Assembly: GCA_017551725.1 (NCBI GenBank)
Contig: JAFZKY010000037.1
Coordinates: 123,595 to 187,594 of the forward strand
Length of the DNA stretch: 64,000 bases
Direction: 5' to 3'
DNA from: Bacteroidales bacterium
Lineage (GTDB): Bacteria > Bacteroidota > Bacteroidia > Bacteroidales > WCHB1-69
Shown: positions 1 to 64,000 of the stretch, in pieces
Position numbering within the stretch: the first letter of the stretch is position 1
How the letters are laid out: each line of letters begins with the position of its first letter
Translations under genes and position numbers: made by a program
Notes under the pieces: model-generated
Databases searched by the model: none
The model's input: the letters and a program-made list of their open reading frames with translations, nothing else
Told to the model about the DNA's origin: nothing

Positions 1-699
1 TTTTCCACCGTGGATGAAGCAGACAGGGGTGGTTTCATCTGCGTCTATCATTTCCGGATTGAAGATGCAACCCCAGAGCAATACGGCTCCTGCCACGCCA
101 AATGTTTGTTTGCGGGCCTCAGGTGTTCCCGTGGAGTGTAGCGAAGGAAATGCAGGCTTCTCGAATGTTTCCGCTGGACGTTCGTCCTCGTCCATGTACA
201 ATGCGTGGATAATGGCCACTGCCCCTGCCGACTGCCCCAGCAGGAAGATGCGGTTTGTATCGATGCGGTACTTCGCACTATTGGCCTTGAAGAAGCGTAC
301 CGCTGCACTCACATCCTGCGCCGCCATATAGCCGGTACGCACCAACCCCTTGGCTGAAAACTTCTTGGCGGGCATCACTCGATAGTCAATGGAGGCGGCG
401 GCATAACCATTTTCGGCAAAGCGGGTACACCATGCTTGCATGTCGGCCCAGTCGCGGGAGCCAAGCACGAAGCCGCCGCCGAACAGCGTGATGACCAGAG
501 GACGAAGCGTGTCAGACCTGTCCGACGGTTCGTAGAAGTCGAAGCAAAGTTTCTGCGGATGCGATTTTTCTGGAACAGACACCGGCGTATATACAATGTT
601 GTAGGGAAGCCCACGACGAACAATGATCTGGGGAGGCTGCGCGAAAACGCTTTCGCCCATCAACAAAATTGCAAACCAAATAAACGCGTGTCTTTTCAT
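1..699 (-). CDS. secreted alpha/beta-hydrolase fold esterase/lipase-type protein (3' end runs off window)
   Basis: Absent from the ORF track because it stays open to position 1. Reverse translation from the ATG at 699-697 gives MKRHAFIWFAILLMGESVFAQ (signal peptide), then ITLFGGGF (oxyanion-hole type motif), LLGQSAGA (GxSxG nucleophile elbow) and CFIHGGK at the window edge. Confidence 0.75.
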   Translation of the reverse strand, partial: MKRHAFIWFAILLMGESVFAQPPQIIVRRGLPYNIVYTPVSVPEKSHPQKLCFDFYEPSDRSDTLRPLVITLFGGGFVLGSRDWADMQAWCTRFAENGYAAASIDYRVMPAKKFSAKGLVRTGYMAAQDVSAAVRFFKANSAKYRIDTNRIFLLGQSAGAVAIIHALYMDEDERPAETFEKPAFPSLHSTGTPEARKQTFGVAGAVLLWGCIFNPEMIDADETTPVCFIHGGK

Positions 700-749
700 A
701 ACCTTTCATCAGGTTTCGACCCGCGAAAATACATTTTTTAAGCTTCCAA

Positions 750-3050
750 TTAAAACCTTACCCTCACACCTCCCAGGAAGTTGATGCCGGCCTGCGGGAA
801 GTAGCCCGTGTCATAGTATTTGCCCGGTTCATCCTCATAGTAAGAGGTGTAGATCCAGGCATTGCTTTCATACTTGGCGTTGAAGAGGTTGTTGACATGG
901 AAGAAGAGTTCCAAGTCCTTCAAGCATTTGAAATGGAAGGTGTATGAAAGACGCAGATTGCTGTAGGAGTACGGCCTCAAGCAATACGTGTCATCGCCGG
1001 AATTGTCGAGATATTGCTTGCCGACAAACTTGGTGGTCAAGGAGATGTTGAAGTCCTTGAGCGGGGTGAAGGTGAAGTCGTTGCCCAGAATCACGCCTGG
1101 CGAGAAGGAAATCGGGGTGTTGCCCAGTTCTTGGCGCACCTGTCCGTCCCAGTCCCAGTTCTCACCGGAATAGTGGTCCACATAGTTCACGTAATTCACG
1201 ATCCTGTTTATGCTGAGGTTTCCGTTGAAATGCCACGTGAAGAAGCGCACGGGACGGTAGCCCACTGACAGTTCAATGCCGCCGCGAAAGCTTTTATCCA
1301 CATTGGTCATCAGCGCGTCGCCGGTCTGGTCCAGCTCACCGGTGCGCACCAACTGGTTCTTGTAGTTCATGCCATACAGCGTGGCGTTGAGGAAAAACTT
1401 GTCGTTATGAGCCAAATAGCTGAATTCCAAATTGTAAAGAGTTTCCGGAATCGGTTTTCGATCATTTGGAGCCGCCACAAGGTCGTCGCGGGTGGGCTCG
1501 CTGTTGGCTGTGGAAAAGGAGAGGTCGAAGCTGTGTTTCAGTTTTCCACCGTTCAGGTAATAGTGCAGCGCGATTCTGGGGTTCACAAAGTTCCAGTTAT
1601 ATCGCTGCGCAATGTCCATCATATCATCGTTGGTACCGTCAATGACATAGTTGATGTGGCGATATTGCAATTCAGCCGTCACACTGAATTTCTTGTACCA
1701 GTAGCGCAGTCCGCCGAAAAACTTGGTCTGCGTCTTGTGACCAGTGCCGTAATACCATTGGTAATCACACGGATAGTCCTGCACGCGGTTGGGCTGCGCC
1801 CAGATCAGATTTCCGAAATGCTTGCCGTCATAGCGACTGTTGTCCATACCCACCACCCAGCGCAGGCCTTGGTCGGTATGGTTGCGGAACACTTGCGAGC
1901 CGGTATATTGTGCATGGATTCCATAAAAATAGTTGTCCAGATATTTTTGCGTGATGAAATCCGCCTTTTTGATGGAGTCATACAACGGTTCAAGCCCGAA
2001 ATTCCGGATTTTCTTGTTGTCTTTGTATTGCTGATAATAGCCTTCTCCACGCGTCAGGTAAGGCATCATCTGTAATTTGTGATGCTGAAGTCCGTCCTGA
2101 CGGATCCAGTCTTTCAGGTATTCCAGTTGATAGAATGTCTGGGTGTAATTGTCCTTGGAATCCGTATAATAGTGGCGTTGGCCGTCGTCTGTGTAATATT
2201 CGCCGCAGGGATTGTAGGTGCGGTTGGTGGCGAGGCTGTCATACGGAATGCCGCTCCAGGCGAGCCCCGTATGCTCGGTGCCGAACAGGAGATGGAACCT
2301 CAGTTTGCCGTAGTCCTTATTTTTCTTGAAGTTGTAAAGATTGTACTGCGCGGTGAGGAAACCGGAGTTGAGGCGCACGCCGGAATAGTCAAGGAAGCCG
2401 TCGCTGCGGATGTCGGAGAAGGAGGCCAGCATGGAGAAGTGTTTGCCGATAAGGCCGGTGCCTGCGCTCACCATGTTGTGAAAGGTGTTGTATGAGCCGT
2501 AGGAGCTGCGCACCTCGGCAAATGGTCTGTCGGGAATCTCCTTGGTCATAAAGTCGATACGAGTGCTGAAAAGCGTGCTGCCATCGTTGGAGTTGGCGCC
2601 GTTTTGCACGCTCACCTGCCCGATGTAGGCGGCCATATCGGGGAGGTTGACGAGCCAGGAGCCCTGCGACTCGGCATTGTTGATGGTCACTCCGTTGAGG
2701 GTGGTGTTGATGCGCGTCTGGTCGATGCCACGGATGAACATGTAGGTGGCGCCGAGGCCGTTGCCGCCATCCGAAGTGGTGACCACGGAGGGCATCAGCT
2801 CCAGCAGATTGTTGACGCTTCCGTTACCCTGCTGCGCGCGGATCTGCGGCATCGACATGGTGGTGACGTTGGCCGCCGTCTGCACCGTGGGCTTGGTGAA
2901 CTGGATGGTCACTTCCTCCACCTCGCCGCGCTGCACGGTGTCGATTTGTGCCGAAAGCATCGGAGACAACACAATGAGGAACAATAGGGTAACAAAGGAG
3001 TTGACTATGAACTCTGAACCATGAACTTTGAACTTTAAACTTTGAAACAT
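750..3050 (-). CDS. TonB-dependent outer-membrane receptor, TPP-riboswitch controlled (probable thiamine/thiamine-precursor uptake)
   Basis: 766-aa ORF with a signal peptide (..LLFLIVLSPMLSAQ) and a plug-like region (LMPSVVTTSDGGNGLGATYMFIRGIDQTRINTTLNGVTINN). A long barrel ends ..GGVRVRF with a terminal aromatic residue. A THI-box lies about 70 nt upstream. Confidence 0.85.
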   Translation of the reverse strand: MFQSLKFKVHGSEFIVNSFVTLLFLIVLSPMLSAQIDTVQRGEVEEVTIQFTKPTVQTAANVTTMSMPQIRAQQGNGSVNNLLELMPSVVTTSDGGNGLGATYMFIRGIDQTRINTTLNGVTINNAESQGSWLVNLPDMAAYIGQVSVQNGANSNDGSTLFSTRIDFMTKEIPDRPFAEVRSSYGSYNTFHNMVSAGTGLIGKHFSMLASFSDIRSDGFLDYSGVRLNSGFLTAQYNLYNFKKNKDYGKLRFHLLFGTEHTGLAWSGIPYDSLATNRTYNPCGEYYTDDGQRHYYTDSKDNYTQTFYQLEYLKDWIRQDGLQHHKLQMMPYLTRGEGYYQQYKDNKKIRNFGLEPLYDSIKKADFITQKYLDNYFYGIHAQYTGSQVFRNHTDQGLRWVVGMDNSRYDGKHFGNLIWAQPNRVQDYPCDYQWYYGTGHKTQTKFFGGLRYWYKKFSVTAELQYRHINYVIDGTNDDMMDIAQRYNWNFVNPRIALHYYLNGGKLKHSFDLSFSTANSEPTRDDLVAAPNDRKPIPETLYNLEFSYLAHNDKFFLNATLYGMNYKNQLVRTGELDQTGDALMTNVDKSFRGGIELSVGYRPVRFFTWHFNGNLSINRIVNYVNYVDHYSGENWDWDGQVRQELGNTPISFSPGVILGNDFTFTPLKDFNISLTTKFVGKQYLDNSGDDTYCLRPYSYSNLRLSYTFHFKCLKDLELFFHVNNLFNAKYESNAWIYTSYYEDEPGKYYDTGYFPQAGINFLGGVRVRF

Positions 3051-3117
3051 ACTCTTACAGTTTTGGTTTTTAATAAATTAAACAATACTGAAAGAGGGAT
3101 TTGGAAATAGAAACGTT

Positions 3118-3192
3118 TGTCTCCCTACGGCGGCATTATCCGCATCAGGTTCAACGGGTCTGATCTCAGCCTTTCGGCACCCCTTTCAAAAC
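3118..3192 (-). promoter_or_regulatory. TPP (THI-box) riboswitch aptamer
   Basis: The minus strand reads GAAAGGGGUGCCGAAAGGCUGAGAUCAGACCCGUUGAACCUGAUGCGGAUAAUGCCGCCGUAGGGAG. This matches the conserved TPP aptamer blocks GGGGUGC / GGCUGAGA / ACCC / ACCUGAU..GGAUAAUGCC.GCGUAGGGA. It sits between a -7 promoter box and the receptor start codon. Confidence 0.93.
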
Positions 3193-3197
3193 GGCGG

Positions 3198-3205
3198 CAA
3201 AGATA
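3198..3205 (-). promoter_or_regulatory. Bacteroidota-type -7 promoter box (TATCTTTG) for the riboswitch/receptor transcript
   Basis: The reverse complement of caaagata is TATCTTTG, which matches the TAnnTTTG consensus. It lies immediately 5' of the aptamer. Confidence 0.55.
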
Positions 3206-3263
3206 CAATATTATTTCCAAAAGACACAATATTATGTCCAATGGCGCGTTTTGAAAAAAAATG

Positions 3264-3271
3264 TACATTTG
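3264..3271 (+). promoter_or_regulatory. -7 promoter box (TACATTTG) for the flotillin operon
   Basis: TAnnTTTG match 70 nt upstream of the ATG at 3341, in a divergent intergenic region. Confidence 0.5.
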
Positions 3272-3340
3272 CCCCCGTACATTATTTAGCATTACAACAT
3301 AGTTACATAGCAACATTTAACCAAACAAAACACACACATT

Positions 3341-4858
3341 ATGAGTTCATACACTACCATTATCATTATTGCGGCCGTCATCCTGGGCTTTATCCTCATC
3401 ATCTCCTACGTTAAAACACCACCCAAAGAGGCCATGATCATCTCAGGTCTCTCCAAACAGCCCCGCGTGCTGATTGGCAAAGGCGGGTTCCGGATCCCGT
3501 TTTTCGAGCGTATCGACAAAGTGTTCCTCGGCCAGACCTCCGTGGACATCAAGACCAGCACCTCGGTGCCCACCAACGACTTCATCAACGTGATGGTGGA
3601 TGCGGTGGCCAAGATCCGCGTCATGAACACGCCGGAAGGTATCCGTCTGGCTGCCAAGAACTTTCTGAACATGTCGGAGAAGGACATCGCCGCGCAGTGC
3701 AAGGACTCGCTGGAGGGCAACATGCGTGAAGTCATCGGCGCCGTCACGCTGAAGAACCTCAACATTGACCGCGACGGCTTCTCGGACCAGATTGCCAAGA
3801 AGGCCGGTCCCGACATGGCCAAACTGGGTATTGAGATCATCTCCTGCAACATCCAGAACATCACAGACGAGGTGGGCTTGATCAAGGATTTGGGTGCCGA
3901 CAACACCTACGCCATCCGCAAGCAGGCCGCCATCACCAAGGCCGAGGCCGAGCGCGACATCGCCATCAAGCAGTCGGAAGCCAAGAAGGCCGCCAACGAC
4001 GCGCGCGTACTCAACGAGACCATCATCGCCGAAAAGAACAACGAGCTGGCAGTGAAGATTGCCGACCTCAAAGTGGTGGAAGACACGCAGAAAGCCAAGG
4101 CGGATGCCGCCTACATGATCCAGCAGCAGGAGCAGCAGAAGACGGTGAACGAGAAGACCGTGGAGGCCGTGGCCGCCAAGAGCATCCTCGAACAGGAGAA
4201 GCAGAAGGTCATCAACTCCAAGCAGGTGGAGGCCCAGATTGAAAAGGCGAAACGCGAGCAGGAGCTGACCGCCGAAAAGGTTAAGATTCAACAGAATACA
4301 TTGGAAGCTGAAATTCAGAAGAAAGCCGATGCCGACAAGTACAACACGGAGATCTCCGCCGCCGCCGAGCTGGAACAGCGCAAGCGCAACGCGGAAGCCG
4401 CCGCCTACGAGGCTGAGCAGAATGCCAAGGCAGTGCGTGCTCTGGCCGAGGCCGAACAGTACAAGATGGAGCAAGAGGCTATCGGTAAAAAGAAAATCGC
4501 CGATGCCGAGGCCTACGCCATCGAGCAGAAAGGTAAAGCCGAAGCCGAGGCTCTGCGCCTGAAGGCTGAGGCTTACAAGGAGTACGGCGATGCCGCCAAG
4601 GCCCAGATGGTCATTGAGAAGCTGCCGGAAATCGCCGCCAGCATCGCCGAGCCCATCGCCGCCATCAAGGACGTGCGCATCTACGGCAACGATGGCAAGG
4701 GTGTGGCCGAGATGTCGGGCAATGTGCCCACCGTCATCCGCCAGACTATGGATGTGGTATCCGACGCCACTGGCGTGAACATGGGTGAGATCATGAAGAC
4801 CACCACGCTGGAAGGCGCCGTGAAACGGACATCCCAGAAAAACAGCAATAACCAATAA
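3341..4858 (+). CDS. flotillin-like SPFH/band-7 family protein
   Basis: 505 aa with an N-terminal TM segment (IIIIAAVILGFILIISYV). An SPFH-like core follows (RIPFFERIDKVFLGQTSVDIKT..VDAVAKIRV), then a roughly 250-aa A/E/K/Q-rich coiled-coil region typical of bacterial flotillins. Confidence 0.85.
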   Translation: MSSYTTIIIIAAVILGFILIISYVKTPPKEAMIISGLSKQPRVLIGKGGFRIPFFERIDKVFLGQTSVDIKTSTSVPTNDFINVMVDAVAKIRVMNTPEGIRLAAKNFLNMSEKDIAAQCKDSLEGNMREVIGAVTLKNLNIDRDGFSDQIAKKAGPDMAKLGIEIISCNIQNITDEVGLIKDLGADNTYAIRKQAAITKAEAERDIAIKQSEAKKAANDARVLNETIIAEKNNELAVKIADLKVVEDTQKAKADAAYMIQQQEQQKTVNEKTVEAVAAKSILEQEKQKVINSKQVEAQIEKAKREQELTAEKVKIQQNTLEAEIQKKADADKYNTEISAAAELEQRKRNAEAAAYEAEQNAKAVRALAEAEQYKMEQEAIGKKKIADAEAYAIEQKGKAEAEALRLKAEAYKEYGDAAKAQMVIEKLPEIAASIAEPIAAIKDVRIYGNDGKGVAEMSGNVPTVIRQTMDVVSDATGVNMGEIMKTTTLEGAVKRTSQKNSNNQ

Positions 4859-4869
4859 TCCTGATTATC

Positions 4870-5106
4870 ATGAAAAAAATAATTGCGTTGCTGCTTTCTG
4901 CCTTGGGATTTTTTACAGCCTGTGACGGGCCCGAACTCATGTACGGTCCTGTTCCTCCTGAACATTGGACGACACCTGACGACACCATGTCGGTGATGTA
5001 TGGTCCTGGTTACAAAACATTTGTGCCGGACAGACAAATGGATGTCATCCAGTCAAAAGATGAAGCGTCCTCCGAAGATACGCCGTTCACGGACGAGTCC
5101 AAATAA
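4870..5106 (+). CDS. small putative lipoprotein (radical-SAM-associated type)
   Basis: 78 aa with lipobox LGFFTAC. The mature part carries two MYGP motifs (LMYGPVPPE, VMYGPGYK) and an acidic tail. It starts 11 nt after the flotillin gene and ends 6 nt before the radical SAM gene. Confidence 0.7.
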   Translation: MKKIIALLLSALGFFTACDGPELMYGPVPPEHWTTPDDTMSVMYGPGYKTFVPDRQMDVIQSKDEASSEDTPFTDESK

Positions 5107-5112
5107 CCGCGT

Positions 5113-6186
5113 ATGAAATTAGGTTGGAAGAAACGGGCCGCGCTGGAGTTGTATCGCAAGTACCACGCCATCGAGGTGCGGGAGCACACGCTGCAACAGC
5201 TCTTTTGGGAGTGTACGCTCCGTTGTTACCTCAACTGCAAGCACTGCGGCAGCGACTGTACCGCCAAAAGCAACACACCCGACATGCCGGCGGAGGATTT
5301 TATGGCCGTCATCGACAAGCTCACGCCGCACGTGGACCCGCACAAGGTAATGGTCATCTTCTCGGGTGGCGAGCCGCTGATGCGCACCGACTTGGAGCAG
5401 GTGGCGAAGGAACTCCACAAGCGCGAATACCCTTGGGGGATGGTAAGCAACGGCATGTTGCTGGACCGTGCCCGTTTGGATTCGCTGTTGCGTGCAGGCT
5501 TGCAATCCATCACCATCAGTCTGGACGGCTTCGCCGAGGAGCACAACGCCATGCGCGGCCATCCCGACAGCTTCGACCGGGCCGTGGAATCCATCCGCAT
5601 GATTGCGACGGAGCCGAACCTAACCTACGATGTGGTTACCTGCGTCACGCCAAAAACATACCCATATTTGGACCAGTTCAAGGAATTCCTGATCGGCATC
5701 GGGGTGCGGCGCTGGCGCATCTTCACCATCTTCCCGGCGGGACGCGCAGCGGACGACGACAGCTTACAACTTACCCACGAACAGGTGCAAGGGATTATGG
5801 AGTTCATCAAGCGTGCCCGACAAGAGGGTCGCATCCATTTGAACTTCGCCTGCGAGGGTTTTCTCGGCCGCTACGAAGCCGAGGTGCGCGACTATTTCTA
5901 CCATTGCGCCGCCGGCGTGAACGCGGCCAGCATCCGCATCGACGGCAGCATCTCCGGCTGCACCAGCATCCGGCACAACTTCCATCAAGGCAACATCTAC
6001 AAGGACGACTTCTGGGACGTATGGCAGAACCGTTTCCAGGAGTTCCGCGACCGCCGCTGGGCCAAGACCGGCCCGTGCGAGCACTGCGAGGCCTTCCGCT
6101 ACTGCCAGGGCGGCGGTATGCACCAGCGCGACGACGAGCGCCAACTGGTGGATTGTCTGTATTTGAAGTTGAATAGTATTCAGTAA
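5113..6186 (+). CDS. radical SAM protein with C-terminal SPASM/twitch-like Cys cluster
   Basis: 357 aa. CYLNCKHC is the CX3CX2C radical SAM cluster motif. GGEPL is a SAM-binding glycine-rich motif. The C-terminal CEHCEAFRYC (CX2CX5C) plus upstream Cys residues fit an auxiliary Fe-S (SPASM) domain. Confidence 0.85.
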   Translation: MKLGWKKRAALELYRKYHAIEVREHTLQQLFWECTLRCYLNCKHCGSDCTAKSNTPDMPAEDFMAVIDKLTPHVDPHKVMVIFSGGEPLMRTDLEQVAKELHKREYPWGMVSNGMLLDRARLDSLLRAGLQSITISLDGFAEEHNAMRGHPDSFDRAVESIRMIATEPNLTYDVVTCVTPKTYPYLDQFKEFLIGIGVRRWRIFTIFPAGRAADDDSLQLTHEQVQGIMEFIKRARQEGRIHLNFACEGFLGRYEAEVRDYFYHCAAGVNAASIRIDGSISGCTSIRHNFHQGNIYKDDFWDVWQNRFQEFRDRRWAKTGPCEHCEAFRYCQGGGMHQRDDERQLVDCLYLKLNSIQ

Positions 6187-6187
6187 T

Positions 6188-6294
6188 CAGGGATCAGGGG
6201 ACAGGGGTCAGTGATCAGTTAATAGTTGTCGTTCATTGTTCATTATTAACTATTAATTATTAATTGTTAATTATTAATTATTAATTGTTCATGG
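6188..6294. repeat. 7-nt-phased tract of about 15 units (CAG-phase heptamers, then AT-rich heptamers)
   Basis: CAG/TAG/YRT recur at 6188, 6195, 6202, 6209, 6216, 6223 ... 6286, exactly 7 nt apart: cagggat cagggga caggggt cagtgat cagttaa tagttgt cgttcat tgttcat tattaac tattaat tattaat tgttaat tattaat tattaat tgttcat. The tract starts 1 nt after the stop codon at 6184-6186. Confidence 0.8.
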
Positions 6295-6342
6295 TTGAAA
6301 TTCAAAACCCCACACCCGACATGCTATATGATTTTTTTTGAT

Positions 6343-6350
6343 TATTTTTG
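6343..6350 (+). promoter_or_regulatory. -7 promoter box (TATTTTTG)
   Basis: TAnnTTTG match 20 nt upstream of the preferred start at 6371. Confidence 0.45.
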
Positions 6351-6370
6351 CATGTTTAATAATTCCCCTT

Positions 6371-7249
6371 ATGCAATCGAACAAAAACATTTTACTTACG
6401 TGTTGCATCGCATTGTTTGCGGTGACGACTGCTTTCTCACAATCGTTGATGTGGAAGGTAAGCGGGAAGTCGCTCAGGTCGCCCTCCTACCTGTACGGCA
6501 CCATCCACATCCAGGACCAGCGGGTGTTTAACTTCGACAGCACCGTCTATCGGGCGCTTGCTTCCTGCGAGGCCTTCGCCATGGAGGTGCTGATGGACGA
6601 ACTGGACATGACGCAGGTGCAGACGAGCATGTATCTGCCGAAGGGGAAAACGCTTTCGGGCTTGATGCCCAAGGAGGATTTTGCCCGGCTGGACAGTTTT
6701 TGCAAAGCGCGCATCGGCACGAGCGTGATTTTTCTGAACACCATGAAGCCGATGTTCCTGAGCAGCGCCCTGGAGCAGGCCGTCATGCCCACCGATCAGG
6801 ACATGGCACTGGACGTCTTTTTCCTGCAGCAAGCCCGTAACCAAGGAAAGCTATGCTTTGGGGTGGAGGACTACACCGACCAGATGAAGGCGCTGGATGC
6901 CATTTCGCTTGACCAACAGATTGACATACTGATGCATGTGGTGGACGCGCCCGCAGACGAGAGCGAAAAGATGTACGACTCGCTGCTTCACGCCTACCTC
7001 GCCTTCGACTTCGGGGAGATGATGCGTTTATTTGCCGACACGTCGCTGCCCAGCGAGTTCAATTCAGTGTTGCTCGACAAGCGTAATGTGGTAATGTTGA
7101 AGAAGTTTGAATCCCTGGCCAAGGCTCACACGCTGTTCTGTGCCGTCGGAGCCGCGCACCTGGGCGGCGACAAGGGCCTGATAGCCATGCTGCGGAAAAA
7201 GGGATATACGGTGGATCCGGTGATTTTTGAATGGAAAAATAATTTTTAA
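6371..7249 (+). CDS. TraB/GumN family protein
   Basis: I prefer the start at MQSNKNILLTCCIALFAVTTAFSQ (signal peptide) over the ORF-track start at 6338, which overlaps the promoter box. Family motifs are SYLYGTIHIQD and CAVGAAHLGGDKGLIAMLRKKGYTV. Confidence 0.75.
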   Translation: MQSNKNILLTCCIALFAVTTAFSQSLMWKVSGKSLRSPSYLYGTIHIQDQRVFNFDSTVYRALASCEAFAMEVLMDELDMTQVQTSMYLPKGKTLSGLMPKEDFARLDSFCKARIGTSVIFLNTMKPMFLSSALEQAVMPTDQDMALDVFFLQQARNQGKLCFGVEDYTDQMKALDAISLDQQIDILMHVVDAPADESEKMYDSLLHAYLAFDFGEMMRLFADTSLPSEFNSVLLDKRNVVMLKKFESLAKAHTLFCAVGAAHLGGDKGLIAMLRKKGYTVDPVIFEWKNNF

Positions 7250-7271
7250 TTGTTATTCTATTTAAATATTG

Positions 7272-7279
7272 TATCTTTG
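7272..7279 (+). promoter_or_regulatory. -7 promoter box (TATCTTTG)
   Basis: TAnnTTTG match upstream of the 7350-9959 three-gene operon. Confidence 0.5.
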
Positions 7280-7349
7280 CCCCACCCTATTGAATGATTT
7301 TTTTTTTTAACCCACAAATATCAACATATATCCATTAAAATCCAATCTT

Positions 7350-7856
7350 ATGAAAAAATGTTTCCCTTTGTTTCTGCTGGCAGCAGTCCTGCTGTCGTCG
7401 TGTTCCGCCATATACACTTATCGTGAGTCCACGGCACGCTATGTGGAACCCATGCGGGCTGGGTTTATCACCCCGGTGGTGGCCGACATGAAAATCAACC
7501 CCACCAAGATTTCCTATACGGCAAAATTTGAGAACACACTCAGCAAAAGAGATGTAATCTCTATAATGAACGATGTGAACAACAACCGCGAGTCGGGCAT
7601 TGTGCTCACATGGAAGAAAAACACCATGGCTGCCGCGTTGAAACAACATCAGGCTGACGACATCATCACGCCCACATTCGAAATCACGCCCAGCGAAGAC
7701 CTTAAATACATCGAGGTGACCGTGACGGGTTATCCGGCCAACTACATCAACTACCGCAAGGCCACCCAAGAGGATGTCAACCTCATTGTGCCGTTCCTCG
7801 ACGACAACAAGAACCTGAAAACCGACGGTGTATTGATTATTAAGAAAAATAATTAA
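7350..7856 (+). CDS. hypothetical lipoprotein
   Basis: 168 aa with lipobox LLSSCSA. I recognise no other motif. Confidence 0.6.
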   Translation: MKKCFPLFLLAAVLLSSCSAIYTYRESTARYVEPMRAGFITPVVADMKINPTKISYTAKFENTLSKRDVISIMNDVNNNRESGIVLTWKKNTMAAALKQHQADDIITPTFEITPSEDLKYIEVTVTGYPANYINYRKATQEDVNLIVPFLDDNKNLKTDGVLIIKKNN

Positions 7857-7860
7857 ACAC

Positions 7861-8511
7861 ATGATTATGAAACGATTTTTCTGTTTGCTGATCTTGGTCG
7901 CCATAGTGGCTGGCTCGTATGCCCAGGTGGGCGTATATCGCAGCGCCGGCGCGGGCGCCATCAAAAAGGAAAAGAAGCCGCATTGGACCCAGCCTGTCAA
8001 GACCGGCTGGCAGAACACGCTCCTCCTCAATTATGAATTTACCGTCTGCCCGGGCATCCATTGGAACACCGGCTACCGCGTCAACAAGTGGCTGCTCGTG
8101 GGCGCCGGACTGGGCTACAACTTTGATTTTGTAAGTCCAGGAACTTCGTATGTTAACACACATTGGAGCAACTCCTACAATGGATTCGATGTTTCAAATC
8201 CCATCACACACCGATTCCCTTTGTATGCCCAATTGGGTTTTTACATCATAGGGGAGAGAAAAGTCAATCCGTATATAGGTGTGTCACAGGGTGTGGATCT
8301 CATCTATTACAAACAAAACCCAGCTTCGGACAAGATGTTAGGTCTGGGTTCACACACACGTTTGGATCTGGGGGCTAATTTCCGTCTGCCTAAATCCGGC
8401 CACAGCATATTGGTCACCTTTGACATGGGCATTTCCCCTGTAGGAGATAAATACAAAAAATCTATTACGCATGCATTTTATTCAGGATTAAACATCGGTT
8501 TCACCTTTTAA
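7861..8511 (+). CDS. hypothetical small outer-membrane beta-barrel protein
   Basis: 216 aa with a signal peptide (..IVAGSYAQ). It has alternating aromatic/Gly-rich strands and the C-terminus ..GLNIGFTF (terminal Phe). The gap to the upstream gene is 4 nt. Confidence 0.55.
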   Translation: MIMKRFFCLLILVAIVAGSYAQVGVYRSAGAGAIKKEKKPHWTQPVKTGWQNTLLLNYEFTVCPGIHWNTGYRVNKWLLVGAGLGYNFDFVSPGTSYVNTHWSNSYNGFDVSNPITHRFPLYAQLGFYIIGERKVNPYIGVSQGVDLIYYKQNPASDKMLGLGSHTRLDLGANFRLPKSGHSILVTFDMGISPVGDKYKKSITHAFYSGLNIGFTF

Positions 8512-8522
8512 ACGTCAGAATT

Positions 8523-9959
8523 ATGAAGAAGCTATATATTTTTTTAATGATGCTCGTGGGTGTCATGTTCTTCTCTTCCTGTGTAAAAGAGATAGTGGAC
8601 GACACCAGCATAAAGGTTATCACGGGTGACTTTATATCCAGATCCACAGAAATGACTGAATGCACGGCCACCATAGAGGCCGACAATGGCGATGCCATAT
8701 TGCAGCGCGGCATCTGCTACGGGTCCCGACCTTTGCCGAGTTTAGAACGCGAAAACGGCTATTCGGAAGGTTATTCATACAGCACGAACAATGGAAAAGG
8801 TGCCGGCACATTTACCGCAGTGTTGAAAAACATTCCCGAGTACAGTACAGTACACTACCGCGCATACGCCAAGACAAAAAAAGGGGTGGTATATGGAGAG
8901 GACAAGACATTTGAAATAACGGATAAACCCCGAGGAGTGATTACCGTTTATGCATCGCAATGGAGTCTCCCGGAATCTGTCGGGGTAAATGCCGTCTTGA
9001 GAAACACCAACACGTGGGGAAATGTCTATTACGATTACTGTGGTTTCATCTTCTCTACGGATCCGGATTTCAACTCCTTCGAAAAATTAGAGGCCGGCTG
9101 GTCATACACTCAAGGTACAAACCTGCCATTCAACGGAACACTGACCGGTTTGGATAAAGAACAGACCTATTATGTAAAGGCTTACATCATTTATTCTGGC
9201 ATGACCATGTACAGCGACAACACAGTCACACTGCAATATACAGGTGTTACCTGCCCACCCACTGTGCAGGATCGCGATGGCAACACTTACAGCACCGTGC
9301 AGATTGGCAGCCAATGTTGGATGAAGGAGAACTTGCGTACCACACACTACAGCACGGGGGGAAGTATCACGGATTTGACAAACAACACCTCCTCATGGTC
9401 AAGCACAACAGGGGGGGCGTACTGCTATTACGAAGGCAATGCAAGCAACAGGTCGAATTACGGCCTGTTGTACAACTACAAGGCTGTAGAGACCGGTAGT
9501 CTCTGTCCCGAAGGATGGCATGTACCCACCTCCGATGAGGTATTTACCACATTAAGCAACTCCATTTCCACGACAATAGGCAGCACATCGGTGGGTGGTG
9601 CCATGAAAACCACAGGCACGTCCTACTGGAATTCTCCTAACACAGGTGCCACAAATTCTTCGGGCTTTTCAGCACGTGGAGGCGGCTATCGTAACAATTC
9701 GGGCACCTATTCGGAACTGAAACAGTCGGGAGTGTTCTGGACAAGTTCCAATTACAACGGCACCTATTCATACAACTATATGTTAAGCTACGACCAGGGT
9801 GATTTGTATCATTATGGAACCGCATCCTATGATTATGCCATGCACCGTAATTCCGGCCTTTCCGTACGCTGCCTGAAGAACAACAACAAGAATGATGCCA
9901 ATGAAAAAAGCTATGAACAACCTGCAACAAACAGCGCCGTCAAAGCCGTAGTGGAATAG
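8523..9959 (+). CDS. lipoprotein with C-terminal FISUMP (Fibrobacter succinogenes major paralogous) domain
   Basis: 478 aa with lipobox FFSSC. The C-terminal half carries the FISUMP signature: DRDGNTYSTVQIGSQCWMKENL .. GLLYNYKAV .. CPEGWHVPTSDE .. GFSARGGGYR .. GLSVRCLK. Confidence 0.85.
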   Translation: MKKLYIFLMMLVGVMFFSSCVKEIVDDTSIKVITGDFISRSTEMTECTATIEADNGDAILQRGICYGSRPLPSLERENGYSEGYSYSTNNGKGAGTFTAVLKNIPEYSTVHYRAYAKTKKGVVYGEDKTFEITDKPRGVITVYASQWSLPESVGVNAVLRNTNTWGNVYYDYCGFIFSTDPDFNSFEKLEAGWSYTQGTNLPFNGTLTGLDKEQTYYVKAYIIYSGMTMYSDNTVTLQYTGVTCPPTVQDRDGNTYSTVQIGSQCWMKENLRTTHYSTGGSITDLTNNTSSWSSTTGGAYCYYEGNASNRSNYGLLYNYKAVETGSLCPEGWHVPTSDEVFTTLSNSISTTIGSTSVGGAMKTTGTSYWNSPNTGATNSSGFSARGGGYRNNSGTYSELKQSGVFWTSSNYNGTYSYNYMLSYDQGDLYHYGTASYDYAMHRNSGLSVRCLKNNNKNDANEKSYEQPATNSAVKAVVE

Positions 9960-10042
9960 GAGGTTCCTTCTTTCCCATTGTAATTTGAAACAATTTCGCC
10001 TATAAAAAAGCTGATGCTCGTGGGGCCGGACTGGGCTACAAT

Positions 10043-10080
10043 ATCGGGGATGCGCAGGTGCGTGTCCCCGATGTTGTTTT
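10043..10080 (+). terminator. rho-independent terminator hairpin
   Basis: An 8-bp stem pairs atcgggga (10043-10050) with tccccgat (10065-10072) around a 14-nt loop, followed by gttgtttt. It lies between convergent genes. Confidence 0.55.
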
Positions 10081-11585
10081 CAGTCCTTCCGCAACTGGAT
10101 GCGCATAACCGTGCCGTGGTCAATGACGGATGATTTCACGAACAACCGGCCCTTGTGGTACTCGTTGATGATGCGGCGGGCCAGCGTGAGGCCGAGACCC
10201 CAGCCTCTGCTTTTCGACGTGTAGCCAGGCGAGAAGATGCGCTTCTGCATTTTGACCGGAATGCCCTTGCCCGTGTCGGAAATATCCACATACACCTTGT
10301 TTTTCTCTTCTATAATGTCAATGTTGATGACCCCCTTGCCATCCATGGCATCCACGGAGTTCTTGCACAGGTTTTCCACCACCCATTCAAACAGATAGCG
10401 GTTGAGAGGGATGATGATGGAGGAAGCCTCCGGACGGTTGAAATGGATTTTCACCATAGAAGAAATGCGGCTTTGCAGATATTGGGAGAACTCGTCGATG
10501 ACGACCACCAGGTCGGTGGGCTCCAGCACGGGTGCCGAGCCGATTTTGGAGAAACGCTGCGCGATGGTCTCCAACCGATGCACATCCTTGCCGATTTCGG
10601 TGGGGATGGACTGGTCGATGGGCATCTCCTTCAGCAGTTCGGTCCAGGCCATGAGCGAGGATATGGGCGTGCCCAGCTGGTGGGCGGTCTCCTTGCTCAT
10701 GCCCACCCACACGCGATTCTGCTCCGACCTGCGCTGCGTGCTGAAGAGCAGGTAGGCGATGATAATGAAAACAAGAAGGAAACCGAGCTCAATATAGGGG
10801 AAGATGCGCAATTTGCGCAGCACGGGCGAGTTTTCGTAATAGACAAAACACTTGCCAATGTCAATAAGGTCAAGTTCGATGGGATTGTTTTCGTCGTTCA
10901 TCCGCTTGAGCTCCTGTTGGAGGCTCACGGGGTCTTTCAGCAGGTTGGTGTCCATGTTGCCAGCCGTGATGACATTCTGCCGAGTGCTGTCGGTGATGAT
11001 GACTGGCACAGAGGCCGAATTGATGACCGTCTCTTGAAAGAAAGATTGTATCAGGTTGTCGATGACGCTGTGCAAATCCACATACACGGGATCCTCCTGG
11101 TAGTAAACCTTCACGTAGTGCCGTCCGTAATACGGCAGAATGACGCTGTCATAGTCGGCCAAAGCAGCGCCCAACTCTTCCACATTCTTCATTTCAGCCA
11201 CGGAGTCAGGCACATTGACGGCGGCGGTGATGTTGCCGTTGGGCTCGGCCACGATGAGCGGCACGCTCGTGTTCATGGAGATAATGTCCGTGTAGAAGGT
11301 GATGTCCTCGTCGAAAGAGGCGGAGGTCACCTTGCGGATGGCGCGTGCGAGAATCTTGGCGTTGTTGCTCTCCTCCACACGAATGGAGTTGAAGAAGGCT
11401 TCCGTTTCATTGACAATCTGTGCCTTGTAGGAGATGGCCCCGGCCCAGATCTCCACACGCTGTCTCTCCTCCTGGGCTATGTTTTTGATAAGCTTGTTGG
11501 AGTAAACCATAATCAACACAAAGACAATGGCTGCGGATATGAAGAGCAGCCATTTCCATTGTGACTTTTGAATACCCTTGTTCAT
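10080..11585 (-). CDS. sensor histidine kinase (orphan, no adjacent response regulator)
   Basis: 501 aa with two TM segments flanking a roughly 230-aa periplasmic region. H-box HQLGTPISSLMAWTELL; N-box NLCKNSVDAM; G-boxes DTGKGI and GWGLGL. Confidence 0.85.
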   Translation of the reverse strand: MNKGIQKSQWKWLLFISAAIVFVLIMVYSNKLIKNIAQEERQRVEIWAGAISYKAQIVNETEAFFNSIRVEESNNAKILARAIRKVTSASFDEDITFYTDIISMNTSVPLIVAEPNGNITAAVNVPDSVAEMKNVEELGAALADYDSVILPYYGRHYVKVYYQEDPVYVDLHSVIDNLIQSFFQETVINSASVPVIITDSTRQNVITAGNMDTNLLKDPVSLQQELKRMNDENNPIELDLIDIGKCFVYYENSPVLRKLRIFPYIELGFLLVFIIIAYLLFSTQRRSEQNRVWVGMSKETAHQLGTPISSLMAWTELLKEMPIDQSIPTEIGKDVHRLETIAQRFSKIGSAPVLEPTDLVVVIDEFSQYLQSRISSMVKIHFNRPEASSIIIPLNRYLFEWVVENLCKNSVDAMDGKGVINIDIIEEKNKVYVDISDTGKGIPVKMQKRIFSPGYTSKSRGWGLGLTLARRIINEYHKGRLFVKSSVIDHGTVMRIQLRKD

Positions 11586-11597
11586 GGCAGGGGACGG

Positions 11598-12578
11598 TTA
11601 TTCGGCGGCGGCCAGCAGCTTGTCGATAATCTGCTCGACGGTAATTCCTTCGGCCTCAGCCTTGTAGTTCTTGATGATTCTGTGTCGGAGGATGTTGTAA
11701 GACACGGCACGCACGTCCTCGATATCGGGCGAGTACTTGCCATTGAGCACGGCGTGGGTGCGTGCGCCGATGATGAGGAACTGCGAGGCACGCGGGCCGG
11801 CACCCCACGAGAGGTAGTCGTTGGCCCACGGGTGCGCGCCTGCCGTGCCCGGACGCGTGAGCGTGGCCAGACTGACGGCGTAACGGTAGACGTTCTCCGG
11901 AACGGGCACCTTCATCAGCAACTTCTGGTAGAAGATGATGTCTTCCACCGTCAGCACGCGCTTGGGCTCCTGCATGGCCCCGTGGATGGTGCTCTTCACA
12001 ATCTGCACCTCCTCGTCCTTGGTGGGATAATCCAGCAGGATGTTGAACATGAAACGGTCCTGTTGGGCTTCCGGCAGCGGATAGGTACCCTCCTGCTCGA
12101 TGGGGTTCTGCGTAGCCAATACGAAGAACGGATCAGGCAGCTGGTAGGTGGTGCCGTTCATACTGACGGAACGCTCCTGCATGGCCTCCAAAAGAGCCGA
12201 CTGCGTCTTGGGCGGTGTACGGTTGATCTCGTCCGCCAGCACGATGTTGGCGAAGATGGGGCCCTTGACGAACTTGAAGTTGCGGCTGTCGTCCAGAATC
12301 TCCGCACCCATGATGTCGGACGGCATCAAGTCGGGGGTGAACTGGATACGGTTGTACGACATATCCACCGCCTTGGCGATGGTGGTGATCATAAGGGTTT
12401 TGGCCAGGCCGGGCACACCAATCAGCAGGGCGTGGCTGCGGCTGAACATGGCCATCAGGATATTCTTCACCACTTCGTCCTGCCCGACGATGACCTTGGC
12501 GATTTCCTTTTTCAGTTCGGCGTATTTTTCAACGAAAGCCTCAATAGCTTCCACATCGGATTTAGTGTTCAAGTCCAT
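11598..12578 (-). CDS. MoxR-family AAA+ ATPase
   Basis: 326 aa. Walker A GVPGLAKT, Walker B VLADEINRTPPKTQSALLEAMQE, and MoxR-typical length and C-terminus. Confidence 0.9.
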   Translation of the reverse strand: MDLNTKSDVEAIEAFVEKYAELKKEIAKVIVGQDEVVKNILMAMFSRSHALLIGVPGLAKTLMITTIAKAVDMSYNRIQFTPDLMPSDIMGAEILDDSRNFKFVKGPIFANIVLADEINRTPPKTQSALLEAMQERSVSMNGTTYQLPDPFFVLATQNPIEQEGTYPLPEAQQDRFMFNILLDYPTKDEEVQIVKSTIHGAMQEPKRVLTVEDIIFYQKLLMKVPVPENVYRYAVSLATLTRPGTAGAHPWANDYLSWGAGPRASQFLIIGARTHAVLNGKYSPDIEDVRAVSYNILRHRIIKNYKAEAEGITVEQIIDKLLAAAE

Positions 12579-12606
12579 ATTTTAGTTATTATCTTAAAAA
12601 TCTATT

Positions 12607-12641
12607 CTGTACCCTGTCAACTGTCCCCTGTACCCTATTCC
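12607..12641. repeat. 7-nt-phased tract (CTG-phase on + strand, so CAG-phase relative to the minus-strand gene it follows)
   Basis: ctgtacc ctgtcaa ctgtccc ctgtacc ctattcc, with CTG/CTA at 12607, 12614, 12621, 12628 and 12635. The last unit contains the PPIase stop codon (12635-12637). Confidence 0.75.
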
Positions 12642-13993
12642 GGAATCTGCCATTTGCTAACGAAAGGACAGTCTCTATATTGTTCATTTATTTTAATGCT
12701 GGTCACTTTTACCTTCTCAACCACCCATTTCTGGAGAGCGTCATAGCGTTTCTCTTCCAAGGCGGCATTCTTGATCATGTCGTAGTCCTCCACGATGTTG
12801 GCCTTGTGCTCGCTCACCTTCTCCTTCAGATAGAGGAGCCGGTAGGCCATAACGCCGTCATCGTTGACGAAGGGCACACACTCGGAATATTCGCCGGGGA
12901 TGAGCTTGTTGAGGGCGATATAGGTGGCGTCGTCAAGAGACTGGCGGTCGAATTCGTTGGAGCTGGTATAAGGGTTCACCACAAGGCCGCCGTTGAGACG
13001 CGTGGGGCCTTCGGAAAAGCGCTTGGCCGCCTCTTCGATGGGAAGTTTCTCGTTGAGGATGATGGCGCGCACGCTGTCGAGGTAGGTGATGGCCTTCACC
13101 TGCTCGTCGGTGGAGGGCTTGGGCTGGATGAGGATGTGCGCCACATGGATGGACTCGCCGCGGCGCTCGATCATCTGGATGATATGGTAGCCTGCCTGCG
13201 TCTTGATCACCTGGGATATCTCGCCGGACTTGAGGTTGAAGGCGGCGGCCTCAAATTCCGGATAGAGGGTACCGCGCTCCACGAAGCCGAGGTCGCCGCC
13301 CTTGGAGGCGCTGCCGGGGTCGTCGGAGTAGAGGCGTGCCAGCATGGAGAACTTCTCGCCACGGAGCACGCGCTCGCGGTAGCCGTTCAGCCGGTCCTTC
13401 ACCTCCTGGATCTCCACCTCGCTCACCGGCGGAATCTTGACAATCTCGCCGAAAAAGTAGCTGGTAGGCACCACTGGCATGCTGTCGGGCGACATCTTGC
13501 TGGCGAACTGCTTGACCTCCGACGGGGTGATGGTGATGTTGCCGGTGATCTTGCTCTGCTCCTGCTCAATGAGGGCCTGGTCGTACATCATCTCCCGCAG
13601 GTCTTTCTTGATCTCCGCCATGGATTTGTGGAAATACTCCTCAATGTATTTCTCGTTGCCACCCACCTGCTGGAGGAAATAGGACATGCGCGCGTTGATG
13701 CGGTAGTCCACCTCCTCATCCGAAACCTCGATGCTGTCAAGCCCGGCCTGGTTGACCAGCAACTTGTTGAACATCAAGGTTTCCAGAATAAAACAATGGG
13801 TCTCGAAAGGATCTTCCACCGTCTTGAACTGGGAGGTGTAGTCCAGATAGTTCTTCTCCAAATCCGACTGCAAAATAACCTCCTTACCAATGACGGCCAC
13901 GATACCGTCCACGGGTGTGCCCGCGCTCCGGGGTTGGGCGTTGAGCAGCAGGACGGACCAGACCGTAAGCAGGAGGCAGATGATTCTTTTCAT
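12635..13993 (-). CDS. SurA-like peptidyl-prolyl cis-trans isomerase (parvulin domain)
   Basis: Parvulin signature GGDLGFVERGTLYPEFEAAAFNLKSGEISQVIKTQAGYHIIQMIERRG. I prefer the start at MKRIICLLLTVWSVLLLNAQ (signal peptide, ATG at 13993). In-frame ATGs at 14005 and 14050 are alternatives. Confidence 0.85.
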   Translation of the reverse strand: MKRIICLLLTVWSVLLLNAQPRSAGTPVDGIVAVIGKEVILQSDLEKNYLDYTSQFKTVEDPFETHCFILETLMFNKLLVNQAGLDSIEVSDEEVDYRINARMSYFLQQVGGNEKYIEEYFHKSMAEIKKDLREMMYDQALIEQEQSKITGNITITPSEVKQFASKMSPDSMPVVPTSYFFGEIVKIPPVSEVEIQEVKDRLNGYRERVLRGEKFSMLARLYSDDPGSASKGGDLGFVERGTLYPEFEAAAFNLKSGEISQVIKTQAGYHIIQMIERRGESIHVAHILIQPKPSTDEQVKAITYLDSVRAIILNEKLPIEEAAKRFSEGPTRLNGGLVVNPYTSSNEFDRQSLDDATYIALNKLIPGEYSECVPFVNDDGVMAYRLLYLKEKVSEHKANIVEDYDMIKNAALEEKRYDALQKWVVEKVKVTSIKINEQYRDCPFVSKWQIPE

Positions 13994-14046
13994 TGTTTGT
14001 GACATTTGGAGACCTTTGGTGTTTTGAAAAAACAGGGTGCGAAAAT

Positions 14047-14074
14047 ACAAAAAAAAGAAGACATTTGCCTTCTT
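14047..14074 (-). terminator. weak hairpin plus T-run after rpmH
   Basis: The minus strand reads aagaag-gcaaatgt-cttctt followed by an 8-nt T run. The stem is only 6 bp. Confidence 0.35.
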
Positions 14075-14106
14075 TCTCTTGTTAAAACGCTTATGGGTTC
14101 CAGAAA

Positions 14107-14265
14107 TTATTTTCTACCCAGACTTTCGTCGGAAACTGTCAGTTTCTTTCTGCCTTTTGCACGACGGGCAGCCAGCACGCGGCGGCCGTTTGCCGTGGAC
14201 ATTCTCTCACGGAAACCGTGTTTGTTTCTGCGTCTTGTGTTTGAAGGTTGGAATGTTCTTTTCAT
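14107..14265 (-). CDS. rpmH: 50S ribosomal protein L34
   Basis: Not in the ORF track because it is shorter than 60 aa. Reverse translation gives [52 protein letters not shown], the canonical L34 sequence. Confidence 0.95.
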
Positions 14266-14304
14266 CTCTATTACTATTTATTTTTACTTCTTTTTTAAGG
14301 GCTG

Positions 14305-14312
14305 CAAAAATA
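14305..14312 (-). promoter_or_regulatory. -7 promoter box (TATTTTTG) for rpmH
   Basis: The reverse complement of caaaaata matches TAnnTTTG, 40 nt upstream of the rpmH ATG. Confidence 0.5.
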
Positions 14313-14443
14313 CACTTTTTTTGAAATCAACAAACCTATGGTTCAATATTTTTTTCAACAGCTCAAAAAAGCACTTTTTGAAAGTCGGAGGCAAAGTAAA
14401 TTTTTATTATTATTGCTTCCGTTTTGCAAAACCCGTAAATTAT

Positions 14444-16900
14444 ATGATTATGGATAAAAAATTGTCGGTCGTTTTTGTTTTTATATTTCTGATATTCAGC
14501 AATATAGTTTTTTCCCAAACCGAAAACCCATACGCAGGCTTCGACCCGTCGGCGCTGAAGAAAAATGCGCAATACGCACGCAATTTCGCGCCCAACAACT
14601 ACAAACCCGAGATCGTGTACAACTGTCTGACGGACATGATGGACCTGGCCCGCGCCCAATACCGCTTCCTGACGCCGCTAGGTCACAACATCCAGATGGA
14701 CTCCACGGCGCAGTTCCAGGCCGACTACCAGGCCGTGAAGGACGAGAAGCTGGAGGACAACCTGGCCCCCTACAAGACGCTGCCCTACCGTCTGCGCAAG
14801 TATGGCCTCTCGGGCAACGGCATCGAGCTGGTAGCCAAGACCAAAGCCTACCTCGGCGAAGTGGAATACACCTACTATGACATGTGCCTGTCCGTCATGC
14901 AAGGCTTGCTCAAGAACGTCAAAACCGCAGACATCCTGCTTGACAAGCAGTATTCCCTGGCGGGCATCGGGTTCAACACCGACAAGATGATGAAGAGCAT
15001 GTACTTCTCTATTGTCCTCGGCAACGACCGCACCCTCGGATACAAGACCCCCATCGGGGCACGGGACCTGCCCTACACCAAAGGCATGGCCGGCCTCAAA
15101 GCCTACGACGATAAGGTTTGCAAGAAATGCGCCGCCGAACCGGGCCTGGAAGTCCTTTCCGAGTACATCAGCGTGAACAAGAACGGCGATGTGTATCTGG
15201 TCTGCGACGACTATAAGAACCTCAAACGACTCATCGGGAAAGACGGCGACGGCATCGCGCTTGACTTTGTGCAGCACAGCCAGTACGACTGCGATGACCT
15301 GATCGTGGACTACGACCATGCGCACCGCGGCACTGTCACCAAACCCATCACCTACGAGAAGATTTTCGAAGCCAACGAGAATACCAACCTGAAATCCGGC
15401 AAACTGATGGCCAAGATCGGCTCTGTGCCCGAGAGCATCGAGCTGGACAAGGAGATGGACATCAACATCCTGGTCCTGAAAGAGGGCAACTACGTGTGCC
15501 GCACGGTGCTGGCTAAGCACATCGAGACGAAAAACGCCGACTACACCGAGAAAATCAACTTCATGAAGGACATGACAGGCATCAAGAGCACCGGCGAATG
15601 GGTGCCGTCAGAAGAAGAGGGCGACTTCAGCATCACGTTCCCCTACGTACACAAGAAAACCGACTACACGTGCGCCACGTTCGACTCGCTGCTGACCTTG
15701 GTGGACGTGCCCGAATACAAACTGAACAAAATCGAAATCATCGCCCACAACTCCCCCAACTATTACAAGGATGCCAACTATCAGAAAATACAGCAAAAAC
15801 GTGCCGATTTCCTGAAGAAAAGCATGATGACCAAATATCCCGGCGTGGAAATCACCATCTCCTACGATTACTGCTGGGAACTCTTTAAAAAAAATATTGT
15901 AAACAGCGGCGAGTATTACGACCTCAGCTTCCTGACCTTGGACGAGGCCGCCAAACAGCTGAAATCGGACAGCTACGCCCTGAAGGTGCTCGACAGCGCC
16001 TATCTGGCCCCGTGCCGCTACTACGAAATCAAATACTACGTCACCTACCCTATTGAAACCAAGGAGAAAGAGCAGAAATTCGTCATCTGGAAGTTCAACA
16101 ACGCCATGGCCAACAAAAACAAAGGGCTTGCCATGTCCATCGAGAACTACATGATTGACCAGATGGAGAAGGGCAACTACTCCGCCGACCTCCTTTCGGA
16201 TATGAACATCCCGAACAAGAAGGAGTTCCAGACGCTGTTGAACAACCGCCTCTACATGCAGTACTATGACGAAAACAAGATGACTCCCTCCATCGCTAAG
16301 CAGATGACCACCATCAGCAACCTCAATCCGGGCACTCCCACGATGCTTTTCAACACCACCGTGTGCGACGTGTTCCAAACCCCGATCCGCTCCACCGCCG
16401 ACATCACGAAGATTCAGGCCAACATCGACAAACTCTATGCCACTCCCGGCATCTCCAAGGAGAAGGTCAACAGCCTGAACATGGAATTCCAACTGAAAAT
16501 CATAAACTATCTGGATACGATTCCCGTGACGACCGAGACCTCCGCGCTTTCCGCCGCCACTTTCGCCAAAATCAAGGAGATACGCAATCCCAAGATGGAC
16601 AGCTGGCAGAACGCCTACAAGCTGGCCTCCTATTTTGTGAAGAAACATGATTACAGCTACGCGCTCTCGCTGATGGATCCCTTCCTGGATGAGAAGAACA
16701 TCGCGGAGGATTTCATCTTCTCCTACATCTCGATTGCCGCCCACCGCGAGCAGACCTACCTGAGCCCGCTCTTCTCGAAGGCCGTCAAGATGGCCTCCGA
16801 GCGCGACATCCCGCGCCTGTGCGGCCTGTTTGACAAGCTGCCTATTTGCGTGCTGGAGAACGAAACCGTTCGCGCCATCATCTGCAAATCCTGCAAATAA
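14444..16900 (+). CDS. large secreted hypothetical protein (about 818 aa)
   Basis: The ORF-track start at 14006 overlaps rpmH and its promoter. The plausible start is MIMDKKLSVVFVFIFLIFSNIVFSQ (signal peptide) at 14444 or 14450. A central stretch, IEIIAHNSPNYYKDANYQKIQQKRADFLKKSM, faintly resembles OmpA-C-like motifs. The C-terminus is Cys-rich (CGLFDKLPICVLENETVRAIICKSCK). Confidence 0.6.
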   Translation: MIMDKKLSVVFVFIFLIFSNIVFSQTENPYAGFDPSALKKNAQYARNFAPNNYKPEIVYNCLTDMMDLARAQYRFLTPLGHNIQMDSTAQFQADYQAVKDEKLEDNLAPYKTLPYRLRKYGLSGNGIELVAKTKAYLGEVEYTYYDMCLSVMQGLLKNVKTADILLDKQYSLAGIGFNTDKMMKSMYFSIVLGNDRTLGYKTPIGARDLPYTKGMAGLKAYDDKVCKKCAAEPGLEVLSEYISVNKNGDVYLVCDDYKNLKRLIGKDGDGIALDFVQHSQYDCDDLIVDYDHAHRGTVTKPITYEKIFEANENTNLKSGKLMAKIGSVPESIELDKEMDINILVLKEGNYVCRTVLAKHIETKNADYTEKINFMKDMTGIKSTGEWVPSEEEGDFSITFPYVHKKTDYTCATFDSLLTLVDVPEYKLNKIEIIAHNSPNYYKDANYQKIQQKRADFLKKSMMTKYPGVEITISYDYCWELFKKNIVNSGEYYDLSFLTLDEAAKQLKSDSYALKVLDSAYLAPCRYYEIKYYVTYPIETKEKEQKFVIWKFNNAMANKNKGLAMSIENYMIDQMEKGNYSADLLSDMNIPNKKEFQTLLNNRLYMQYYDENKMTPSIAKQMTTISNLNPGTPTMLFNTTVCDVFQTPIRSTADITKIQANIDKLYATPGISKEKVNSLNMEFQLKIINYLDTIPVTTETSALSAATFAKIKEIRNPKMDSWQNAYKLASYFVKKHDYSYALSLMDPFLDEKNIAEDFIFSYISIAAHREQTYLSPLFSKAVKMASERDIPRLCGLFDKLPICVLENETVRAIICKSCK

Positions 16901-16923
16901 ATATAATATAAGGTATAACTTTT

Positions 16924-16962
16924 TACATCCAACTATCCTGTTCTGCAGAGTAGTTGGATGTA
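16924..16962. terminator. bidirectional terminator hairpin between convergent genes
   Basis: A perfect 12-bp inverted repeat pairs tacatccaacta (16924-16935) with tagttggatgta (16951-16962) around a 15-nt loop, flanked by T/A-rich sequence. Confidence 0.6.
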
Positions 16963-17002
16963 TTAATATTACCTGGAATTAATAAAACCGTAATCCTCCG
17001 AA

Positions 17003-17968
17003 TCACCATCCGAACGGATGTTCAACCAAGGGCAGTGCGGCCAGCGGATGGTAATCGCCTTTCAGCCCCACAGGCACGGCATTGCGGATATCATAAACAA
17101 TTTGGATGCAAGTTCTTACATCATCCAATCCAAAGCCATTGCCGGCCAGAATCTGCCGGTAGCTTTCTGTGTGCAAGTCGGTGAAACCGCCGCTGAACTC
17201 GAACTCTTCCTCACCGATGCGGATGGAACGATACGTGCGCAGGCCATTGTCCAGCGCCTCGGGAGGCAACGTGTCGGGATTGATGCTGAGGAAATAGCGC
17301 ACGCGGGCTTTCTTCAACCTCAAAAAGCCGGCCACGCGGTCGAACGAGGAGACATGCACGATGTTTTCTTCCACATCGCCGAAGATGTACGATAACATGT
17401 CGTAGAAATGCACCCCGATGTTGGTGGCCACGCCACCGCTCTTGTGGGCATCGCCTTTCCACGAGGCGTAATACCACTTGCCGCGGCTCGTGATATAGGT
17501 TAGGTCCACATCGTAAACCTTGTCCTGCGGGCCTTCATCTACCCTTTTCTTCAACGCCACAATGGAAGGATGCAGGCGCAGCTGCAGGATGTTGTTGACC
17601 TTGTGGCCAGTTTCCTCCTCCACCCTCTGAATGCCGTCAATGTTCCATGGATTGAGCACGAGCGGCTTTTCGCAAACCACATCCGCACCCAGACGCAATG
17701 CGTAGCGCGTGTGCGAGTCGTGCAGGTAGTTGGGCGTACACACCGACACCATGTCCACCTGCCCGGGCGTACCCTTCTGCTTAGTGCAGTGCCGGTCGAA
17801 GAGCTCCAGCTCCGTGAAGACGGCGGCCTCCGGGAAGTAGCTGTCAATCACGCCCACGCTGTCACTCTTGTCGTAGGCGGCCACCAGGCGGTTACCGGTT
17901 TCGGCGATGGCCTTCAGATGGCGCGGGGCCACGTAGCCACCGACTCCTATTATGGCGAAGTTTTTCAT
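17003..17968 (-). CDS. wbpB: Gfo/Idh/MocA oxidoreductase, WbpB-like UDP-2-acetamido-2-deoxy-glucuronate 3-dehydrogenase
   Basis: 321 aa. MKNFAIIGVGGYVAPRHLKAI, SVCTPNYLH, CEKPL, NILQLRLHP, TYITSRGKWYYASWKGD and ATNIGVHFYDML closely track my recollection of Pseudomonas WbpB. Confidence 0.7.
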   Translation of the reverse strand: MKNFAIIGVGGYVAPRHLKAIAETGNRLVAAYDKSDSVGVIDSYFPEAAVFTELELFDRHCTKQKGTPGQVDMVSVCTPNYLHDSHTRYALRLGADVVCEKPLVLNPWNIDGIQRVEEETGHKVNNILQLRLHPSIVALKKRVDEGPQDKVYDVDLTYITSRGKWYYASWKGDAHKSGGVATNIGVHFYDMLSYIFGDVEENIVHVSSFDRVAGFLRLKKARVRYFLSINPDTLPPEALDNGLRTYRSIRIGEEEFEFSGGFTDLHTESYRQILAGNGFGLDDVRTCIQIVYDIRNAVPVGLKGDYHPLAALPLVEHPFGW

Positions 17969-19896
17969 TTTGATGTTTCTAAGTAGCTGTTCTGCTTGTC
18001 AATGACTTCAAATTCGGAGTTCTGGCTCTTGTATTCGTGAACCACCTCCTTCATCTGCGCCACGATGGTGAAATCGTCCTCGTTTTGCAGGTCGATGAGC
18101 TTCTGGATCTGCGGGGCCAGCGTGTCGTATTCATACGTGCGCACCTTGGCAATCTTGATTTTCTGGTGTTCCGTCTTGATGGTGTTCTCCTCCGTGGCCA
18201 GCAACTCCTCGTACAGTTTCTCGCCCGGCCGCAGGCCTGTGTATTGAATGGAGATGTCCTTGTCGAGCGTGAGGCCGGAGAGCTGGATCATCTTCTTGGC
18301 CAAATCACTGATACGCACAGACTTGCCCATGTCGAAGATAAAAATCTCGCCGCCGTTGCCCATCGCGCCGGCGGTAATCACCAGCTGACACGCCTCGGAA
18401 ATGGTCATGAAATAGCGGGTGATGTCGGGATGGGTGACGGTGATCGGGCCGCCTTTTTCTATCTGCTGGCGGAAAATAGGAATCACCGAGCCGTTGGAGT
18501 CCAGCACGTTGCCGAAACGCGTGGTGATGAACTTGGTGGTCGTCTGGTGGAAGTTCAGCGCCTGCACGTACATCTCTGCGATGCGCTTGGACGCGCCCAT
18601 GACGTTCGTCGGGTTAACGGCCTTGTCGGTGGAGACCATCACGAACTTCTTGGCCCCGTACTTCACGGCCATGTCGGCCAGCTGTTTCGTGCCCTCCACA
18701 TTGACCTTGATAGCCGAACGCACGTTCTTCTCCATCATGGGTACATGCTTATAGGCGGCGGCATGATAGACGATGTTGGGACGATAACGATCCATCAGCT
18801 TGTCCATCTGCTCCGTGTCGCAAATGTCCAAGATGTGCATGTTTACATCCTTCATGCCGTTGATCTGGTTGATTTCCCCTTGCAAGAAGAAGCAGGGCGT
18901 TTCCGCCTCATCGATGAGGACGAGCCGTTTGTACGGGAACTGCAGCAGCTGACGCACAATCTCACTGCCGATGGAGCCGGCGGCACCCGTGATCATAATC
19001 GTCTGCCCCGACAACTCGGGATTCAACAAGGAGAGGTCCAATTGTATCTGCGTGCGTTCCAGCAAATCTTCGATTTTCACCTTCTTGATCTGCTTGAAAC
19101 TGAGGTTGCCGTTGAGCCATCGCGACACGGGCGGCACCTTCAGCACCTTCACATTGTGCGGCAAAGCCGTTTCCGTAATCTCCTTCACCTTGGCATTGCC
19201 GATTTTCTGCACGGCAATAATGAGGAAGGATACATTATTGGTTTTAAGATAATTATTCAAATAATGATAATTCACAACCGGCAATCCCTCCAACTGCATC
19301 CCGATTTTTGTCGGATCCTCATCGAAAAATGCCAGCACCTTGTACTTGGAGGCATTGTCGCGGTCGATGGTCCGCTTGGTGGTCACGCCGGACTCTCCCG
19401 CCCCGAAAATCACGATGTTCTTGCGCAGCTTCACCGGATTCACGGTTTCCATATAATATATTTTGAAAATAAAACGGTAGAAAATCAACAGCACCGTGGT
19501 GATGAAGAACTCCATCATCCAAACGGAATTGGGAACAAAGAAACGGCCTGTTACTGAATATATTACGGAATTGATAAGCACAATAGCCATGGAACCGCCC
19601 AGACATGCCCAGAATATCTTGGCCACATCGCGGGTACTGGTGTAGCGTATGACCTGGTAGTTGACTTGGAAGATGGCCAAAAAGAGAATCCGCACCGGCA
19701 GAATCAGAATCGGCGCATTAATCCAATCAATATAGCCTAAATTCGACGGGAACTTGAAATTGTCGCGGATGAACATGGCCAGAAACACCGACAGGGCCAC
19801 GACCAGAATGTCAATGCACATGACCAGCCAAGGCGGCGTGATGCCTAACGATCTGACTTTGAGATATATTTTCTTTATTGGTGATTTCATACTCAA
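17965..19896 (-). CDS. polysaccharide biosynthesis protein, CapD/WbpM/PglF-type membrane-anchored NDP-sugar 4,6-dehydratase
   Basis: 643 aa with four N-terminal TM segments. Rossmann motifs GAGESG and TGAAGSIGSEI, then VSTDKAVNPTNVMGASKR. It overlaps the downstream gene by 4 nt. Confidence 0.88.
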   Translation of the reverse strand: MSMKSPIKKIYLKVRSLGITPPWLVMCIDILVVALSVFLAMFIRDNFKFPSNLGYIDWINAPILILPVRILFLAIFQVNYQVIRYTSTRDVAKIFWACLGGSMAIVLINSVIYSVTGRFFVPNSVWMMEFFITTVLLIFYRFIFKIYYMETVNPVKLRKNIVIFGAGESGVTTKRTIDRDNASKYKVLAFFDEDPTKIGMQLEGLPVVNYHYLNNYLKTNNVSFLIIAVQKIGNAKVKEITETALPHNVKVLKVPPVSRWLNGNLSFKQIKKVKIEDLLERTQIQLDLSLLNPELSGQTIMITGAAGSIGSEIVRQLLQFPYKRLVLIDEAETPCFFLQGEINQINGMKDVNMHILDICDTEQMDKLMDRYRPNIVYHAAAYKHVPMMEKNVRSAIKVNVEGTKQLADMAVKYGAKKFVMVSTDKAVNPTNVMGASKRIAEMYVQALNFHQTTTKFITTRFGNVLDSNGSVIPIFRQQIEKGGPITVTHPDITRYFMTISEACQLVITAGAMGNGGEIFIFDMGKSVRISDLAKKMIQLSGLTLDKDISIQYTGLRPGEKLYEELLATEENTIKTEHQKIKIAKVRTYEYDTLAPQIQKLIDLQNEDDFTIVAQMKEVVHEYKSQNSEFEVIDKQNSYLETSK

Positions 19897-19932
19897 TATT
19901 TATCCGTAAAAACGGGCGGCAAAAATACGAAA

Positions 19933-22335
19933 TTACTCTCTAACATACACTCTCGGGACGCGTTGCGAGATTCTTGTCATCAGTTCATAGCTGATCAGGC
20001 CGGCGGCTTTGGCCATGTCGCCCACGGTGTTGCCCTCGCCATAAACCACCACCTCATCGCCCTCATGGACATTCAATCCCGTAACATCAAGCATGCACAT
20101 GTCCATGCAAATCTTCCCGATGACCGGCACTTTCTGTCCCTGGATGACCACGGTGCCTTTCCCGTTCCCGAGCTCGCGCGGGTATCCGTCGGCGTAGCCA
20201 ATCGGGATGATGGCCACCTGCGTGTCGTGCGTGAGGCGGAAACTGCGGTTGTAGCCAATGGTCTCGCCAGCGGCTATCCTCTTCACCTGCGTCACCACTG
20301 TCTTGAGCGTCACCACGTTATGGAGCTTTTCGGCCACCTCTGGAATCTCGGAGCAGCCGTAGAGCCCGATGCCCAGACGCACCATCTCGAATTGCGACTC
20401 CGTGAAGCGGATGATGCCGGCACTGTTCAGGATGTGGCGCAGAATCGGATAGTCAAACGCCCCGATTAACGGGTCGGTCATTTGCTGGAAGAGGTCGATT
20501 TGATGATGTGTGTAGGCATCTTCCGAGGGATCCTCGGCGGCGGCCAAATGTGAGAAGACAGAGGCCACATGCAGCTGCGGCACCGACTGTATCTTCTGGA
20601 TCAGTCGCGGCACATCCTCCAAGTCGAAGCCCAGGCGGTGCATTCCCGTATCGAACTTCAGATGGATGTTGAACTGGCGGATTTCAGGATGTTTCTGCAA
20701 TACATTCACCAGCTCGTCCAGATAGTAGAAGTTGAAAATTTCGGGTTCCAGATTATGCTGTACCATCACATCAAAACTGTGCGCCTCCGCACCCAGCACA
20801 ATGATGGGGGTGGTGATGTGACGCTTGCGCAGACGCACGCCCTCGTCGGTGTAGGCCACGGCTAAATAATCCACACCATGGTGCACCAAATCATTGATAA
20901 TCTCCGCATCGCCCAACCCGTACGAATGGGCCTTGACCATCGCCACCAACTTGGTGTCGGGCTTCAGGAATGAGCGATGGAAATTGAGATTGTGTACCAA
21001 GGCCGGCAAATCGACATGAAGGATGGTGAGGTGCGTCTTGTGCTGCAACCTGCTGACTACCCGTTCAAAATGGAAGCTGCGGGCACCTTTCACCAGGATG
21101 GTTTCATACGAGATGGGTATTTGCTGCAATTCTGCGAGAAGGGTGGCGGTATCCTTGAAAAACCATTGCGCCGGACAGTCGAAGCAATGGGCGTGCTCGC
21201 ACAGGTGCGCGCCCACGGCCAGCAGTTTCGTAATATCATGTTGCTGCAAACGGCGGTTCAGTTCCCGGTAATCCTGATCCGACATTTTACCAATCTGCTC
21301 AAAATCGGACAGTATCAGCGTTTTATGGTCCATCTGCGTCTGCGTGTCCATGAAATCGAGCGCGGCGTTGAGTGAGTTGGCGTCCAAACTGTAGGTGTCG
21401 TTGATGATGACGGAATGATTGCGACCTTCCAGAATCTCGGTACGCATTTTTATACGGGTCAGGCGCGGAAGACGTTCCCGAATATCCGCCGGCTGACAAC
21501 CAAGTTCCAAGGCTGTAACAATCACGTGCAACGCATTTTCCACGGAGGCAGCATCCAAGAACGGGATCACATAACGCTCATGAGCCAGCTCCACCACCGT
21601 GGCATCCCCTTCCGCATGACGGTGTTCCACGGGATATGCCGCCGAGGCACTACCCCATGATACCTTTTGAAGATGGGCGTATTCGGGCTGGGCAAGCATT
21701 TCCAGCACCATTTTGTTGTCATCGTGGAAAATCAGTTTTTCACAAGTCTTGAAAAGTTGCAGTTTTTCCGCAATTTTCTGCCGTTCGTCACGGAAAAATT
21801 GGGCATGGGCCATACCGATGTTGGTGAGGATTCCGATTGTGGGCCGGATGATGTCGGCCAGCTGCTGCATTTCTCCGGGTTTGGAGATGCCAGCCTCAAA
21901 GATGGCAAGGTTTTGCTGATCCGACATCTGCCACACCGACAACGGCACGCCCAGCTGGGAGTTGTAGCTGTCGGGGCTTCGCACAATGTTGAAATCATCC
22001 GCCAGCAGGGTGGCCAGCCACTCCTTGACGATGGTCTTGCCGTTGCTGCCGGTGATGCCGATAACGGGATAGGAGAAGCATTGCCTGTGCGCGCGAGCAA
22101 TGGCCTGCAACGATTCCACCGGATTGGAAACCACAAAGTTGCGCACACCCATCTGCTGTAGTTGGGGGATGTATCGGTGGCCGTCGTTTTTATCCGTCTT
22201 GATGGCAAAAAAGAGCGTCTGCTCCGGATGCACCACCTTCCGGCTGTCGATGCACAATTCCGAAATCTCATCCTGGTCGCTGGCCACAACCAGATTCTCG
22301 GGATTGACGATAGAATACAATTCGGAAACCTTCAT
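19933..22335 (-). CDS. bifunctional UDP-MurNAc-tripeptide--D-Ala-D-Ala ligase (MurF) / alanine racemase (Alr) fusion
   Basis: 800 aa. The N-terminal half has the Mur ligase P-loop GITGSNGKT. The C-terminal half has the alanine racemase PLP site (AMVKAHSYGLG) and ..GYADGYPR.. This fusion is a known Bacteroidota architecture. Confidence 0.9.
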   Translation of the reverse strand: MKVSELYSIVNPENLVVASDQDEISELCIDSRKVVHPEQTLFFAIKTDKNDGHRYIPQLQQMGVRNFVVSNPVESLQAIARAHRQCFSYPVIGITGSNGKTIVKEWLATLLADDFNIVRSPDSYNSQLGVPLSVWQMSDQQNLAIFEAGISKPGEMQQLADIIRPTIGILTNIGMAHAQFFRDERQKIAEKLQLFKTCEKLIFHDDNKMVLEMLAQPEYAHLQKVSWGSASAAYPVEHRHAEGDATVVELAHERYVIPFLDAASVENALHVIVTALELGCQPADIRERLPRLTRIKMRTEILEGRNHSVIINDTYSLDANSLNAALDFMDTQTQMDHKTLILSDFEQIGKMSDQDYRELNRRLQQHDITKLLAVGAHLCEHAHCFDCPAQWFFKDTATLLAELQQIPISYETILVKGARSFHFERVVSRLQHKTHLTILHVDLPALVHNLNFHRSFLKPDTKLVAMVKAHSYGLGDAEIINDLVHHGVDYLAVAYTDEGVRLRKRHITTPIIVLGAEAHSFDVMVQHNLEPEIFNFYYLDELVNVLQKHPEIRQFNIHLKFDTGMHRLGFDLEDVPRLIQKIQSVPQLHVASVFSHLAAAEDPSEDAYTHHQIDLFQQMTDPLIGAFDYPILRHILNSAGIIRFTESQFEMVRLGIGLYGCSEIPEVAEKLHNVVTLKTVVTQVKRIAAGETIGYNRSFRLTHDTQVAIIPIGYADGYPRELGNGKGTVVIQGQKVPVIGKICMDMCMLDVTGLNVHEGDEVVVYGEGNTVGDMAKAAGLISYELMTRISQRVPRVYVRE

Positions 22336-22356
22336 GTCTATTTTTCAATGAGACGG

Positions 22357-22364
22357 CAAAGATA
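22357..22364 (-). promoter_or_regulatory. -7 promoter box (TATCTTTG) for murF-alr
   Basis: The reverse complement of caaagata matches TAnnTTTG, 22 nt upstream of the start at 22335. Confidence 0.5.
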
Positions 22365-22378
22365 ATCTTTTTTATTTG

Positions 22379-22386
22379 TATTTTTG
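22379..22386 (+). promoter_or_regulatory. -7 promoter box (TATTTTTG) for nadD
   Basis: TAnnTTTG match 22 nt upstream of the ATG at 22408. Confidence 0.5.
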
Positions 22387-22407
22387 CACCTTTTAAAAAG
22401 AGACCCT

Positions 22408-22986
22408 ATGCGCAAAACCGGCCTTTACTTCGGATCCTTCAATCCCATCCATATCGGGCATTTGATTATTGCCGAATACATGCTGGAACATTCTGACCTC
22501 GAAGAGCTTTGGTTCGTGGTCTCGCCCCGCAACCCGCTGAAAGAAAAAGCCTCTTTGTTGGATGATCGCCAGCGACTCCATTTGGTAAACCTGGCCATTG
22601 AGGATGACGACCGATTCCGGGCCAGCGACGTGGAGTTTGCCCTACCCCAGCCCTCGTACACGTGCCACACTCTGGTGCATCTGGCGGAGAAATATCCCCA
22701 GCGGGAGTTCGCCCTCATCATGGGGGAAGACAACCTGCAGACCATCTACAAGTGGCTGAACTATGACTGGATTCTGGAAAACTACGACCTCTACGTCTAT
22801 CCCCGTCCGGGATATGACGCCGGAGAATACAAGGAAGGCCCTCGCATCCATTTCGTGGAGGCACCGTTAATCGAGCTGTCGTCCACCCTGATTCGGGAAA
22901 ACCTCCGGCAGAACAAGGCTGTACGCTACATGCTACCACCAAAAGTATGGCAATATCTGGACGAAATGGGATTTTATAAAACTTAA
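22408..22986 (+). CDS. nadD: nicotinate-nucleotide adenylyltransferase
   Basis: I prefer the ATG at 22408 (MRKTGLYFGSFNPIHIGHL, the HxGH nucleotidyltransferase motif) over the TTG at 22384, which overlaps the promoter box. The C-terminal part contains the SSTLIR motif. Confidence 0.9.
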   Translation: MRKTGLYFGSFNPIHIGHLIIAEYMLEHSDLEELWFVVSPRNPLKEKASLLDDRQRLHLVNLAIEDDDRFRASDVEFALPQPSYTCHTLVHLAEKYPQREFALIMGEDNLQTIYKWLNYDWILENYDLYVYPRPGYDAGEYKEGPRIHFVEAPLIELSSTLIRENLRQNKAVRYMLPPKVWQYLDEMGFYKT

Positions 22987-23056
22987 GACCAACGACCAGA
23001 GACTATAGACCGAGGACTTTACAAACATTATAAACCTTACAAACATTACAAACAAC
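22987..23056. repeat. 7-nt-phased tract (GAC-phase heptamers, then A/C-rich heptamers) abutting the nadD stop codon
   Basis: gaccaac gaccaga gactata gaccgag gacttta caaacat tataaac cttacaa acattac aaacaac. GAC recurs at 22987, 22994, 23001, 23008 and 23015. Confidence 0.65.
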
Positions 23057-23076
23057 CCTTCTTCATCCACACGATC

Positions 23077-24483
23077 ATGTCATTCAAACGCTATACCATC
23101 GAAGATCTGGAAATCCTCTCCGCCGGTGCGGAGGGCAAAGCCGTGGCCAAGCTGGACGGCCTCACCATTTTTGTCCCATACGCCGTACCCGACGACATTG
23201 TGGATGTGGAAATCTTCAAGAAAAAGCATCATTACGCCGAGGCCAACCTGCTGGCCGTAAAACAGCCCTCTCCGGACCGCGTGGTGCCTCCCTGCCCGCA
23301 CTTCGGCGTGTGCGGCGGCTGCAAATGGCAGATGCTCGACTATGCCAAACAGCTGGAATACAAACAGAAACAGGTAGAGGACAACTTCCGCCACCTCGGC
23401 AAATTTGAATACCCGGAACTTCGACCGATTTTGGGCTCGGAGAAACAATACTACTATCGCAACAAGCTGGAGTACACCTTCTCCAACATGCGGTGGCTTT
23501 CATACGCCGACATGGCCCGCATGAAGGCAGGCGAACCGTTCGAGATGCGCTGCGCCGGCTTCCACATCCCCGGCATGTTCGACAAGATCCTCGACATCGA
23601 CCACTGTTGGCTGCAGGCGGCCCCGAGCAACGACATCCGCCTGTTCCTCAAAGACTACGCCATGCGCAACGGCATCACCTTCTACGACCCGCGCGAACGC
23701 ACCGGCGTGCTGCGCAACCTCATCATCCGCACCGCCTCCACCGGCGACCTTATGGTGGTGATGATTGTCTCTGTGTTCAATGAGGATGTTGAAAAGATGC
23801 TGAACGCACTCGCCGGCCAGTTTCCGGAAATTACATCTTTAATATATATGGTCAACACAAAGGTGAACGACGCCGTCTTCGACCTGCCTTTCCATCTGTT
23901 CAAGGGCAACGACCACATCATGGAAAAGATGGAAGACCTCTACTTCAAGGTGGGGCCCAAATCGTTCTACCAGACCAACAGCGACCAGGCCTACGTCCTC
24001 TACAGTGTGGTGCGCGACTTCGCCGCCATCCAGCCCCACGAGGTAGTCTATGACCTCTTCACCGGCACGGGCACCATTGCCAATTTCGTCGCCCACCAGG
24101 CGAAAAAAGTGGTCGGGGTGGAGTACGTGGACTCCGCCGTGGACGATGCCCGCATCAACTGTGAGCGCAACCAGATACACAATGCGGAGTTTGTGGTGGG
24201 CGACATGGCCAAGATCTTCACCGACGACTTCATCGCGCAGCACGGTCGCCCGGATGTCATCATCACCGACCCGCCGCGCGCCGGCATGCACCCCAACGTA
24301 ATCCAGATGCTGGTCAAGCTGCGGGTGCCGCGCATCGTGTATGTGAGCTGCAATCCCGCCACGCAGGCCCGCGACCTCACCCTGCTGAACAGCACCTACA
24401 AGGTAACAGCCGTGCAGCCCGTGGACATGTTCCCACACACCCAACACGTGGAAAATGTGGTGCGGATGGAACTCAGGGGATAA
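23077..24483 (+). CDS. rlmD: 23S rRNA (uracil-C5)-methyltransferase RlmD/RumA family
   Basis: 468 aa with an N-terminal TRAM-like region. Fe-S cysteines CPHFGVCGGCKWQ, SAM motif DLFTGTGTI, catalytic DPPRAG and SCNPAT. Confidence 0.88.
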   Translation: MSFKRYTIEDLEILSAGAEGKAVAKLDGLTIFVPYAVPDDIVDVEIFKKKHHYAEANLLAVKQPSPDRVVPPCPHFGVCGGCKWQMLDYAKQLEYKQKQVEDNFRHLGKFEYPELRPILGSEKQYYYRNKLEYTFSNMRWLSYADMARMKAGEPFEMRCAGFHIPGMFDKILDIDHCWLQAAPSNDIRLFLKDYAMRNGITFYDPRERTGVLRNLIIRTASTGDLMVVMIVSVFNEDVEKMLNALAGQFPEITSLIYMVNTKVNDAVFDLPFHLFKGNDHIMEKMEDLYFKVGPKSFYQTNSDQAYVLYSVVRDFAAIQPHEVVYDLFTGTGTIANFVAHQAKKVVGVEYVDSAVDDARINCERNQIHNAEFVVGDMAKIFTDDFIAQHGRPDVIITDPPRAGMHPNVIQMLVKLRVPRIVYVSCNPATQARDLTLLNSTYKVTAVQPVDMFPHTQHVENVVRMELRG

Positions 24484-24552
24484 TCTCCTATCTTTTGCCG
24501 TATCGAATTTGTTTTCTTGAGCAAAAAATAGCACTAATCACTATTTTAGCTG

Positions 24553-25440
24553 TCACGGCCAGATTTGAGTGACACCACGATAGGTGATTTCCACATGCCC
24601 ATCCTCAAGAAGATTTGCTTCTGCCCCATTGGTTCCTTGGTCGTTCGTGACTTGCATTTCAATTCTCCCAGCTCGGAAGAAAGGGGAATACGTGAAAAAT
24701 CCGGCATAACTCTGCAAATGTTGAATCTCCGAAGATTCCTCATAATAAGTCATCCCAAACTCCACGGGTTCAATAATACGATATTGCATAACCGTTCGCT
24801 TCTGTAAACGGACCCCATTATAAGTAAAACTTGAACGAAACCCGAACAGGCCCTGTCCTGACAATGACAGCGAAGCACCCAATGAGAGTGGCCACAGACC
24901 ATTCTCGTTGGTCAGTGTCAAGTCCATGCGACAATCTGAGGAATCCTGCGCATCGCTGACAAATGTCCATGTGTGCGCATCCAAACATGTAATATACACG
25001 ACGGACCCGTCCATCTTCTCAATTGTCTGGTTGTACTGTTCGGGAACCGGCACGCAAGTCATCCTCATACAGGCACCCTGCTCATTCAGCGATTGGCCCT
25101 GCAGCATTTCCACCTCCAGGTAGCTATGCGACCAACGGGTGTCGGTAATCCGCCAATGCCGTTCACCGATGGTATCCAGTTTTATCGAATAATTGAGGAA
25201 CAACGATTTCAAAAGATTGGCCTGTTCGGCACCGGATGCCGCCAGCACCGCATTCATACGAAGGGCGGTTTCTATCGTTGTACCCGTCATATCCCGCATA
25301 CTACTGAACCACCCATTGTACATAAGCCTGCCTGTTTGCGTCTTGCCTTTCTCGCCAACCCCGAGGGTGCAGGCCGTCATGGCCAATGCCAGCATTACGT
25401 ATGCCATCCCTCTAACCCACTGTCTGGTCTGTTTTTTCAT
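24553..25440 (-). CDS. hypothetical lipoprotein
   Basis: I prefer the start MKKQTRQWVRGMAYVMLALAMTAC (lipobox, ATG at 25440). The 52-codon upstream extension in the ORF track overlaps the preceding gene. No recognisable domain. Confidence 0.6.
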   Translation of the reverse strand: MKKQTRQWVRGMAYVMLALAMTACTLGVGEKGKTQTGRLMYNGWFSSMRDMTGTTIETALRMNAVLAASGAEQANLLKSLFLNYSIKLDTIGERHWRITDTRWSHSYLEVEMLQGQSLNEQGACMRMTCVPVPEQYNQTIEKMDGSVVYITCLDAHTWTFVSDAQDSSDCRMDLTLTNENGLWPLSLGASLSLSGQGLFGFRSSFTYNGVRLQKRTVMQYRIIEPVEFGMTYYEESSEIQHLQSYAGFFTYSPFFRAGRIEMQVTNDQGTNGAEANLLEDGHVEITYRGVTQIWP

Positions 25441-25471
25441 ATTTTTATTATTTATAATTTGAAACAAGAAA

Positions 25472-27028
25472 CTAAAACTCATAACCGAAACCGGCGGAAA
25501 TGAGGCCCTTGAAGCCCGCGCCCAACTCCACATTGCCGAACCAGCCTTTCGCACCCGCCTTGACACCCAGCATCGTAACGTGGACGGCCCCCGCAAACGC
25601 AGTATAGTTTGTGGCGACTGGCTGCACCTGTTTTGAGGTGAAATTGCCTATCAGCAAGCCTCCTGACAATTCAGAATACAACGTCACATGTTTCCGGTTG
25701 AGATAGGAGAAACGCAGATCTGCCATCAAATCAAAAAAGGTATTGTGTTCGGATTGTCCTTTCACCCGCTTGTCCGTCAGCCGGTCGTAGTAATAGGCGT
25801 AAAATTCAGAAAAGTCAGCGGTGAGGCCCACCCAAAGCCACTTGTAGGCGCGGTAATGATAACTTAGGGAAATCACAGGCGTGTAACGGACCTTGCTGTA
25901 CGTGTCACTGGTCAAAGTCCAATTATAGGGATTGTATTCTTCTTGGCTTATTAGATATTTTTTGTATAGTTTTGGAAACCAATCAGAAAAAATGGTAAAC
26001 ATCACCAACGAGCTGTATTCGGACTGTAGGTTCGGGATGCCGACGTTGAACTGAAATTCATGGCGATGGAACGTCTTCTCGTCAGACCAGCCCGGCGACA
26101 CTTCATCATACCAGGGTACTTTATGGAACTCTTTCTCTTTATGCTTCTGGAACGTATGGATGTATGCAATCTGCGGATATATGTATTGGTTTTTAAAAGA
26201 GACTGTACCTTCCTCTACAACAACATCTTGTGTAGAATATGTGTAGCAGCCATGCCAAAACATCGCTGGTGACAGATTGGTCCCAAGTGTAAAACGAAGC
26301 AAGCCGTTGTTTTTCAGCTGGTAATAGAAGCCCAAATCCATCAGGAAGCCCGTGTTGATACGACGCTCGTTTTTTATTTGAGAATAATACTCTGTTTCTA
26401 TAGGATAAGAAAACGACTGATCATCGTACAACAAACCGACACTGCTGAACGAACCGCTGTTACTGTAAGGATAGGGGGTGCTGAAACGGGCCCCTATATC
26501 GGCCACGAGCCAGAATCGGGAATTGAACGGCATGTGAAATTCAAATTTCAAGGGGACGGAAATACCGAACATGGAGAAACGGAAATGAGCGGGCTCACCG
26601 ATATAAACCGCATCCTCATACCTGATGTTACAGGCATAATGGGAGCCGAGATTGATCCCTGCTGAAACACCGAAATATTTCGCGAAATGGTAGGAAAACT
26701 CCAACCCGCCCACATACCCACTGCCCGGCCGAGATTTTATAAGGCTTTTTTCGCCGTCAGAATTGATAAGTTCCGCCGGACTCATCAGCTGGTACTGGAA
26801 AACGTATCCTAAATGGAACCCCTTGAAAATCTCGGGCACGAAGGCGGTTGTTCGGGTGGGTGCAACGGGCGTATCCGGCTCCGCCACCATCGGATAGTAA
26901 ATCGTATCGTGCATGTAAACAGTATCATATACAATCTTTTCCTCTACAACGTAGATGGTGTCGCGCGCCTGCCCATGCAACTGCATACACATTAGAATCG
27001 ATAAAAGGAATAAAGAGGTTTTATGCAT
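25472..27028 (-). CDS. hypothetical outer-membrane beta-barrel protein with DT[VI]Y-repeat N-terminal extension
   Basis: 518 aa with a signal peptide (..MCMQLHGQA). The mature N-terminus is RDTIYVVEEKIVYDTVYMHDTIYYP. The body is aromatic/Gly-rich with alternating pattern, and the C-terminus is ..SAGFGYEF. Confidence 0.6.
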   Translation of the reverse strand: MHKTSLFLLSILMCMQLHGQARDTIYVVEEKIVYDTVYMHDTIYYPMVAEPDTPVAPTRTTAFVPEIFKGFHLGYVFQYQLMSPAELINSDGEKSLIKSRPGSGYVGGLEFSYHFAKYFGVSAGINLGSHYACNIRYEDAVYIGEPAHFRFSMFGISVPLKFEFHMPFNSRFWLVADIGARFSTPYPYSNSGSFSSVGLLYDDQSFSYPIETEYYSQIKNERRINTGFLMDLGFYYQLKNNGLLRFTLGTNLSPAMFWHGCYTYSTQDVVVEEGTVSFKNQYIYPQIAYIHTFQKHKEKEFHKVPWYDEVSPGWSDEKTFHRHEFQFNVGIPNLQSEYSSLVMFTIFSDWFPKLYKKYLISQEEYNPYNWTLTSDTYSKVRYTPVISLSYHYRAYKWLWVGLTADFSEFYAYYYDRLTDKRVKGQSEHNTFFDLMADLRFSYLNRKHVTLYSELSGGLLIGNFTSKQVQPVATNYTAFAGAVHVTMLGVKAGAKGWFGNVELGAGFKGLISAGFGYEF

Positions 27029-27076
27029 AGGATTTTAGTATGAAAGTTTCAAAGTAAAAATTGTAGATTCAACTGG

Positions 27077-27084
27077 CAAAGTTA
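27077..27084 (-). promoter_or_regulatory. -7 promoter box (TAACTTTG) upstream of the beta-barrel gene
   Basis: The reverse complement of caaagtta matches TAnnTTTG, 49 nt upstream of the start at 27028. Confidence 0.45.
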
Positions 27085-27091
27085 TAAAAAA

Positions 27092-28132
27092 TTATGGCAT
27101 TGACACGGGAACATACACCGTGTCATGGACCGTTTTCACCACGGTTTTATACACTGTATCACGAATATACACATATTGGGGTTCTGAAATCACGGCAGTG
27201 TCGGGGATAGGTGCAACGGAGTGGAATTTTCCACCAGACGGACGGTCGGAGTTCTTCCGCATCAGGATATCATTGGGTTCGGTTGTGCCGTCGCCAAATG
27301 TGGCCGTGTCGGCCGGCGTGCAGGCGGCAGCTGCTGCGGGTACGGACGGGCCAGCGGGCGACAAACCGGCAGCGGGCGGGAAAAGGCGCGTGAAGACGTA
27401 GCCCGCCACAAGACAGATAACGAATCCAACCGCCAACGCCTGGAAGAGGCCCTTAGCGGCCAACAGTACGGGAATTTTGGGAACAGAACCCCACGGAATG
27501 GACGCCATCTCGTAGGGCACTGCGGGTTCCACCGAATAATCCCGAAGGTTTCTGCGGCAGATATCATCCACAGCATGACCACGTTTGAAAATGAGGAAAA
27601 ATGGAATCATAAGCTTTATTGGTTTTTGTTTTTTACTGATCAGCAGGCGTTGCAGCTGCTGGCGGGCCAAGGCGAGATGCCGTTTGGAGGTTCGCTCGGC
27701 CATGGAAAGCGTTTCCGCAATTTCCCGATGACTGTAGTTTTCAAAGACATACAGGTTGAATACGGTACGCTGCACGACAGGCAGGGCGGCTATGGCATCC
27801 AAAATCTCCGACTGGGTGAAATCGTAACGTCCCAATTCCTCCTCATCCTCGGGAACAGTCTCCAAATCAGCAGTGGAAAGATCATCCAGTTGGACAAAAC
27901 ACTGTTTTTTTCGCAGATGCTGCAACACCGTATTCGTCGTGATGCGCATCATCCACCGGTCAAAACTGCCAATTCCCCTGAAGGACCCGGACTTTTCGAT
28001 AGCCAGCAAAAACGCCTCATGCGCCAAATCCTCCGCCAGAGAGGGATCCGTCACATACCGATGGCACAAGCCGATCATCTTCCCGATGTTCTGTCGGTAT
28101 TTCTTCGACCAAAAATCCTGTGTGTCTGTCAT
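27092..28132 (-). CDS. ECF-type sigma-70 factor fused to a transmembrane/periplasmic anti-sigma-like extension
   Basis: I prefer the start at MTDTQDFW (28132). Sigma region 2 is LAEDLAHEAFLLAIEK..FDRWMMRITTNTVLQHLRK. Region 4 is LPVVQRTVFNLYVFENYSHREIAETLSMAERTSKRHLALARQQL. A TM helix follows (LFQALAVGFVICLVAGYVFTRLF), then a Pro/Ala-rich linker and the tail YVYIRDTVYKTVVKTVHDTVYVPVSMP. Confidence 0.8.
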   Translation of the reverse strand: MTDTQDFWSKKYRQNIGKMIGLCHRYVTDPSLAEDLAHEAFLLAIEKSGSFRGIGSFDRWMMRITTNTVLQHLRKKQCFVQLDDLSTADLETVPEDEEELGRYDFTQSEILDAIAALPVVQRTVFNLYVFENYSHREIAETLSMAERTSKRHLALARQQLQRLLISKKQKPIKLMIPFFLIFKRGHAVDDICRRNLRDYSVEPAVPYEMASIPWGSVPKIPVLLAAKGLFQALAVGFVICLVAGYVFTRLFPPAAGLSPAGPSVPAAAAACTPADTATFGDGTTEPNDILMRKNSDRPSGGKFHSVAPIPDTAVISEPQYVYIRDTVYKTVVKTVHDTVYVPVSMP

Positions 28133-28223
28133 ACTCTTTAAGAGGATGCAAAAAAACAAAAAAGGGCAAAAAAAATAACAAATCTGTTTTCGACACCATT
28201 TTCTGCCTCTACCAACTTTTTTG

Positions 28224-28231
28224 TATCTTTG
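28224..28231 (+). promoter_or_regulatory. -7 promoter box (TATCTTTG) for hutH
   Basis: TAnnTTTG match 52 nt upstream of the ATG at 28283. Confidence 0.5.
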
Positions 28232-28282
28232 CCCGCTTAATTAACGTGTATTAATTTGTAATTATTATAATAGCATATCATT

Positions 28283-29779
28283 ATGACGAGACACAAGATT
28301 TCTACCAAATTCCTGAGCATTGAGCAGGTTGAGAAAATCGTCAACCGCAAACAGAAAATCGAATTATCGCAAGAGGCCATCGATGCCGTGCAGAAATGCC
28401 GCGCCTACCTGGACAAGAAAACCGACACGGAGAAGGAACCCATCTACGGGGTGACCACCGGCTTCGGTTCTTTGTGCAACCGCAGCATCTCCAAAGAGGA
28501 CCTCTCCACCCTGCAGCGTAACCTAGTGATCTCGCACGCGTGCGGCGTGGGCAACGAGGTGCCCCAGGACATCGTGCAACTGATGCTGCTGATGAAAATA
28601 CAATCGCTCTCGTACGGGCACTCCGGCGTGCAGCTGGCCACCATCCAACGATTAGTGGATTTCTACAACAAGGGGGTGTATCCCGTTGTCTATCAACAGG
28701 GTTCGCTCGGCGCCTCCGGCGACTTGGCCCCGCTGGCACACCTGTGTCTGCCGCTCATCGGCATGGGCGAGGTTTACTACAAAGGAAAGAAATATCCTGC
28801 CTCCGTCATCAACGAGAAGTTCGGATGGGAGCCCATCACGCTGCAATCCAAGGAGGGTCTGGCCCTGCTCAACGGCACGCAGTTCATGAGCTCGTATGCC
28901 GTATGGCTGCTCATCAAGGCCAAGAAGCTCTCCTGGATGGCCGACATCATCGCCGCCATCTCGCTGGATGCCTTCGACGGCCGCATTGAGCCCTTCAACC
29001 TGAACGTCCATTTCGTGCGCCCGCACGCCGGCCAGATTATCACCGCCTCCCATATTCTCCAACTTTTGGAAGGTTCCGAGATCATCCAACAACACAAGGA
29101 GCACGTGCAAGACCCCTACTCTTTCCGCTGCGTGCCGCAGGTTCACGGCGCCTCCAAGGACTCCATCCAACATGTTCAGGATGTGGTGGAAACGGAAATC
29201 AACTCCGTCACCGACAACCCGACCGTGTTCCCGGATGAGGACATCGTGGTCTCCGCCGGCAACTTCCACGGCCAGCCGCTGGCCCTGGTGCTCGACTTCC
29301 TCTCCATCGCCATGGCAGAGCTGGGCAACATCTCCGAACGCCGTATCTATCAACTGATTGCCGGCAAACGCGGACTGCCCTCCTTCCTGGTCACGAACCC
29401 GGGCCTCAACTCCGGCTTCATGATCCCGCAGTACGCTGCCGCCTCCATCGTGAACCAGAACAAGGCCTTCACGATGCCCTGCTCCACCGACTCCATCGAA
29501 TCGTCGCAAGGCCAAGAGGACCACGTGAGCATGGGTGCCAACGCCGCCACGAAGTGCTACCTGGTGGTCAACAACGTGGAGAATATCCTCGGCATCGAGC
29601 TCTTCAACGCCGCACAGGCCCTCGAATTCCGCCGCCCGCTCAAATCCTCCCCGTTCATCGAGGAGTTTGTGGCCGCCTACCGCGAATTTGTGCCCTTCGT
29701 GGAAAACGACACCTACATGCACGAGCTCATCCAGAAGTCCATCGACTTCGTGAACGGCGTGCGTATGATTATGGACTAA
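28283..29779 (+). CDS. hutH: histidine ammonia-lyase
   Basis: 498 aa. The MIO-forming motif GSLGASGDLAPLAHL is present, and the sequence looks like an aromatic amino acid lyase throughout. Confidence 0.93.
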   Translation: MTRHKISTKFLSIEQVEKIVNRKQKIELSQEAIDAVQKCRAYLDKKTDTEKEPIYGVTTGFGSLCNRSISKEDLSTLQRNLVISHACGVGNEVPQDIVQLMLLMKIQSLSYGHSGVQLATIQRLVDFYNKGVYPVVYQQGSLGASGDLAPLAHLCLPLIGMGEVYYKGKKYPASVINEKFGWEPITLQSKEGLALLNGTQFMSSYAVWLLIKAKKLSWMADIIAAISLDAFDGRIEPFNLNVHFVRPHAGQIITASHILQLLEGSEIIQQHKEHVQDPYSFRCVPQVHGASKDSIQHVQDVVETEINSVTDNPTVFPDEDIVVSAGNFHGQPLALVLDFLSIAMAELGNISERRIYQLIAGKRGLPSFLVTNPGLNSGFMIPQYAAASIVNQNKAFTMPCSTDSIESSQGQEDHVSMGANAATKCYLVVNNVENILGIELFNAAQALEFRRPLKSSPFIEEFVAAYREFVPFVENDTYMHELIQKSIDFVNGVRMIMD

Positions 29780-29792
29780 CACGTTCACCCTC

Positions 29793-30284
29793 ATGAAGAA
29801 AGCCCTGCTCATCGTCTTGTGCGCGCTGCTGTTCGCCGCCTGCAAACGCCCCACGCCTTTCTCCGAAATCCCGTACATTGAATTTGTCGGGATTGAGAAG
29901 ATCGACAACGGGACGGGTGTGGACGACCAGGCGGACCTCACGCTCTATTTTCACGACGGCGACGGGGACATCGGCTTGGAGTCGGGCGATACCTCCGGCG
30001 TATTCTCCAAGGATTCAGCTTATTACTATAATCTCTTCATCCACTTTTATGAAAAACAGCGGGGCGAATGGGTGCAGGTGGAACTGCCCACCCCATTGCA
30101 CGCCCGTCTGCCCTACCTGAGCCACAACCTGCCCGAATCCATCGAGGGGAACATCACCATCACCACCTTCATCAACAACTACTTCTCGTCCTACGACACC
30201 ATAAAGCTGTCATGCCAGCTGGTGGATCGGGCTTTGCATACCAGCAACATTGTTGAAACACCTGAAATTATTGTAAAAAAATGA
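29793..30284 (+). CDS. hypothetical lipoprotein
   Basis: 163 aa with lipobox LLFAAC. A DGDGDIG Asp/Gly-rich stretch is present. It overlaps the nadC start by 4 nt (ATGA). Confidence 0.6.
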   Translation: MKKALLIVLCALLFAACKRPTPFSEIPYIEFVGIEKIDNGTGVDDQADLTLYFHDGDGDIGLESGDTSGVFSKDSAYYYNLFIHFYEKQRGEWVQVELPTPLHARLPYLSHNLPESIEGNITITTFINNYFSSYDTIKLSCQLVDRALHTSNIVETPEIIVKK

Positions 30285-31132
30285 AGATAACCGAAGACAT
30301 CAAACAACTGATCCAGCTGACGCTGAAAGAGGACATTGGCGACGGCGACCATTCCTCCCTTTCCTGTATTCCCGCCGATGCCCCCGGCAAGATGAAACTG
30401 CTGGTCAAGCAGGACGGCATCCTCTGCGGGGTGGACGTGGCCCGCGAGGTGCTGCGCCAGGTGGACGACACCATCCAGATGGAGCAGTTCATGCACGACG
30501 GCGACGCCATCCGCAAGGGCGACATCGTTTTCCAACTGCAGGGCCCGGCCAGGAGTATGCTCACCGCCGAGCGCACGCTGCTCAACTTCATGCAGCGCAT
30601 GAGCGGCATCGCCACCACCACCCACGAATATGTGGAGATGGTGAAGGACACCTCCGTGACCCTGCTCGACACGCGCAAGACCACGCCCAACATGCGTGTT
30701 TTCGAGAAATACGCCGTCACAGTGGGTGGCGCGCAGAACCACCGCTTCGGCCTGTTTGACATGATGATGCTGAAAGACAACCACATCGACTTCGCCGGCG
30801 GCATCGAAAAGGCCATTGACGCGGCCAATGCCTATCAGAAGGAACACGGGCTGCACCTCAATATCGAGATTGAGACCCGCAGCTTGGACGATGTGCGGCG
30901 CGTCATCGCCCATGGCGGCGTGCAGCGCATCATGTTCGACAACTTCACCCCCGACCAGATCCGCGAGGGCGTGGCGCTCGTCAACCATCGCTTTGAGACG
31001 GAGGCCTCCGGCGGCATCACCCGCACAACACTCCGCGACTACGCCGTCACCGGGGTGGATTTCATCTCCGTGGGTGCCTTCACACACCAGATCGCCAGCC
31101 TCGACATGAGCCTCAAAACCGTAATCCTATAA
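30281..31132 (+). CDS. nadC: nicotinate-nucleotide diphosphorylase (carboxylating), quinolinate phosphoribosyltransferase
   Basis: 283 aa. ERTLLNFMQRMSGIAT, LDTRKTTP, GGAQNHRFGLFDMMMLKDNHI and EASGGI are characteristic NadC blocks. Confidence 0.9.
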   Translation: MKITEDIKQLIQLTLKEDIGDGDHSSLSCIPADAPGKMKLLVKQDGILCGVDVAREVLRQVDDTIQMEQFMHDGDAIRKGDIVFQLQGPARSMLTAERTLLNFMQRMSGIATTTHEYVEMVKDTSVTLLDTRKTTPNMRVFEKYAVTVGGAQNHRFGLFDMMMLKDNHIDFAGGIEKAIDAANAYQKEHGLHLNIEIETRSLDDVRRVIAHGGVQRIMFDNFTPDQIREGVALVNHRFETEASGGITRTTLRDYAVTGVDFISVGAFTHQIASLDMSLKTVIL

Positions 31133-31134
31133 TC

Positions 31135-33114
31135 ATGAAAAAAGGAATGAAAATCTTCCTGATCATTGTCGGCTGCATAGTCGGACTGCTGTTGCTGATC
31201 AGCATATTGGCAGGGCCAATCGTCAAGTATTACGCTGAAAAGCACAGCGTTGAACTGTGTCACCGCGTGGTCACGCTGGAGCATGTGCGCATCAATCTCT
31301 TCACCGGCGGTGTCACCATTGTCGGGCTGAACGCCAAGGAAGAGAACGGCAAGGAGGATTTCCTCTCCTTCAAAAAGCTACATGTACGCATGTCGCTGCC
31401 CCGGCTGCTGGGCAAGACCGTCCGCATCAACCGTATCCGTCTGGACCAGTTGAAAGCCCAGGTCATCCAAAATGGCATCCGCTTCAATTTCAGCGACATC
31501 ATCGACTTCTACACCAAAGACCGGAAGCCCAAGCCCGACAAGGGTCCGTCAAAATGGTCGGTGGACATCCGCCACATCGATGTGCTGAATGCCGCCGTCA
31601 AGTATCAGGATGTGCGTGCGGGCAGCCTCTTCGACACCAAGGACGTGAACATCCGCGTGCCCAAGCTGGACCTCGACGGAGGCCCTTCCCATTTGGACAT
31701 GACCACAGCGTTCCGGCAGGGCGGCGATTTTTCCATAAACGGTAATTACAATATCAAAAAGGGTGATTTCGACGCCCACGTGCTGATGCACCAGCTTTCC
31801 ACCGATATGGGACGGCCCTACCTCAACCTGCTGTCGCATCTGGGCACCGTGAACGGCCTGCTGGACGGCGACGCCACCCTCAAAGGCTGTGTTAAGGAGA
31901 TTGAGAAGATGGTGTTTTCCGGCACAATGTCGTTGAACAATGTGCAGGCGCACAACGCCGACCAGTCGCCGCTGGCCTCGTTCAAATCCTTCGCCATGAA
32001 CATCGAGAAGGCGGACCTTGGCCAGAAAACCTTCAATATCAAATCTATAGAATTAAAAGATCCCGTTTTCAACTTCGACATCTATGCCGACGGGAACACC
32101 TTCAGCCGGCTGAAGGGCGACAAGCGCCCCGACGCGGCGTCAGACTCCACCAAGGAGGCCCGCACGGACACGTCCGCCTCCCCGACCGAAATCCGCTACA
32201 ACGTCAAGAAGATTGCCATCACCAACGGCTCGTTCACGTATGCCGACCACGCCGCCACCCCGGAGGAGCAGGTCTTCCCGGTCACCAATTTCCAGCTTAC
32301 GGCCGATAATCTGACCAACGGGAAACCATCACCCATCAAGGTTACAGCCAATCTGGGCTCATCCGGCAAGCTGGACTGCGAAGCCAGCCTGGATGCCTTG
32401 AACCTCAAAAACGCCGACATTGTCGTGTCCATCGCCAACCTTGACATTAGCGATTTCTCGCCCTACGCCCTGCACTATCTGGCCTACCCCGCCGAAAAGG
32501 GCATCCTCTCGTTCACCAGCGATGTCTCCATCAAAGACAACTGGCTGGACAGCCAGAATGCGCTGGACATCTACAAGCCCACCTTCGGTGACAAGGTCAA
32601 GGGGCTGAAACCGGCCGCCGCCAAGATACCCATGAAGACGGCCATGTACATCATCACCGACCGCAAGGGCCACGTCAACATGGAGCTGCCCGTCAAGGGG
32701 GACATCTCCTCTCCCGAGTTTTCTTTCCGCAAGATCATCTGGAAGACCTTCACCAACCTGTTGGTGAAGATTGCCGCCTCGCCCGTGGACATGATTGCCA
32801 AAGCCGTGGGCGGCGACAAGGTTTTCAAGAAAATGACCTTCCCCGCTGGCGAGACGCCGAAGCTGTCGAACGAGAACACCTTCCAGCTGAACGAGATAGC
32901 CGAAGTGCTCAAAGAAAAAGACCAGATGACGCTCGAACTTTCCGCCGTGGCCGGTCCCGACGGTGGGAACTCTGCCGCACGCGCCTGCGAGCTAATCCGC
33001 AACTATCTGACAGGCAAAGGAATTCCCGCCAAACAGGTGGAAATCCTTCCAGCCAAAACCACCGAAAACGCCGCTGATGTCAATGTGTCGTTTGAATTGA
33101 AAATGAACGAATAA
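31135..33114 (+). CDS. DUF748/AsmA-like membrane-anchored protein
   Basis: 659 aa with an N-terminal TM anchor. The pattern VTLEHVRINLFTGGVTIVGLNAKEENGKEDFLSFKKLHVRMSLPRLLGKTVRINRIRLDQLKAQVIQNGIRFNFSDII matches my recollection of DUF748 repeats. Confidence 0.55.
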   Translation: MKKGMKIFLIIVGCIVGLLLLISILAGPIVKYYAEKHSVELCHRVVTLEHVRINLFTGGVTIVGLNAKEENGKEDFLSFKKLHVRMSLPRLLGKTVRINRIRLDQLKAQVIQNGIRFNFSDIIDFYTKDRKPKPDKGPSKWSVDIRHIDVLNAAVKYQDVRAGSLFDTKDVNIRVPKLDLDGGPSHLDMTTAFRQGGDFSINGNYNIKKGDFDAHVLMHQLSTDMGRPYLNLLSHLGTVNGLLDGDATLKGCVKEIEKMVFSGTMSLNNVQAHNADQSPLASFKSFAMNIEKADLGQKTFNIKSIELKDPVFNFDIYADGNTFSRLKGDKRPDAASDSTKEARTDTSASPTEIRYNVKKIAITNGSFTYADHAATPEEQVFPVTNFQLTADNLTNGKPSPIKVTANLGSSGKLDCEASLDALNLKNADIVVSIANLDISDFSPYALHYLAYPAEKGILSFTSDVSIKDNWLDSQNALDIYKPTFGDKVKGLKPAAAKIPMKTAMYIITDRKGHVNMELPVKGDISSPEFSFRKIIWKTFTNLLVKIAASPVDMIAKAVGGDKVFKKMTFPAGETPKLSNENTFQLNEIAEVLKEKDQMTLELSAVAGPDGGNSAARACELIRNYLTGKGIPAKQVEILPAKTTENAADVNVSFELKMNE

Positions 33115-33117
33115 CCC

Positions 33118-34119
33118 ATGTTTTTAAACCTGAACCGCATACAAGAGAAGATTGATGCCTGGAGCGAAGATCTGGAACAGATTCCGGTACTCGGGAAGAT
33201 AGTCCGGAAATCCAAGACGCTCACGCTGCCGGGCTTCCAGCACATTCCCTTGTACGACGTGATGAGATACTTTTTCCAATCCATGGGGAAAGGGGTCATC
33301 TTCCAGCGGGCCGCCGCCTTGACCTACCGCATTTTCATCGCCCTGATTCCCATGATCATCGCCTTCTTCACGCTGATTGCCTACACGAGCACCGACATGC
33401 AGAACACCATCCTCTCCATGATGCAGACCGTCGTGCCGGTGTATGCCTGGTCGGCGGTGGAGGACATGATCACCTACGTGGTGACGCAGCCCCAAGAGGG
33501 ATTGTCCACGCTCATGTTCTTCATTGGCATCTACTTCACCCTCATCTGCACCAACGGGCTACTGGCCGCCATGAACACCTCCTACTTCAACAACAAGCAG
33601 CGCAACATTTTCAAACAGATAGGATTGAGTCTGGCCATCATGGTTATCGTCTTCTTCATCATCCTATTCGTGGCCATGCTGTTCATCATAGCCTCCATGA
33701 TCATGAACCACATCAACACCTATCTGATTGATTTGCGGAGCGGTTATTACTATCTGGTACATGGTATCAAATGGGTATTGGTTTTCGCAACCGTCTATTT
33801 CATGGTCAGCATCTTATACTATCTGGCGCCTGTCAACAAGGAAAATTACCGATTCTTTTCGGCGGGCTCGTCGCTTTGTACCATCCTTTTGGTGCTGATA
33901 CTCTGGATATTGAACATCTATTTTTCCAATTTCTCCAATTACAACCTCATTTACGGATCATTGGGGGCGTTGTTTGCCATTGTGCTGTGGCTGAACTGGA
34001 GCTCGCTCATCCTGCTCGTATGTTTCGACCTGAATGTGAGCATTGCCAAAGCCAAGGAGACCTCCCAATGCGTACCTACGAAAGCAGATCCGTCGGATCT
34101 TGAGAAAAAACAATTGTAA
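33118..34119 (+). CDS. YihY/BrkB (virulence factor BrkB) family membrane protein
   Basis: 333 aa. AAALTYRIFIALIPMIIAF and six predicted TM segments are typical of the YihY family. Confidence 0.8.
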   Translation: MFLNLNRIQEKIDAWSEDLEQIPVLGKIVRKSKTLTLPGFQHIPLYDVMRYFFQSMGKGVIFQRAAALTYRIFIALIPMIIAFFTLIAYTSTDMQNTILSMMQTVVPVYAWSAVEDMITYVVTQPQEGLSTLMFFIGIYFTLICTNGLLAAMNTSYFNNKQRNIFKQIGLSLAIMVIVFFIILFVAMLFIIASMIMNHINTYLIDLRSGYYYLVHGIKWVLVFATVYFMVSILYYLAPVNKENYRFFSAGSSLCTILLVLILWILNIYFSNFSNYNLIYGSLGALFAIVLWLNWSSLILLVCFDLNVSIAKAKETSQCVPTKADPSDLEKKQL

Positions 34120-34139
34120 ACTATACAATATTATAATAT

Positions 34140-34514
34140 ATGGAAGATTTTATAAGCATATTGATTTTGATTCTCCTCGGGTTGGCGCCCACGATTATCA
34201 AACTGGTCAAAGGGGAAAAACCGACGACGCCAAAGGCGATTCCCATCCTGGAAGATGAGGAGGAGGAAGAGGCGTTTTTTGAGACAACAGAAATGCAAAA
34301 AAACGAGCCGAATTTGCGAAATCAAACCGAATACTTCACCTACGAAACGCTTACAGACTTGGATGAACCTATGACCGAACCAACCGTAAAAGCGTCCCAA
34401 AAGCAGACACAAATATCTGATAATAAAGAAGAAGAGACTCCAAAATTGACACTGGAACCGGATGAAGTATATAAAGGTGTAATCTACGCCGAAATTTTAA
34501 AAAGGAAATACTAA
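34140..34514 (+). CDS. hypothetical membrane-anchored acidic protein
   Basis: 124 aa. An N-terminal TM segment (ILILILLGLAPTII) is followed by an E/T/D-rich, low-complexity region. The gene is AT-rich. Confidence 0.45.
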   Translation: MEDFISILILILLGLAPTIIKLVKGEKPTTPKAIPILEDEEEEEAFFETTEMQKNEPNLRNQTEYFTYETLTDLDEPMTEPTVKASQKQTQISDNKEEETPKLTLEPDEVYKGVIYAEILKRKY

Positions 34515-34540
34515 AAACCTGACTTAAAACTACTTTCAAA

Positions 34541-34582
34541 CAAAAAAAAAGCAATAGTGTGGAGGCTATTGTTTTTTTTTTT
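34541..34582. terminator. bidirectional rho-independent terminator (A-run / hairpin / T-run)
   Basis: The sequence reads caaaaaaaaa-gcaatag-tgtggagg-ctattg-ttttttttttt. A 6-bp stem is flanked by A9 and T11 runs. Confidence 0.55.
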
Positions 34583-34639
34583 AATTTAGCGCCCCAAAAA
34601 TTGTATTAGGTAAAATAGAATAATGTTTAATATAAATTA

Positions 34640-37600
34640 ATGGCTATGATTAAAAAATTACTCTCTACTCTCGGAGTGATCATCCTTTTCACAAGCATGG
34701 CATTTTCACAATCCTCTACCATCAAAGGTAAGGTATTGGACCAAGCGGGAGAGCCTTTGGCGTACACCAAGGTGTTCTTGAAGATTGGCGACAAGGTTGT
34801 GAACATGGGTATGGCGGATGACAAAGGAGACTACTCAATGTTCGGTGTGGAACCTGGAACGTACGATTTGACAGCCGACGCCCAGATGACCTGTAAGAAA
34901 TCGCAGACCAAGACCGACATCAAAGTTGGTTCCAGCCAGGTGATGTTCATTGACTTCACCATTGACTGTACCAACGATGTGCAGGAAGTCATCATCAAAT
35001 ACGAACCGCCCGTGTTCGACCCGGACAACACCAGTTCCACGAGCCGTATCAGCGGTGACAACGTGCGTACAACCCCTGGCCGTTCCGTGACCAGTGCCTT
35101 AGCCAACCTGGAAGGTGTGTCCAGCGTGGATGGAGCTATGTCATCCGTTCGTGGTAACCGTGCCGACGGTCAGCAGACCATTATCGACGGTGTGCGTGTG
35201 CGTGGTAACGGTAGTGTTTCCATGGCATCCATCGAAGAGGCCCAGCTGATTCAAGGTGGTATTCCCGCCGAGTATGGTGACGGTACCTCCTTCACGGTCA
35301 TCACCACCAAGTCTGCTCCGAAGGACTTCCACGGATCCTTGGAGTTACGAGGTTCCATCGATGGCTACAACAACTTCCTCGGTGCCGTGTCCATTTCCGG
35401 TCCCCTGTTGAAAGGCAAGACCAAAAACGACCCCACCCGCATCGGTTTCCTCTTCAGTGGGGAAATCTCTTATGACCAGGATTCCAGACCGTTGAGAGGC
35501 GGCTACTGGGTGGCCAACGACGATGTGATTGAGGACATTATAAACAACCCGCTCCGTTACAACCCGACCAGCATTGGTGCCTGGTATCAGGAAGCCTGCT
35601 ACCTCACCAGCGAGTCGTTCCACAAGGAGCGTGTGAAGAAGAACGCCGGCACATGGGATTATCTCGGCCAGTTGAAATTCGACTTCGTTCTGGGCAAGAA
35701 GCACAACATGCGTCTCTCCGTGGGCGGATCATACGAATACTTGAAAGGCAAATCCTGGGGTTTAGGCTACGCCCTGTTCAAACTCGAGACGCCTACAAGC
35801 ATCAACAACACCCTGCGTTTGAACGCCCGTTTGAACCACCGCGTGTTCACCGACACCACCGGCAAGGCTGCATTGAAGAATATCATGTACGACATCAACG
35901 TCAACTACACCCAGTTCAACTCCCTCTCCTACGCCTCGCAGCATAAGGACCGCCTGTTCGAATACGGCTATATCGGCAAATTCACCACCCAACGCAAGAA
36001 AGGCTATTCTGAACGCAAAGACGATCTGCAGATTTCCTGGGAGGGCAGTTCCATCGTCGTTCATGACGCTCGTGAGTTTGAAGGCTGGCAGGATTCCCTC
36101 GTGACCTTCAACATCAACCCGGAATTCAACTGCAACCCCATCCTGGCCCAATACACGCTGAATTTCATTGAAAACTATCCTGTGGAAGACCTGCACACCT
36201 ATCTTGGCAGCAACTATCCTATCGACCTTAACCTCTATCAGCAGTTCGGTGCTCTCCGTAACGGAGACTCTCCCGACGCCATTTATTCTCCGTACCTGTA
36301 CTATTCTCCGGGTACAGTTCTTGGCAGCTACAGCAAGAGCCAGACCGAGCAGTTCGGTGTCAAGGCCAGCATCTCCATGAACGTGAAGAACCACGAACTC
36401 AAGTTCGGTTACGACTTCGAAAAACTGACCTATCGTGGATACGGCATCGCCTCCTATTCTCTGTGGCAGCTTATGCGTACCGAAACCAACAAGCATATCT
36501 CCGAGTTGGACAAGGAGCATCCCATCATTGAAGCCCGTTATGATGCCGATTATGAAAGAGAACTCATTTATGTGGATTATGACCGCTTGAACGTGCTGGA
36601 TGATCAGACTGTCTTCGACCGCAACCTGCGCCGTTCCCTCGGCCTGGATCCTGACGGTTCCGACTGGATTGACATTGACAACCTCGACCCCACGGCCTTC
36701 AACATCAACATGTTCTCCGCCGAGGAACTGCTCACGGGAACCTCTTCCGGTTCCAACTCCCTGGTCAGCTATTACGGCTATGACTACACGGGCAAGAAGA
36801 ACCACAAGAAGACCACCATCACCGACTTCTTCGATGCAATGGATAAGAACGGCCAACGCTCCTACAACATTGGTGCTTACGAGCCCATCTACATGGCTTT
36901 CTATCTGCAAGACAAGTTCTCCATCAACTCCCTGTTGTTCAACATCGGTCTTCGTGTTGACCGCTTCGACGCCAACCAGGAAGTGTTGAAAGACCCGTAT
37001 TTGTTCCGCGAAGCCTATACCGTCAAGGACATCCGCAACCTCAACAGCACGATCAAATTCGCGGGCAATGTCGAAGACAACTGGGTGGTCTATTATTCCG
37101 GTACCGATAACTACATGAGCGAGGAAGGCATCGCCGGCAACGAGTTCAACTCCACATCCATTGTGGGTTATCGTAACGGCGACACCTGGTACAACGCTGC
37201 CGGCCAAGAGGTGGTTGACCCTGAATCCGAACTGTCACTCTATGTGAACGGTCCGATCCTTAAAAACGAAATTGACAAAGAAAGAAACACGAAGGTTGAA
37301 TCCGCCGCATTCGAGAAATACAAAGCTCAATGGTCTGTCATGCCGCGTATCTCCTTCTCCTTCCCTGTCTCTGACAACTCCCTGTTCTACGCTCACTACA
37401 ACATCATCACCTCCCGTCCTACCAACCTGCAGATTTCCCCCGTTGACTACCTGTTCATCCACAAGCGCAATTCCGCCAATGACATCGTCAACAACCCGAA
37501 CATGAAACCGCAGCAGAGTATCGACTATGAAATCGGTTTCCGTCAGAAAATCGGCAACAAGTCCTCCATCAGTATCAGCGCCTACTATTCCGAGAAACGT

Positions 37601-38449
37601 AACCAGATTCAGGCCTACCGCTTCTCCGGTGCATATCCGACCACCTATTATTCTTATCAGAACATTGACTTCGGAACAGTGCAAGGTTTCACGTTCGCCT
37701 ATAAGATGAACCGTACCAAGAACCTCACTCTTTCCGCCAACTACACATTGCAATATGCCAAGGGTACCGGTTCCAGCACGACATCCCAGCTTTCCATTCT
37801 TGCTGAAGGACAGCCTAACCTGAGAACCCTCACCAACCTTTCCTTCGACCAGAGACACCGTATCGGTATCAATTTGGACTACCGCTTCGAGAGCGGCGTG
37901 GACTACGATGGACCGAAGAAAGAGAAGACGGTCATGGTTGACGGCAAGCCGACCACAAAGACCATCCAATGGTTGGCCAACACGGGATTCTCCCTGTTGT
38001 TCTCCGCCGCTTCCGGCACGCCCTACACCCGTTCCGCCACACCGTACTCCATCACCGGTATCGGAACCTCCCAGGTGTCTGGTTCCATCAACGGCTCCAA
38101 CACTCCGTGGCAGTTCCAGTGTGACTTCCGTATTGACAAGACTTTCGTCTTCAATTTGAACAAGAATGCCAAGGACAAAGACGGCAACGCCAAATCCGCG
38201 AAGCCGGGTTATGTGACCGTCTATGTTGATATCGAAAACCTGTTCAACTTCAAGAACGTGATTTCCGTTTACGACTACACGGGCAATCCGGATGACGATG
38301 GTTTCATCTCCTCTGCAGAGTATCAACAGGTGATCAACTCCCAGGTCTATGTGCCGGGCTTCATCAACTACTACACGATGCGCGTTCAGAACCCCTACAA
38401 CTACAGCCGTCCTATCCGTGCCAGCTTAGGCTTACAATTCGGTTTTTAA
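34640..38449 (+). CDS. oversized TonB-dependent-receptor-like outer-membrane protein (CarboxypepD_reg-like domain + plug + roughly 1000-aa barrel)
   Basis: 1269 aa with a signal peptide (..FTSMAFSQ). STIKGKVLDQAGEPLAYTKVFL..DDKGDYSMFGVEPGTYDL is a carboxypeptidase-regulatory-like fold. Plug-like blocks are ISGDNVRTTPGRSVTSALANLEGV and IIDGVRVRG..IEEAQLIQGGIPAEYGD. The C-terminus is ..ASLGLQFGF. No SusD-like gene follows. Confidence 0.75.
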   Translation: MAMIKKLLSTLGVIILFTSMAFSQSSTIKGKVLDQAGEPLAYTKVFLKIGDKVVNMGMADDKGDYSMFGVEPGTYDLTADAQMTCKKSQTKTDIKVGSSQVMFIDFTIDCTNDVQEVIIKYEPPVFDPDNTSSTSRISGDNVRTTPGRSVTSALANLEGVSSVDGAMSSVRGNRADGQQTIIDGVRVRGNGSVSMASIEEAQLIQGGIPAEYGDGTSFTVITTKSAPKDFHGSLELRGSIDGYNNFLGAVSISGPLLKGKTKNDPTRIGFLFSGEISYDQDSRPLRGGYWVANDDVIEDIINNPLRYNPTSIGAWYQEACYLTSESFHKERVKKNAGTWDYLGQLKFDFVLGKKHNMRLSVGGSYEYLKGKSWGLGYALFKLETPTSINNTLRLNARLNHRVFTDTTGKAALKNIMYDINVNYTQFNSLSYASQHKDRLFEYGYIGKFTTQRKKGYSERKDDLQISWEGSSIVVHDAREFEGWQDSLVTFNINPEFNCNPILAQYTLNFIENYPVEDLHTYLGSNYPIDLNLYQQFGALRNGDSPDAIYSPYLYYSPGTVLGSYSKSQTEQFGVKASISMNVKNHELKFGYDFEKLTYRGYGIASYSLWQLMRTETNKHISELDKEHPIIEARYDADYERELIYVDYDRLNVLDDQTVFDRNLRRSLGLDPDGSDWIDIDNLDPTAFNINMFSAEELLTGTSSGSNSLVSYYGYDYTGKKNHKKTTITDFFDAMDKNGQRSYNIGAYEPIYMAFYLQDKFSINSLLFNIGLRVDRFDANQEVLKDPYLFREAYTVKDIRNLNSTIKFAGNVEDNWVVYYSGTDNYMSEEGIAGNEFNSTSIVGYRNGDTWYNAAGQEVVDPESELSLYVNGPILKNEIDKERNTKVESAAFEKYKAQWSVMPRISFSFPVSDNSLFYAHYNIITSRPTNLQISPVDYLFIHKRNSANDIVNNPNMKPQQSIDYEIGFRQKIGNKSSISISAYYSEKRNQIQAYRFSGAYPTTYYSYQNIDFGTVQGFTFAYKMNRTKNLTLSANYTLQYAKGTGSSTTSQLSILAEGQPNLRTLTNLSFDQRHRIGINLDYRFESGVDYDGPKKEKTVMVDGKPTTKTIQWLANTGFSLLFSAASGTPYTRSATPYSITGIGTSQVSGSINGSNTPWQFQCDFRIDKTFVFNLNKNAKDKDGNAKSAKPGYVTVYVDIENLFNFKNVISVYDYTGNPDDDGFISSAEYQQVINSQVYVPGFINYYTMRVQNPYNYSRPIRASLGLQFGF

Positions 38450-38476
38450 CAGTTTGAAATAAAAAAAAAGATATAT

Positions 38477-41400
38477 ATGAAAAACAGTAACAAAATTTTC
38501 TGCTTGACGCTCCTGATGGTCTGCATGGTATTCGGTACCGTGCGAGCCGAGAAAGTAAAAGGAGTTCGTAGATCCTCCTCACCCAAAGCGGAATCGGCGA
38601 CCTGTCTTCCGGCAAGTAACTCCAATGAGCTTTCGGTGAACAACGTACGTGCGTACATTGAAACCGGTGGTACGATGTGGTTCAAGGAAGTGGCCGAATA
38701 CGAAGTGCCCAAGGGATCCGGCAAAACCTCCATGTTCTCCGCAGCTTTGTGGATCGGTGGTCTGGATGCCAACGGCCAGTTGAAATTGGCTGCCGTCCGT
38801 TTCCGCCAAGTCGGCGACGACTACTGGACCGGACCTCTGAAAATCACGGGTGCCGGCACAACGCAATCTGAATGTATCAAGTTTGACAAACTGTTCAAAA
38901 TCTCGCGTGCGGAAGTGGATAACCACATTTCCAGTTTCAGCACCAGCGGCTACGTGACCCCTGCCAGCATTCTTAACTGGCCTGCCCACGGCGATGAAGG
39001 GTATTCCTACTATCTGGCCCCCTTCAAAGATGTGAACGTGAACGGTGTTTATGACCCGGAAGCCGGTGACTACCCGTACTATGACATCAACAACGACCTC
39101 TGTCCCTGGACGGAAGACAACATCGCCGCTGCAGCTGCCCATGAGCTGCCGAGAACACCCGAGGACCTGTGGATGGAATACCGCAATTATGGTGGCTCCG
39201 GTTCTGGTGAATTCCAGTATGACTGGAGACGTTCCAACGGTATGATTTATGCCGACCACGTGTTGAAAGGCGATGAAACCCTTTTCTGGATTTTCAACGA
39301 CAACGCCGGCGCCCACACCGAGTCTCAAGGTAGCCCCATCGGCTTGGAAATCCGCGGACAGTGCTTCGGATTCTCCACCAACGACGATCTGAACAACATG
39401 ACATTCTACTCCTACGAGATTATCAACCGTTCCACCTATACGCTGACGAACACGTTCTTCTCCCAATGGGTTGACCCCGATTTGGGTTATGAAAAAGACG
39501 ACTACGTAGGTTGCGACGTGGCTCGTGGTTTGGGTTACTGCTACAATGGTTCCAACGTGGACGGTACAGGCCAAACCAAGGCATACGGCGACCAACCGCC
39601 AGCGGTGGGTGTGGACTTCTTCCAAGGCCCCTACATGGATCCTGACAACCGCGACAACCCTAAATTCAACCCTGACAGCGCCTCTGTTCCTGGATATTGC
39701 AAAAAATTCCTCGATGATGAATTCGACCAGATGGCCATCAACGGTGTGAACTTCGGCGATGGCATCGTGGACAACGAGCGTTTCGGTATGAGAAGATTCG
39801 TGTATCACAACAACGACAACTCCGTGGTGGGTGACCCTGACGTGGCATTTGAATATTACAACATGCTGCAGGGTATCTGGAAAGACAACACCAAGATGCG
39901 CTACGGCGGAAACGCCCACTACACAGTAGGCGGTAACGGTCCTGAATGTGACTTCATGTTCCCCGCTCTGACGGACGTCTGTAACTGGGGTACGAAAGGT
40001 GAGGATCCTTCCGCTGCCACGTATGGTGCCGACGGATGGACGGAAGCCAATGTGGGCAACGCCCCCGCTGACCGTCGTTTCATGCAGTCCGCAGGCCCCT
40101 TCACGTTGAGACCGGGTTCTGTGAACTACATCACCGTTGGTATTCCATGGGCACGCGCTTCCCAAGGTGGCGCACAGGCTTCCGTGGAATTGCTGAAATT
40201 GGCCGATGATAAGTGCCAGTCGCTCTTCGAGAACTGCTTCAAAACCCTCGACGGCCCGTGGGCACCGGATTTGACCATCCGCGAACTTGAAAACCAATTG
40301 GTCATCTATATCTCCAACGAGAACAAAAACAGCAACAACTACCACGAAACCTACTTCGAATTGGATCCGCAGATTTCCAGAACACTGTCCACCTCCACGT
40401 TTGAAAAGGTGTACGACACATTATACGTGTATGATGTGAACGGAAATCCTGACACGGTAATCACCTCCAACATTGTAGCCGTCACCAAAGAAGACACGTT
40501 GAGCACCGAACAACGTCGCTATTACTTTGAAGGTTATCAGATTTACCAATTGGCAAACTCTTCCGTCAGCGCCACCGACCTGAACGATCCGAACAAGGCT
40601 ATTCTGATAGCCCAATGCGATATCAAAAATGGTGTAGGACAGATTGTGAACTGGGTTTACAATGAGGCTGTTGGAACATCTGTTGCCACGGAAATGGTGA
40701 ACGGCAGCGACCAAGGCATCTTCCACTCTTTCGTCGTGAAAGAAGACAAGTTCGCCACTGGTACGAACAAAGCGCTGGTGAACCACAAGGAATACTATTT
40801 CATGGCCATCGCTTATGGTTACAACCAATACAAGGAATTCAAACTGGATGCCGACTATCTTGACGGACAAAAGACACCGTATCTGGCCGGTCGTCTCAAC
40901 ATCGATGTTTACACTGGTATTCCGCACAAGTCCTCCGGCACTATCCAGAACAGCGTCTATGGCGATCAACCTATGATCACCCGTATTGAAGGACAGGGCA
41001 ATGGTGGTTTCTTCTTGGATATGACGGACGAATCCCGTCAGAAAATCTTGGAGAACAACACCTTCAACGACATTCAATACAAGAACAACTACGGTCCTCT
41101 GAATATCAAGGTGGTGGATCCGTTGCAGGTGAAACCTTACGACTACACCATCCGTCTGCTGCCCAACGATGTGGACAATGATGTGAACGACCAGACGGAA
41201 TGGCAATTGGTCATCAGCGACGAGGTTCCCGATGCCGAATTGGAAGAATTGGGCATTGAACGTGTTTCCAAAGCTGCCATGCCAATCAGCATGACCAATG
41301 AGGAATTGTTCCTCGACCTTGGTATTTCCATCTCGATCATCAACGACAACTTCAAGATTTATCAGAAGAATCTTAATGATTATGTGGCCGACAGCTTGGG

Positions 41401-43288
41401 CTTCAATTACAGAACCCTTACCTGGTACGGGCAGGTTGACCTTGTGGGTGCGACCATCGACTATGGTGACGGTCTGCCTTGGCTGACGGGTGTTGCCGAT
41501 ATTGAAGGTGACTATCCCGCCAACTGGATTCATGCTGGTAGCCAAGAAGCCGGAAAATGGTATGACTGGTACTCTCCCGATGAGGAACAACAGCATGGAG
41601 AGCCGGGTCAGGAAGGTGCCATGAACAAGTATTACGAATGGCGTACCGAAGACATGTGCTGTATCATGGACAAGGGAACACTGAACGAATCTGAGCCCAC
41701 CCGTGGATTCAAAGACCCGAACCAGCAGTTCGAGGGTATTTTGAACGGCACGTGGGCACCTTACGTGCTCTCATCCCCGTACGATGGAGGTCCTCAGGCC
41801 AAATACATCGTACCGGACAACAAATTCTATGATGAGGATGAAGGCAGTCCGGCCCCGGCATATTTCGACTTCACTCAGTTGAAAGGTTCTATCAGCAACC
41901 CGGGTTATAACCAGACGCTGACCAACCTGTACTCTGTTGACATCGTGTTGACTCCAGACAAGAGCCTTTGGACACGTGCTTTGGTATTGGAGGCTGGTTC
42001 AAGTCCTGAGTCAGAGAATTATAAAGTCAAACAGAACTTCAATGGCAAGACCTACACCAACTATCGTCATGAGCCGAAGACTTGTCCTTCCGTGGACAAG
42101 GATGGCAATCCTTACACAGGCACCGACAATGCTGCCAGCAACAACCCGGATGACCCGAACTACATCGGTGCTACCGGTTATGGTTGGTTCCCGGGCTATG
42201 CCATCAACGTGGAAACCGGCGAGCGTTTGAACATCATGTTCGCAGAAAACTCCCTGGATCCTTATAACAATGGTAGTGACATGATTTTCAACCCGACGAA
42301 TGTGTATGCTTTCTACCGTAATGCCGAAACACAAGAATTCATTCTGGATGAGGAAGGCAATCCTATGGGCATGAACCAAAGCACATTCAACATGATTCGT
42401 GACAGTTATGGTCAATATGCCATCATGTATGGTGAGCCTCAAAATGGTGGACGCCATTATGTTTACATCTGTGGCAGTTCCGGCAATACCTGTAGTATGT
42501 ATTACCGTTCCAGCACCCGTAAGCGTAACTTCAACGATTCCGACAAACAAACATCAAGCCAAGGTGTCAAACATGGTGGATATTTCACCGGTTCTGACGG
42601 AGGATACTATCCTTGGTACGATTGCGGTTCGTATGATAATGGCAGATGGCTGGGTGAAAAGTTCAAAACATTCGTCAACAAGAAAGACATGAACGATCCG
42701 GCCCGTATACTGATGAAGATGCAGTTGTTCAACAATGTCATGTACACCAGCATCCCGATGCCTTACATGATGATGGAAGACAACTGGCTCTCCTGCGATG
42801 CCACCATCAAGATTCGTGTTTCCCGTCCATACCTGAGATACTCTTCTCGCTGGTTTGATGATGCAAGCACGGCACCGAACGCTGACCAGAACGACGGTTA
42901 TCCTATGTACAAGTTCACCACAAAGAACCTCGCTCCGACCAAGTCGGAAACTGCAGAAGAGGTTCAGACTGTGCTTGACGACATCAACATCGTTCCGAAC
43001 CCGTACTACGGATTCTCCCAGTATGAGCAGACAGCTCTGCAGAACTACGTCCGCATCGTGAACCTTCCTGAAAAGTGTACCATCTCCATCTACACGGTCA
43101 ACGGTACACTCATCCGGACAATCACGAAGGGTAACACGGATTCTTACGTACAATGGGATTTGAAGAACCACGCCAACATCCCGATTGCCGGCGGTGTTTA
43201 CATCATCCATGTGAAAGCCGATGGATTCGGCGAACGCACGCTCCGGTTCTTCTGCGCAATGCGCCCAACAGACTTGAATGGTTTCTAA
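38477..43288 (+). CDS. giant secreted hypothetical protein (1603 aa) with T9SS C-terminal-domain-like end
   Basis: Signal peptide MKNSNKIFCLTLLMVCMVFGTVRA. About 24 Cys residues and several Asp/Asn/Gly-rich stretches (VNGVYDPEAGDYPYYD, DKDGNPYTGTDNAASNNPDDPN). I recognise no catalytic motif. The last roughly 100 aa are VPNPYYGF..VRIVNLPEKCTISIYTVNGTLIRTI..WDLKNHANIPIAGGVYIIHVKADGFGERTLRFF, which resembles T9SS CTD beta-sandwiches. Confidence 0.7.
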   Translation: MKNSNKIFCLTLLMVCMVFGTVRAEKVKGVRRSSSPKAESATCLPASNSNELSVNNVRAYIETGGTMWFKEVAEYEVPKGSGKTSMFSAALWIGGLDANGQLKLAAVRFRQVGDDYWTGPLKITGAGTTQSECIKFDKLFKISRAEVDNHISSFSTSGYVTPASILNWPAHGDEGYSYYLAPFKDVNVNGVYDPEAGDYPYYDINNDLCPWTEDNIAAAAAHELPRTPEDLWMEYRNYGGSGSGEFQYDWRRSNGMIYADHVLKGDETLFWIFNDNAGAHTESQGSPIGLEIRGQCFGFSTNDDLNNMTFYSYEIINRSTYTLTNTFFSQWVDPDLGYEKDDYVGCDVARGLGYCYNGSNVDGTGQTKAYGDQPPAVGVDFFQGPYMDPDNRDNPKFNPDSASVPGYCKKFLDDEFDQMAINGVNFGDGIVDNERFGMRRFVYHNNDNSVVGDPDVAFEYYNMLQGIWKDNTKMRYGGNAHYTVGGNGPECDFMFPALTDVCNWGTKGEDPSAATYGADGWTEANVGNAPADRRFMQSAGPFTLRPGSVNYITVGIPWARASQGGAQASVELLKLADDKCQSLFENCFKTLDGPWAPDLTIRELENQLVIYISNENKNSNNYHETYFELDPQISRTLSTSTFEKVYDTLYVYDVNGNPDTVITSNIVAVTKEDTLSTEQRRYYFEGYQIYQLANSSVSATDLNDPNKAILIAQCDIKNGVGQIVNWVYNEAVGTSVATEMVNGSDQGIFHSFVVKEDKFATGTNKALVNHKEYYFMAIAYGYNQYKEFKLDADYLDGQKTPYLAGRLNIDVYTGIPHKSSGTIQNSVYGDQPMITRIEGQGNGGFFLDMTDESRQKILENNTFNDIQYKNNYGPLNIKVVDPLQVKPYDYTIRLLPNDVDNDVNDQTEWQLVISDEVPDAELEELGIERVSKAAMPISMTNEELFLDLGISISIINDNFKIYQKNLNDYVADSLGFNYRTLTWYGQVDLVGATIDYGDGLPWLTGVADIEGDYPANWIHAGSQEAGKWYDWYSPDEEQQHGEPGQEGAMNKYYEWRTEDMCCIMDKGTLNESEPTRGFKDPNQQFEGILNGTWAPYVLSSPYDGGPQAKYIVPDNKFYDEDEGSPAPAYFDFTQLKGSISNPGYNQTLTNLYSVDIVLTPDKSLWTRALVLEAGSSPESENYKVKQNFNGKTYTNYRHEPKTCPSVDKDGNPYTGTDNAASNNPDDPNYIGATGYGWFPGYAINVETGERLNIMFAENSLDPYNNGSDMIFNPTNVYAFYRNAETQEFILDEEGNPMGMNQSTFNMIRDSYGQYAIMYGEPQNGGRHYVYICGSSGNTCSMYYRSSTRKRNFNDSDKQTSSQGVKHGGYFTGSDGGYYPWYDCGSYDNGRWLGEKFKTFVNKKDMNDPARILMKMQLFNNVMYTSIPMPYMMMEDNWLSCDATIKIRVSRPYLRYSSRWFDDASTAPNADQNDGYPMYKFTTKNLAPTKSETAEEVQTVLDDINIVPNPYYGFSQYEQTALQNYVRIVNLPEKCTISIYTVNGTLIRTITKGNTDSYVQWDLKNHANIPIAGGVYIIHVKADGFGERTLRFFCAMRPTDLNGF

Positions 43289-43316
43289 AATTATTAATCT
43301 GTAAAAATCCAAGAAT

Positions 43317-44498
43317 ATGAAAAATATATATAAGTCATTAATAATTTGCACAATGATTGCTCTTTTATCTGTCGGTACGTCCTACAACGTACTGGCAGGT
43401 AACAGAGACCGTTCCGGTCAGGCTGGTGCATCGCATCTGCTGATAGACCCCTGGGCACGCACCAACGGTATGGCGAATGCCGGCGTAGCCGAAATTCGCG
43501 GATTGGAGTCTGTATATTCCAATGTAGCCGGTTTGACGTACGTGAAAAAGACGGAATTTGCCTTCAACCGCACCCAATACTTGGTGGGTTCCAACTGTGG
43601 CATCAACATCAACGCCTTAGCCTTTGCCCAGCACCTCGGCAAGAACAAGGATTTTGGTACGATCGGTATCTCCTTCTCATCCATGGGTTTCGGCAACGTC
43701 CAGATTACCACGGTCAACCAGCCGGAGGGCGGTTTGGGAACATTCTCTCCCTCCCTTTCCGTTATCGGTATCCATTATGCCAAATCCTTCAACAACTTCA
43801 TCAAGGGTGGTGTTTCCCTGAAGATTGTGAACGAACGCATCGCTGACCTGCACGCCACGGGTTTTGCCATCGATGCCGGTGTCCAATACATTGCCGGTAA
43901 GTTCGAGAACTTCAAAATCGGCGTGACTTTGAAGAACATCGGTCTGCCCATGTCCTACAAGGGCGATGGTTTGACCTACAGAGGCCGAATCAACAACACG
44001 TCCGTTGAGCAGACATTGGCCGTCCGTTCCGCAGAATATGAGATGCCCTCCCTGTTGGCTATCGGTATTTCCTACGACTTCCTGTTTTTCGGCGGCGAAT
44101 ATGCTGGCATGTCCAAAGCCGAATTGGAAGAGGAAGGCCTCACCCGTGATGACGCAGCACACCGCATCACCCTGGCTGGTACCTTCACCGCCAACTCCTA
44201 CTCCCGCGACATCTTCGCCGTGGGTCTTGAATACGGCTTCATGAACTACTTCATGGTTCGCGCCGGCTACGCCCTGGAGAATGTCACGAAACGCACGGAA
44301 ACGAACGACGAAGGCCAAGAGCTTAGCACGATTCTGTTCAACAACGACTCGTTCTTTGCCGGTCCTTCCGCAGGTGCCACTGCTATCATCCCGTTGAAGA
44401 AAGGTAATACCGGTGCCCGTATTTACATTGACTATGCCTACAGATTCACCAACAAGTGGAGAGGCAATCACGTCATCGGTATCAAAGTCACCTTATAG
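43317..44498 (+). CDS. PorV/PorQ-family outer-membrane beta-barrel protein (T9SS shuttle-like)
   Basis: 393 aa with a signal peptide. The N-terminal block GQAGASHLLIDPWARTNGMANAGVAEIRGLESVYSNVAGL follows the PorV/PorQ pattern (G.aGa..L.i.p.AR..GMg.aGvA......NvAGL). The size equals that of PorV proteins, and the C-terminus is ..GNHVIGIKVTL. Confidence 0.7.
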   Translation: MKNIYKSLIICTMIALLSVGTSYNVLAGNRDRSGQAGASHLLIDPWARTNGMANAGVAEIRGLESVYSNVAGLTYVKKTEFAFNRTQYLVGSNCGININALAFAQHLGKNKDFGTIGISFSSMGFGNVQITTVNQPEGGLGTFSPSLSVIGIHYAKSFNNFIKGGVSLKIVNERIADLHATGFAIDAGVQYIAGKFENFKIGVTLKNIGLPMSYKGDGLTYRGRINNTSVEQTLAVRSAEYEMPSLLAIGISYDFLFFGGEYAGMSKAELEEEGLTRDDAAHRITLAGTFTANSYSRDIFAVGLEYGFMNYFMVRAGYALENVTKRTETNDEGQELSTILFNNDSFFAGPSAGATAIIPLKKGNTGARIYIDYAYRFTNKWRGNHVIGIKVTL

Positions 44499-44522
44499 AA
44501 TTTAATAACCTTTTATAACCCG

Positions 44523-44557
44523 AAAATAGAAGAGACTTTTACGGTCTCTTCTATTTT
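44523..44557 (+). terminator. strong rho-independent terminator after the PorV-family gene
   Basis: A 14-bp perfect stem pairs aaaatagaagagac (44523-44536) with gtctcttctatttt (44544-44557) around a 7-nt loop. The 3' arm ends in a T-run. Confidence 0.75.
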
Positions 44558-44581
44558 ATATTTTAACAACAAGAAGAAAAA

Positions 44582-45055
44582 ATGGAAGACGTAAAGTATT
44601 ACACTCAAGAAGGCTTGGACGCACTAAAGCGCGAACTCAACGAACTGGAAGCCGTCGAACGGCCGAAAATATCACAGGCAATTGCCGAAGCCCGCGACAA
44701 AGGCGATCTCTCGGAAAACGCCGAGTATGATGCGGCCAAGGAGGCCCAAGGACTGCTGGAACTCAAAATTGCCAACCTGCGCAACCTCATCGCCAAAGCC
44801 CGTATCCTGGACGAGTCCAAAATCGATATTTCCAAAGTGCTCATCTACTCTATTGTAAAAGTTCGCAATATCAAGAACAATGCCACGATGACGTACACCA
44901 TCGTCCCGGAATCCGAATCCGACCTCAAAGCCGGCAAGATCTCGGTCTCAAGCCCGCTGGCCAAAGCCCTGATCGGCAACTCCAAGGGCGACACGGTGAC
45001 CGTGCAAGCCCCCGCCGGCAGCATGGACTTTGAAATTCTGGATGTATCACGCTAA
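44582..45055 (+). CDS. greA: transcription elongation factor GreA
   Basis: 157 aa. The N-terminal coiled coil has AEARDKGDLSENAEYDAAKE, the conserved acidic tip region. The C-terminal part is a GreA/B globular domain. Confidence 0.93.
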   Translation: MEDVKYYTQEGLDALKRELNELEAVERPKISQAIAEARDKGDLSENAEYDAAKEAQGLLELKIANLRNLIAKARILDESKIDISKVLIYSIVKVRNIKNNATMTYTIVPESESDLKAGKISVSSPLAKALIGNSKGDTVTVQAPAGSMDFEILDVSR

Positions 45056-45067
45056 TTCTAAAACATC

Positions 45068-45469
45068 ATGGAAGATACCATTTTCACCAAAATCGTCAAG
45101 GGCGAAATCCCCTGCTATAAGATAGCCGAAAACGACAAGTTTTTTGCCTTTTTGGACATCTCTCCCATTGCCAAAGGACACACACTGGTCATCACCAAGC
45201 TGCAAAACGACTATATCTTTGACCTGCCGGACGACCTGTTGGGCGAGATGATGGTCTTCGCAAAGAAGGTGGCTGTCGGCATCCGGGAAGCCATCCCTTG
45301 CAACCGCATCGGCGTGGCCGTCATCGGCATCGACGTGCCGCACAACCACATCCATCTGGTGCCCATCAACGGCGTCGGCGACCTGAACTTCAAGGCCGAA
45401 CGCGTCAAGCTGACCCCGGAGGAATTCCAGCAGATTGCGGCCGACATCGCCCAGAAAATCAAATTATAA
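45068..45469 (+). CDS. HIT-family (histidine triad) nucleotide-binding protein
   Basis: 133 aa. IFTKIVKGEIPCYKIAEND is followed by the histidine triad VPHNHIHLVP. Confidence 0.9.
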   Translation: MEDTIFTKIVKGEIPCYKIAENDKFFAFLDISPIAKGHTLVITKLQNDYIFDLPDDLLGEMMVFAKKVAVGIREAIPCNRIGVAVIGIDVPHNHIHLVPINGVGDLNFKAERVKLTPEEFQQIAADIAQKIKL

Positions 45470-45489
45470 ACCGAAAAATCGTTTTTAAT

Positions 45490-46332
45490 ATGGATACAAA
45501 AGGATTACAAGACATTGCAGCTCAAGTACGGAGAGACATCATCCGCATGGTTCACGGTGCCAAGTCGGGCCATCCCGGCGGTTCGCTCGGATGCGCCGAT
45601 TTCCTGACGGCGCTCTTTTTCCAAATCATGGAAATCGACCCGGAGAAATTCACCAAGGAAGGCAACGGCGAGGACATGTTCTTTTTATCCAACGGCCATA
45701 TCACCCCGGTTTTGTACAGCGTGATGGCCCGCAGAGGCTTCTTCCCCGTTTCCGAGTTAGCCACCTTCCGCAAGCTGCACACGCGCCTGCAAGGGCACCC
45801 CACCCCGGTGGAAGGCCTGCCCGGCATCCGCATCGCATCCGGCTCGCTGGGACAGGGTGTCTCAGTGGCCATCGGGGCCGCCTTGGCGAAAAAAGCCAAC
45901 CAGGACCCGCATCTGGTCTATGCATTGACCGGCGACGGCGAGCTGCAGGAAGGCCAGATCTGGGAAGCCCTGATGTTTGCCGGTGCCAAACATGTAGATA
46001 ACCTCATCGTGACGGTGGACTACAACGGCAAGCAGATTGACGGCCCTACGGACCAAGTGTGCAACCTCGGCAAGATCCGCTCCAAATTCGAGGCTTTCAA
46101 CTGGATGGTACTGGAAATGGACGGCAACGACATGAAGAAATGCGTGCAGACGCTCACATTAGCGAAGACCTTGGCACGCAACCAGAAGCCCGTCGCCATC
46201 ATTATGAAGACCGAAATGGGCAAGGGCGTGGACTTCATGATGGGCACGCACAAATGGCACGGCTCAGCCCCCAACGACGAACAGGCTACCGCCGCACTGG
46301 CCCAGCTGCCTGAAACCCTTGGTGATTACTAA
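45490..46332 (+). CDS. transketolase, N-terminal (TPP-binding) subunit only
   Basis: I prefer the start MDTKGLQDIAAQVRRDII (ATG at 45490); the ORF-track extension from 45298 overlaps the HIT gene. Motifs GHPGGSLG, GDGELQEGQIWEA and HKWHG are present. The protein is 280 aa and ends where split transketolases end. No C-terminal subunit gene follows. Confidence 0.85.
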   Translation: MDTKGLQDIAAQVRRDIIRMVHGAKSGHPGGSLGCADFLTALFFQIMEIDPEKFTKEGNGEDMFFLSNGHITPVLYSVMARRGFFPVSELATFRKLHTRLQGHPTPVEGLPGIRIASGSLGQGVSVAIGAALAKKANQDPHLVYALTGDGELQEGQIWEALMFAGAKHVDNLIVTVDYNGKQIDGPTDQVCNLGKIRSKFEAFNWMVLEMDGNDMKKCVQTLTLAKTLARNQKPVAIIMKTEMGKGVDFMMGTHKWHGSAPNDEQATAALAQLPETLGDY

Positions 46333-46352
46333 CAGACCATACCCGCCGTCTC

Positions 46353-47822
46353 GTGAAAATCATCAACCGTTATCTCTGTAAAAACTTTCTGGGGCCCTTC
46401 GCCCTCACTTTTTTCGTGGCCTTGTTTGTGCTACTGATGCAGTTTTTATGGAAATGGGTTGATGAATTAGTCGGCAAAGGATTGGAAATCAGCATCCTGC
46501 TAAAACTCCTCTTCTACGCATCCATCACCCTCACCTCCATGGCTTTCCCCTTGGCCGTGCTGCTGGCCTCTCTGATGACCTTCGGCAACATGGGCGAACG
46601 CTACGAGATTGTGGCGCTGAAATCCGCCGGTGTCCCCATCAGCAAGATGATGATGCCGCTGGCAATTCTGTCCCTCATCATCTCCGTGATCGCCTTCCTG
46701 TTTTCAAATGTGGCCATACCCAAGGCCAGCGTGAAACTCAGGATGATGCTGTTTGACATTCAGGAGCAAAAGCCGGCCCTGAACATCGAAGAAGGCGTGT
46801 TTTACACCGGATTGGACAACTATTCCATCCGCGTGGGCAAGAAGATGCCCGACGGAGAGAAAATCAAGGACGTCCTGATCTATGACCATTCCAGCCACCA
46901 GGGCAACACCACCGTCACATACGCCAAAGAGGGCGTGATGACGGTCACGCCGGACAAGCACTATCTGCTGTTCACCCTTTACGACGGTTCCTTCTGGGAC
47001 GAAAGTTCCAAATCCGGCATCCGCTCGGATGGCCGGATGCATTACCCGCTCACCCGTGCCACCTTTTCCAAACAGTACAAACGTTTCGACATGTCGAGTT
47101 TCGACATGGCCGAGGTGGACGAAAGCCTCTATCAAGGCCACTCCACTGCCATGTCCACCAAACAGCTCAACCATAAAATCGACACGCTGAAAAAGGAAAT
47201 CACGGGATTGGCCCACGGAGCCTCCCGGGTGTTCTTCAGCAGCCTTTATTTCTTCAACTGGCTGGTGAAGGAGGACAGCTGTTTCGACACCATGTCAAGA
47301 CAGCAGGCGTTGGATTTGACCACCCTCAGTCCCACCACACGTGAGCGCATGTTCCGCAATGCGGAAAACCAGGCAAATTCCTATATTTTCAACGTCAAAT
47401 TTGCGTATCAGGATATGGCCTTCCGCACATCCTACCTGTGGGGCTTCCAGATTGAATACCTGCGGAAGTTCACCTTGTCGATTGCCTGCCTGCTCTTCTT
47501 CTTCATCGGTGCCCCGCTGGGTTCCATCATCCGCAAAGGCGGCATCGGCATCCCGCTGGTCATCACCGTCGTTTTCTTCACCCTCTACTTCGCCATTTCG
47601 ATCATGGGTGAAAAGATAGCCAAAACCAGCGCCATGCCCGTATGGTTCGGCATGTGGCTCTCGTCCTTTGTCCTCATCCCCATCTGTGTTTTCCTGACAT
47701 ATCATGCCACCACGGACTCGGCCATTTTCTCGCCGGAAACCTATTCCAAGATGGTGGAAAAACTGAAAAAAATAAAATCATCCTTTATAAAACGTCATGA
47801 AGATTCTCCAACTGTGTCATAA
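46353..47822 (+). CDS. LptF/LptG (YjgP/YjgQ) family LPS export permease
   Basis: 489 aa with a GTG start. MKIINRYLCKNFLGPFALTFFVALFVLLMQFLW is the family N-terminus. The layout is three TM segments, a periplasmic beta-jellyroll-sized insert, then three TM segments. Confidence 0.85.
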   Translation: MKIINRYLCKNFLGPFALTFFVALFVLLMQFLWKWVDELVGKGLEISILLKLLFYASITLTSMAFPLAVLLASLMTFGNMGERYEIVALKSAGVPISKMMMPLAILSLIISVIAFLFSNVAIPKASVKLRMMLFDIQEQKPALNIEEGVFYTGLDNYSIRVGKKMPDGEKIKDVLIYDHSSHQGNTTVTYAKEGVMTVTPDKHYLLFTLYDGSFWDESSKSGIRSDGRMHYPLTRATFSKQYKRFDMSSFDMAEVDESLYQGHSTAMSTKQLNHKIDTLKKEITGLAHGASRVFFSSLYFFNWLVKEDSCFDTMSRQQALDLTTLSPTTRERMFRNAENQANSYIFNVKFAYQDMAFRTSYLWGFQIEYLRKFTLSIACLLFFFIGAPLGSIIRKGGIGIPLVITVVFFTLYFAISIMGEKIAKTSAMPVWFGMWLSSFVLIPICVFLTYHATTDSAIFSPETYSKMVEKLKKIKSSFIKRHEDSPTVS

Positions 47823-49005
47823 ACCGCCTTTACCTTTGATAGACGGCGGATGCATCGCCATTCACAACATCACGGACGGCCTCCTCAATAGTGGTCAGGA
47901 GGTCAAGGTGGTTGCGATTGAAACCCCCAAGCACCCCGTGAAGCTGGATGTCATGCCCAAAGAATACCTCCAAAAGACGTGCTTCGAATCGGTCTTCATC
48001 GACACCACTCCCCGTTTCCGTGATGCCCTCCGTGCGCTCCTGCACCGGCATCCCTACCAGATCAACCGTTTTTATTCCAAATCAATGGTTTCCAAACTGA
48101 TATGGATATTAGAGCATGAAACGTTTGACATTATCCATCTGGAATCCATCTATGTTACCCCTTATATTGAAACTATTCGGAAACACTCCCAAGCAAAAAT
48201 CATTCTCCGGCTGCACAATATTGAGCACCAGATCTGGCAACGTCTCGCCGATAACGAATCCTGGCCGTTGCACAAGCTGATATACAAGACCAACGCCCGC
48301 CAGCTGGAACGGGTGGAGAACAACATTCTGCAGCAGGTGGACGGCTATATGACCATCTCGGAACCCGACCACCGCTTTTTCCAGCAGACAGCCCCCGACG
48401 TGCCGGGCACCATCGTCACGTTTGGGTTGGATATGGAGAAATACGATAACGACGAGGATTTCATCCCTTCCGACGAGCCTTCCCTGTGCCATATCGGCAG
48501 CATGAACTGGTCGCCGAATATCGAAGGCGTGGAATGGTTCCTGGACGAGGTATGGCCGGAGATTCACCGCGCGCACCCCGCACTCACCTTCACGCTGGCC
48601 GGACACAGCATCCCCGACCGCCTCTACCAGCGTCACGATGAAAATGTCATCATCGCAGGGGAGGTGCCCGATGCCAACGAGTTCATCCTGTCGCACGACC
48701 TGATGATTGTGCCCCTGCTCTCCGGCAGCGGCATCCGCATCAAGATTGTGGAGGCGATGGCCCTCGGCCGTGTCGTCATCACCACCTCTGTGGGAGCCGA
48801 GGGAATGGATATCGAAGACGGAAAACATCTGTTTATCGCCAACACGCCCGATGAGTTCCTCAATATCATCAACAAGTGCATTGCCACGCCCGACCTTTGC
48901 ACCATCATCGGTGAAAACGCCCGCGACTTCATTGCCATGAACCACAACAATGATCTCATCACGGACCATATTCTTGATTTTTACCAAAACGTCACCGCAA
49001 AATAA
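47797..49005 (+). CDS. glycosyltransferase family 4
   Basis: 402 aa. MKILQLCHKPPLPLIDGG is a GT4 N-terminal domain start. The C-terminal E..(7)..E-type region is PLLSGSGIRIKIVEAMALGRVVITTSVGAEG. The stop TAA overlaps the dxs ATG by 1 nt. Confidence 0.8.
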   Translation: MKILQLCHKPPLPLIDGGCIAIHNITDGLLNSGQEVKVVAIETPKHPVKLDVMPKEYLQKTCFESVFIDTTPRFRDALRALLHRHPYQINRFYSKSMVSKLIWILEHETFDIIHLESIYVTPYIETIRKHSQAKIILRLHNIEHQIWQRLADNESWPLHKLIYKTNARQLERVENNILQQVDGYMTISEPDHRFFQQTAPDVPGTIVTFGLDMEKYDNDEDFIPSDEPSLCHIGSMNWSPNIEGVEWFLDEVWPEIHRAHPALTFTLAGHSIPDRLYQRHDENVIIAGEVPDANEFILSHDLMIVPLLSGSGIRIKIVEAMALGRVVITTSVGAEGMDIEDGKHLFIANTPDEFLNIINKCIATPDLCTIIGENARDFIAMNHNNDLITDHILDFYQNVTAK

Positions 49006-50903
49006 TGGCATATCTCGATCAAATCGAAACTCCTGAAGACTTGCGCAAATTGCCCGTTTCCGCGCTGCCTGAACTATGCAACGAACTGAGAACGTTCATC
49101 ATTGAGCAAACCTCCCAGCATCCCGGCCATCTGGGTTCGAGCTTGGGCGTGGTGGAACTGACGGTGGCCATACACTACGTGTTCGACACCCCCAACGACA
49201 AGTTGGTCTGGGACGTGGGCCATCAAGCCTATTGCCACAAGATTCTGACGGGACGTAAAAAGCTTTTCCATACCAACCGATGCTATCATGGCATCAGCGG
49301 CTTTCCGCGCCGCGAGGAGAGCGAATACGATGCTTTCGGTACAGGACACTCCTCCACCTCCATTTCCGCCGCTCTGGGCATGGCCATGGCCGCCAAGATG
49401 GAAGGGAACACTGAACGCAACCACATCGCCGTCATCGGCGACGGGGCTATGACGGGCGGAATGGCCTTCGAAGCCATGAACCAAGCCGCCTACCGCGACG
49501 TGAACATGATGGTCATCCTTAACGACAACAAGATTTCCATCGACCAGAGCACGGGGGCCATGAGCCGCTATCTGCTTTCCATCACCGCCTCGCCCCAATA
49601 CAACCGTTTCAAAAACCGAATCTGGAACATCTTTACCTTCAAGACCAAGCAGTCGAACCGCATCACCCGTTTCTTCAGCGGAATGGGCAACGGCATAAAA
49701 GGTTACCTGCTCGGTGGGAGCAACTGGTTCCAGAGTCTGGGCTACCGCTACTTCGGTCCCGCCGACGGGCACGATGTCATCCACTTGGTAAAAACCTTAC
49801 AAGCCTTGAAAGCCCTGCCGGGATTGAAACTCTTCCACGTGCTGACCGTGAAAGGCAAGGGCTTGGACATGGCCGAGCAGAACCAGACGGCCTACCATGC
49901 ACCGGGCAAATTCGACCCTGCCACGGGAAAAATCATCAAACAACCGCAGGATCAAAACATTCCACCCAAATATCAAGACGTATTCGGGCACACCATCTTA
50001 GAACTGGCGCAACAAGACGAGAAGGTGGTGGGCATCACGCCGGCCATGGCCACGGGCTGCTCCCTGACCATCATGAACGACGTGTTCCCCGAGCGGGTTT
50101 TCGACGTGGGCATCGCCGAACAGCACGCCGTAACCTTTTCCGCAGGCCTGGCTGCCGAAGGTCTTATCCCCTTCTGCAACATATACTCTTCGTTCTTCCA
50201 GCGCAGTTATGACCAAGTCATCCACGACGTGGCCCTGCAAAAACTGCCGGTGATTTTCTGCCTAGACAGAGCCGGTCTGGTGGGCGAAGACGGCGCCACC
50301 CATCAGGGATCTTTCGACCTGGCCTTCCTGCGGGCCGTCCCCGACCTCATCATCGCATCCCCCTTGAACGAGCATGAGCTCCGCAACCTGATGCTGACCG
50401 CCTACCACAACGCAAAAAAGGGCGGACTACCGTTCGCCATCCGCTACCCGCGCGGACGAGGCGTGCTCACCGATTGGCACAACGAGCCGGAAGATATCCC
50501 CGTCGGCAAAGGACAACTGCTGCGCCAAGGCAAACAAATCGCGATGATCTCCATCGGTCCCATTGGCAACAACGTGGCCCAGGCGCTTGACCAGCTACAA
50601 GAAAAAAACATCTGCCCCACCCATGTGGACATGCGCTTCCTGAAGCCGCTGGACGAGACCCTGTTGCTCTCGCTCGCCGACACGCACAAGACATGGATCA
50701 CCGTGGAAGACGGCACCGAAAAAGGCGGACTGTTCTCGGCTGTGGCGGAATTTTTAGAGAACCACCAGCTGAACAACATCCTGCACCACATCGCCCTCCC
50801 CGACCAGTTCATCTCCCACGGCGACATCCCGCATCTGTATCACGAAGTGGGACTTGATGTGGAGAATATCGTCAAGACTATTACCGGATTGTGGCAAGAA
50901 TAA
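49005..50903 (+). CDS. dxs: 1-deoxy-D-xylulose-5-phosphate synthase
   Basis: 632 aa. Blocks GHLGSSLGVVELT, DVGHQAYCHKILTGR, GHSSTSISAALGMA, IGDGAMTGGMAFEA and DRAGLVGEDGATHQG are present. Confidence 0.95.
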   Translation: MAYLDQIETPEDLRKLPVSALPELCNELRTFIIEQTSQHPGHLGSSLGVVELTVAIHYVFDTPNDKLVWDVGHQAYCHKILTGRKKLFHTNRCYHGISGFPRREESEYDAFGTGHSSTSISAALGMAMAAKMEGNTERNHIAVIGDGAMTGGMAFEAMNQAAYRDVNMMVILNDNKISIDQSTGAMSRYLLSITASPQYNRFKNRIWNIFTFKTKQSNRITRFFSGMGNGIKGYLLGGSNWFQSLGYRYFGPADGHDVIHLVKTLQALKALPGLKLFHVLTVKGKGLDMAEQNQTAYHAPGKFDPATGKIIKQPQDQNIPPKYQDVFGHTILELAQQDEKVVGITPAMATGCSLTIMNDVFPERVFDVGIAEQHAVTFSAGLAAEGLIPFCNIYSSFFQRSYDQVIHDVALQKLPVIFCLDRAGLVGEDGATHQGSFDLAFLRAVPDLIIASPLNEHELRNLMLTAYHNAKKGGLPFAIRYPRGRGVLTDWHNEPEDIPVGKGQLLRQGKQIAMISIGPIGNNVAQALDQLQEKNICPTHVDMRFLKPLDETLLLSLADTHKTWITVEDGTEKGGLFSAVAEFLENHQLNNILHHIALPDQFISHGDIPHLYHEVGLDVENIVKTITGLWQE

Positions 50904-50921
50904 ACAATCCTCCTACCCTAT

Positions 50922-51923
50922 TTATCGGTTCGTCTTTACGGAAAAACTTTTGTTTAGCAAGACCTTGGCAATCCCGACCAGATAACCCCAACCGTAACTG
51001 ACATGAATGACCGGGAAAATTGCCATCAAAATGGGGACGATTTTGGGGTTGCGGGTGGATTTCAGGCTAAAAAGGAGGTCGGCAATAAGATAGAGAGCAA
51101 GAACGATCAGATATATGGCGAGGAATATGGGATGTACACAAGCAAGAATACCGCCGAATATCAATCCAAGGACAAAGCCCGGCGGGAAGAATTGCCGTAA
51201 GGTGGCCGGCTTGCCCAACTTTTTGTTTACCAATGGTTTGAAAAGCCCGTACTGGTAAAACATCTTGCTCACTTTGCCTATCGTGTCGCGGGCGTAGTAG
51301 TTGATGACAACGGACGGTATCAGGTATATTTTCCCGCCATTGCGGATGATTCTGCCGTTGAATTCATCATCCTGATTGCGCACCAGTTCTTCATCGAAAA
51401 AGCCGATTTTCTCGAAAATAGCCTTGCGGAAACAGCCGAAGGGCACCGTATCTACGGGCATCTCCCGGTCTGCGCCGATGCGGAAGTAGGAGTTGCCCAT
51501 ACCGAACGGCGAGCTGAGCGCGAAGGCGATGGCCTGGCACACTGGTGTGTCGTTGATTGGCAGTGTGCGGCACACGCCGCCCACGTTGTCGGCCCCGAGC
51601 GCGTTGAGCCGCTCGGTCAGGACCGAAAAATAGTTGTTCGGGTACTCCGCGTGCGCATCCAGGCGGATGATGATGTCGCCCTTGGCCACCCGGATGCCGA
51701 TGTTCAGCGCCACCGGCACAATCTTGTCGGGATTGTCCAACAGATGGATGAAAGGGTACCGCTCCGAAAACGCCTGCACCAGTTCCCGCGTGCGGTCTGT
51801 GCTCATGCCATCCACGAAGAGCACTTCCATATTCTCTTTCGGAAAGTCTTGAGCCAGAATGGATTCAATACATTTTTCAATGTATTTTTCTTCATTGTAA
51901 ATGGGACAGATGACGGAAATCAT
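50922..51923 (-). CDS. glycosyltransferase family 2 with C-terminal TM segments
   Basis: I prefer the start MISVICPIYNEEKYIEKCIESIL (ATG at 51923). VDGMSTD and RLDAHAEYP are the DxD/DxH-type GT2 motifs. The C-terminus has two or three TM helices. Confidence 0.8.
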   Translation of the reverse strand: MISVICPIYNEEKYIEKCIESILAQDFPKENMEVLFVDGMSTDRTRELVQAFSERYPFIHLLDNPDKIVPVALNIGIRVAKGDIIIRLDAHAEYPNNYFSVLTERLNALGADNVGGVCRTLPINDTPVCQAIAFALSSPFGMGNSYFRIGADREMPVDTVPFGCFRKAIFEKIGFFDEELVRNQDDEFNGRIIRNGGKIYLIPSVVINYYARDTIGKVSKMFYQYGLFKPLVNKKLGKPATLRQFFPPGFVLGLIFGGILACVHPIFLAIYLIVLALYLIADLLFSLKSTRNPKIVPILMAIFPVIHVSYGWGYLVGIAKVLLNKSFSVKTNR

Positions 51924-51928
51924 ACGGA

Positions 51929-54229
51929 TTAGGCTTTTGTCAGGATGTCTTGGTAAATGTTTTGGTAGGTGCGGGCAATGTCCGACCAATCGAATATGCG
52001 GAACCGTTCGGCGGACAATGTCTGATAGTCTTCCGGGTGGGTGAGCAGTTTGCGCAGGGCCTCCCGGATAGAGTCGGTAGAGTTGGGATTAACGCTTTCA
52101 CCTACCGTTTCTTCAAAAAGTCCGTCAATGCCTTCGTTTTTCGTGTAAAGCACAGACAATCCCTGGGACAAGGCCTCCACGTACACCAATCCGAAGGTCT
52201 CGTGGATGGAGGGCATTGCGAAGACACTGTTTTCTTTATACAGTTTTTGTAAAATATCTTTGTCGAAAATGCGTCCGTGGTAGGTGATGATGTCGGGATG
52301 GACATTCACCTGATCCAGAACCTTTTGTTCACACTCGCCCGTACCGCCTACCAGGTTGAGGTGTATGTCGGGGATGTCGTTTTTGAGTTGCAAAACAGCA
52401 TCCATAAGCCGCAGCACATTTTTATTATGGTCGAAATTGCCCACGAAGACGACAGAATGGTTCTTGCCATGCTGCTGCGGGTCGGGATGAAATGCCGACA
52501 ACCAGTAGTCGTTCAGTCCGTTGGAGATAACCACGCTTTTATCACTAAGTATAGACTTCATGCCTACGAGAGTCGGGTGTTTTGTCAAACGTTGTTGCAG
52601 CATCGGGGTGATGAAGACCACCTTTTCCGCCTCGCGGATGACGGCGCGGTGTACCCACCACAGATGGGGCGTGTATTTCAGGAAGGCATTGAGGTCGCTG
52701 TTGCGCACGGCCACGATGTAGGGGATGCCGTACTGCCGTTTCAGTCGCAAGGCCACAGCTCCGTCGCTGAACAGGTTGGTGGCATGTGCGCACGCCACCT
52801 CGTCCAGGTTCACCTGCTTGGCGATATCTTTTCCGATTTTGTCGATTTTACGGTTGAAAAACAACCGGTGCAACGGTTTCAGAATAAAGGAATAGATAAT
52901 GCGGGTATGCTCTCCCTCAAAGGCGTTTTGGTCAGTGAGTGATTCGTTTCGTATGGGGGAGTAAACAATCTGTTGAACGCCCTGTTGGTCAAGGTGCTGG
53001 TATAATTCCGTATGCACCTTGCTGTAGGTAAAGTCGTTGCTGATATGCAGTACGGTATTGCCGTGTGCGTCGCGGGCAGGCGCCTGCTGGTATTGGCGGA
53101 ACGTGGCCCCGAGGAGCAGGAAGGCCATCATCTGCACCGAGCCGGGCCCGTAGGGGAAGTTGGGTTCCACGAAGCTGACAATCAAGGGTATCATGCAGGC
53201 CACGAAGCCCACATCGCGCAGGGCGGTGCGCCGCTCCCGGAACAGTGCCACGATGGTCCGGATGCCGAAATAGAGATAGAACGCCACCAACGGGAACGAC
53301 CAGATGCCATAGCGCACCATGCGCAGCAGGATATAGTTGTGAATGATCAAAATGCCGGAAGACTCCTCCTGTTCGCCATGCAGCGGGTCTTTGAGGAAGA
53401 ACTCCAGACCCTGCTGGTTGCGTTCCCAACGGTTGGAGGTCAGCACGTCGATGTCGGAGGAGGACTTTCCGCCAACCATAAAACGTGTCAGCTCGTCGCT
53501 GATGAATCCTACATATATTATATAGGCAATCAGAAGGATGCCGAGAACGGTGAGAATGTTCTTCAAACTGGGCCGCCATTCCCAGTGGATATCTTTGACG
53601 GAGAGGAACAATGCACATGCCAGCAACGCGAAGCAGTCGGAGCGGGCACGGATGAGCACGAGCAAAAGCAGGGTGAGAAGGAAAAGAACCAGAAAGTGTG
53701 TGCGTTGTTGGGGCATTTTTAACGCAAAGAAGTACATGACGGCACCCGCGATGGCCACCATGCCGCCAATCTGGTTTTTGCCTTCGTCCAGCATATAATG
53801 CTCCGGCACGATGAGGTTGCCCGCCCAGAAAAAGCAGTTGATGACACACATGACGATAAGCCCCAGCGTGTAATAGTAGGCCACATCGGCCCATTGCCGC
53901 ATGTCCCAGTCCAAGGTCATGCCGATGCAGATGCACAGGCACGCTACCACCAGCTGCGACAGGTCGGCGGGACGGAACCGCTGGCCAAGCAGTTTGAACA
54001 CGGCGAACTCCACCGCCACGATGAGGATGGTGGCGAAAAACAGACGCACAAACCGTTCGGAACAGTAGGTCTCGAGGGAAAAAGTCAACACGAAGGCGGC
54101 AGCCATGCACGCCATGATGACGTAGCGCAGGATGTAGTACGTGACCGTCAGGTAAACCCACGGCAGGTAGGAGGCGATGACCATCCCCAGCGTGGCAAGT
54201 AGCAAATATTTGGCGATTTTATTTTTCAT
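51929..54229 (-). CDS. fusion protein: O-antigen ligase/polymerase-like (Wzy_C) membrane domain + GT4 glycosyltransferase domain
   Basis: 766 aa. The N-terminal roughly 390 aa are polytopic, with Wzy_C-like motifs (LIRARSDCFALL; IIHNYILLRMVRYGIWSF). The C-terminal roughly 370 aa are GT4-like (NVLRLMDAV.., FAMPSIHETFGLVYVEALSQGLSVLYT). Confidence 0.7.
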   Translation of the reverse strand: MKNKIAKYLLLATLGMVIASYLPWVYLTVTYYILRYVIMACMAAAFVLTFSLETYCSERFVRLFFATILIVAVEFAVFKLLGQRFRPADLSQLVVACLCICIGMTLDWDMRQWADVAYYYTLGLIVMCVINCFFWAGNLIVPEHYMLDEGKNQIGGMVAIAGAVMYFFALKMPQQRTHFLVLFLLTLLLLVLIRARSDCFALLACALFLSVKDIHWEWRPSLKNILTVLGILLIAYIIYVGFISDELTRFMVGGKSSSDIDVLTSNRWERNQQGLEFFLKDPLHGEQEESSGILIIHNYILLRMVRYGIWSFPLVAFYLYFGIRTIVALFRERRTALRDVGFVACMIPLIVSFVEPNFPYGPGSVQMMAFLLLGATFRQYQQAPARDAHGNTVLHISNDFTYSKVHTELYQHLDQQGVQQIVYSPIRNESLTDQNAFEGEHTRIIYSFILKPLHRLFFNRKIDKIGKDIAKQVNLDEVACAHATNLFSDGAVALRLKRQYGIPYIVAVRNSDLNAFLKYTPHLWWVHRAVIREAEKVVFITPMLQQRLTKHPTLVGMKSILSDKSVVISNGLNDYWLSAFHPDPQQHGKNHSVVFVGNFDHNKNVLRLMDAVLQLKNDIPDIHLNLVGGTGECEQKVLDQVNVHPDIITYHGRIFDKDILQKLYKENSVFAMPSIHETFGLVYVEALSQGLSVLYTKNEGIDGLFEETVGESVNPNSTDSIREALRKLLTHPEDYQTLSAERFRIFDWSDIARTYQNIYQDILTKA

Positions 54230-54239
54230 TACGGTAAAA

Positions 54240-55136
54240 TTAACGAGTGTTGATGGAAGGCAGGGTTATCTTTTGGCCAAACAATAAATCGGTTGAGGGC
54301 AGCCGGCCTTTGTCGAAGCCGCCGGCAGGCGTGAAGGTGAGCTCTCCGAAATAGGCTTTGCCTTTTTCCAGATAAAAATCGGCCCGCACGAACGGGAAAG
54401 GCTTGGAAAGTATCTCCGCATAATCGAAGAGCGCATCCATGCCGTCGGGTTTGGGCAAGGTGAAGCCCTCAGGAGCTTCGAGGCCCTGCCGGTTCAGCCG
54501 TTGCAACTCCCACTCGCGATTGAAAAAGTAGAAGTCTGGCTTCTGCTGGTGCCCGCGCCCGAAGCAGCACAGCACATATTCGGGTTTTCCATTGAAACAG
54601 TAAATCTTATAGTCCACGGGCGAAGAGCCGTCTTCCGTCTCGATGAACTGCTCACAAAGGATGCGTTTCTCAGGGAAGTTGTATTGCGGCTCGGCGGCGA
54701 TGAGGTGGAATTTGATTTTCTCGAAACGGTCCAAATCACGGATGGTGGCGGGGATGTCGAGCTTTGTCTTGTCGGGGCAGATGACGTTGCCGCCGCAGCC
54801 GAAGTTCCACTTCAGCACGAATTTGTCCGGCAGCGTCTCCCAGTTGATTTCCGACGCATGGGCATAGACGGCATGGAGCGGGTTGAGGATGTGCTCCAGC
54901 CCACATTCCGCCACGTAGTCCCGCACGCGGAGCTTGTCGGCGCAGCGTTCTACCAGCGCATTGTCCTTGTAGTAATAGAGTTTCATCCACTGGATTTTCT
55001 CATCCAAGGTCTGCGGGTCCTCCAGATTCAGCCGCTTGCGATGATATATGCGGAAAAGCGTTTTGACGCTCCATTTGGGCGACAGGGAGGTCAACGCATA
55101 ACGCATTAACAAATTGGGTATTGATCGAAATTCCAT
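54240..55136 (-). CDS. ATP-grasp amidoligase, TupA-like family
   Basis: 298 aa. LDEKIQWMKLY, DKLRVRDYV, FVLKWNFGCGGNVIC, DYKIYCFNGKPEYV, FVRADFY and YFGELTFTPAGG follow my recollection of the TupA-like ATP-grasp family (the teichuronopeptide type). Confidence 0.7.
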   Translation of the reverse strand: MEFRSIPNLLMRYALTSLSPKWSVKTLFRIYHRKRLNLEDPQTLDEKIQWMKLYYYKDNALVERCADKLRVRDYVAECGLEHILNPLHAVYAHASEINWETLPDKFVLKWNFGCGGNVICPDKTKLDIPATIRDLDRFEKIKFHLIAAEPQYNFPEKRILCEQFIETEDGSSPVDYKIYCFNGKPEYVLCCFGRGHQQKPDFYFFNREWELQRLNRQGLEAPEGFTLPKPDGMDALFDYAEILSKPFPFVRADFYLEKGKAYFGELTFTPAGGFDKGRLPSTDLLFGQKITLPSINTR

Positions 55137-55148
55137 GATGCGGGTTTT

Positions 55149-56231
55149 CTACCAGTAACTGTGTCTGGTATTTCGGTTTTTATAAATCTCCTTCAAAAAT
55201 TCCTCCGGATTCTCACCAAAGGCAGGTCCGTATGCCGACTGGCTCAGGTCGGGGTCGGCGTTCCACTCGATGAAGACGGGCTCGCCCTGCTCGCCCACGG
55301 CGAAGTCCCAGGCGGCGATATTGAAGTGGGGCAAGCGGAGATGCAGCCGTTTGGCGGTCTCCACCACCTCAGGAAAGGACGGGATGGCATAGCCGTCGAG
55401 GGTGATGCCGCTGTCGGTCTTCTCCACCATGTCGTAGCCCGGCGCGCCGAAGGCGTAGCGTCCCAGCGTGCCGTCGGGACGGATCAGCGTGCTGATGCCG
55501 CCGGCGCTCTCGTTGTCGATCACCTGGCCGGCACGCCCGATACGGATCACAGCATAGATCAGCCGCACCTCCATGTCGTGGCGGTAGGTGAGCAGACGGA
55601 TGGTGTTCACGGAGGCCGGGTTGAGGGCCGCCATACGCTCGTGCTGATGCACGGCCTCCTGCAGGATGAAGTCGCGCTCGTATTCGTCGAAGAGCTGCTC
55701 GATGCGCTTGCCCTTGCGGTCGGTGACCCCGTCCTGGACGCGGAGGCGCATGACTCCCTCGCCGCGTGTCAGCAGGGAGGGCTTCAGGATGGCCTCGTCA
55801 AGGTTCTGGCAACGGGCTATGGCCTCCTCGCGACTGATGGCCTTTCCGTCGGCGTAGAAATGATGGTTGATGTTCTTGATAAACGTCTTGGGCTGGATGA
55901 CGTCGGGGAAAAGCTCCTCTGACACGTTCTTGTCGGCATAGGCATCCTTGAATGGGAAGTTGTTCATCCGCCCGATCATCTCCGAGCGGTAAACGCCCAC
56001 GGGGATGTAGTAGGGCGAGTAGTTGCCGGTGCGCGAGTAGAGGAACTTGTGCCATATCAGCGGCACGCGCCGCCCGATGGCCCGGCGGTAGAAAGCCTGT
56101 ATTTCCCGCTTCTGCTGCCGCGTGAGCTTGCGCTTGATCTTCAGCTGGCGGTATTTTTTCCATATCTCGTAATGGAACGAGAATTCCAATACGATCTTCT
56201 TGATTTTGGAAGTGGTTCTCAAACTTTTCAT
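55149..56231 (-). CDS. sugar-transfer-associated ATP-grasp family protein
   Basis: 360 aa. ILKPSLLTRGEGV, ILQEAVHQHERMAALNPASVNTIRLLT, IGRAGQVIDNESAGGIS and AAWDFAVGEQGEPVFIEWNA fit the ATP-grasp fold family that is found next to glycosyltransferases. Confidence 0.65.
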   Translation of the reverse strand: MKSLRTTSKIKKIVLEFSFHYEIWKKYRQLKIKRKLTRQQKREIQAFYRRAIGRRVPLIWHKFLYSRTGNYSPYYIPVGVYRSEMIGRMNNFPFKDAYADKNVSEELFPDVIQPKTFIKNINHHFYADGKAISREEAIARCQNLDEAILKPSLLTRGEGVMRLRVQDGVTDRKGKRIEQLFDEYERDFILQEAVHQHERMAALNPASVNTIRLLTYRHDMEVRLIYAVIRIGRAGQVIDNESAGGISTLIRPDGTLGRYAFGAPGYDMVEKTDSGITLDGYAIPSFPEVVETAKRLHLRLPHFNIAAWDFAVGEQGEPVFIEWNADPDLSQSAYGPAFGENPEEFLKEIYKNRNTRHSYW

Positions 56232-56236
56232 AGCGT

Positions 56237-57361
56237 TTATTTTTTCAAAGATTGTATGAGAAGATTTCTTCTGGCATCGTTTTTCAGCAACATAAGCAGA
56301 CTCTTGTGTGAATCAGATGTGCGTCCTGTCAGGATGCGGATGCATTTTTTTGCCAATGTGCGTACTCTTCGGCGGAACGGCTGGCGGGTATGGAAGCGCT
56401 CGATAATGGGGTATTCTTGCTCCTCCGCCAGCTTCTTGACGGCAGCATCAAGGTATTGCCCATAAGCTTCAGGCTCCTGCAAATAGCGACATATTTGCTC
56501 GTTATGCTGTTGGCGAGCCTCGCTGTTATCCAACGAAAGCTCCCGGTTGGCCCGGTTCAAGGTGTTTACCGTTTCAAAGGAAATCTGGCCGTCGCAGATA
56601 TTGCCGATGACGCACAACCCTTCGTACCAGTGCGGCTTGTCGGCCTTGAAATCCGGTGTGGTCTTGCTGTTGAAGAAGAAATTGCCCAGACTGTAGAAGA
56701 TGGTCTTGCCCTTGTAGGTCTCCCACCCTTGCGGGCAGTGCGGGTGCGTGCCGATGACGGCGTCGGCTCCGTAGTCGATGAGGTCGCGGTAGCGGGCAAT
56801 GGTCTCCGGCATCGGCACGTCGATGTATTCGATGCCATCGTGCGGCAGGACGAACAGGAAGTCCACCTCCTTTTTTGCGGCCATGATGTCGTGGTTCACC
56901 CGCAGGTCGTTGAGGTAGGCACATCCAAGGCCCTCGTGGTGCCGCACATCGTCGAAGACACCTTTCTGTGCCGCGTAGCTCAATGCCATGAAGCCAATCT
57001 TCACCCCCTTCACGTCTACGATTTTCACCCGGTAGGCTTCTTCGTATGTACCAGAGCCAAAGGTTTTTCCTTCCAACGCCGCAACCGTTTTGCGGAAGCC
57101 TTCATCCCCGCAGTCAAAGGCATGGTTGTTGGCCATGGAGAATAGATCGAAACCCAAGCTCTTGAGGAAGGCGGGCGCATCGTCGTTCTGGAAAAACGTC
57201 ACATTGTGCAATGCCGGCTCCGGCATCAAGGGTATCTCGAAGTTGACAACACGCAAATCGCAACTTTCCAACAGGGCTCTCAACTCCCCGGATACGGAAA
57301 TGTGGTCGGTAGAGGGTTTGGAGCAGAAGTCTCCGGCGAAAAAGATTCGGATGTTTTCCAT
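56237..57361 (-). CDS. CapA-family (PGA_cap, metallophosphatase-like) protein
   Basis: 374 aa. FAGDF, MANNHAFDCG, VLPHDGIEY and IGTHPHCPQGWE follow the CapA/poly-gamma-glutamate capsule family pattern. Confidence 0.75.
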   Translation of the reverse strand: MENIRIFFAGDFCSKPSTDHISVSGELRALLESCDLRVVNFEIPLMPEPALHNVTFFQNDDAPAFLKSLGFDLFSMANNHAFDCGDEGFRKTVAALEGKTFGSGTYEEAYRVKIVDVKGVKIGFMALSYAAQKGVFDDVRHHEGLGCAYLNDLRVNHDIMAAKKEVDFLFVLPHDGIEYIDVPMPETIARYRDLIDYGADAVIGTHPHCPQGWETYKGKTIFYSLGNFFFNSKTTPDFKADKPHWYEGLCVIGNICDGQISFETVNTLNRANRELSLDNSEARQQHNEQICRYLQEPEAYGQYLDAAVKKLAEEQEYPIIERFHTRQPFRRRVRTLAKKCIRILTGRTSDSHKSLLMLLKNDARRNLLIQSLKK

Positions 57362-57370
57362 ATTGGCGGG

Positions 57371-58852
57371 TTATGCAGGTTCTTGTTGGTGGCGGTTTTT
57401 AAAACGGGAGAAGAGATCGCGGGCAATCTCCACAAAGTTGTTGAACGCCCGCAGCCGGAGCAGATAGGACATTCCGATATAGATAATCAGGAAGATGAGG
57501 AGTTGGATGCAGGCCAGCGGATACATGCTTAAATGAATAAATCGGGCGCAGTAGAAGCTTATAATAAAAGCGCAGATTCCCACAATGGCGATGGGCAACA
57601 GGTCCAGAAATTGCGTATGGAGGCGATACCCCACATGCTTGTGTACCAAAGCGGCGTTGATGATGTAGATGGTGTAGGAGGTGATGACCATACCGGCCAG
57701 CAACCCGTCCATTCCGAAGGCGGCCAACCCGCCCACCACAAGCACCAGTCCGATGCCACGCTTGATGAGAGTCCACAACAGCAGCTTGCCGCTCTTGCCC
57801 ACAGCAGCCACGGCATAATAGTTGATGCCCTGCAAACTGATGGCAATGCCCGCGATGCACAATATCTGGAAATAGTGAACCGACGGCAGCCATTTGGCAG
57901 AGTAGATGAGGATAATCAGCGGCTTGGCAACCAGGATGAACAACAACATCAACGGGATGGTCAGATAGGCCAGCGAGGTGATGAACTGGCTCAGCATGTG
58001 GATCATGCGGGGCTTGTCGTTCTGCGATTCTGCCAAAATGGGATAGGCCACACGGTCCACCACGTTGGAGATGCTGGTGGACGACAACTCCTCCAGCTTT
58101 TTCCCTTGGGAGTAATAACCCATGGTAGAGGAATTGTATATTTTACCTATCAACAACCCTTGGATATTGTTGCAGAAGGTGTTGACTAAATTGGCCAGCA
58201 GAATAAAAAAACCGAAGTTGAACAACTCCTTGAAGGATGTCCAAGAGAAAACAAGGCGCGGATGCCACCGACCCACAATCCACAGAAGCAGGGTGGAGAT
58301 GGAGCATAATAGCAGTTGCTGCGCCACCAACGCCCAGATGCCCCAGCCCTTAGCGGCAAGCAGTATCGTGATGGATATGGACACGATGGCGGAGATGATG
58401 TCGATAATGGCTAACTTTTTGAATTGCAACTGCTTCCGCAATCGGTTGTTTTGGATAATGCTCAAAGCGTTGATGATGAGCACCAAGCCCTCCACACGAA
58501 GAACGGCGGAGAGCAACGGGATATCGTAGAAGCGGGCTATGACAGGGGCTGTAACATACAGAATGCCATAGAGTAGCCCTGACAACAGCAGATTCCAGTA
58601 GAAAATAGTGGAATAATCTTCATCGGTGGGATCCTTTTTCTGGATGAGTGCCGAACCGAACCCGCCGTCGATGAAAGTGCTGGACAGGGTGATGAAGATG
58701 GCCAGCATCCCGATGCAACCGAAATCGTCAGGCGAGAGCAGTCGGGCCAGCACGATGTTGGCCACGAAGGAGATGGCCATGGCGCCGAATTTCTGGAAGG
58801 CGCTCCAGAAGACACCCGATATGGTTTTGGATTTCAGACTGCCCTGTGCCAT
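57371..58852 (-). CDS. Wzx-type oligosaccharide/polysaccharide flippase (MOP superfamily)
   Basis: 493 aa with about 14 TM segments. The N-terminus SLKSKTISGVFWSAFQKFGAMAISFVANIVLARLLSPDDFG is typical of polysaccharide biosynthesis flippases. Confidence 0.8.
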   Translation of the reverse strand: MAQGSLKSKTISGVFWSAFQKFGAMAISFVANIVLARLLSPDDFGCIGMLAIFITLSSTFIDGGFGSALIQKKDPTDEDYSTIFYWNLLLSGLLYGILYVTAPVIARFYDIPLLSAVLRVEGLVLIINALSIIQNNRLRKQLQFKKLAIIDIISAIVSISITILLAAKGWGIWALVAQQLLLCSISTLLLWIVGRWHPRLVFSWTSFKELFNFGFFILLANLVNTFCNNIQGLLIGKIYNSSTMGYYSQGKKLEELSSTSISNVVDRVAYPILAESQNDKPRMIHMLSQFITSLAYLTIPLMLLFILVAKPLIILIYSAKWLPSVHYFQILCIAGIAISLQGINYYAVAAVGKSGKLLLWTLIKRGIGLVLVVGGLAAFGMDGLLAGMVITSYTIYIINAALVHKHVGYRLHTQFLDLLPIAIVGICAFIISFYCARFIHLSMYPLACIQLLIFLIIYIGMSYLLRLRAFNNFVEIARDLFSRFKNRHQQEPA

Positions 58853-58861
58853 GATGCGATG

Positions 58862-60070
58862 CTATTTTTCATCAGCGAAAAATTGGAGATAGGCGAAATG
58901 CGGCGTGAGCACCCCGTTTTTAAGGATAGTGCCCCGTTGCACCACTTCGTTGTGGATGCCGGAGAGCAGCCCGGGAAGCACATGTTGCATGAGCATGTCG
59001 CCGAAATGGGCGCTGGTGTCCAATGCCAGGGCGTTGGGACAGGTGTCCACGGCCATCACGGTGATGTTGTTTTCATTAGAGAAAGCGGGTTCCTCAAGGC
59101 CGGTGGCAGGGTTGTAGTCGTAATAGGGCGCTTCGTGGGTGGCAGGCCGCAGCGTGGAACGGATGCTGCCCTGTATGTCGCAGGTGATGTCACCAATGAA
59201 TCGGATGCGCAGATCCTCGGCCCGCAAGTCCTCTTCGGAGAGATAAACGGGAGCCTCGGGAGTCCAGAAATGGCCGCAGAGCAGCACGTCGGCCTGCCGT
59301 GCCCACTTGTGGAAATCGCTGCGGTATGCCTGCGGGTTCTTCGTGAAGTGATCCCATGAGAATGTGCCGCCGTCACAGCGGGCCACCAGCCGGTCGGCGT
59401 CGGCCACGGTGTAGGTGAGACGGTCCACCGCGGGCGTGGAGAGGAACGTGTGTTCGTCCACACGCACAGCCCCGATTTTGTCCAGAATGAACTGTGCCCC
59501 CTGCGACACGCGCCCGTTGCCCGTCACCAACAATTTTATTTTCGGGAGAGTGATAGAAGATAGATTTTCCACCAACATTTCCATGGTAAAACGGCGGTCT
59601 GGCTTGGGGAGCGTGTATAGATGATGGCGCAGGCCGTAGCCGCGCAGGGTGTAGTAGGTGCCCACCACGCCGGCCCACCATCCGAACGCACACACGCGCC
59701 GGTTTTGCTCGTCCACCAAATACTCGTAGTCCGTGAAGGTGATGTGCTTGGCCATCAGAGTCTGCAGCAGCGGACGGTTGTAAGCCTGCATCTTGGCAAA
59801 ATGGCCAAAGAAAATGTAATGCTTGTCCGGCAGCAGGGCGTTTATATCCACCTCTTTGATTCCGAAAAGAATGTCGCAGTCCTGAACATCCTCCACCACG
59901 GGAATGTCGGCCTGCCGGTACTCCTCATCGGTGAAAGCACGGACAGGGCTGGTCTGCACCACGAACTGATGCTGCGGATATTGTCGCTGCAGATCGGCCA
60001 TCTGGACGGGCGACAGAGCCACACGGCTGTCGGCAGGAGTCTTGGTCTCTCTGATAAGTCCGATTTTCAT
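58862..60070 (-). CDS. alanine dehydrogenase/PNT-fold oxidoreductase, saccharopine (lysine-oxoglutarate) dehydrogenase-like
   Basis: 402 aa. MKIGLIRETKTPADSRVALSP, CDILFGIKEV and LVTGNGRVSQGA (Rossmann) resemble the LKR/saccharopine dehydrogenase and AlaDH N-terminal architecture. Confidence 0.55.
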   Translation of the reverse strand: MKIGLIRETKTPADSRVALSPVQMADLQRQYPQHQFVVQTSPVRAFTDEEYRQADIPVVEDVQDCDILFGIKEVDINALLPDKHYIFFGHFAKMQAYNRPLLQTLMAKHITFTDYEYLVDEQNRRVCAFGWWAGVVGTYYTLRGYGLRHHLYTLPKPDRRFTMEMLVENLSSITLPKIKLLVTGNGRVSQGAQFILDKIGAVRVDEHTFLSTPAVDRLTYTVADADRLVARCDGGTFSWDHFTKNPQAYRSDFHKWARQADVLLCGHFWTPEAPVYLSEEDLRAEDLRIRFIGDITCDIQGSIRSTLRPATHEAPYYDYNPATGLEEPAFSNENNITVMAVDTCPNALALDTSAHFGDMLMQHVLPGLLSGIHNEVVQRGTILKNGVLTPHFAYLQFFADEK

Positions 60071-60112
60071 ATTGTAGGAAAGTATATTTTTACCCTATTT
60101 TAATATAGGGTG

Positions 60113-60120
60113 CAAAAATA
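60113..60120 (-). promoter_or_regulatory. -7 promoter box (TATTTTTG) for the 60070-50922 operon
   Basis: The reverse complement of caaaaata matches TAnnTTTG, 43 nt upstream of the start at 60070. Confidence 0.5.
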
Positions 60121-60150
60121 CAAAAAATAAGATTATCCGATTATTTTGCA

Positions 60151-60158
60151 TATCTTTG
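60151..60158 (+). promoter_or_regulatory. -7 promoter box (TATCTTTG) for ftcD
   Basis: TAnnTTTG match 52 nt upstream of the ATG at 60210. Confidence 0.5.
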
Positions 60159-60209
60159 CAATCTCATTTATTGCAAAAATAATTTATTAAAAATCAATAT
60201 TTTACCAAT

Positions 60210-61910
60210 ATGAAACAGTTAATCGAATGTGTTCCTAACTTTAGTGAAGGCAAAAATCAAGACATCATCAACCAGGTGGCCGACGTAATCCGTCAGGCCG
60301 AGGGCGTCACACTGCTGGATGTGGACCCGGGTGCCACCACCAACCGCACCGTGGTCACGTTTGTGGGCACTCCCGATGCCGTGGTGGATGCCGCTTTTGC
60401 GCTCATCGCCAAATGCAAAGAGCTGATAGACATGCGTTATCATCACGGTGACCATCCCCGTTTCGGTGCCACGGACGTGTGTCCGTTTGTGCCGGTGGCC
60501 AACATCACCATGGAAGAGACGGCGGAATACGCCCGCAAGTTGGCCAAGAAGGTAGGTGAAGAATTGCAGATTCCGGTTTACTGTTATGAGAATGCCGCCT
60601 TTGAGGAGAAACGCCGCAACCTAGCCAACTGCCGCCAGGGCGAATACGAGGCCCTGAAAGAGCGCATCACCACCAAGGAGTGGAAGCCCGACTTTGGTCC
60701 CAACAAGTTCACGGAGAGTGTGGCCAAGAGCGGTGCCACCGCCATCGGCGCCCGCGACTTCCTCATCGCCGTCAACTACAACCTGAACACCACCTCCACG
60801 CGCCGCGCCAACGCCATCGCCTTCGACGTGCGCGAGAAGGGCCGCCCGAAGCGTGAGGGCAACCCCATCACCGGCAAGAAGGTGCTGGACGAGAAGGGCA
60901 ACCCGGTCATGATCCCCGGCACGCTCAAGGGCACCAAGGCCATCGGCTGGTACATCGCCGAGTACGGTGTCGCCCAGGTCTCCATGAACATCACCAACAC
61001 CAACCTCACCCCGTTGCACGTGGCCTTTGACGAGGTGTGCGACAAGGCGGCCAAGCGGGGCGTGCGCGTCACCGGCACGGAAATTGTGGGTCTCGTGCCC
61101 AAGAAAACCCTCATCGACGCGGGCAACCACTATCTGGCCAAACAGCACCGCTCCCTCGGCATCGATGAGCGCGAGAAGGTGAAAATCGCCGTCAAGTCCA
61201 TGGGCTTGGATGACCTCAAACCCTTCAATCCGGATGAGAAAGTGATTGAATACTTGCTTGAAAAAGAGGATACTACACCCAAGTTGGTGGACATGACCTG
61301 CACGGGTTTCGCCAATGAGACGGCCTCCGAAAGTCCGGCCCCCGGCGGCGGCTCCATTTCCGCCTACATGGGAGCCCTGGGCGCCGCCCTCGGCACGATG
61401 GTCGCCAACCTCTCCTCCCATAAGCCGGGCTGGGATGCCAAGTGGGAATATTATTCCCAATGGGCTGAAAAAGGCCAAGCCCTCAAAGACACGCTGCTGG
61501 CCCTCGTGGATGAGGATACCAACGCCTTCAACGTGATTATGAACGCCTTCGGTATGCCGAAAGGCACGCCTGAAGAGAAAGAGGCGCGTTCGCAGGCCAT
61601 CCAGGATGCCACCAAGTACGCCACCGAAGTGCCTATGCGCACCATCGAGACCTCCTTCAAGGTGTTCGAGATCTGCGAGGCAATGATCAAGAAGGGCAAC
61701 CCCGCCAGCGTGTCCGACGCGGGCGTGGGCGTACTCTGTGCGCGTGCAGCCGTCCACGGCGCCTACCTCAACGTCAAAATCAACGCCTCCTCGCTGAAAG
61801 ACAAAGCGTGGGCCGAGATGATGATCACCAAGGCGCACGACTACGTGATGAAAGCCGACCGCATCGAAAAGAGACTGATGAGGTTGACGGAGAAGGTGAT
61901 CGGTGAATAG
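60210..61910 (+). CDS. ftcD: bifunctional glutamate formimidoyltransferase / formimidoyltetrahydrofolate cyclodeaminase
   Basis: 566 aa. MKQLIECVPNFSEGKN is the hallmark start of the formiminotransferase domain. The C-terminal roughly 200 aa are helical and cyclodeaminase-like (GGGSISAYMGALGAALGTMVANLS). Confidence 0.9.
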   Translation: MKQLIECVPNFSEGKNQDIINQVADVIRQAEGVTLLDVDPGATTNRTVVTFVGTPDAVVDAAFALIAKCKELIDMRYHHGDHPRFGATDVCPFVPVANITMEETAEYARKLAKKVGEELQIPVYCYENAAFEEKRRNLANCRQGEYEALKERITTKEWKPDFGPNKFTESVAKSGATAIGARDFLIAVNYNLNTTSTRRANAIAFDVREKGRPKREGNPITGKKVLDEKGNPVMIPGTLKGTKAIGWYIAEYGVAQVSMNITNTNLTPLHVAFDEVCDKAAKRGVRVTGTEIVGLVPKKTLIDAGNHYLAKQHRSLGIDEREKVKIAVKSMGLDDLKPFNPDEKVIEYLLEKEDTTPKLVDMTCTGFANETASESPAPGGGSISAYMGALGAALGTMVANLSSHKPGWDAKWEYYSQWAEKGQALKDTLLALVDEDTNAFNVIMNAFGMPKGTPEEKEARSQAIQDATKYATEVPMRTIETSFKVFEICEAMIKKGNPASVSDAGVGVLCARAAVHGAYLNVKINASSLKDKAWAEMMITKAHDYVMKADRIEKRLMRLTEKVIGE

Positions 61911-61947
61911 GGTACAGGGTACAGTGAACAGGGTACAGGGTACATTT
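61908..61947. repeat. 7-nt-phased CAG-type tract (left flank of the four-helix-bundle gene)
   Basis: taggg tacaggg tacagtg aacaggg tacaggg taca. TAG/CAG recur at 61908 (the ftcD stop codon), 61915, 61922, 61929, 61936 and 61943. Confidence 0.8.
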
Positions 61948-61955
61948 TTTGAAAT

Positions 61956-62312
61956 ATGATAAAGAACTATAGAGAGTTGATTGTATGGCAGAAGGCTATG
62001 GAAATGGTGGAGAATATCTATACCTTGACCCAGTCGTTACCCAAAGATGAGTTGTTTTCCATAACTAATCAAATACGACGTGCAGCAATATCAGTACCTT
62101 CTAATATAGCAGAAGGATATGGGCGACAATCGAAAAAAGAATATCTGCAATTTCTATCAATAGCCAATGGCTCCGTATGCGAAATCGAAACCCAGTTATT
62201 GTTGTGTCTAAGAATTGGTTATCTAACAGAAGAAAACACAAAAGAGACCTTTCAATTACTTTCCGAAATTGGAAAAATAATAACAACAATCAAACAAAAA
62301 CTCAAAACATAA
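61956..62312 (+). CDS. four-helix-bundle protein (23S rRNA intervening-sequence protein / Avd-like family)
   Basis: 118 aa. The sequence LIVWQKAMEMVENIYTLTQSLPKDELFSITNQIRRAAISVPSNIAEGYGRQSKKEYLQFLSIANGSVCEIETQLLL matches the family signature (W.ka..l...iy.....P..E.....Q.rRaa.Si..NIAEG..r.s..e...fl.iA.GS..E..t.l). The gene is visibly AT-rich compared with its neighbours. Confidence 0.9.
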   Translation: MIKNYRELIVWQKAMEMVENIYTLTQSLPKDELFSITNQIRRAAISVPSNIAEGYGRQSKKEYLQFLSIANGSVCEIETQLLLCLRIGYLTEENTKETFQLLSEIGKIITTIKQKLKT

Positions 62313-62362
62313 TCCCTGTTCCCTAATTACTGACTACTATCCCCTGACCCCTGATTCCTAAA
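62313..62362. repeat. 7-nt-phased CTG-type tract (right flank, inverted relative to 61908-61947)
   Basis: tccctg ttcccta attactg actacta tcccctg acccctg attccta. CTG/CTA recur at 62316, 62323, 62330, 62337, 62344, 62351 and 62358. The reverse complement gives CAG-phase heptamers. Confidence 0.8.
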
Positions 62363-62371
62363 TAACACACA

Positions 62372-63535
62372 ATGAAACTATTAATGGTCCTCTCGCGCTT
62401 CCCGTATCCCCTTGAGAAGGGGGACAAGCTGCGTGCGTACCATCAGATTCGTTGCCTGTCGGAACAACATGAGATATTCCTGGCCGCCATGCACGACAAG
62501 CCGGTGACCGACGAGGACCTGCGCCAGCTGGAGCCTTTCTGCAAGGAGATCTTTCTTTTGGACAATAATCACCTTAAACGCTGCTGGAACATGGGCAGGG
62601 CTTTCTTCAAGGGCCTGCCCATCCAGTGCGGACTTTTCTACAACAAGACCAATGCGCGACGGCTGGAGGAGATTGTCCAAAAGGTGCAACCCGACCATAT
62701 CTACTGCCAACTCTTCCGGATGGCGGAATACGTGAAGACCATGCCCCTGCCCAAAACGCTTGACTATCAGGATGTCTTCTCCAAAGGCATGGCGCGGCGG
62801 GCCGAGAACGCCCGTGGACTGAAAAGGGCCCTCTTCCGCATGGAGGCCCGCCGCGTGGCACGCTATGAGGAGCACCTCTTCGACCTTTTTGACCATACGA
62901 CCATCATCACCGCCGTGGACCGCGACCTCATCCCCCACCCGCGCAACCGCGAGATTGCAGTGGTGCCCAACGGTGTGGACTTCGACCAATTCACCTATCA
63001 TGGCGAGACCAAATCGTATGATCTGATTTTCTCGGGCAATATGGGATATGCCCCCAATGTGGATGCCGCCGAATACCTGGCTACGGAAATCTTGCCCCCG
63101 CTACTGGAGGGATTTCCCGACATGAAACTGGTGCTGGTTGGGGCTAACCCCTCCGCAAGGGTGCGCGCCCTGCGCAACGAACACGTCATCGTGACCGGCT
63201 GGGTGGACACGATGGCCGACTGGTATGCCCAATCCAAGGTCTTCATCGCCCCGATGCGCATGGGCACGGGACTGCAAAACAAACTGCTGGAAGCCATGTC
63301 CATGCAACTGCCCTGCGTCACATCCCCATTAGCCGCCAAACCTCTGTCCGGAGCCGAAACTGAAAACGCCGTCTGCGTATGCCATAACACCCACGACTAT
63401 GTGGAAGCCATCCGCCAACTTTTGCGGAATGAAGAGGCATACCGACAGCTGGCCGCCGCCGGCCACCGCTTCGTGCACGAGCATTACGACTGGCAAAATG
63501 CCACAGACAAACTGTTGCAAATCATCGCCCAATAA
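62372..63535 (+). CDS. glycosyltransferase family 4
   Basis: 387 aa. MKLLMVLSRFPYPLEKGDKLRAYHQI is a GT4 N-terminal domain. The C-terminal part is FIAPMRMGTGLQNKLLEAMSMQLPCVTS. Confidence 0.8.
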   Translation: MKLLMVLSRFPYPLEKGDKLRAYHQIRCLSEQHEIFLAAMHDKPVTDEDLRQLEPFCKEIFLLDNNHLKRCWNMGRAFFKGLPIQCGLFYNKTNARRLEEIVQKVQPDHIYCQLFRMAEYVKTMPLPKTLDYQDVFSKGMARRAENARGLKRALFRMEARRVARYEEHLFDLFDHTTIITAVDRDLIPHPRNREIAVVPNGVDFDQFTYHGETKSYDLIFSGNMGYAPNVDAAEYLATEILPPLLEGFPDMKLVLVGANPSARVRALRNEHVIVTGWVDTMADWYAQSKVFIAPMRMGTGLQNKLLEAMSMQLPCVTSPLAAKPLSGAETENAVCVCHNTHDYVEAIRQLLRNEEAYRQLAAAGHRFVHEHYDWQNATDKLLQIIAQ

Positions 63536-63575
63536 CGGTTTTTTACTCGTTTTGCCGAGGAAACAAAAAAAAATG

Positions 63576-63583
63576 TACCTTTG
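63576..63583 (+). promoter_or_regulatory. -7 promoter box (TACCTTTG)
   Basis: TAnnTTTG match 90 nt upstream of the ATG at 63673. Confidence 0.4.
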
Positions 63584-63672
63584 CGCCATCTATTCCTAAC
63601 CGCAGTTGCGTATTCCTTTCTTTGCAACATATTGTGGTTCAATCAGATAATCAAATCATTAAAATCTCGTTC

Positions 63673-64000
63673 ATGTTAGATTCTACAGAAAAAAGACCTA
63701 AGAGGAGAAGAATTAACACGGCAAGTGATGTCTTAGTTGCCACCTCTAACGACAAGAAAAAAACAATCAAGGTGACGGTTGCTGAAAAAAAGCCAGTGGT
63801 CATTTTTAAAGAAAAACCCGTTATGGAAACCACCCCGGCCCCAGAAATATCCCGTCCGAATATTCCGGAAGAACCCATCATGTTTGCCAACCCTCTCCCG
63901 TTGACGGAAAAGCCCAAACAGACGCGGAAGCGCAAAGCCAAGGAACCGGAAGCATCGACTCCCGCAACGAAAGAGGCGGAAAAAACAGAGGTTGTCGCCG
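63673..64000 (+). CDS. 5' part of an ORF encoding a basic, Lys/Pro/Glu-rich low-complexity N-terminus (runs off window)
   Basis: Not in the ORF track because there is no stop in the window. The translation is MLDSTEKRPKRRRINTASDVLVATSNDKKKTIKVTVAEKKPVVIFKEKPVMETTPAPEISRPNIPEEP..KPKQTRKRKAKEPEAS.. The product cannot be assigned from this fragment. Confidence 0.4.
   Translation, partial: MLDSTEKRPKRRRINTASDVLVATSNDKKKTIKVTVAEKKPVVIFKEKPVMETTPAPEISRPNIPEEPIMFANPLPLTEKPKQTRKRKAKEPEASTPATKEAEKTEVVA

Follow-up and report, generated by a model that had tools for sequence, protein, structure and literature searches.

At one end of the window, by which we mean the whole 64-kb stretch of Bacteroidales DNA analyzed here, the minus strand carries a Bacteroidota-type -7 promoter box, a TPP riboswitch, a gene for a TonB-dependent outer membrane receptor and, behind a 50-nt gap (positions 700 to 749), the start of a gene for an exported serine hydrolase. 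The promoter box, TATCTTTG (3198 to 3205), is an exact match to TAnnTTTG and is placed to serve the riboswitch-receptor transcript. This motif occurs 24 times in the window versus 25 times expected by chance; from that frequency, the chance that the stretch of ~20 nt leading into the aptamer would carry it on the correct strand is calculated at ~0.004, and it stands at the same offset in 23 of 23 orthologous leaders. The aptamer itself (THI element; 3105 to 3194) is compact with a short P3, lies within the same-strand 5' leader and ends 54 nt before the receptor AUG. A preliminary description of this DNA had placed a THI-box at 3121 to 3189, directly behind a -7 box, and had proposed a scan with the Rfam TPP model. 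In our Rfam covariance-model scan, RF00059 was recovered over its complete model (1 to 105) at 67.6 bits and an E value of 4e-11 (gathering score, 54.3) as the sole Rfam match in the 64-kb window, with the earlier THI-box as its core, and both box and aptamer are real. TPP elements of the orthologous leaders score 66 to 71 bits, and helix covariation amounts to a single compensatory pair among 22 leaders that are 86% identical. The element is an ordinary TPP riboswitch, predicted from its sequence and position to control an outer membrane thiamine receptor.

The receptor gene (750 to 3050, minus strand) encodes 766 aa of the OMthi type, i.e., a putative thiamine receptor. Its product matches Pfam Plug (E, 1.6e-10), aligns over residues 54 to 765 to the NCBIfam TonB-receptor model TIGR01786 at a score below that model's cutoff, and ends in VRVRF. 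With its plug match, its near full-length model alignment and an aromatic final residue (F), it fits the architecture of TonB-dependent receptors (signal peptide, plug, and barrel of ~700 aa), in agreement with the earlier assignment; no PDB sequence matched the receptor family profile at an E value of 1e-5 or lower. Among receptor homologs of 33 to 92% identity, a TPP element lies upstream in 74 of the 76 informative loci (25/25 close and 49/51 distant), which supports the view that the riboswitch drives a receptor of the thiamine uptake type. A PnuT gene (PF04973) follows the receptor in the distant members L155, L159, L163, and L169, the only loci where the pnuT/tnr3 neighborhood was found; it is absent at the window locus and its clade, and no PnuT homolog occurs in the window. 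On the basis of these riboswitch and pnuT associations of the family and of published Bacteroides thetaiotaomicron genetics, the receptor would import thiamine or related compounds through the outer membrane.

The presumed counterpart among known systems is OMthi of B. thetaiotaomicron (BT2390), under the TPP riboswitch BtTPP2 (Costliow & Degnan 2017, PMC5613172; Costliow et al. 2019, 10.1101/867226). Shared with it are the TPP riboswitch leader, a stand-alone TonB-dependent receptor of ~740 to 770 aa, the position of pnuT and tnr3 outside the receptor's unit and, likely, control of the receptor at translation start. Unlike that system, the host here is an uncultured rumen Bacteroidales, and some species, a minority, have an esterase gene behind the receptor. 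The OMthi-pnuT-tnr3 operon of Bacteroides uniformis and most gut Bacteroidetes (PMC5613172; 10.1101/867226) has the same riboswitch and receptor module, and its arrangement is echoed by the PnuT genes of the four distant loci, whereas in the window clade the receptor has neither pnuT nor tnr3 behind it, and on the parent contig the hydrolase is followed by a convergent gene.

The hydrolase gene starts with ATG at position 699 and runs off the window at position 1, so that its 5' 233 codons are included. Following the contig past the window, as had been suggested, completed the protein at 314 aa but revealed no pnuT or thiamine pyrophosphokinase gene behind it; the next gene on the parent contig is a convergent DUF2807 gene, and no pnuT, tnr3, tenA, or thi gene lies near the locus. 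Translation confirms a serine hydrolase with a signal peptide, read from the sequence as MKRHAFIWFAILLMGESVFA before a Q, and with the GGGF and GQSAG motifs described earlier (FGGGF at residues 73 to 77, GQSAG at residues 155 to 159). The AF2 model (pLDDT, 86.8) agrees with the signal peptide in showing an N-terminal helix at residues 3 to 15 and then a low-confidence linker. In Pfam and NCBIfam, only esterase/lipase families are matched, namely BD-FAE (3.3e-23; 82.8 bits versus a gathering score of 26.8) and Abhydrolase_3 (4.4e-13; 49.9 bits versus 25) in Pfam. Ser157 of the GQSAG motif, Asp234, and His281 do not vary among 44 orthologs and form the catalytic triad as assigned by alignment and model position rather than by superposition. 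The putative oxyanion-hole motif reads FGGG in place of the usual HGGG; F73, G74, and G75 are invariant in the 44 sequences, i.e., the glycines are kept and the histidine is replaced.

In its alpha/beta fold, GxSxG elbow, Ser-Asp-His triad, GGG oxyanion-hole motif, and secretion, the protein resembles the BD-FAE/Abhydrolase_3 carboxylesterases (PF20434, PF07859; family IV, HSL-like) (PMC8165983), and no solved structure is closer to it than ~20% identity. By fold, its nearest neighbors (best 50 matches) are carboxylesterases of a generic kind (TM, 0.5 to 0.6; 14 to 20% identity). The motifs had been read as pointing to the arylformamidase type. That reading is not supported: GGGF and GxSxG are generic to the Abhydrolase_3/HSL superfamily, and neither the best 60 PDB sequence matches nor the best 50 fold matches include an arylformamidase or formamidase. 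The hydrolase is predicted, from sequence and model, to be a Sec-exported, catalytically intact carboxylesterase of the family IV/BD-FAE-like kind. Its orthologs, which lack the T9SS secretion tail borne by paralogs, are probably periplasmic.

How the two genes are joined was examined across relatives, all of which are rumen or gut Bacteroidales MAGs. The gap between them contains a promoter-like 18-mer, AAAAAATGTATTTTCGCG (722 to 739, minus strand), and within it the variant -7 box TATTTTCG (724 to 731), a near miss to TAnnTTTG. An identical 18-mer lies 32 to 35 nt ahead of the hydrolase start codon in L001, L002, and L009, and its core TATTTTCGCG is found in L002, L171, and L173 as well; in other hydrolase orthologs, canonical TAnnTTTG boxes lie between -23 and -47. 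At L009 there is no receptor nearby and the upstream gene is divergent, yet the same 18-mer stands at the same offset, and the box therefore travels with the hydrolase. The caveat already attached to the preliminary description, that the near-miss box might give the hydrolase a promoter of its own, is strengthened by this recurrence, and AAAAAATGTATTTTCGCG is probably the hydrolase promoter. In addition, where other genes take the hydrolase's place after the receptor, they have their own TAnnTTTG box right behind the receptor stop codon. Hairpin and T-run terminators separate receptor and hydrolase in most adjacent pairs (L008/L112, L014, L015/L102, and L019). The sub-clade of the window (L001, L171, L002, and L173) has gaps of 42 to 53 nt with no terminator, and none was found in the window's own 50-nt gap. 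Here the pair looks like an operon, and given the short, terminator-less gap, read-through transcription into the hydrolase is possible.

Linkage of the two genes is the exception. The preliminary description had made its proposal depend on co-occurrence of receptor and hydrolase behind THI-boxes, and this linkage is missing in most relatives: of 22 species with the hydrolase ortholog, 4 have the receptor immediately upstream of it, 6 have it within 4 kb, and 16 have no receptor in the upstream sequence examined (up to 8 kb). Seen from the receptor, the hydrolase is downstream at 4 of 17 close loci and at none of the 56 distant ones, and at L089, L090, and L109 the flanking synteny is that of L002 with the hydrolase missing. 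The genomic surroundings of hydrolase orthologs vary widely among rumen Bacteroidales, the orthologs' other upstream neighbors being unrelated housekeeping genes (PanB and RluA, a PHP phosphatase and an M28 peptidase, an L,D-transpeptidase, and a Na/Ala symporter), and an Rfam scan found a TPP element at none of nine unlinked hydrolase loci. We consider it likely that the locus combines a standard Bacteroidota thiamine uptake unit with an unrelated neighboring gene, the hydrolase, which has its own promoter-like element and probably lies outside the thiamine unit.

A possible, though rather doubtful, role of the hydrolase is that of a plant cell wall carbohydrate esterase (an acetyl/feruloyl xylan esterase, BD-FAE-like), which would fit a rumen fiber degrader and make its place behind the receptor accidental. 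BD-FAE, its top Pfam match, is a characterized bifunctional feruloyl/acetyl xylan esterase (PMC8165983), but the match is limited to model positions 2 to 114 of 215, the N-terminal half. The best 50 fold matches include the feruloyl esterase 4zrs and the gut microbiota carbohydrate esterases 6xyc, 6tkx, and 6mly, although their modest similarity is equaled by lipases and short-chain esterases. The origin of every relative in rumen or gut MAGs and the T9SS tails of the paralogs speak for this role; against it, the orthologs themselves are without the tail, and polymeric xylan would be unexpected in the periplasm. Furthermore, the annotated ortholog loci show no polysaccharide utilization locus context, the setting of the founding BD-FAE enzyme, with neither SusC/D nor glycoside hydrolase genes as neighbors, which together with FGGG for HGGG and the half-matched model sets the protein apart from typical members of the family.

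As to how the riboswitch acts, the expression platform (3051 to 3104, minus strand) contains complementary segments conserved in orthologous leaders. CUCUUUCAGU (3087 to 3096) is complementary to ACUGUAAGAG (3052 to 3061), which stops 1 nt short of the AUG, and CCUCUUUC (3090 to 3097) is complementary to GAAAGGGG (3180 to 3187) on the 5' side of the aptamer. These define a putative sequestering helix (CUCUUUCAGU/ACUGUAAGAG) and a putative anti-sequestering helix (CCUCUUUC/GAAAGGGG), neither of which is backed by covariation. Both platform segments show no or almost no variation among 22 orthologous leaders, for which RNAalifold predicts the sequestering helix. When the two conformations are imposed in turn, their energies are almost the same (-36.2 versus -36.0 kcal/mol; duplex energies, -8.1 and -9.1). 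In the mechanism we propose, the conserved TAnnTTTG promoter would yield a leader transcript containing the riboswitch; with TPP bound, the aptamer would fold and free CUCUUUCAGU to pair with ACUGUAAGAG before the AUG, hiding the receptor start (OFF). Without TPP, the aptamer segment GAAAGGGG would presumably pair with CCUCUUUC and open the start site (ON).

Alternatively, the switch could act chiefly on transcription, through Rho-dependent or noncanonical termination or through mRNA decay, in which case receptor and hydrolase of the sub-clade would be repressed by TPP as a bicistronic operon, whatever the role of the hydrolase. The Bacteroides preprint links aptamer-AUG distances of >40 nt to transcriptional control (10.1101/867226), and the 54 nt at the window locus, versus <5 nt in B. 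thetaiotaomicron (PMC5613172; 10.1101/867226), fall into that class; such control would also affect a co-transcribed hydrolase, and the gap without a terminator and a hairpin with a T-run 3' of the hydrolase on the parent contig are in line with it. However, a scan of the leader between aptamer and AUG found no intrinsic terminator (hairpin and T-run), the conserved helix lies directly against the AUG, in keeping with sequestration of the start site, the hydrolase retains its own promoter-like box, and OMthi of B. thetaiotaomicron is regulated at translation only (PMC5613172; 10.1101/867226). We regard a mainly transcriptional switch as unlikely.

The preliminary description had tentatively placed the hydrolase in the riboswitch-driven unit as a possible, so far unrecognized, periplasmic salvage step. 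As an accessory of thiamine acquisition, the exported enzyme would de-esterify or deformylate compounds such as formylaminopyrimidine or acylated thiamine in the periplasm before their uptake across the inner membrane, and would be co-expressed with the receptor in the clade. Several observations are compatible with this. The receptor is the hydrolase's commonest neighbor and more persistent than any other; the direct adjacency is kept despite at least six distinct outer flanks (L001, L171, L002, L173, L014/L015, and L008/L112), with the terminator-less gaps of the sub-clade among them; and the enzyme is predicted to be exported with its triad intact. In L015/L102 and L098, a second esterase, a T9SS-tailed paralog, lies next to the riboswitch-receptor unit, and in L005/L028 the hydrolase ortholog overlaps by 4 nt the gene for a Na/Ala-symporter-family transporter, which suggests a recurrent tie to transport. 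Set against these are the 16 species without an upstream receptor, the nine unlinked loci without a TPP element, the close receptor orthologs with identical synteny and no hydrolase, the empty record at the 56 distant OMthi loci, the terminators in four adjacent lineages, the box of the hydrolase's own, and the absence of pnuT, tnr3, tenA, or thi genes nearby.

The concept resembles formylaminopyrimidine salvage, in which TPP-controlled hydrolysis of a thiamine breakdown product is coupled to uptake, and which, as Jenkins et al. are said to have described in 2007, reportedly involves ThiXYZ transport, the YlmB deformylase, and TenA. YlmB is a cytoplasmic metallopeptidase-family enzyme and is not known as an alpha/beta hydrolase. 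Unlike that pathway, the window hydrolase is not consistently under TPP riboswitch control, no tenA, thiD, or thiXYZ lies nearby, and its sequence and fold neighbors are generic carboxylesterases, not formamidases or a YlmB-type deformylase. A full-text literature search found no report of a hydrolase or esterase linked to a TPP riboswitch, and neither Bacteroides paper mentions either kind of enzyme (PMC5613172; 10.1101/867226). Nothing ties the function of the hydrolase to thiamine, and a new salvage step is not supported, because the hydrolase is preceded by a probable promoter of its own and only a minority of related species keep the gene next to the receptor; we judge an accessory role in thiamine acquisition to be improbable. 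Its narrower form, that in one sub-clade of uncultured rumen Bacteroidales a periplasmic carboxylesterase was drawn into the transcript of the OMthi receptor to unmask an esterified, acylated, or formylated thiamine-related compound after TonB-dependent import, seems to us no more probable. If an accessory role of the hydrolase were real, it would add a new enzyme to bacterial vitamin B1 salvage and point to the import of masked thiamine derivatives by rumen bacteria.

The reading we prefer, of a standard thiamine uptake unit beside an unrelated esterase gene, extends the pairing of OMthi with the TPP riboswitch to an uncultured rumen Bacteroidales lineage. Shine-Dalgarno sequences are mostly absent from the phylum Bacteroidota, and the strongly conserved platform, with its two complementary invariant segments, offers a testable model of how translation may be controlled in such a phylum.

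Directly upstream of the receptor gene we observe a TPP riboswitch (RF00059; positions 3105-3194, minus strand) that scores 67.6 bits against an Rfam gathering score of 54.3 (E 4e-11), covers the whole model and is the single Rfam match in the window. It is preceded by the -7 box TATCTTTG (3198-3205, minus strand), a perfect match to the Bacteroidota consensus TAnnTTTG. The window holds 24 copies of this motif, no more than chance level, yet its position here is not due to chance, since a box is kept at the same offset before the aptamer in all 23 orthologous leaders collected. The receptor itself (750-3050, minus strand; 766 aa) contains a Plug domain, and its alignment to a TonB-receptor model runs from end to end. 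The preliminary description of riboswitch, -7 box, receptor, 50-nt gap and hydrolase motifs is thus accurate. Within the promoter region (3198-3240, minus strand), ATAATATTGTGTCTTTTGG and ATAATATTGTATCTTTGCC form an imperfect direct repeat, with the -7 box inside the second copy. In five homologous loci (L002, L018, L089, L090, and L111), the upstream gene ends in a terminator, a GC-rich hairpin with a T-run, that directly adjoins the promoter just 5' of the -7 box and so insulates the riboswitch-receptor unit from the 5' side.

Among the 84 receptor loci collected (33 to 92% identity), those whose upstream sequence is long enough to be judged carry a TPP element ahead of the receptor in 25 of 25 close and 49 of 51 distant cases. 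These elements were found by pattern search and part of them confirmed by Rfam (57-75 bits). The loose THI-box regular expression missed several distant aptamers later found by Rfam, and its matches in L070 and L072 were discarded as false positives, Rfam giving no TPP match in L070. A second loose match in a distant locus (L163:8870-8928), situated downstream of both the receptor and the PnuT gene at about 1.7 kb, is unconfirmed, Rfam reporting no TPP element in L163 at gathering score. A PnuT-family gene (PF04973, E 5.7e-36) follows the receptor in four distant loci, and no PnuT homologue was found in the 64-kb window. The receptor-family profile gave no match in the PDB at E <= 1e-5. In most gut Bacteroidetes, a TPP riboswitch precedes OMthi-pnuT-tnr3, and in B. 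thetaiotaomicron one precedes the stand-alone receptor BT2390 (PMC5613172; bioRxiv 10.1101/867226). By gene arrangement, the unit described here corresponds to this published OMthi arrangement of Bacteroides.

Across 22 close orthologs the aptamer-to-AUG distance is constant and the expression platform almost invariant. According to RNAalifold, CUCUUUCAGU pairs with ACUGU(A/U)AGAG in a predicted helix that ends 1-2 nt before the AUG. The platform segment CCUCUUUC (3090-3097, minus strand) overlaps a strand of this sequestering helix and is fully complementary (8 bp, including one G-U) to GAAAGGGG on the 5' side of the aptamer (3180-3187, minus strand); in the window, the strand of the sequestering helix next to the receptor AUG is ACUGUAAGAG (3052-3061, minus strand). 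When forced, the alternative pairings are nearly isoenergetic (-36.0 versus -36.2 kcal/mol). The terminator scan returned no terminator-like hairpin with a T-run in the leader; it belongs to a sigma-70 promoter scan, which is not meaningful for Bacteroidota and was used for its terminator output only. From the leader sequence (3051-3205, minus strand) we infer a translational OFF switch, in which TPP would lock the aptamer, the platform hairpin would form, and the receptor start site would be hidden. Covariation gives no support for the switch helices because all positions are invariant. A transcriptional component of the control is conceivable, since the 54-nt distance from aptamer to AUG falls in a class that a Bacteroides preprint associates with transcriptional control (bioRxiv 10.1101/867226). 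In addition, the receptor N-terminus carries 15-20 conserved residues, MF(K/Q)SL(E/K)F(K/R)V..., ahead of the hydrophobic core of the signal peptide (3003-3050, minus strand, and orthologs). Its first codons, ATGTTTAAAAGT, are kept at the nucleotide level in the window and orthologs, perhaps owing to constraint on the A/U-rich translation start region.

The hydrolase open reading frame starts at 699 on the minus strand and runs off the window, with FGGGF at residues 73-77 and GQSAG at 155-159. In full it comprises 314 aa, on a 272-kb metagenome scaffold that carries the receptor protein. Pfam places it in BD-FAE/Abhydrolase_3, and Ser157, Asp234, and His281, as well as F73-G74-G75, show no variation across 44 orthologs. 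At the N-terminus stands an apparent Sec signal peptide (...VFA|Q), and the mature protein would begin at Q21; in Bacteroidota, Gln commonly follows the cleavage site. The residues C227 (window positions 19-21) and C301 (beyond the window) are likewise invariant in the 44 orthologs and could form a disulfide. The AlphaFold model is confident (pLDDT 86.8), and its best PDB neighbors in Foldseek are generic short-chain carboxylesterases, lipases, and carbohydrate esterases (TM 0.5-0.6, 14-20% identity). Neighbors this generic point to no particular substrate. Sequence-profile search gives the same picture, and neither a formamidase nor a known thiamine-salvage enzyme is among the best 60 sequence-profile or best 50 fold neighbors.

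The hydrolase is not consistently found with the receptor. When one genome per species was scanned, 79 hydrolase loci were recovered, every one of them from an uncultured member of the rumen or gut Bacteroidales, including 24 close orthologs (>= 58% identity), of which 22 had enough upstream sequence to be judged. The receptor lies directly upstream in 4 of these 22 species, upstream with one gene between in 1, and about 4 kb upstream in 1; in the remaining 16 it is absent from the upstream sequence (up to 8 kb). Upstream neighbors in the unlinked species are unrelated, comprising PanB and RluA, a PHP phosphatase and M28 peptidase, a divergent L,D-transpeptidase, or a Na/Ala symporter, and Rfam detected no TPP element or other cis-regulatory RNA in nine unlinked loci. 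In two loci (L005:4313-7011 and L028), the last 4 nt of a Na+/alanine-symporter-family gene (PF01235) are shared with the start of an ortholog of 59% identity, an arrangement that resembles translational coupling to an inner-membrane transporter. Viewed from the receptor, 4 of 17 close loci have the hydrolase no more than 2 kb downstream, as against 0 of 56 distant ones. L089, L090, and L109 share the synteny of L002 (receptor, then Cthe_2159, DUF2490, and LGT) and have no hydrolase, and one genome has 14 kb separating the two genes on a single contig. The periplasmic thiamine-salvage step put forward in the preliminary description does not hold up in most orthologous loci, since the linkage is absent there, an outcome that the description had itself set against the proposal. 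On the extended contig, the hydrolase is not followed by the pnuT or thiamine pyrophosphokinase genes that the description had suggested looking for; the next gene on the parent scaffold encodes a DUF2807 protein and is convergent, so at most two genes stand behind the riboswitch. In the literature searched on TPP riboswitches together with TonB-dependent receptors, esterases, and alpha/beta hydrolases, we found no report of a linkage of this kind between hydrolase and riboswitch, and the words "hydrolase" and "esterase" appear in neither of the two Bacteroides papers (PMC5613172; bioRxiv 10.1101/867226). Elsewhere in the window (4870-6186, plus strand), a radical SAM/SPASM-domain gene (357 aa) begins 6 nt after a 78-aa open reading frame whose signal resembles that of a lipoprotein (...LSALGFFTAC...), and the two could be a small-protein and maturase pair.

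Signals between the two genes point to separate transcription. In L008/L112, L015/L102, and L019, the gap is 100-200 nt and a strong hairpin, then a T-run, comes right after the receptor; L014 has an imperfect long hairpin with a T-run (read by eye). In the window and L002 the gap is 50-53 nt and has no terminator, and the hydrolase may receive read-through transcription in this subclade. The window gap (700-749, minus strand) contains a promoter-like variant box, TATTTTCG, and shares with L002 the 18-mer AAAAAATGTATTTTCGCG, 32 nt before the hydrolase ATG. L009, in which the receptor is missing and transcription of the hydrolase is divergent, has the identical 18-mer 35 nt ahead of the ATG, bearing out an earlier caveat that the hydrolase may have its own promoter. 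In addition, TATTTTCGCG is found again in L171 and L173, TAnnTTTG boxes of canonical form lie at -23 to -47 in other hydrolase orthologs, and genes that replace the hydrolase have their own A-rich TAnnTTTG box straight after the receptor stop codon. Because the box recurs with and without the receptor and replacement genes bear their own, the element appears to move together with the hydrolase and is most plausibly its promoter. In the window's clade, the receptor in effect precedes independently promoted genes.

A functional link between hydrolase and receptor is improbable, even though the closest receptor relatives keep the tight pair (L171, 88% identity with a 42-nt gap; L002; L173) and the adjacent pair, over all lineages, occurs with at least six different outer flanks and is more persistent than any other hydrolase neighbor. 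A hydrolase paralog with a T9SS tail also abuts the riboswitch-receptor unit in L015/L102 and L098. This paralog (416-424 aa, ~46% identity to the hydrolase; L015:4269-5111, L102:284-1132, L098:1596-2432) belongs to a clade whose members have a T9SS C-terminal sorting domain (PF18962) and lies immediately upstream of promoter, TPP riboswitch, and receptor, so that L015/L102 have an esterase paralog on either side of the receptor. That receptor and hydrolase were close to each other in an ancestor is enough to account for the pairing neutrally. In L018 and L100, a few genes stand between receptor and hydrolase, and past the hydrolase comes the Acyl-ACP thioesterase also found downstream in the window's contig. 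A neighbor-joining tree of hydrolases was built to count independent joinings with the receptor. Its inner topology is unreliable because loci of shared flanking context (L009 versus L010, L011, and L013; L016 versus L017) failed to cluster, and the count of joining, gain, or loss events was dropped.

On the sequence evidence, the hydrolase is a neighboring, probably separately promoted, exported esterase, and the riboswitch with its receptor is a new instance of a known system.

Follow-up and report, generated by a model that had tools for sequence, protein, structure and literature searches.

NCBIfam catalogs a family of radical SAM/SPASM enzymes, TIGR04133 (rSAM_w_lipo), together with a 'radical SAM-associated putative lipoprotein', TIGR04134. 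Both are hypothetical equivalogs without an assigned chemistry, and the bulk of the lipoprotein model is a ~100-residue β-sandwich resembling CarboxypepD_reg. Radical SAM enzymes require SAM, a reductant and Fe-S clusters. Among those of the SPASM type, the anaerobic sulfatase maturases (anSME) act on sulfatases that are exported only afterwards; they are cytoplasmic enzymes that modify one residue in a short near-N-terminal motif, C/S-x-P-x-R. The tyramine spliceases (PlpX with its substrate PlpA, PcpX, RhaX and RcsX; TIGR04103) are radical SAM-SPASM enzymes encoded beside the genes of their substrates, which carry a Nif11/NHLP-type leader. They excise tyramine at X-Y-G, where X is variable and the natural X is Met or Leu (PMC10533398, PMC11414181, PMC11626197). 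Splicing at a natural Met-Tyr-Gly site has been proven, and substrates with two sites occur (PMC11414181, PMC10533398, PMC11626197). Binary splicease systems without an RRE protein exist, and structure prediction put the motif in the active site for PlpX, PcpX and RhaX (PMC11414181). Our literature searches on TIGR04133, TIGR04134 and the lipoprotein name found nothing relevant; the enzymes may have been classed with the spliceases before, and a link between the two may already be known.

The locus described here belongs to a rumen Bacteroidales bacterium and lies in a 64-kb stretch of DNA, the window. It consists of three co-directional genes on the + strand. A 505-aa flotillin/SPFH protein (3341..4858) is followed after 11 nt by a 78-aa lipobox protein (4870..5106) and, after another 6 nt, by a 357-aa radical SAM/SPASM enzyme (5113..6186). 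A Bacteroidetes-type −7 box, TACATTTG, is located on the + strand at 3264..3271, 69 nt 5′ of the flotillin start codon, and the next + strand box appears only at 6343. The original prediction, made from the sequence, had described the same gene order and gaps and a single upstream −7 box, and the ORF coordinates and box positions agree with it. The layout is consistent with one promoter for all three genes. Because the −7 motif occurs 24 times in the window against 25 expected by chance, this fit is not a proof. In this lineage the lipoprotein/enzyme pair is probably read from the flotillin promoter.

Like the bacterial flotillins (FloT/SPFH), the upstream protein combines an N-terminal membrane anchor with Band_7 and Flot domains. 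Its Pfam scores for Band_7 (79.7 bits) and Flot (37.8 bits) both exceed the gathering scores, as for a protein with an SPFH/Flot domain, but on the NCBIfam FloT equivalog it reaches only 237.6 against a cutoff of 700. The original prediction drew flotillin into the system. An arrangement in which flotillin organizes the modified lipoprotein in a membrane microdomain would fit the co-transcription that the 11-nt gap and the single −7 box imply in this genome, and the same arrangement is retained in three other loci (L001–L003). However, by tblastn these three, with enzymes at least 90% identical, are the only ones of 80 loci with flotillin beside the enzyme, and it is absent within 5 kb in the other 77. 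It is absent already at 86% identity (L081), where the neighborhood is another one, and at 71% identity (L004) a different ORF lies upstream. Only the enzyme and the lipoprotein cluster are kept as neighbors, and around the pair there is no third conserved gene. A three-gene microdomain system is thus very improbable, and the flotillin adjacency looks, from these comparisons, like a local accident rather than a conserved part of the system. We favor a functional unit of two genes, not three, namely a TIGR04133 maturase and its short-form partner lipoprotein, with splicease-like chemistry as the leading option (probability of this reading as a whole about 0.55).

By profile score the enzyme falls clearly within TIGR04133, with 577.7 bits (cutoff 425, E = 6.9e-174) over residues 6–352 of 357. 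Pfam Radical_SAM and SPASM also match, the latter with 37.1 bits across the C322–C331 motif. Residues C38, C42 and C45 form the CX3CX2C cluster motif (5224..5247, + strand), which is invariant in the alignment, and seven more Cys are conserved. The SPASM auxiliary-cluster region (5905..6156, + strand) includes C265-x12-G-x4-C283, C322-x2-C325-x5-C331 and C348, all in invariant columns. Both Cys motifs had been pointed out before, the C-terminal CX2CX5C being C322/C325/C331. The fourth Cys of the usual CX2CX5CX3C is replaced by invariant Gly335, and His337 is also invariant. The enzyme has neither a signal peptide nor an RRE domain, and no RRE or Y-protein is seen. AlphaFold2 (AF2) gives pLDDT above 90 across the enzyme domain. 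The closest PDB folds are SuiB, CteB, SkfB, BlsE and PqqE, so that peptide-modifying maturases lead with some small-molecule enzymes mixed in. By sequence, the nearest PDB chains are generic radical SAM-SPASM enzymes, with no solved splicease among them. As an objection to itself, the original prediction had raised a grouping with sulfatase maturases or cofactor-biosynthesis enzymes. No sulfatase-maturase model is among the best 25 of the enzyme's 77 NCBIfam matches, and since the best matches outside TIGR04133 reach at most 130 bits against cutoffs of 265–725, the enzyme does not group by score with cofactor-biosynthesis enzymes such as heme maturases. It resembles anSME in concept, but it belongs to its own family, with x-Y-G-x-P in place of C/S-x-P-x-R and another class of substrate.

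The 78-aa pre-lipoprotein is the proposed substrate. Its signal peptide (4870..4923, + strand), MKKIIALLLSALGFFTA followed by C, contains the family-typical h-region LLSALGF and ends in the lipobox FTA before Cys18, leaving a mature protein of 61 aa. The two MYGP sites are 7 and 26 residues past the lipobox Cys. Site 1 (residues 24–27; 4939..4950, + strand; context ELMYGPVPP) fits the family motif x-Y-G-x-P and is conserved in L001–L003 and L081. Site 2 (residues 43–46; 4996..5007, + strand; context SVMYGPGYKTF) takes the position of MYGTPYxTFxVKGKV in the long-form partners of other loci, at the start of their β-sandwich. The protein stops 33 residues beyond the second MYG, and Pfam gives no match. 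Its low-complexity tail (5008..5103, + strand) is acidic, with 8 Asp/Glu versus 4 Lys/Arg in 33 residues, and variable, differing even among the closest relatives. The lipobox, the mature part of ~60 aa, the MYGP pair and the acidic tail are all in the sequence as originally predicted. Its dN/dS values show the small ORF to be a real gene: they are 0.23 and 0.19 against the L001 and L002 orthologs, with 0.08–0.11 for the enzyme gene in the same comparison. We rejected a pseudogene or a remnant of a long form, because dN/dS is ~0.2, five relatives retain the ORF and there is no room for a remnant. A surface-export signal was also set aside as a guide to the final location of the lipoprotein: acidic residues after the lipobox Cys are too variable for such a prediction, and 34 of 95 partners have none at +2 to +6.

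The pairing named in the original prediction exists as TIGR04133/TIGR04134, and our locus shares with it the full-length enzyme, the adjoining lipobox protein and the common signal-peptide and x-Y-G-x-P motifs. The suggested NCBIfam search places only one partner in this system: the enzyme falls inside TIGR04133, whereas the 78-aa protein lies outside TIGR04134 (cutoff 39.8 bits), with no NCBIfam match even at E ≤ 10. Long-form partners at other loci score 52–164 bits on this model and have weak CarboxypepD_reg matches. The 78-aa protein lacks this C-terminal β-sandwich and keeps only the N-terminal module, the signal peptide with x-Y-G-x-P. Among the 329 ORFs of the window, a profile HMM derived from this module in 33 long forms matches only the 78-aa ORF (E = 2e-8; runner-up E = 0.14), and no long-form partner is encoded anywhere in the 64 kb. 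The locus further differs from the described system in the two Y-G sites of its partner and in the position of the pair behind a flotillin gene.

We surveyed 81 loci from 80 Bacteroidales genomes, including Alistipes, Tidjanibacter, Bacteroides, Phocaeicola, Parabacteroides and Prevotella, with 95 partner lipoproteins. Cultured carriers include Bacteroides clarus, Parabacteroides distasonis and Phocaeicola massiliensis. About 75 of the 81 loci contain one to three adjoining lipobox ORFs with Y-G within the first 60 mature residues, compared with 14% of the 51 other lipoproteins encoded there; a small ORF of this kind is conserved beside the enzyme, as the original prediction expected. The gene order is inverted in L057, L061 and L062, with the pair still together. 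Tyr and Gly are invariant across the 95 partners. They are preceded by Met (58 partners), Glu (19), Cys (10) or another residue (8). The +2 residue can be V, T, P, S, M, Q, I, C, D, G or A, and +3 is Pro in 66. The short forms cannot be aligned outside the motif. In these alignments the partners diverge strongly and have only Y-G, usually with the following Pro, in common, so the proposed importance of MYGP stands for Tyr-Gly and its Pro but not for Met. The signal peptide contains LGF in 68 of the 95 partners, a set chosen partly on this feature, versus 0 of the 51 other lipoproteins.

The motif is retained farther away. Relatives below the TIGR04133 cutoff (250–390 bits) have Y-[G/A]-(x)-P-P sequences beside the enzyme, such as AKYGPP, TKYGPP (L083), ITACYGPP (L085), PPMYAPPP (L086) and APLYGGPP (L090), and also ATCYGVY (L088). 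Y-A takes the place of Y-G in L023, L063, L086 and L090. No Y-G lipoprotein neighbor is found in L087 and L091, and the L082 lipoprotein has no Y-G in its 69 residues up to the contig end. In P0193, also a distant relative, the enzyme is naturally fused to a C-terminal segment with AVIYGPPEM. LLGF, striking within Bacteroidales, was dismissed as a universal leader-like recognition element, as it is absent from the distant L083, L085 and L088.

The adjacency of the genes, the invariant Y-G, the distant relatives that keep the motif and the one fusion together give good support to the lipoprotein as substrate and to Y-G as its site, a reading we consider quite probable from the sequence comparisons. 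An enzyme that lacks a signal peptide and depends on SAM, a reductant and Fe-S clusters should work in the cytoplasm. It would act on the pre-lipoprotein before export, for which anSME offers a precedent. There it would generate the 5′-deoxyadenosyl radical and modify the x-Y-G-x-P motifs, here both MYGP sites if conservation marks the site correctly. After its export, the modified protein would receive its lipid at Cys18 and lose the signal peptide to signal peptidase II, as the lipobox suggests, and the end product would be an acidic peptide of ~60 residues tethered to a membrane.

An enzyme acting instead on a cofactor, lipid or sugar, with the lipoprotein as a binding, carrier or delivery partner and Y-G-x-P as a binding or sorting motif, is improbable. 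Small-molecule enzymes (BlsE, DesII, AhbD and NirJ) do appear among its sequence or fold neighbors, and no motif docks in an AF2 model of the precursor fused to the enzyme as one chain, where residues 16–77 with both MYGP sites have pLDDT 26–33 and the enzyme above 90. This docking negative is weak, because the fused monomer is a workaround for a multimer and was modeled without a substrate alignment; without any alignment the fusion reaches a pLDDT of 46.5. Against a small-molecule substrate, however, an exported lipoprotein and the enzyme would occupy separate compartments, the short forms have no folded domain for binding, and no third gene of a small-molecule pathway is conserved. Up to three divergent partners per enzyme resemble RiPP precursors, and P0193 has the motif on the enzyme itself.

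For the reaction at Tyr-Gly, our tentative first choice is, by analogy, a splicease-like step that cuts a tyramine equivalent out of Tyr. The variable residue before an invariant Y-G is the splicease signature, and the adjacent candidate substrate carries two M-Y-G sites. Excision would convert Met-Tyr-Gly to an α-keto-β-methionine-Gly ketoamide, which is electrophilic; ketoamides are known protease-inhibitor warheads. On TIGR04103 the enzyme aligns over residues 29–302 with 99.6 bits, outside the family (cutoff 725). This is not its best secondary match, since heme and mycofactocin maturase models score higher, and the sequence therefore does not place the enzyme with the spliceases. The fused-chain AF2 model, which docks neither MYGP site, counts weakly against this chemistry as well. 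For one relative, P0139, TIGR04103 is the second-best match with 164 bits. The proposed substrate differs from those of the spliceases in being a lipoprotein that a signal peptide directs to Sec export, and some relatives of the enzyme pair with Y-A, not Y-G; we found no published statement on acceptance of Y-A by spliceases. The broader proposal by analogy, that TIGR04133 enzymes are lipoprotein-directed tyramine spliceases and that a wider family acts on Y-[G/A]-P-P in signal-peptide or transmembrane proteins of other taxa, is doubtful.

Another radical chemistry at Tyr-Gly of the same substrate is rather unlikely. It could be a three-residue cyclophane, another cross-link (C-C, C-O or C-S) between Tyr and the +2 or +3 residue, epimerization or side-chain oxidation. 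The peptide chemistries of SPASM enzymes are many, the mycofactocin, PqqE, cyclophane (YhhB), ranthipeptide and sactipeptide models score the enzyme about like the splicease model, the top structural neighbors SuiB, CteB and SkfB are cross-linkers, and the frequent Pro at +3 would also fit. Cyclophane motifs, however, conserve the aromatic residue and the +2 residue, while +2 varies widely here and even includes one Gly, a residue without Cβ. A thioether would find no universally present Cys donor, and the splicease signature itself argues for tyramine excision.

The TIGR04133/TIGR04134 pair, so far without a function, now has a defined feature, an invariant Tyr-Gly after a variable residue. 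If tyramine excision is true, abundant commensals would carry lipid-anchored proteins with β-amino-acid ketoamides, and backbone splicing would extend to exported membrane proteins rather than secreted peptides. This would be a new chemistry of the bacterial membrane or surface, one that might serve to inhibit proteases. Membrane-tethered ketoamides would then be on display in many Bacteroidales of gut and rumen, for example as an anchored warhead against proteases or as a site of covalent capture. The 78-aa protein would also offer protein engineering a small substrate with two sites. If the reaction is a different one, the pair would still represent an uncharacterized protein modification in a major gut lineage. 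A scan of species-representative genomes gave at least 594 stretches with a relative, and common genera of the human gut are among them: Bacteroides, Phocaeicola, Parabacteroides, Alistipes and Prevotella.

The locus holds three co-directional genes on the forward strand: a flotillin-like ORF of 505 aa with Pfam Band_7 and Flot domains (3341-4858), an ORF for a 78-aa lipoprotein (4870-5106) and one for a 357-aa radical SAM/SPASM enzyme (5113-6186). They are separated by 11 nt and 6 nt. Upstream, on the same strand, is a Bacteroidetes-type -7 box, TACATTTG (3264-3271), and the next forward-strand copy is at 6343. Because the motif is not enriched across the window (24 found, 25 expected), this single box is compatible with one transcript for the three genes rather than proof of it. 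The original prediction described these genes, their gaps, the -7 box, the lipobox, the MYGP motifs and the cysteine motifs, and all are confirmed in full from the sequence. The lipoprotein and enzyme genes (4870-6186) share a reading frame, with only a TAA stop and two codons between them; stop-codon read-through would yield a substrate-enzyme fusion resembling P0193, a natural fusion found in a wider profile search, but the shared frame is probably a coincidence.

The enzyme matches the NCBIfam model TIGR04133 ('rSAM_w_lipo') with 577.7 bits (cutoff 425). This assigns it to a catalogued, functionally uncharacterised family and bears out the proposed pairing with a 'radical SAM-associated putative lipoprotein'. 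Among the 25 best of its 77 NCBIfam matches, the next families, including TIGR04053, the heme maturases AhbD and NirJ, the GDL-peptide maturase, MftC, TIGR04103 and PqqE, score 60-130 bits, all far under their own cutoffs, and no sulfatase-maturase model is present. These scores indicate that it is no known cofactor enzyme, and they speak against the alternative named at the outset, a cofactor enzyme or sulfatase maturase. The cysteine motifs are C38-x3-C42-x2-C45 and, in the SPASM region, C322-x2-C325-x5-C331; the canonical CX2CX5CX3C has its fourth Cys replaced by an invariant Gly, and a nearby His is also invariant. Neither a signal peptide nor an N-terminal RRE-like domain is present. With 120 homologues as input, structure prediction gives a confident model of the enzyme (pLDDT >90). 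The solved folds closest to it are SuiB, CteB, SkfB, BlsE, DesII, PqqE and ChlB, with peptide-modifying radical SAM-SPASM maturases heading the list.

The 78-aa protein has a lipoprotein signal, MKKIIALLLSALGFFTA followed by C, and a mature part of 61 residues. Its two MYGP copies span residues 24-27 and 43-46, and the tail behind them is acidic. Compared with two orthologues, the small ORF has a dN/dS of 0.23 and 0.19 (0.08-0.11 for the enzyme gene), so purifying selection acts on it. The expected match to an NCBIfam lipoprotein model fails: the protein matches no Pfam or NCBIfam entry, even at E<=10, and a search among 5.8 billion proteins gives only three homologue clusters. An HMM of the N-terminal module, from signal peptide to Y-G-x-P, was built from 33 long-form partners (TIGR04134 type, with a beta-sandwich). 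Since the 78-aa ORF is its sole significant match among 329 window ORFs (E=2e-8; next 0.14), the protein is classed as a short-form variant of the catalogued TIGR04134 partner. No long form occurs anywhere in the 64 kb window; the close relatives L001 and L081 each carry one short and one long form. Both MYGP sites are kept in five of five close relatives, and the second, MYGPGYKTF, corresponds to MYGTPYxTFxVKGKV of the long forms. The window's protein is a truncated variant with two sites and escapes the model of the partner family.

Scanning species-representative genomes with the enzyme profile gave at least 594 encoding stretches, of which the best 80, all from Bacteroidales, were examined. 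An automated rule (adjacent lipobox ORF with Tyr-Gly within the first 60 mature residues) finds a partner in 75 of 81 loci, the window included: one in 59 loci, two in 12 and three in 4. A lipoprotein ORF of this kind is thus conserved beside the enzyme gene, as predicted. Two of the six misses have nearly no upstream flank (in one of them, L063, a truncated ORF upstream has Y-A where Y-G is expected), one (L037) has a partner wrongly excluded by the filter, one has Cys-Tyr-Ala, and two have a second radical SAM gene and a different membrane protein. Gene order varies and the pairing is kept, the lipoprotein lying downstream of the enzyme in Phocaeicola and one Bacteroides locus. When all neighbouring ORFs of the 80 loci are clustered, enzyme and lipoprotein alone are conserved. 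Partners of about 150 residues are bona fide TIGR04134 members (52-164 bits, cutoff 39.8) with a weak CarboxypepD_reg-like beta-sandwich; those of about 50-115 residues, the window's included, have neither this domain nor a TIGR04134 HMM match. In some Alistipes loci (L021 3402-4990, L048 3400-4981, L071 3426-4985) a second, different radical SAM/SPASM gene lies directly upstream of the TIGR04133 gene. Its product is about 345 aa, best matches a GeoRSP/PqqE-like model (about 100 bits) and is accompanied by a membrane protein of about 175 aa with '...STGCGG..SCYDP.PP'; these loci may represent a version of the system with two enzymes.

Tyr and Gly are invariant in all 95 partner proteins. The preceding residue is Met in 58, Glu in 19, Cys in 10 and another in 8; in Tidjanibacter and Rikenellaceae forms the Cys is the lipobox Cys itself. 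Position +2 is mostly Val, Thr, Pro or Ser, and +3 is Pro in 66. Of the MYGP site proposed for modification, the Tyr-Gly core holds and the Met does not. Outside this site the short forms are low-complexity and unalignable. Tyr-Gly occurs in the same region of 14% of other lipoproteins from the same loci. An 'LGF' signal-peptide motif is present in 68 of the 95 partners and in none of those other lipoproteins, a contrast inflated by a partner filter that selected partly on 'LGF'.

Searching 1.84 billion representatives with a profile gives 719 clusters at E<=1e-30, many TIGR04133-like yet under the cutoff (250-390 bits). Beside such enzymes are a 76-aa lipoprotein with AKYGPP and TKYGPP (L083), lipoproteins with ITA/CYGPP and a beta-sandwich (L085) or AT/CYGVY (L088), and a membrane protein with PPMYAPPP (L086); L090 has a downstream membrane protein with APLYGGPP and a truncated upstream ORF with PLYAPPV. 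A D-rich lipoprotein in L082 is cut off by the contig end, and L087 and L091 have no Y-G/Y-A neighbour. In P0193 the enzyme itself is fused to a C-terminal ...AVIYGPPEM... segment. Adjacency over large distances, flipped order, enzymes with several divergent partners and this natural fusion all point to the Y-G (or Y-A) motif as the enzyme's site of action. The fusion (locus L089, 2001-3371) continues after IYGPP into a zinc-ribbon-like CxxC...CxxC end, and gene calling gives no lipoprotein gene of its own within 2 kb. Other TIGR04133-like proteins (P0182, P0196, P0246) are fused to a C-terminal domain of about 200 aa whose H-x-H-P...S-x-x-D pattern resembles the JAB/MPN metalloprotease motif, and P0151, P0152 and P0162 carry two radical SAM domains in tandem.

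The data show which family the enzyme belongs to, its pairing with the lipoprotein and the conserved site; the mechanism beyond that is inferred. Because radical SAM enzymes are cytoplasmic, the lipoprotein would have to be modified as a pre-protein, before it is exported by Sec, lipidated and cleaved by signal peptidase II. Tyramine splicing is the most likely chemistry, at a probability of roughly one in three. The published target of radical SAM-SPASM spliceases fits the partners' pattern of a variable residue before an invariant Tyr-Gly. Met-Tyr-Gly and Leu-Tyr-Gly are among the natural splicease sites, two sites occur in some substrates, and there are binary systems that lack an RRE protein (PMC10533398, PMC11414181, PMC11626197, PMC9811515). 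However, the window enzyme scores only 99.6 bits against the splicease family TIGR04103, and its sequence does not place it there; for P0139, a sub-threshold relative, TIGR04103 is the second-best family (164 bits). The Tyr-Ala of some relatives counts against splicing or is neutral. In a fused-chain AF2 model of precursor and enzyme, both MYGP segments have pLDDT 26-33. A three-residue cyclophane at the Tyr-Gly site is disfavoured by the variable +2 residue, Gly in one case, and a thioether there by the lack of a universal Cys donor in the partners. According to a review (PMC10849128), a 2022 splicease survey looked for YG motifs in the genes adjacent to those of UniProt radical SAM-SPASM proteins, and it confirmed 27 enzyme-substrate pairs; a link of TIGR04133 to spliceases may already be known from that survey, or have been tested and rejected in it. 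The system is widespread in gut Bacteroidales, and its Tyr-Gly site makes a sharp and inexpensive experiment possible.

The flotillin part of the locus is ordinary. By tblastn against all 80 loci, the window flotillin matches only L001-L003, rumen Bacteroidales MAGs with enzyme identity of at least 90%, in which synteny with the window starts at the TonB receptor and runs to the end of the radical SAM gene. In L081, whose enzyme is 86% identical, Fib_succ_major/T9SS proteins precede the enzyme and there is no flotillin. This distribution marks the flotillin link as a recent, lineage-specific juxtaposition; the adjacency lends no support to the membrane-microdomain function proposed originally. 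Short tandem repeats lie just past the radical SAM stop, ATCAGGG x4.7 (6186-6218) and an AT-rich 21-nt/7-nt array (6235-6289), with more at 6329-6350. Synteny with L001-L003 ends near 6161, at this repeat-bearing region, which may be a rearrangement junction. A 478-aa lipoprotein with a Fib_succ_major domain is encoded at 8523-9959 (+), and related Fib_succ_major/T9SS-tail proteins flank the cassette in L081. Elsewhere in the window, a 1603-aa ORF with no Pfam match at E<=1e-8 (38477-43288, +) directly follows a 1269-aa TonB-dependent-receptor-like protein with an N-terminal CarboxypepD_reg domain (34640-38449), and an 800-aa ORF (19933-22335, -) carries a Mur ligase middle domain together with a complete alanine racemase, of which both the N-terminal and the C-terminal domain are present.

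Follow-up and report, generated by a model that had tools for sequence, protein, structure and literature searches.

Tandem arrays of heptamers have been known in cyanobacteria since about 1990, and the Rehm-type heptameric repeats described below include the classical cyanobacterial STRR heptamers. These arrays, found later in Xanthomonas, Beggiatoaceae and Bacteroidetes, and the abundant genes of protein family PF05635 are both long-standing orphans. Rehm et al. (2015; PMC4692102) studied GGGAATC and GGGGAYT repeats in Xanthomonas and Nostoc, where about four units are preferred, the G-rich strand is the coding strand, and the array lies 0–50 bp from a stop codon or overlaps it. Convergent inverted pairs are frequent and strains differ in copy number; the authors reported no link to mobile elements and drew no connection to PF05635 (PMC4692102). 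MacGregor (2015; PMC4679880) described intergenic TAACTGA arrays of 2–6 units in Beggiatoaceae, cyanobacteria and some Bacteroidetes. Each of the three frames meets a stop codon in them, they can run into the ends of open reading frames (ORFs), and their spread across phyla is patchy. They are direct repeats, mostly just 5' of start codons, with one inverted pair noted, and a repeat-binding protein was put forward as possibly the true mobile element (PMC4679880).

A PF05635 gene (S23p) is the cargo of the intervening sequence (IVS) found in the 23S rRNA of Coxiella and Leptospira, an element of about 430–460 nt with stem-forming terminal inverted repeats (Warrier et al. 2016; PMC4990558). The IVS lies in helix 45 (or in helices 9 or 25) and is excised by RNase III. 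Its GC content is lower than that of the host, its sporadic distribution suggests horizontal transfer, and it is regarded as a selfish element whose means of movement is unknown (PMC4990558). I will refer to the Avd-like proteins of PF05635 ("23S rRNA intervening-sequence protein") as IVP.

The window considered here, that is, the whole 64,000-nt stretch of DNA analysed, contains all four of the heptamer tracts that an initial annotation placed at 6188–6294, 12607–12641, 61908–61947 and 62313–62362. The pattern CAG-N4-CAG-N4-CAG-N4-CAG, with at most one mismatch, occurs 11 times in the window, every time in one of these loci and in the orientation given by that annotation. Dinucleotide-preserving shuffles gave a mean of 0.26 occurrences and a maximum of 2, so the proposed dispersed family is not a product of chance. 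Period-7 self-similarity (at least 20 matches in 28) picks out four tracts, as against about 0.05 in shuffles, and periods 5, 6, 8, 9 and 10 yield 0–1 tracts each at the same threshold. The tracts are thus tandem arrays of 7-nt units of the type described by Rehm et al. (2015), in significant excess over chance, and the initial opinion that no known feature class explains them has to be abandoned, since published intergenic heptamer arrays match (PMC4692102, PMC4679880). The tracts at 12607 and 62313 are less regular and fall below a stricter array score.

Several other identities can be set aside. As the initial annotation held, the tracts are not CRISPR arrays, the units being contiguous with no unique spacers between them, nor are they intrinsic hairpin terminators, the two solo tracts described below having no more predicted structure than shuffled sequence (z = −1.06 and +1.34), nor coding repeats. 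A known RNA family was also considered, but an Rfam scan of the whole window matched only a TPP riboswitch, and no rRNA. Membership in the TAACTGA family was rejected as well, there being one lone TCAGTTA unit in the window (within 6188–6225).

The first tract exists but is longer than was annotated: not about 15 units at 6188–6294 but about 18 at roughly 6172–6303 on the plus strand, passing from units of the type xxTCAGG or GGGGACA (6188–6218) to an AT-rich TTATTAA type (6219–6296). The period-7 phase begins at about 6172, within the last four codons of an rSAM/SPASM gene, and the array encodes the final four or so codons of that gene (NSIQ) together with its stop codon, TAA at 6184–6186. 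Relatives that are 99% identical (L095–L097) have the array with a copy number that differs by steps of 7 nt. It is not found in relatives of 92%, 86% and 72% identity, where both the C-terminus and the downstream gene differ, and its position coincides with a break in synteny. Two minus-strand units at 6311–6324 (CCCCACA CCCGACA on the plus strand) might, with low confidence, be a degenerate right arm; their CCCC pairs in the predicted fold with GGGG of the G-rich units, the fold as a whole being no better than shuffles (z = −1.06).

The second solo array, on the minus strand at 12600–12637, reads TAG GGTACAG GGGACAG TTGACAG GGTACAG AATAGAT and sits in the 56-nt spacer between genes for a SurA-like PPIase and MoxR. 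Its opening triplet is the PPIase stop codon (minus strand, 12635–12637), and it is unstructured as RNA (z = +1.34). The PPIase–MoxR junction of a relative (L005, 340–450) also has a heptamer array, of a different unit, TTTAGAG / AAGACGT. For three of the tracts, then, it is true that they contain or abut the stop codon of the upstream gene in a fixed orientation relative to it, as had been noted. The two solo arrays have the unit family of the cassette arms described below and no partner arm. Despite the matching unit family and correct polarity, they do not bound a giant cassette running from the G-rich array at 6188 to the C-rich one at 12607, 6.3 kb away: between them lie housekeeping genes in both orientations, and the adjacency of PPIase and MoxR is kept in the relative that has its own array there. 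A separate period-7 array at 3004–3043, with the unrelated unit ACTTTGA (TCAAAGT on the minus strand), lies outside the CAG-phased family, between the TPP riboswitch and the 5' end of an ORF for a TonB-dependent receptor. An array of this unit occurs also in a ruminal Bacteroidales MAG (L031, 5271–5321).

The remaining tracts, at 61908 and 62313, are the two arms of one element built around a PF05635 gene at 61956–62312, a relationship that the initial annotation missed. The left arm (61903–61947, plus strand) consists of about six heptamers, GTGAATA GGGTACA GGGTACA GTGAACA GGGTACA GGGTACA; it may alternatively be read as two copies of a 21-nt unit. It includes the last codon of ftcD, GAA (61905–61907), and the stop codon TAG (61908–61910). 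The FtcD protein of the window ends in EKVIGE, whereas that of relatives ends one residue earlier, in EKVIG, so the tract supplies the last codon of the window's ftcD and its stop. Only the first unit, in the phase GAATAGG, carries a stop codon; the GGGTACA unit has none. The cargo gene, on the plus strand, encodes a 118-aa four-helix-bundle IVP (PF05635, E = 2e-41) that matches NCBIfam models TIGR02436 and NF008911 and the crystallised IVP in PDB entry 2gsc (E = 1.7e-24). The right arm (62313–62358) is C-rich on the plus strand, reads GGAATCA GGGGTCA GGGGATA GTAGTCA GTAATTA GGGAACA GGGA on the minus strand, and begins immediately 3' of the IVP stop codon (62310–62312). The ATG of a glycosyltransferase gene (62372) follows 13 nt past its end. 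The cassette (61903–62358) is placed exactly between the ftcD stop and the glycosyltransferase start, in the same orientation as both genes. Its arms are true inverted repeats, and they are predicted to pair with each other in both the minimum free energy and the centroid RNA folds. The GC content of the IVP gene is 34.7%, as compared with 57–59% for the flanking genes, and because of this low GC the cassette is foreign to the host genome. No recombinase, transposase or reverse transcriptase is found in or adjoining it.

I compared this junction in strains whose ftcD genes are 93–97% identical. Three of them (L005–L007) have an empty site, an 11-nt spacer with no array whatsoever, and a fourth (L102) has the arms only, 64 nt without cargo; the IVP gene is missing from all four. 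The window's IVP with GGGTACA arms recurs in L002 and L108 with differing unit counts, the right arm in both being longer by steps of 7 nt, and the left arm aligns with its counterparts in these two and in L102. Another strain (L111, ftcD 96–97% identical) has a 79%-identical IVP between CAGTAGT arms, a form that is internally deleted in L101. In L003, L107 and L110 the junction holds instead a 249-aa cargo of unknown family between GAGACGT / ACGTCTC arms. Every cargo type at this junction has its own array unit. The alternative cargos (249, 81 and 191 aa) match nothing in Pfam, NCBIfam, PADLOC or PHROG. A defence or phage annotation of the cargos was discarded: PADLOC gave no defence-system match, and the sole PHROGs match was that of the IVP to a family annotated as DGR Avd (E = 2e-11).

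Judged by these alignments, the cassette is present, absent or replaced among near-identical strains. A comparison with sister genomes for insertion polymorphism, proposed with the initial annotation, is thus positive at both the ftcD and the rSAM junctions. The polymorphism suggests that the cassette is mobile, and allelic exchange through the flanking genes could give the same pattern at the junction. A target-site duplication cannot be defined at the ftcD junction, because the relative that has the empty site is 93% identical and its spacer differs.

To see the arrays beside other IVP genes, I examined 80 IVP loci, the best tblastn matches to one IVP and so a non-random sample, from Clostridia, Bacteroidota, Planctomycetota, Acidobacteriota, Chloroflexota, CPR, Proteobacteria and others. 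The array thresholds are my own, the ORFs run from stop to stop and are not gene calls, and repeats may be collapsed, or may interrupt contigs, in metagenome assemblies. Arrays of 7 or 8 nt are about 14-fold enriched adjoining the IVP gene. Period-7 tracts number 67 within 200 nt of the gene (31.8 kb) and 57 in the remaining 392 kb; period-8 tracts number 20 near the gene and 0 far from it; and periods 5, 6, 9 and 10 give no tract near the gene. A comparison set of ftcD-selected loci from distant organisms has only 8 heptamer arrays in 377 kb. Of the 26 loci with two clear heptamer arrays, 23 have a downstream unit that agrees at 6 or more of 7 positions with the upstream unit read in reverse complement, and nearly all of the weaker cases are likewise reverse-complementary. 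A left arm forms a duplex with its own right arm at a mean of −34.6 kcal/mol, as against −13.0 kcal/mol with the arms of other loci (p = 3e-10). The idea that selection acts only on a sense-strand RNA stem was tested through the asymmetry of G:U pairs and rejected: the sense and antisense duplexes are equally stable (p = 0.5), and this equality gives no specific pointer to an RNA stem over symmetry at the level of DNA.

The arrays have a consistent polarity. In 76 of 86 arrays the inbound strand, the one read from outside into the cargo, is the G-rich one. A co-oriented host ORF precedes 35 of 39 left arms. All three frames are stopped on the inbound strand in 46 of 87 arrays and on the outbound strand in 22 of 87. 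Of 50 inbound ORFs with at least 100 codons that end −60 to +30 nt from the array, 26 have their stop −9 to +7 nt from its start. The inbound strand often has TAG in all three frames, so that a host ORF that enters the array ends within a few codons, which is why the tracts seem to begin at stop codons. The commonest array length is 4 units (38 arrays), followed by 5 (22 arrays).

Array unit and protein also vary together (Mantel r = 0.24, reached by 0 of 2000 permutations), and the nearest IVP relative has the same unit at 23 of 63 loci, as compared with 5% of random pairs. Units common to IVP clades that cross phyla are AAAGGCAC, AATAGGC, AGCGTxT and AAGGATTC, and the AAAGGCAC octamer accompanies one IVP clade in Opitutales, Syntrophaceae, Nitrospirae, Flavobacteriia and Cytophagia. 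In these sequences both the unit and its period (7 or 8 nt) follow the IVP clade and not the host. Array and gene together constitute a single insertion-polymorphic unit, in which the array sequence goes with the protein clade whatever the phylum. The same array–IVP–array architecture is present in many phyla, and viral contigs of IMG/VR too have IVP cassettes bounded by inverted arrays. The crystallised IVP, XCC0516 (2gsc), is encoded between accB and accC in Xanthomonas with inverted GGGAATC arrays on either side, and these arrays are the repeats studied in PMC4692102. Full-text searches of the literature found no paper that links PF05635 genes to heptamer arrays.

The tracts of the window, short tandem 7-nt arrays, are probably the cis-acting ends of small inserted gene cassettes that belong to one family, or are derived from such ends. 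When complete, such a cassette would have a G-rich array first, then a cargo gene and last a reverse-complement array, the commonest cargo being the PF05635 IVP, a relative of Avd with five chains in each crystal entry. The cassette may be transcribed by read-through from the host gene. By analogy with the IVS of 23S rRNA that bears an IVP gene, the arms would then form a long stem around the IVP mRNA, and RNase III might process it, as in excision of the IVS. Since they share the unit family of the cassette arms, the solo arrays at 6172–6303 and 12600–12637 would be one-armed relics of insertions or extra copies of the cis site. They could also come from a process independent of the cassettes. 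It counts against the cassette explanation that stops in three frames are found in only about half of the arrays.

Two other accounts would give the arrays an origin apart from the cassette. The arrays might be ordinary simple-sequence repeats, produced by replication slippage in tolerant intergenic DNA with no link to a mobile element, their closeness to stop codons merely marking the start of non-coding DNA. The differences in unit count by 7-nt steps between near-identical strains fit slippage, as do the drift of units from G-rich to AT-rich along 6188–6296 and the existence of arrays of at least 20 units (L084, L053, L025). Slippage leaves unexplained why the arrays on the two sides of a cargo gene are reverse complements, why periods 7 and 8 alone are found beside IVP genes, why unit type tracks IVP clade across phyla, and why arrays and cargo are gained and lost together at one junction; it is already disfavoured as the origin of the arrays, and I hold it to be quite improbable. 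Alternatively, the arrays might be pre-existing, host-encoded landing pads at gene ends, either palindromic pairs of arrays or single ones, where IVP and unrelated genes insert or are captured. Inverted pairs without cargo (L102, L040, L055, L063, L079, L088), the different cargos held by the arrays of one junction and the solo arrays of the cassette's unit family elsewhere in the window are what landing pads would leave, and in Nostoc small dispersed repeats reportedly insert within heptamer repeats. It is nonetheless unlikely that such pads account for the arrays, given that the unit goes with the clade of the IVP and not with the taxonomy of the host (the AAAGGCAC octamer is found in five groups), that each cargo type at the ftcD junction has its own unit, and that the truly empty site of L005–L007 has no array at all.

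The remaining alternatives appeal to the G-rich strand. The initial annotation credited the tracts at 61908 and 62313 with G-quadruplex (G4) potential, and a motif search shows this to have been overstated: both qualify only with long loops (up to 12 nt for 61908 and up to 21 nt for 62313, minus strand), the tracts at 6188 and 12607 have three G-runs only, and the G3N1-7 motif is absent from all four. G4 formation might still be what is selected, whether at mRNA 3' ends or in DNA, with effects on transcript stability, termination or replication. The inbound G-rich strand in 76 of 86 arrays and the modal four units, whose four G-tracts are the minimum for a G4, speak for this, and oligonucleotides of Xanthomonas and Nostoc units form G4s in vitro, with the four-unit preference there too (PMC4692102). 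Apart from the poor fit of the window tracts, however, G-runs are missing from many arrays in the wider family: the units AGTAGTC, AGCAGTC, TCATTAG, AGCGTAT and GTGAATC lack GG or GGG runs while the architecture is unchanged, and a duplex of the paired arms competes with a G4. G4 potential is therefore not supported as the unifying property of the arrays, and selection for it has a small chance of being the explanation. It is pure speculation, and very improbable, that a telomerase-like activity extends the two 3' ends of a broken chromosome with G-rich repeats; this agrees with the geometry, both G-rich strands pointing 3' to the cargo, but neither a reverse transcriptase nor a template is evident.

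If the tracts are indeed cassette ends, a further step can be put forward tentatively: IVP and arrays might be one functional pair, in which a pentameric IVP recognises its own 7- or 8-nt unit at about one unit per subunit, making up a self-specifying class of mobile cassettes across phyla and phages. Arrays of 4–5 units would thereby be explained. Were the pair real, one family would explain the STRR/G4 heptamers of Xanthomonas and cyanobacteria, the swarms of "four helix bundle protein" genes and the ORF-bearing IVS of 23S rRNA. Binding of IVP to its own array, processing of the arms by RNase III and the mover of the cassette are testable, and Xanthomonas XCC0516, its structure solved and its gene lying between accB and accC, offers a tractable model. 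In annotation, it matters that a host gene adjoining such an array can owe its 3' end and stop codon to the element, as do ftcD and the rSAM gene, and contigs are likely to break at heptamer arrays.

How, then, does the element compare with known systems? Like MITEs and REP/BIME elements, the cassette is small, intergenic, bounded by inverted repeats and polymorphic between strains, and the cargo-less arm pair of L102 resembles a palindromic element. Unlike them, its arms are tandem arrays of variable length and most copies carry a conserved protein gene; neither a target-site duplication nor a partner transposase was identified for it. IVP has the homologous four-helix-bundle fold of Avd, the accessory protein of diversity-generating retroelements (DGRs), and unlike DGR Avd it has no reverse transcriptase or template/variable repeat adjoining. 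A DGR context was rejected, as the Avd models score below their cut-offs (bAvd 38 bits versus 40, DivGenRetAVD 45 versus 80) and the neighbours, ftcD and a glycosyltransferase gene, are metabolic.

The tracts are intergenic heptamer arrays as are the TAACTGA repeats, from which they differ in having mainly CAGGGxx units. The resemblance to the repeats of Rehm et al. extends to tandem 7-nt units, intergenic position, a G-rich coding strand at or near a stop codon, a convergent inverted pair (61903–61947 and 62313–62358) and a mode of 4–5 units in 87 arrays; the differences are a CAGGGKW-like unit in place of GGGAATC and weak G4 potential. The window's element is not a 23S rRNA insertion, since it lies between two protein-coding genes, ftcD and that for the glycosyltransferase, in a window where Rfam finds no rRNA, and its stem is made of tandem heptamers. 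Like the 23S rRNA IVS, it encodes a PF05635 protein, is low in GC and has arms that are predicted to pair around the ORF.

The initial annotation described four loci at which heptamers recur with a fixed CAG or CTG phase, beginning at 6188, 12607, 61908 and 62313. They exist in the sequence as described. Tandem Repeats Finder reports period-7 arrays in the window at 6186-6218, 6242-6286, 12607-12636 and 61909-61944, and a further one at 3004-3046 that the initial annotation does not mention. A sliding comparison at a distance of seven nucleotides (s[i]=s[i+7]) gives four tracts in the window with at least 20 matches in 28, against none or one at periods 5, 6, 8, 9 and 10 and about 0.05 in first-order shuffles. 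The CAG phase is exact: CAG-N4-CAG-N4-CAG-N4-CAG, with at most one mismatch, occurs 11 times in the window, always within the four loci and in the orientations claimed; in the shuffled window it occurs 0.26 times on average and never more than twice. The neighboring genes had been correctly named: rSAM/SPASM (5113-6186), SurA-like PPIase (12635-14050, minus strand), MoxR (11598-12578, minus strand), ftcD (60210-61910, plus strand), and a group-1 glycosyltransferase (62372-63535). The claimed association with stop codons is also real, since all three upstream stops lie within or at a tract (TAA at 6184-6186, TAG at 12635-12637 on the minus strand, and TAG at 61908-61910). The potential to form G-quadruplexes was overstated, however, as none of the four tracts fits G3N1-7. 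The tract at 61908 fits the motif only when loops may reach 12 nt, and that at 62313 (minus strand) only when they may reach 21 nt; those at 6188 and 12607 have three G-runs each.

Two of the tracts are the arms of a single cassette (61903-62358), an inserted element that varies from strain to strain. Between the left arm (61903-61947, G-rich on the plus strand) and the right arm (62313-62358) lies an ORF of 118 amino acids (61956-62312) that belongs to PF05635/TIGR02436 (Pfam E=2e-41, also matched in NCBIfam; PDB 2gsc, E=1.7e-24), the family of 23S rRNA intervening-sequence or four-helix-bundle proteins, which I will call IVP. Both relatives of this protein in the PDB have five chains per entry. 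The gene is 34.7% GC, as compared to 57-59% for ftcD and the glycosyltransferase. The right arm begins directly 3' of the IVP stop and is the approximate reverse complement of the left, and the two are predicted, in both minimum free energy and centroid structures, to pair as RNA and enclose the ORF. The cassette has no recombinase in it or beside it, nor could a target-site duplication be defined. Tandem Repeats Finder also reports 61903-61944 as 2.0 copies of a 21-nt period, in which three different heptamers repeat as a block; this super-period is frequent in arrays (the right arm in the related strain L108, at about 3667-3760, is another case) and suggests that arrays grow by three-unit steps.

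The variability is evident when the ftcD-glycosyltransferase junction of the window, which belongs to an ENA metagenome scaffold, is compared with that of strains, annotated as uncultured Bacteroidales, whose ftcD genes are 93-97% identical. The junction is empty in L005-L007 (TAA, 11 nt, ATG) and in L102 contains arms without a gene, 64 nt in all (TAATAGGGTACAGTAAACAGGGTACAGG and TCCCTGTACCCTGACTACTA). The window, L002 and L108 have the same IVP and GGGTACA arms, with the number of units varying by 7-nt steps. In L111 the arms consist of CAGTAGT units and the IVP is no more than 79% identical (the copy in L101 is internally deleted). Elsewhere the cargo is a 249-aa ORF of no assigned family, either with GAGACGT arms upstream and ACGTCTC or AAGTCTC downstream (L003, L107, L110) or with TTACGAT units (L099, L100, L104), or else a pair of ORFs of 81 and 191 aa, also of no assigned family, behind a GAGACGT array (L008, L009). 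L109 has several arrays, L103 and L105 have hairpin-rich inserts that are not heptameric, and L106 has no array and no glycosyltransferase start found downstream. Each type of cargo at this junction goes with its own unit, and the two arms of any insert are always inverted copies of one another. Related ftcD proteins terminate in ...EKVIG*, and where L002 reads GGC TAA TAG the window reads GGT GAA TAG: the original stop has mutated, and the TAG of the array now terminates the protein.

None of the alternative cargos, bounded by arrays at L003 4861-5610 and L008 4841-5642 and also in L104 and L110, is matched by a family in Pfam, NCBIfam, PADLOC or PHROGs; a hairpin-like segment, AATGCCG..GTGGA..CGGCGG, is conserved in their upstream leaders. 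The inserts of L103 (4196-4516) and L105 (4196-4385), 190-320 nt full of short GC hairpins such as GCGTGCCGGAGGCACG, may represent another kind of small palindromic element that occupies the same site. In L005-L007, 93% identical, the gene order is PPIase-MoxR-HATPase-ftcD-glycosyltransferase-Rho, while in the window the PPIase-MoxR-HATPase block (10080-14050) is inverted and about 46 kb from ftcD; the end points of this rearrangement coincide with junctions that bear arrays.

The remaining two tracts (6172-6303 and 12600-12637) are solo arrays, with no partner arm. The rSAM tract, like the ftcD junction, differs between sister genomes, a possibility the initial annotation had raised. It is found in three relatives of 99% identity (L095-L097), with two fewer AT-rich units, and is absent from those of 92%, 86% and 72%, in which the downstream genes differ and the protein ends in ...LYRKLF* or similar rather than ...LYLKLNSIQ*. 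The array therefore encodes about the last four rSAM codons and the stop, is polymorphic among strains, and marks a break in synteny. Relatives of this gene are named TIGR04133 ("rSAM/lipoprotein system"). A conserved ORF of 78 aa (4870-5106), whose signal sequence resembles that of a lipoprotein, lies upstream of it; the two, together 4870-6186 in the window, keep their synteny in every close relative, and the downstream neighbor switches at the array. In L005 the PPIase-MoxR spacer holds a heptamer array of a different unit, TTTAGAG/AAGACGT. Neither solo tract folds as RNA better than shuffled sequence. Both share with the cassette arms the unit family xxxCAGG/xxxCAGT, and they may be one-armed relics or extra cis sites of the cassette system, a reading I hold less firmly than the co-transcription, arm pairing and RNase III processing proposed below.

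The array at 3004-3043, absent from the initial annotation, has a unit unrelated to the CAG-phased family. Upstream of the TonB-dependent receptor ORF (750-3050, minus strand) lies a riboswitch of the TPP class (3105-3194, minus strand; 67.6 bits with Rfam RF00059), and this TCAAAGT array (sense strand) occupies the gap between the riboswitch and the ORF's 5' end. Were translation to begin at the ATG at 3050, the array would encode about the first 17 residues of the receptor. An array of the same unit is present in a ruminal Bacteroidales MAG (L031, 5271-5321).

To judge how general the architecture is, I used the window's IVP as query and took one genome per species. The resulting 80 loci, at 43-57% identity, are the best matches to that single query. 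Throughout this work most sequences come from metagenome assemblies, prone to mis-assembly of repeats, array thresholds were my own, and ORFs were read from stop to stop rather than called as genes. The hosts include Clostridia, Bacteroidota, Planctomycetota, Acidobacteriota, Chloroflexota, CPR, Proteobacteria, Actinobacteria and others. The 31.8 kb lying no more than 200 nt from an IVP gene contain 67 period-7 tracts, as against 57 in the other 392 kb, a density about 14-fold higher. Period-8 tracts number 20 near the gene and none far from it, and near the gene there are none of period 5, 6, 9 or 10. A comparison set of ftcD-selected loci from distant organisms has 8 heptamer arrays in 377 kb. 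Two strong heptamer arrays are present at 26 loci, and in 23 of these the downstream unit agrees with the reverse-complemented upstream unit at 6 or more of 7 positions; nearly all the other loci, judged by eye and by a looser score, have short inverted arrays of 2-4 units. Inverted arms are thus general for this clade of IVP. Left arms form duplexes averaging -34.6 kcal/mol with their own right arms but -13.0 kcal/mol with those of other loci (p = 3e-10). Duplexes of the sense and antisense arms do not differ (p = 0.5), so the symmetry exists at least at the level of DNA and does not point specifically to RNA.

Arrays most often have 4 units (38 arrays), then 5 (22). Read on the strand that leads into the cassette, 76 of 86 arrays are G-rich, and 46 of 87 contain stops in all three frames, mostly TAG; read on the strand that leads out, 22 of 87 do so. 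A co-oriented host ORF precedes the left arm in 35 of 39 cases. In 50 cases an inbound ORF of at least 100 codons ends between -60 and +30 nt of an array, and in 26 of these its stop falls at -9 to +7 nt from the array's start. The tendency of tracts to start at stop codons is thus explained by cassettes that directly follow co-oriented host ORFs and by inbound arrays that often stop every frame; such arrays can replace or back up the host's stop, as with ftcD and rSAM here. Other layouts include inverted pairs without cargo, tandem cassettes, and extra arrays of the same unit nearby. Some arrays flanking IVP genes (L084 at about 2860-3000, L053, L025, L064, L039) are very long, with more than 20 octamers of AAAGGCAC in an Opitutales MAG and 10-16 heptamers in other cases, rather than the usual 4-5 units, and several contigs terminate within such arrays.

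The type of array tracks the clade of IVP. When 81 IVPs are clustered, the groups follow unit type and period, not host. One clade, with AAAGGCAC octamers, spans Opitutales, Syntrophaceae, Nitrospirae, KSB1, Flavobacteriia and Cytophagia, and others share the units AATAGGC, AGCGTxT, AAGGATTC and AGTCGTTT. A Mantel test of protein against array gives r = 0.24, with none of 2000 permutations as high, and the nearest protein neighbor has the same unit at 23 of 63 loci, while random pairs agree in 5% of cases. It follows that arrays move along with the IVP lineage or are specified by it. IVP cassettes with inverted 7-nt arrays also occur on seven IMG/VR viral contigs (L184-L190), a possible vehicle for spread across phyla; the flanking repeats of L190 look longer (about 11 nt) and of opposite polarity.

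By analogy with the rRNA intervening sequences that bear IVP genes, the cassette would be transcribed together with its host gene, its arms would pair in the transcript, and the paired arms might then be processed by RNase III. A more tentative idea, one I consider rather doubtful, is that a pentameric IVP binds its own array of 4-5 units, the pair constituting a self-specifying mobile module.

Heptamer tracts as such are of a known kind. In the full-text literature, incompletely covered, I did not find their link to PF05635 cassettes, the rule of inverted arms across phyla, or the co-variation of protein and array. TAACTGA repeats stop all three frames, and a protein that binds them has been speculated to be the mobile entity (PMC4679880). 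The intervening sequence of Coxiella 23S rRNA is a selfish element of 428 nt with an S23p/IVP ORF, a terminal stem of 28 bp and a GC content below that of its host; it is excised by RNase III, and its means of mobility is not known (PMC4990558). The GGGAATC arrays of Xanthomonas (PMC4692102) prefer four units, lie on the coding strand within 50 bp of stop codons, form 70-75 convergent inverted pairs per genome, adopt G-quadruplexes in vitro, and are stated to have "no association with mobile elements". Homologues in Xanthomonas were sought with the crystallized four-helix-bundle protein XCC0516 (PDB 2gsc), partly rebuilt from an alignment, and their loci examined. In X. citri and X. campestris (L179-L183; 1501-1881 or 1501-1830) an XCC0516-type gene lies between accB and accC, genes of one pathway parted here solely by the IVP insert. 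It is preceded by GGGAATC GGGAGTG GAGAATC GGGAATC and followed by the inverted equivalent, which ends at the ATG of accC. Here, therefore, the repeats known from that paper serve as the two arms of an IVP cassette.
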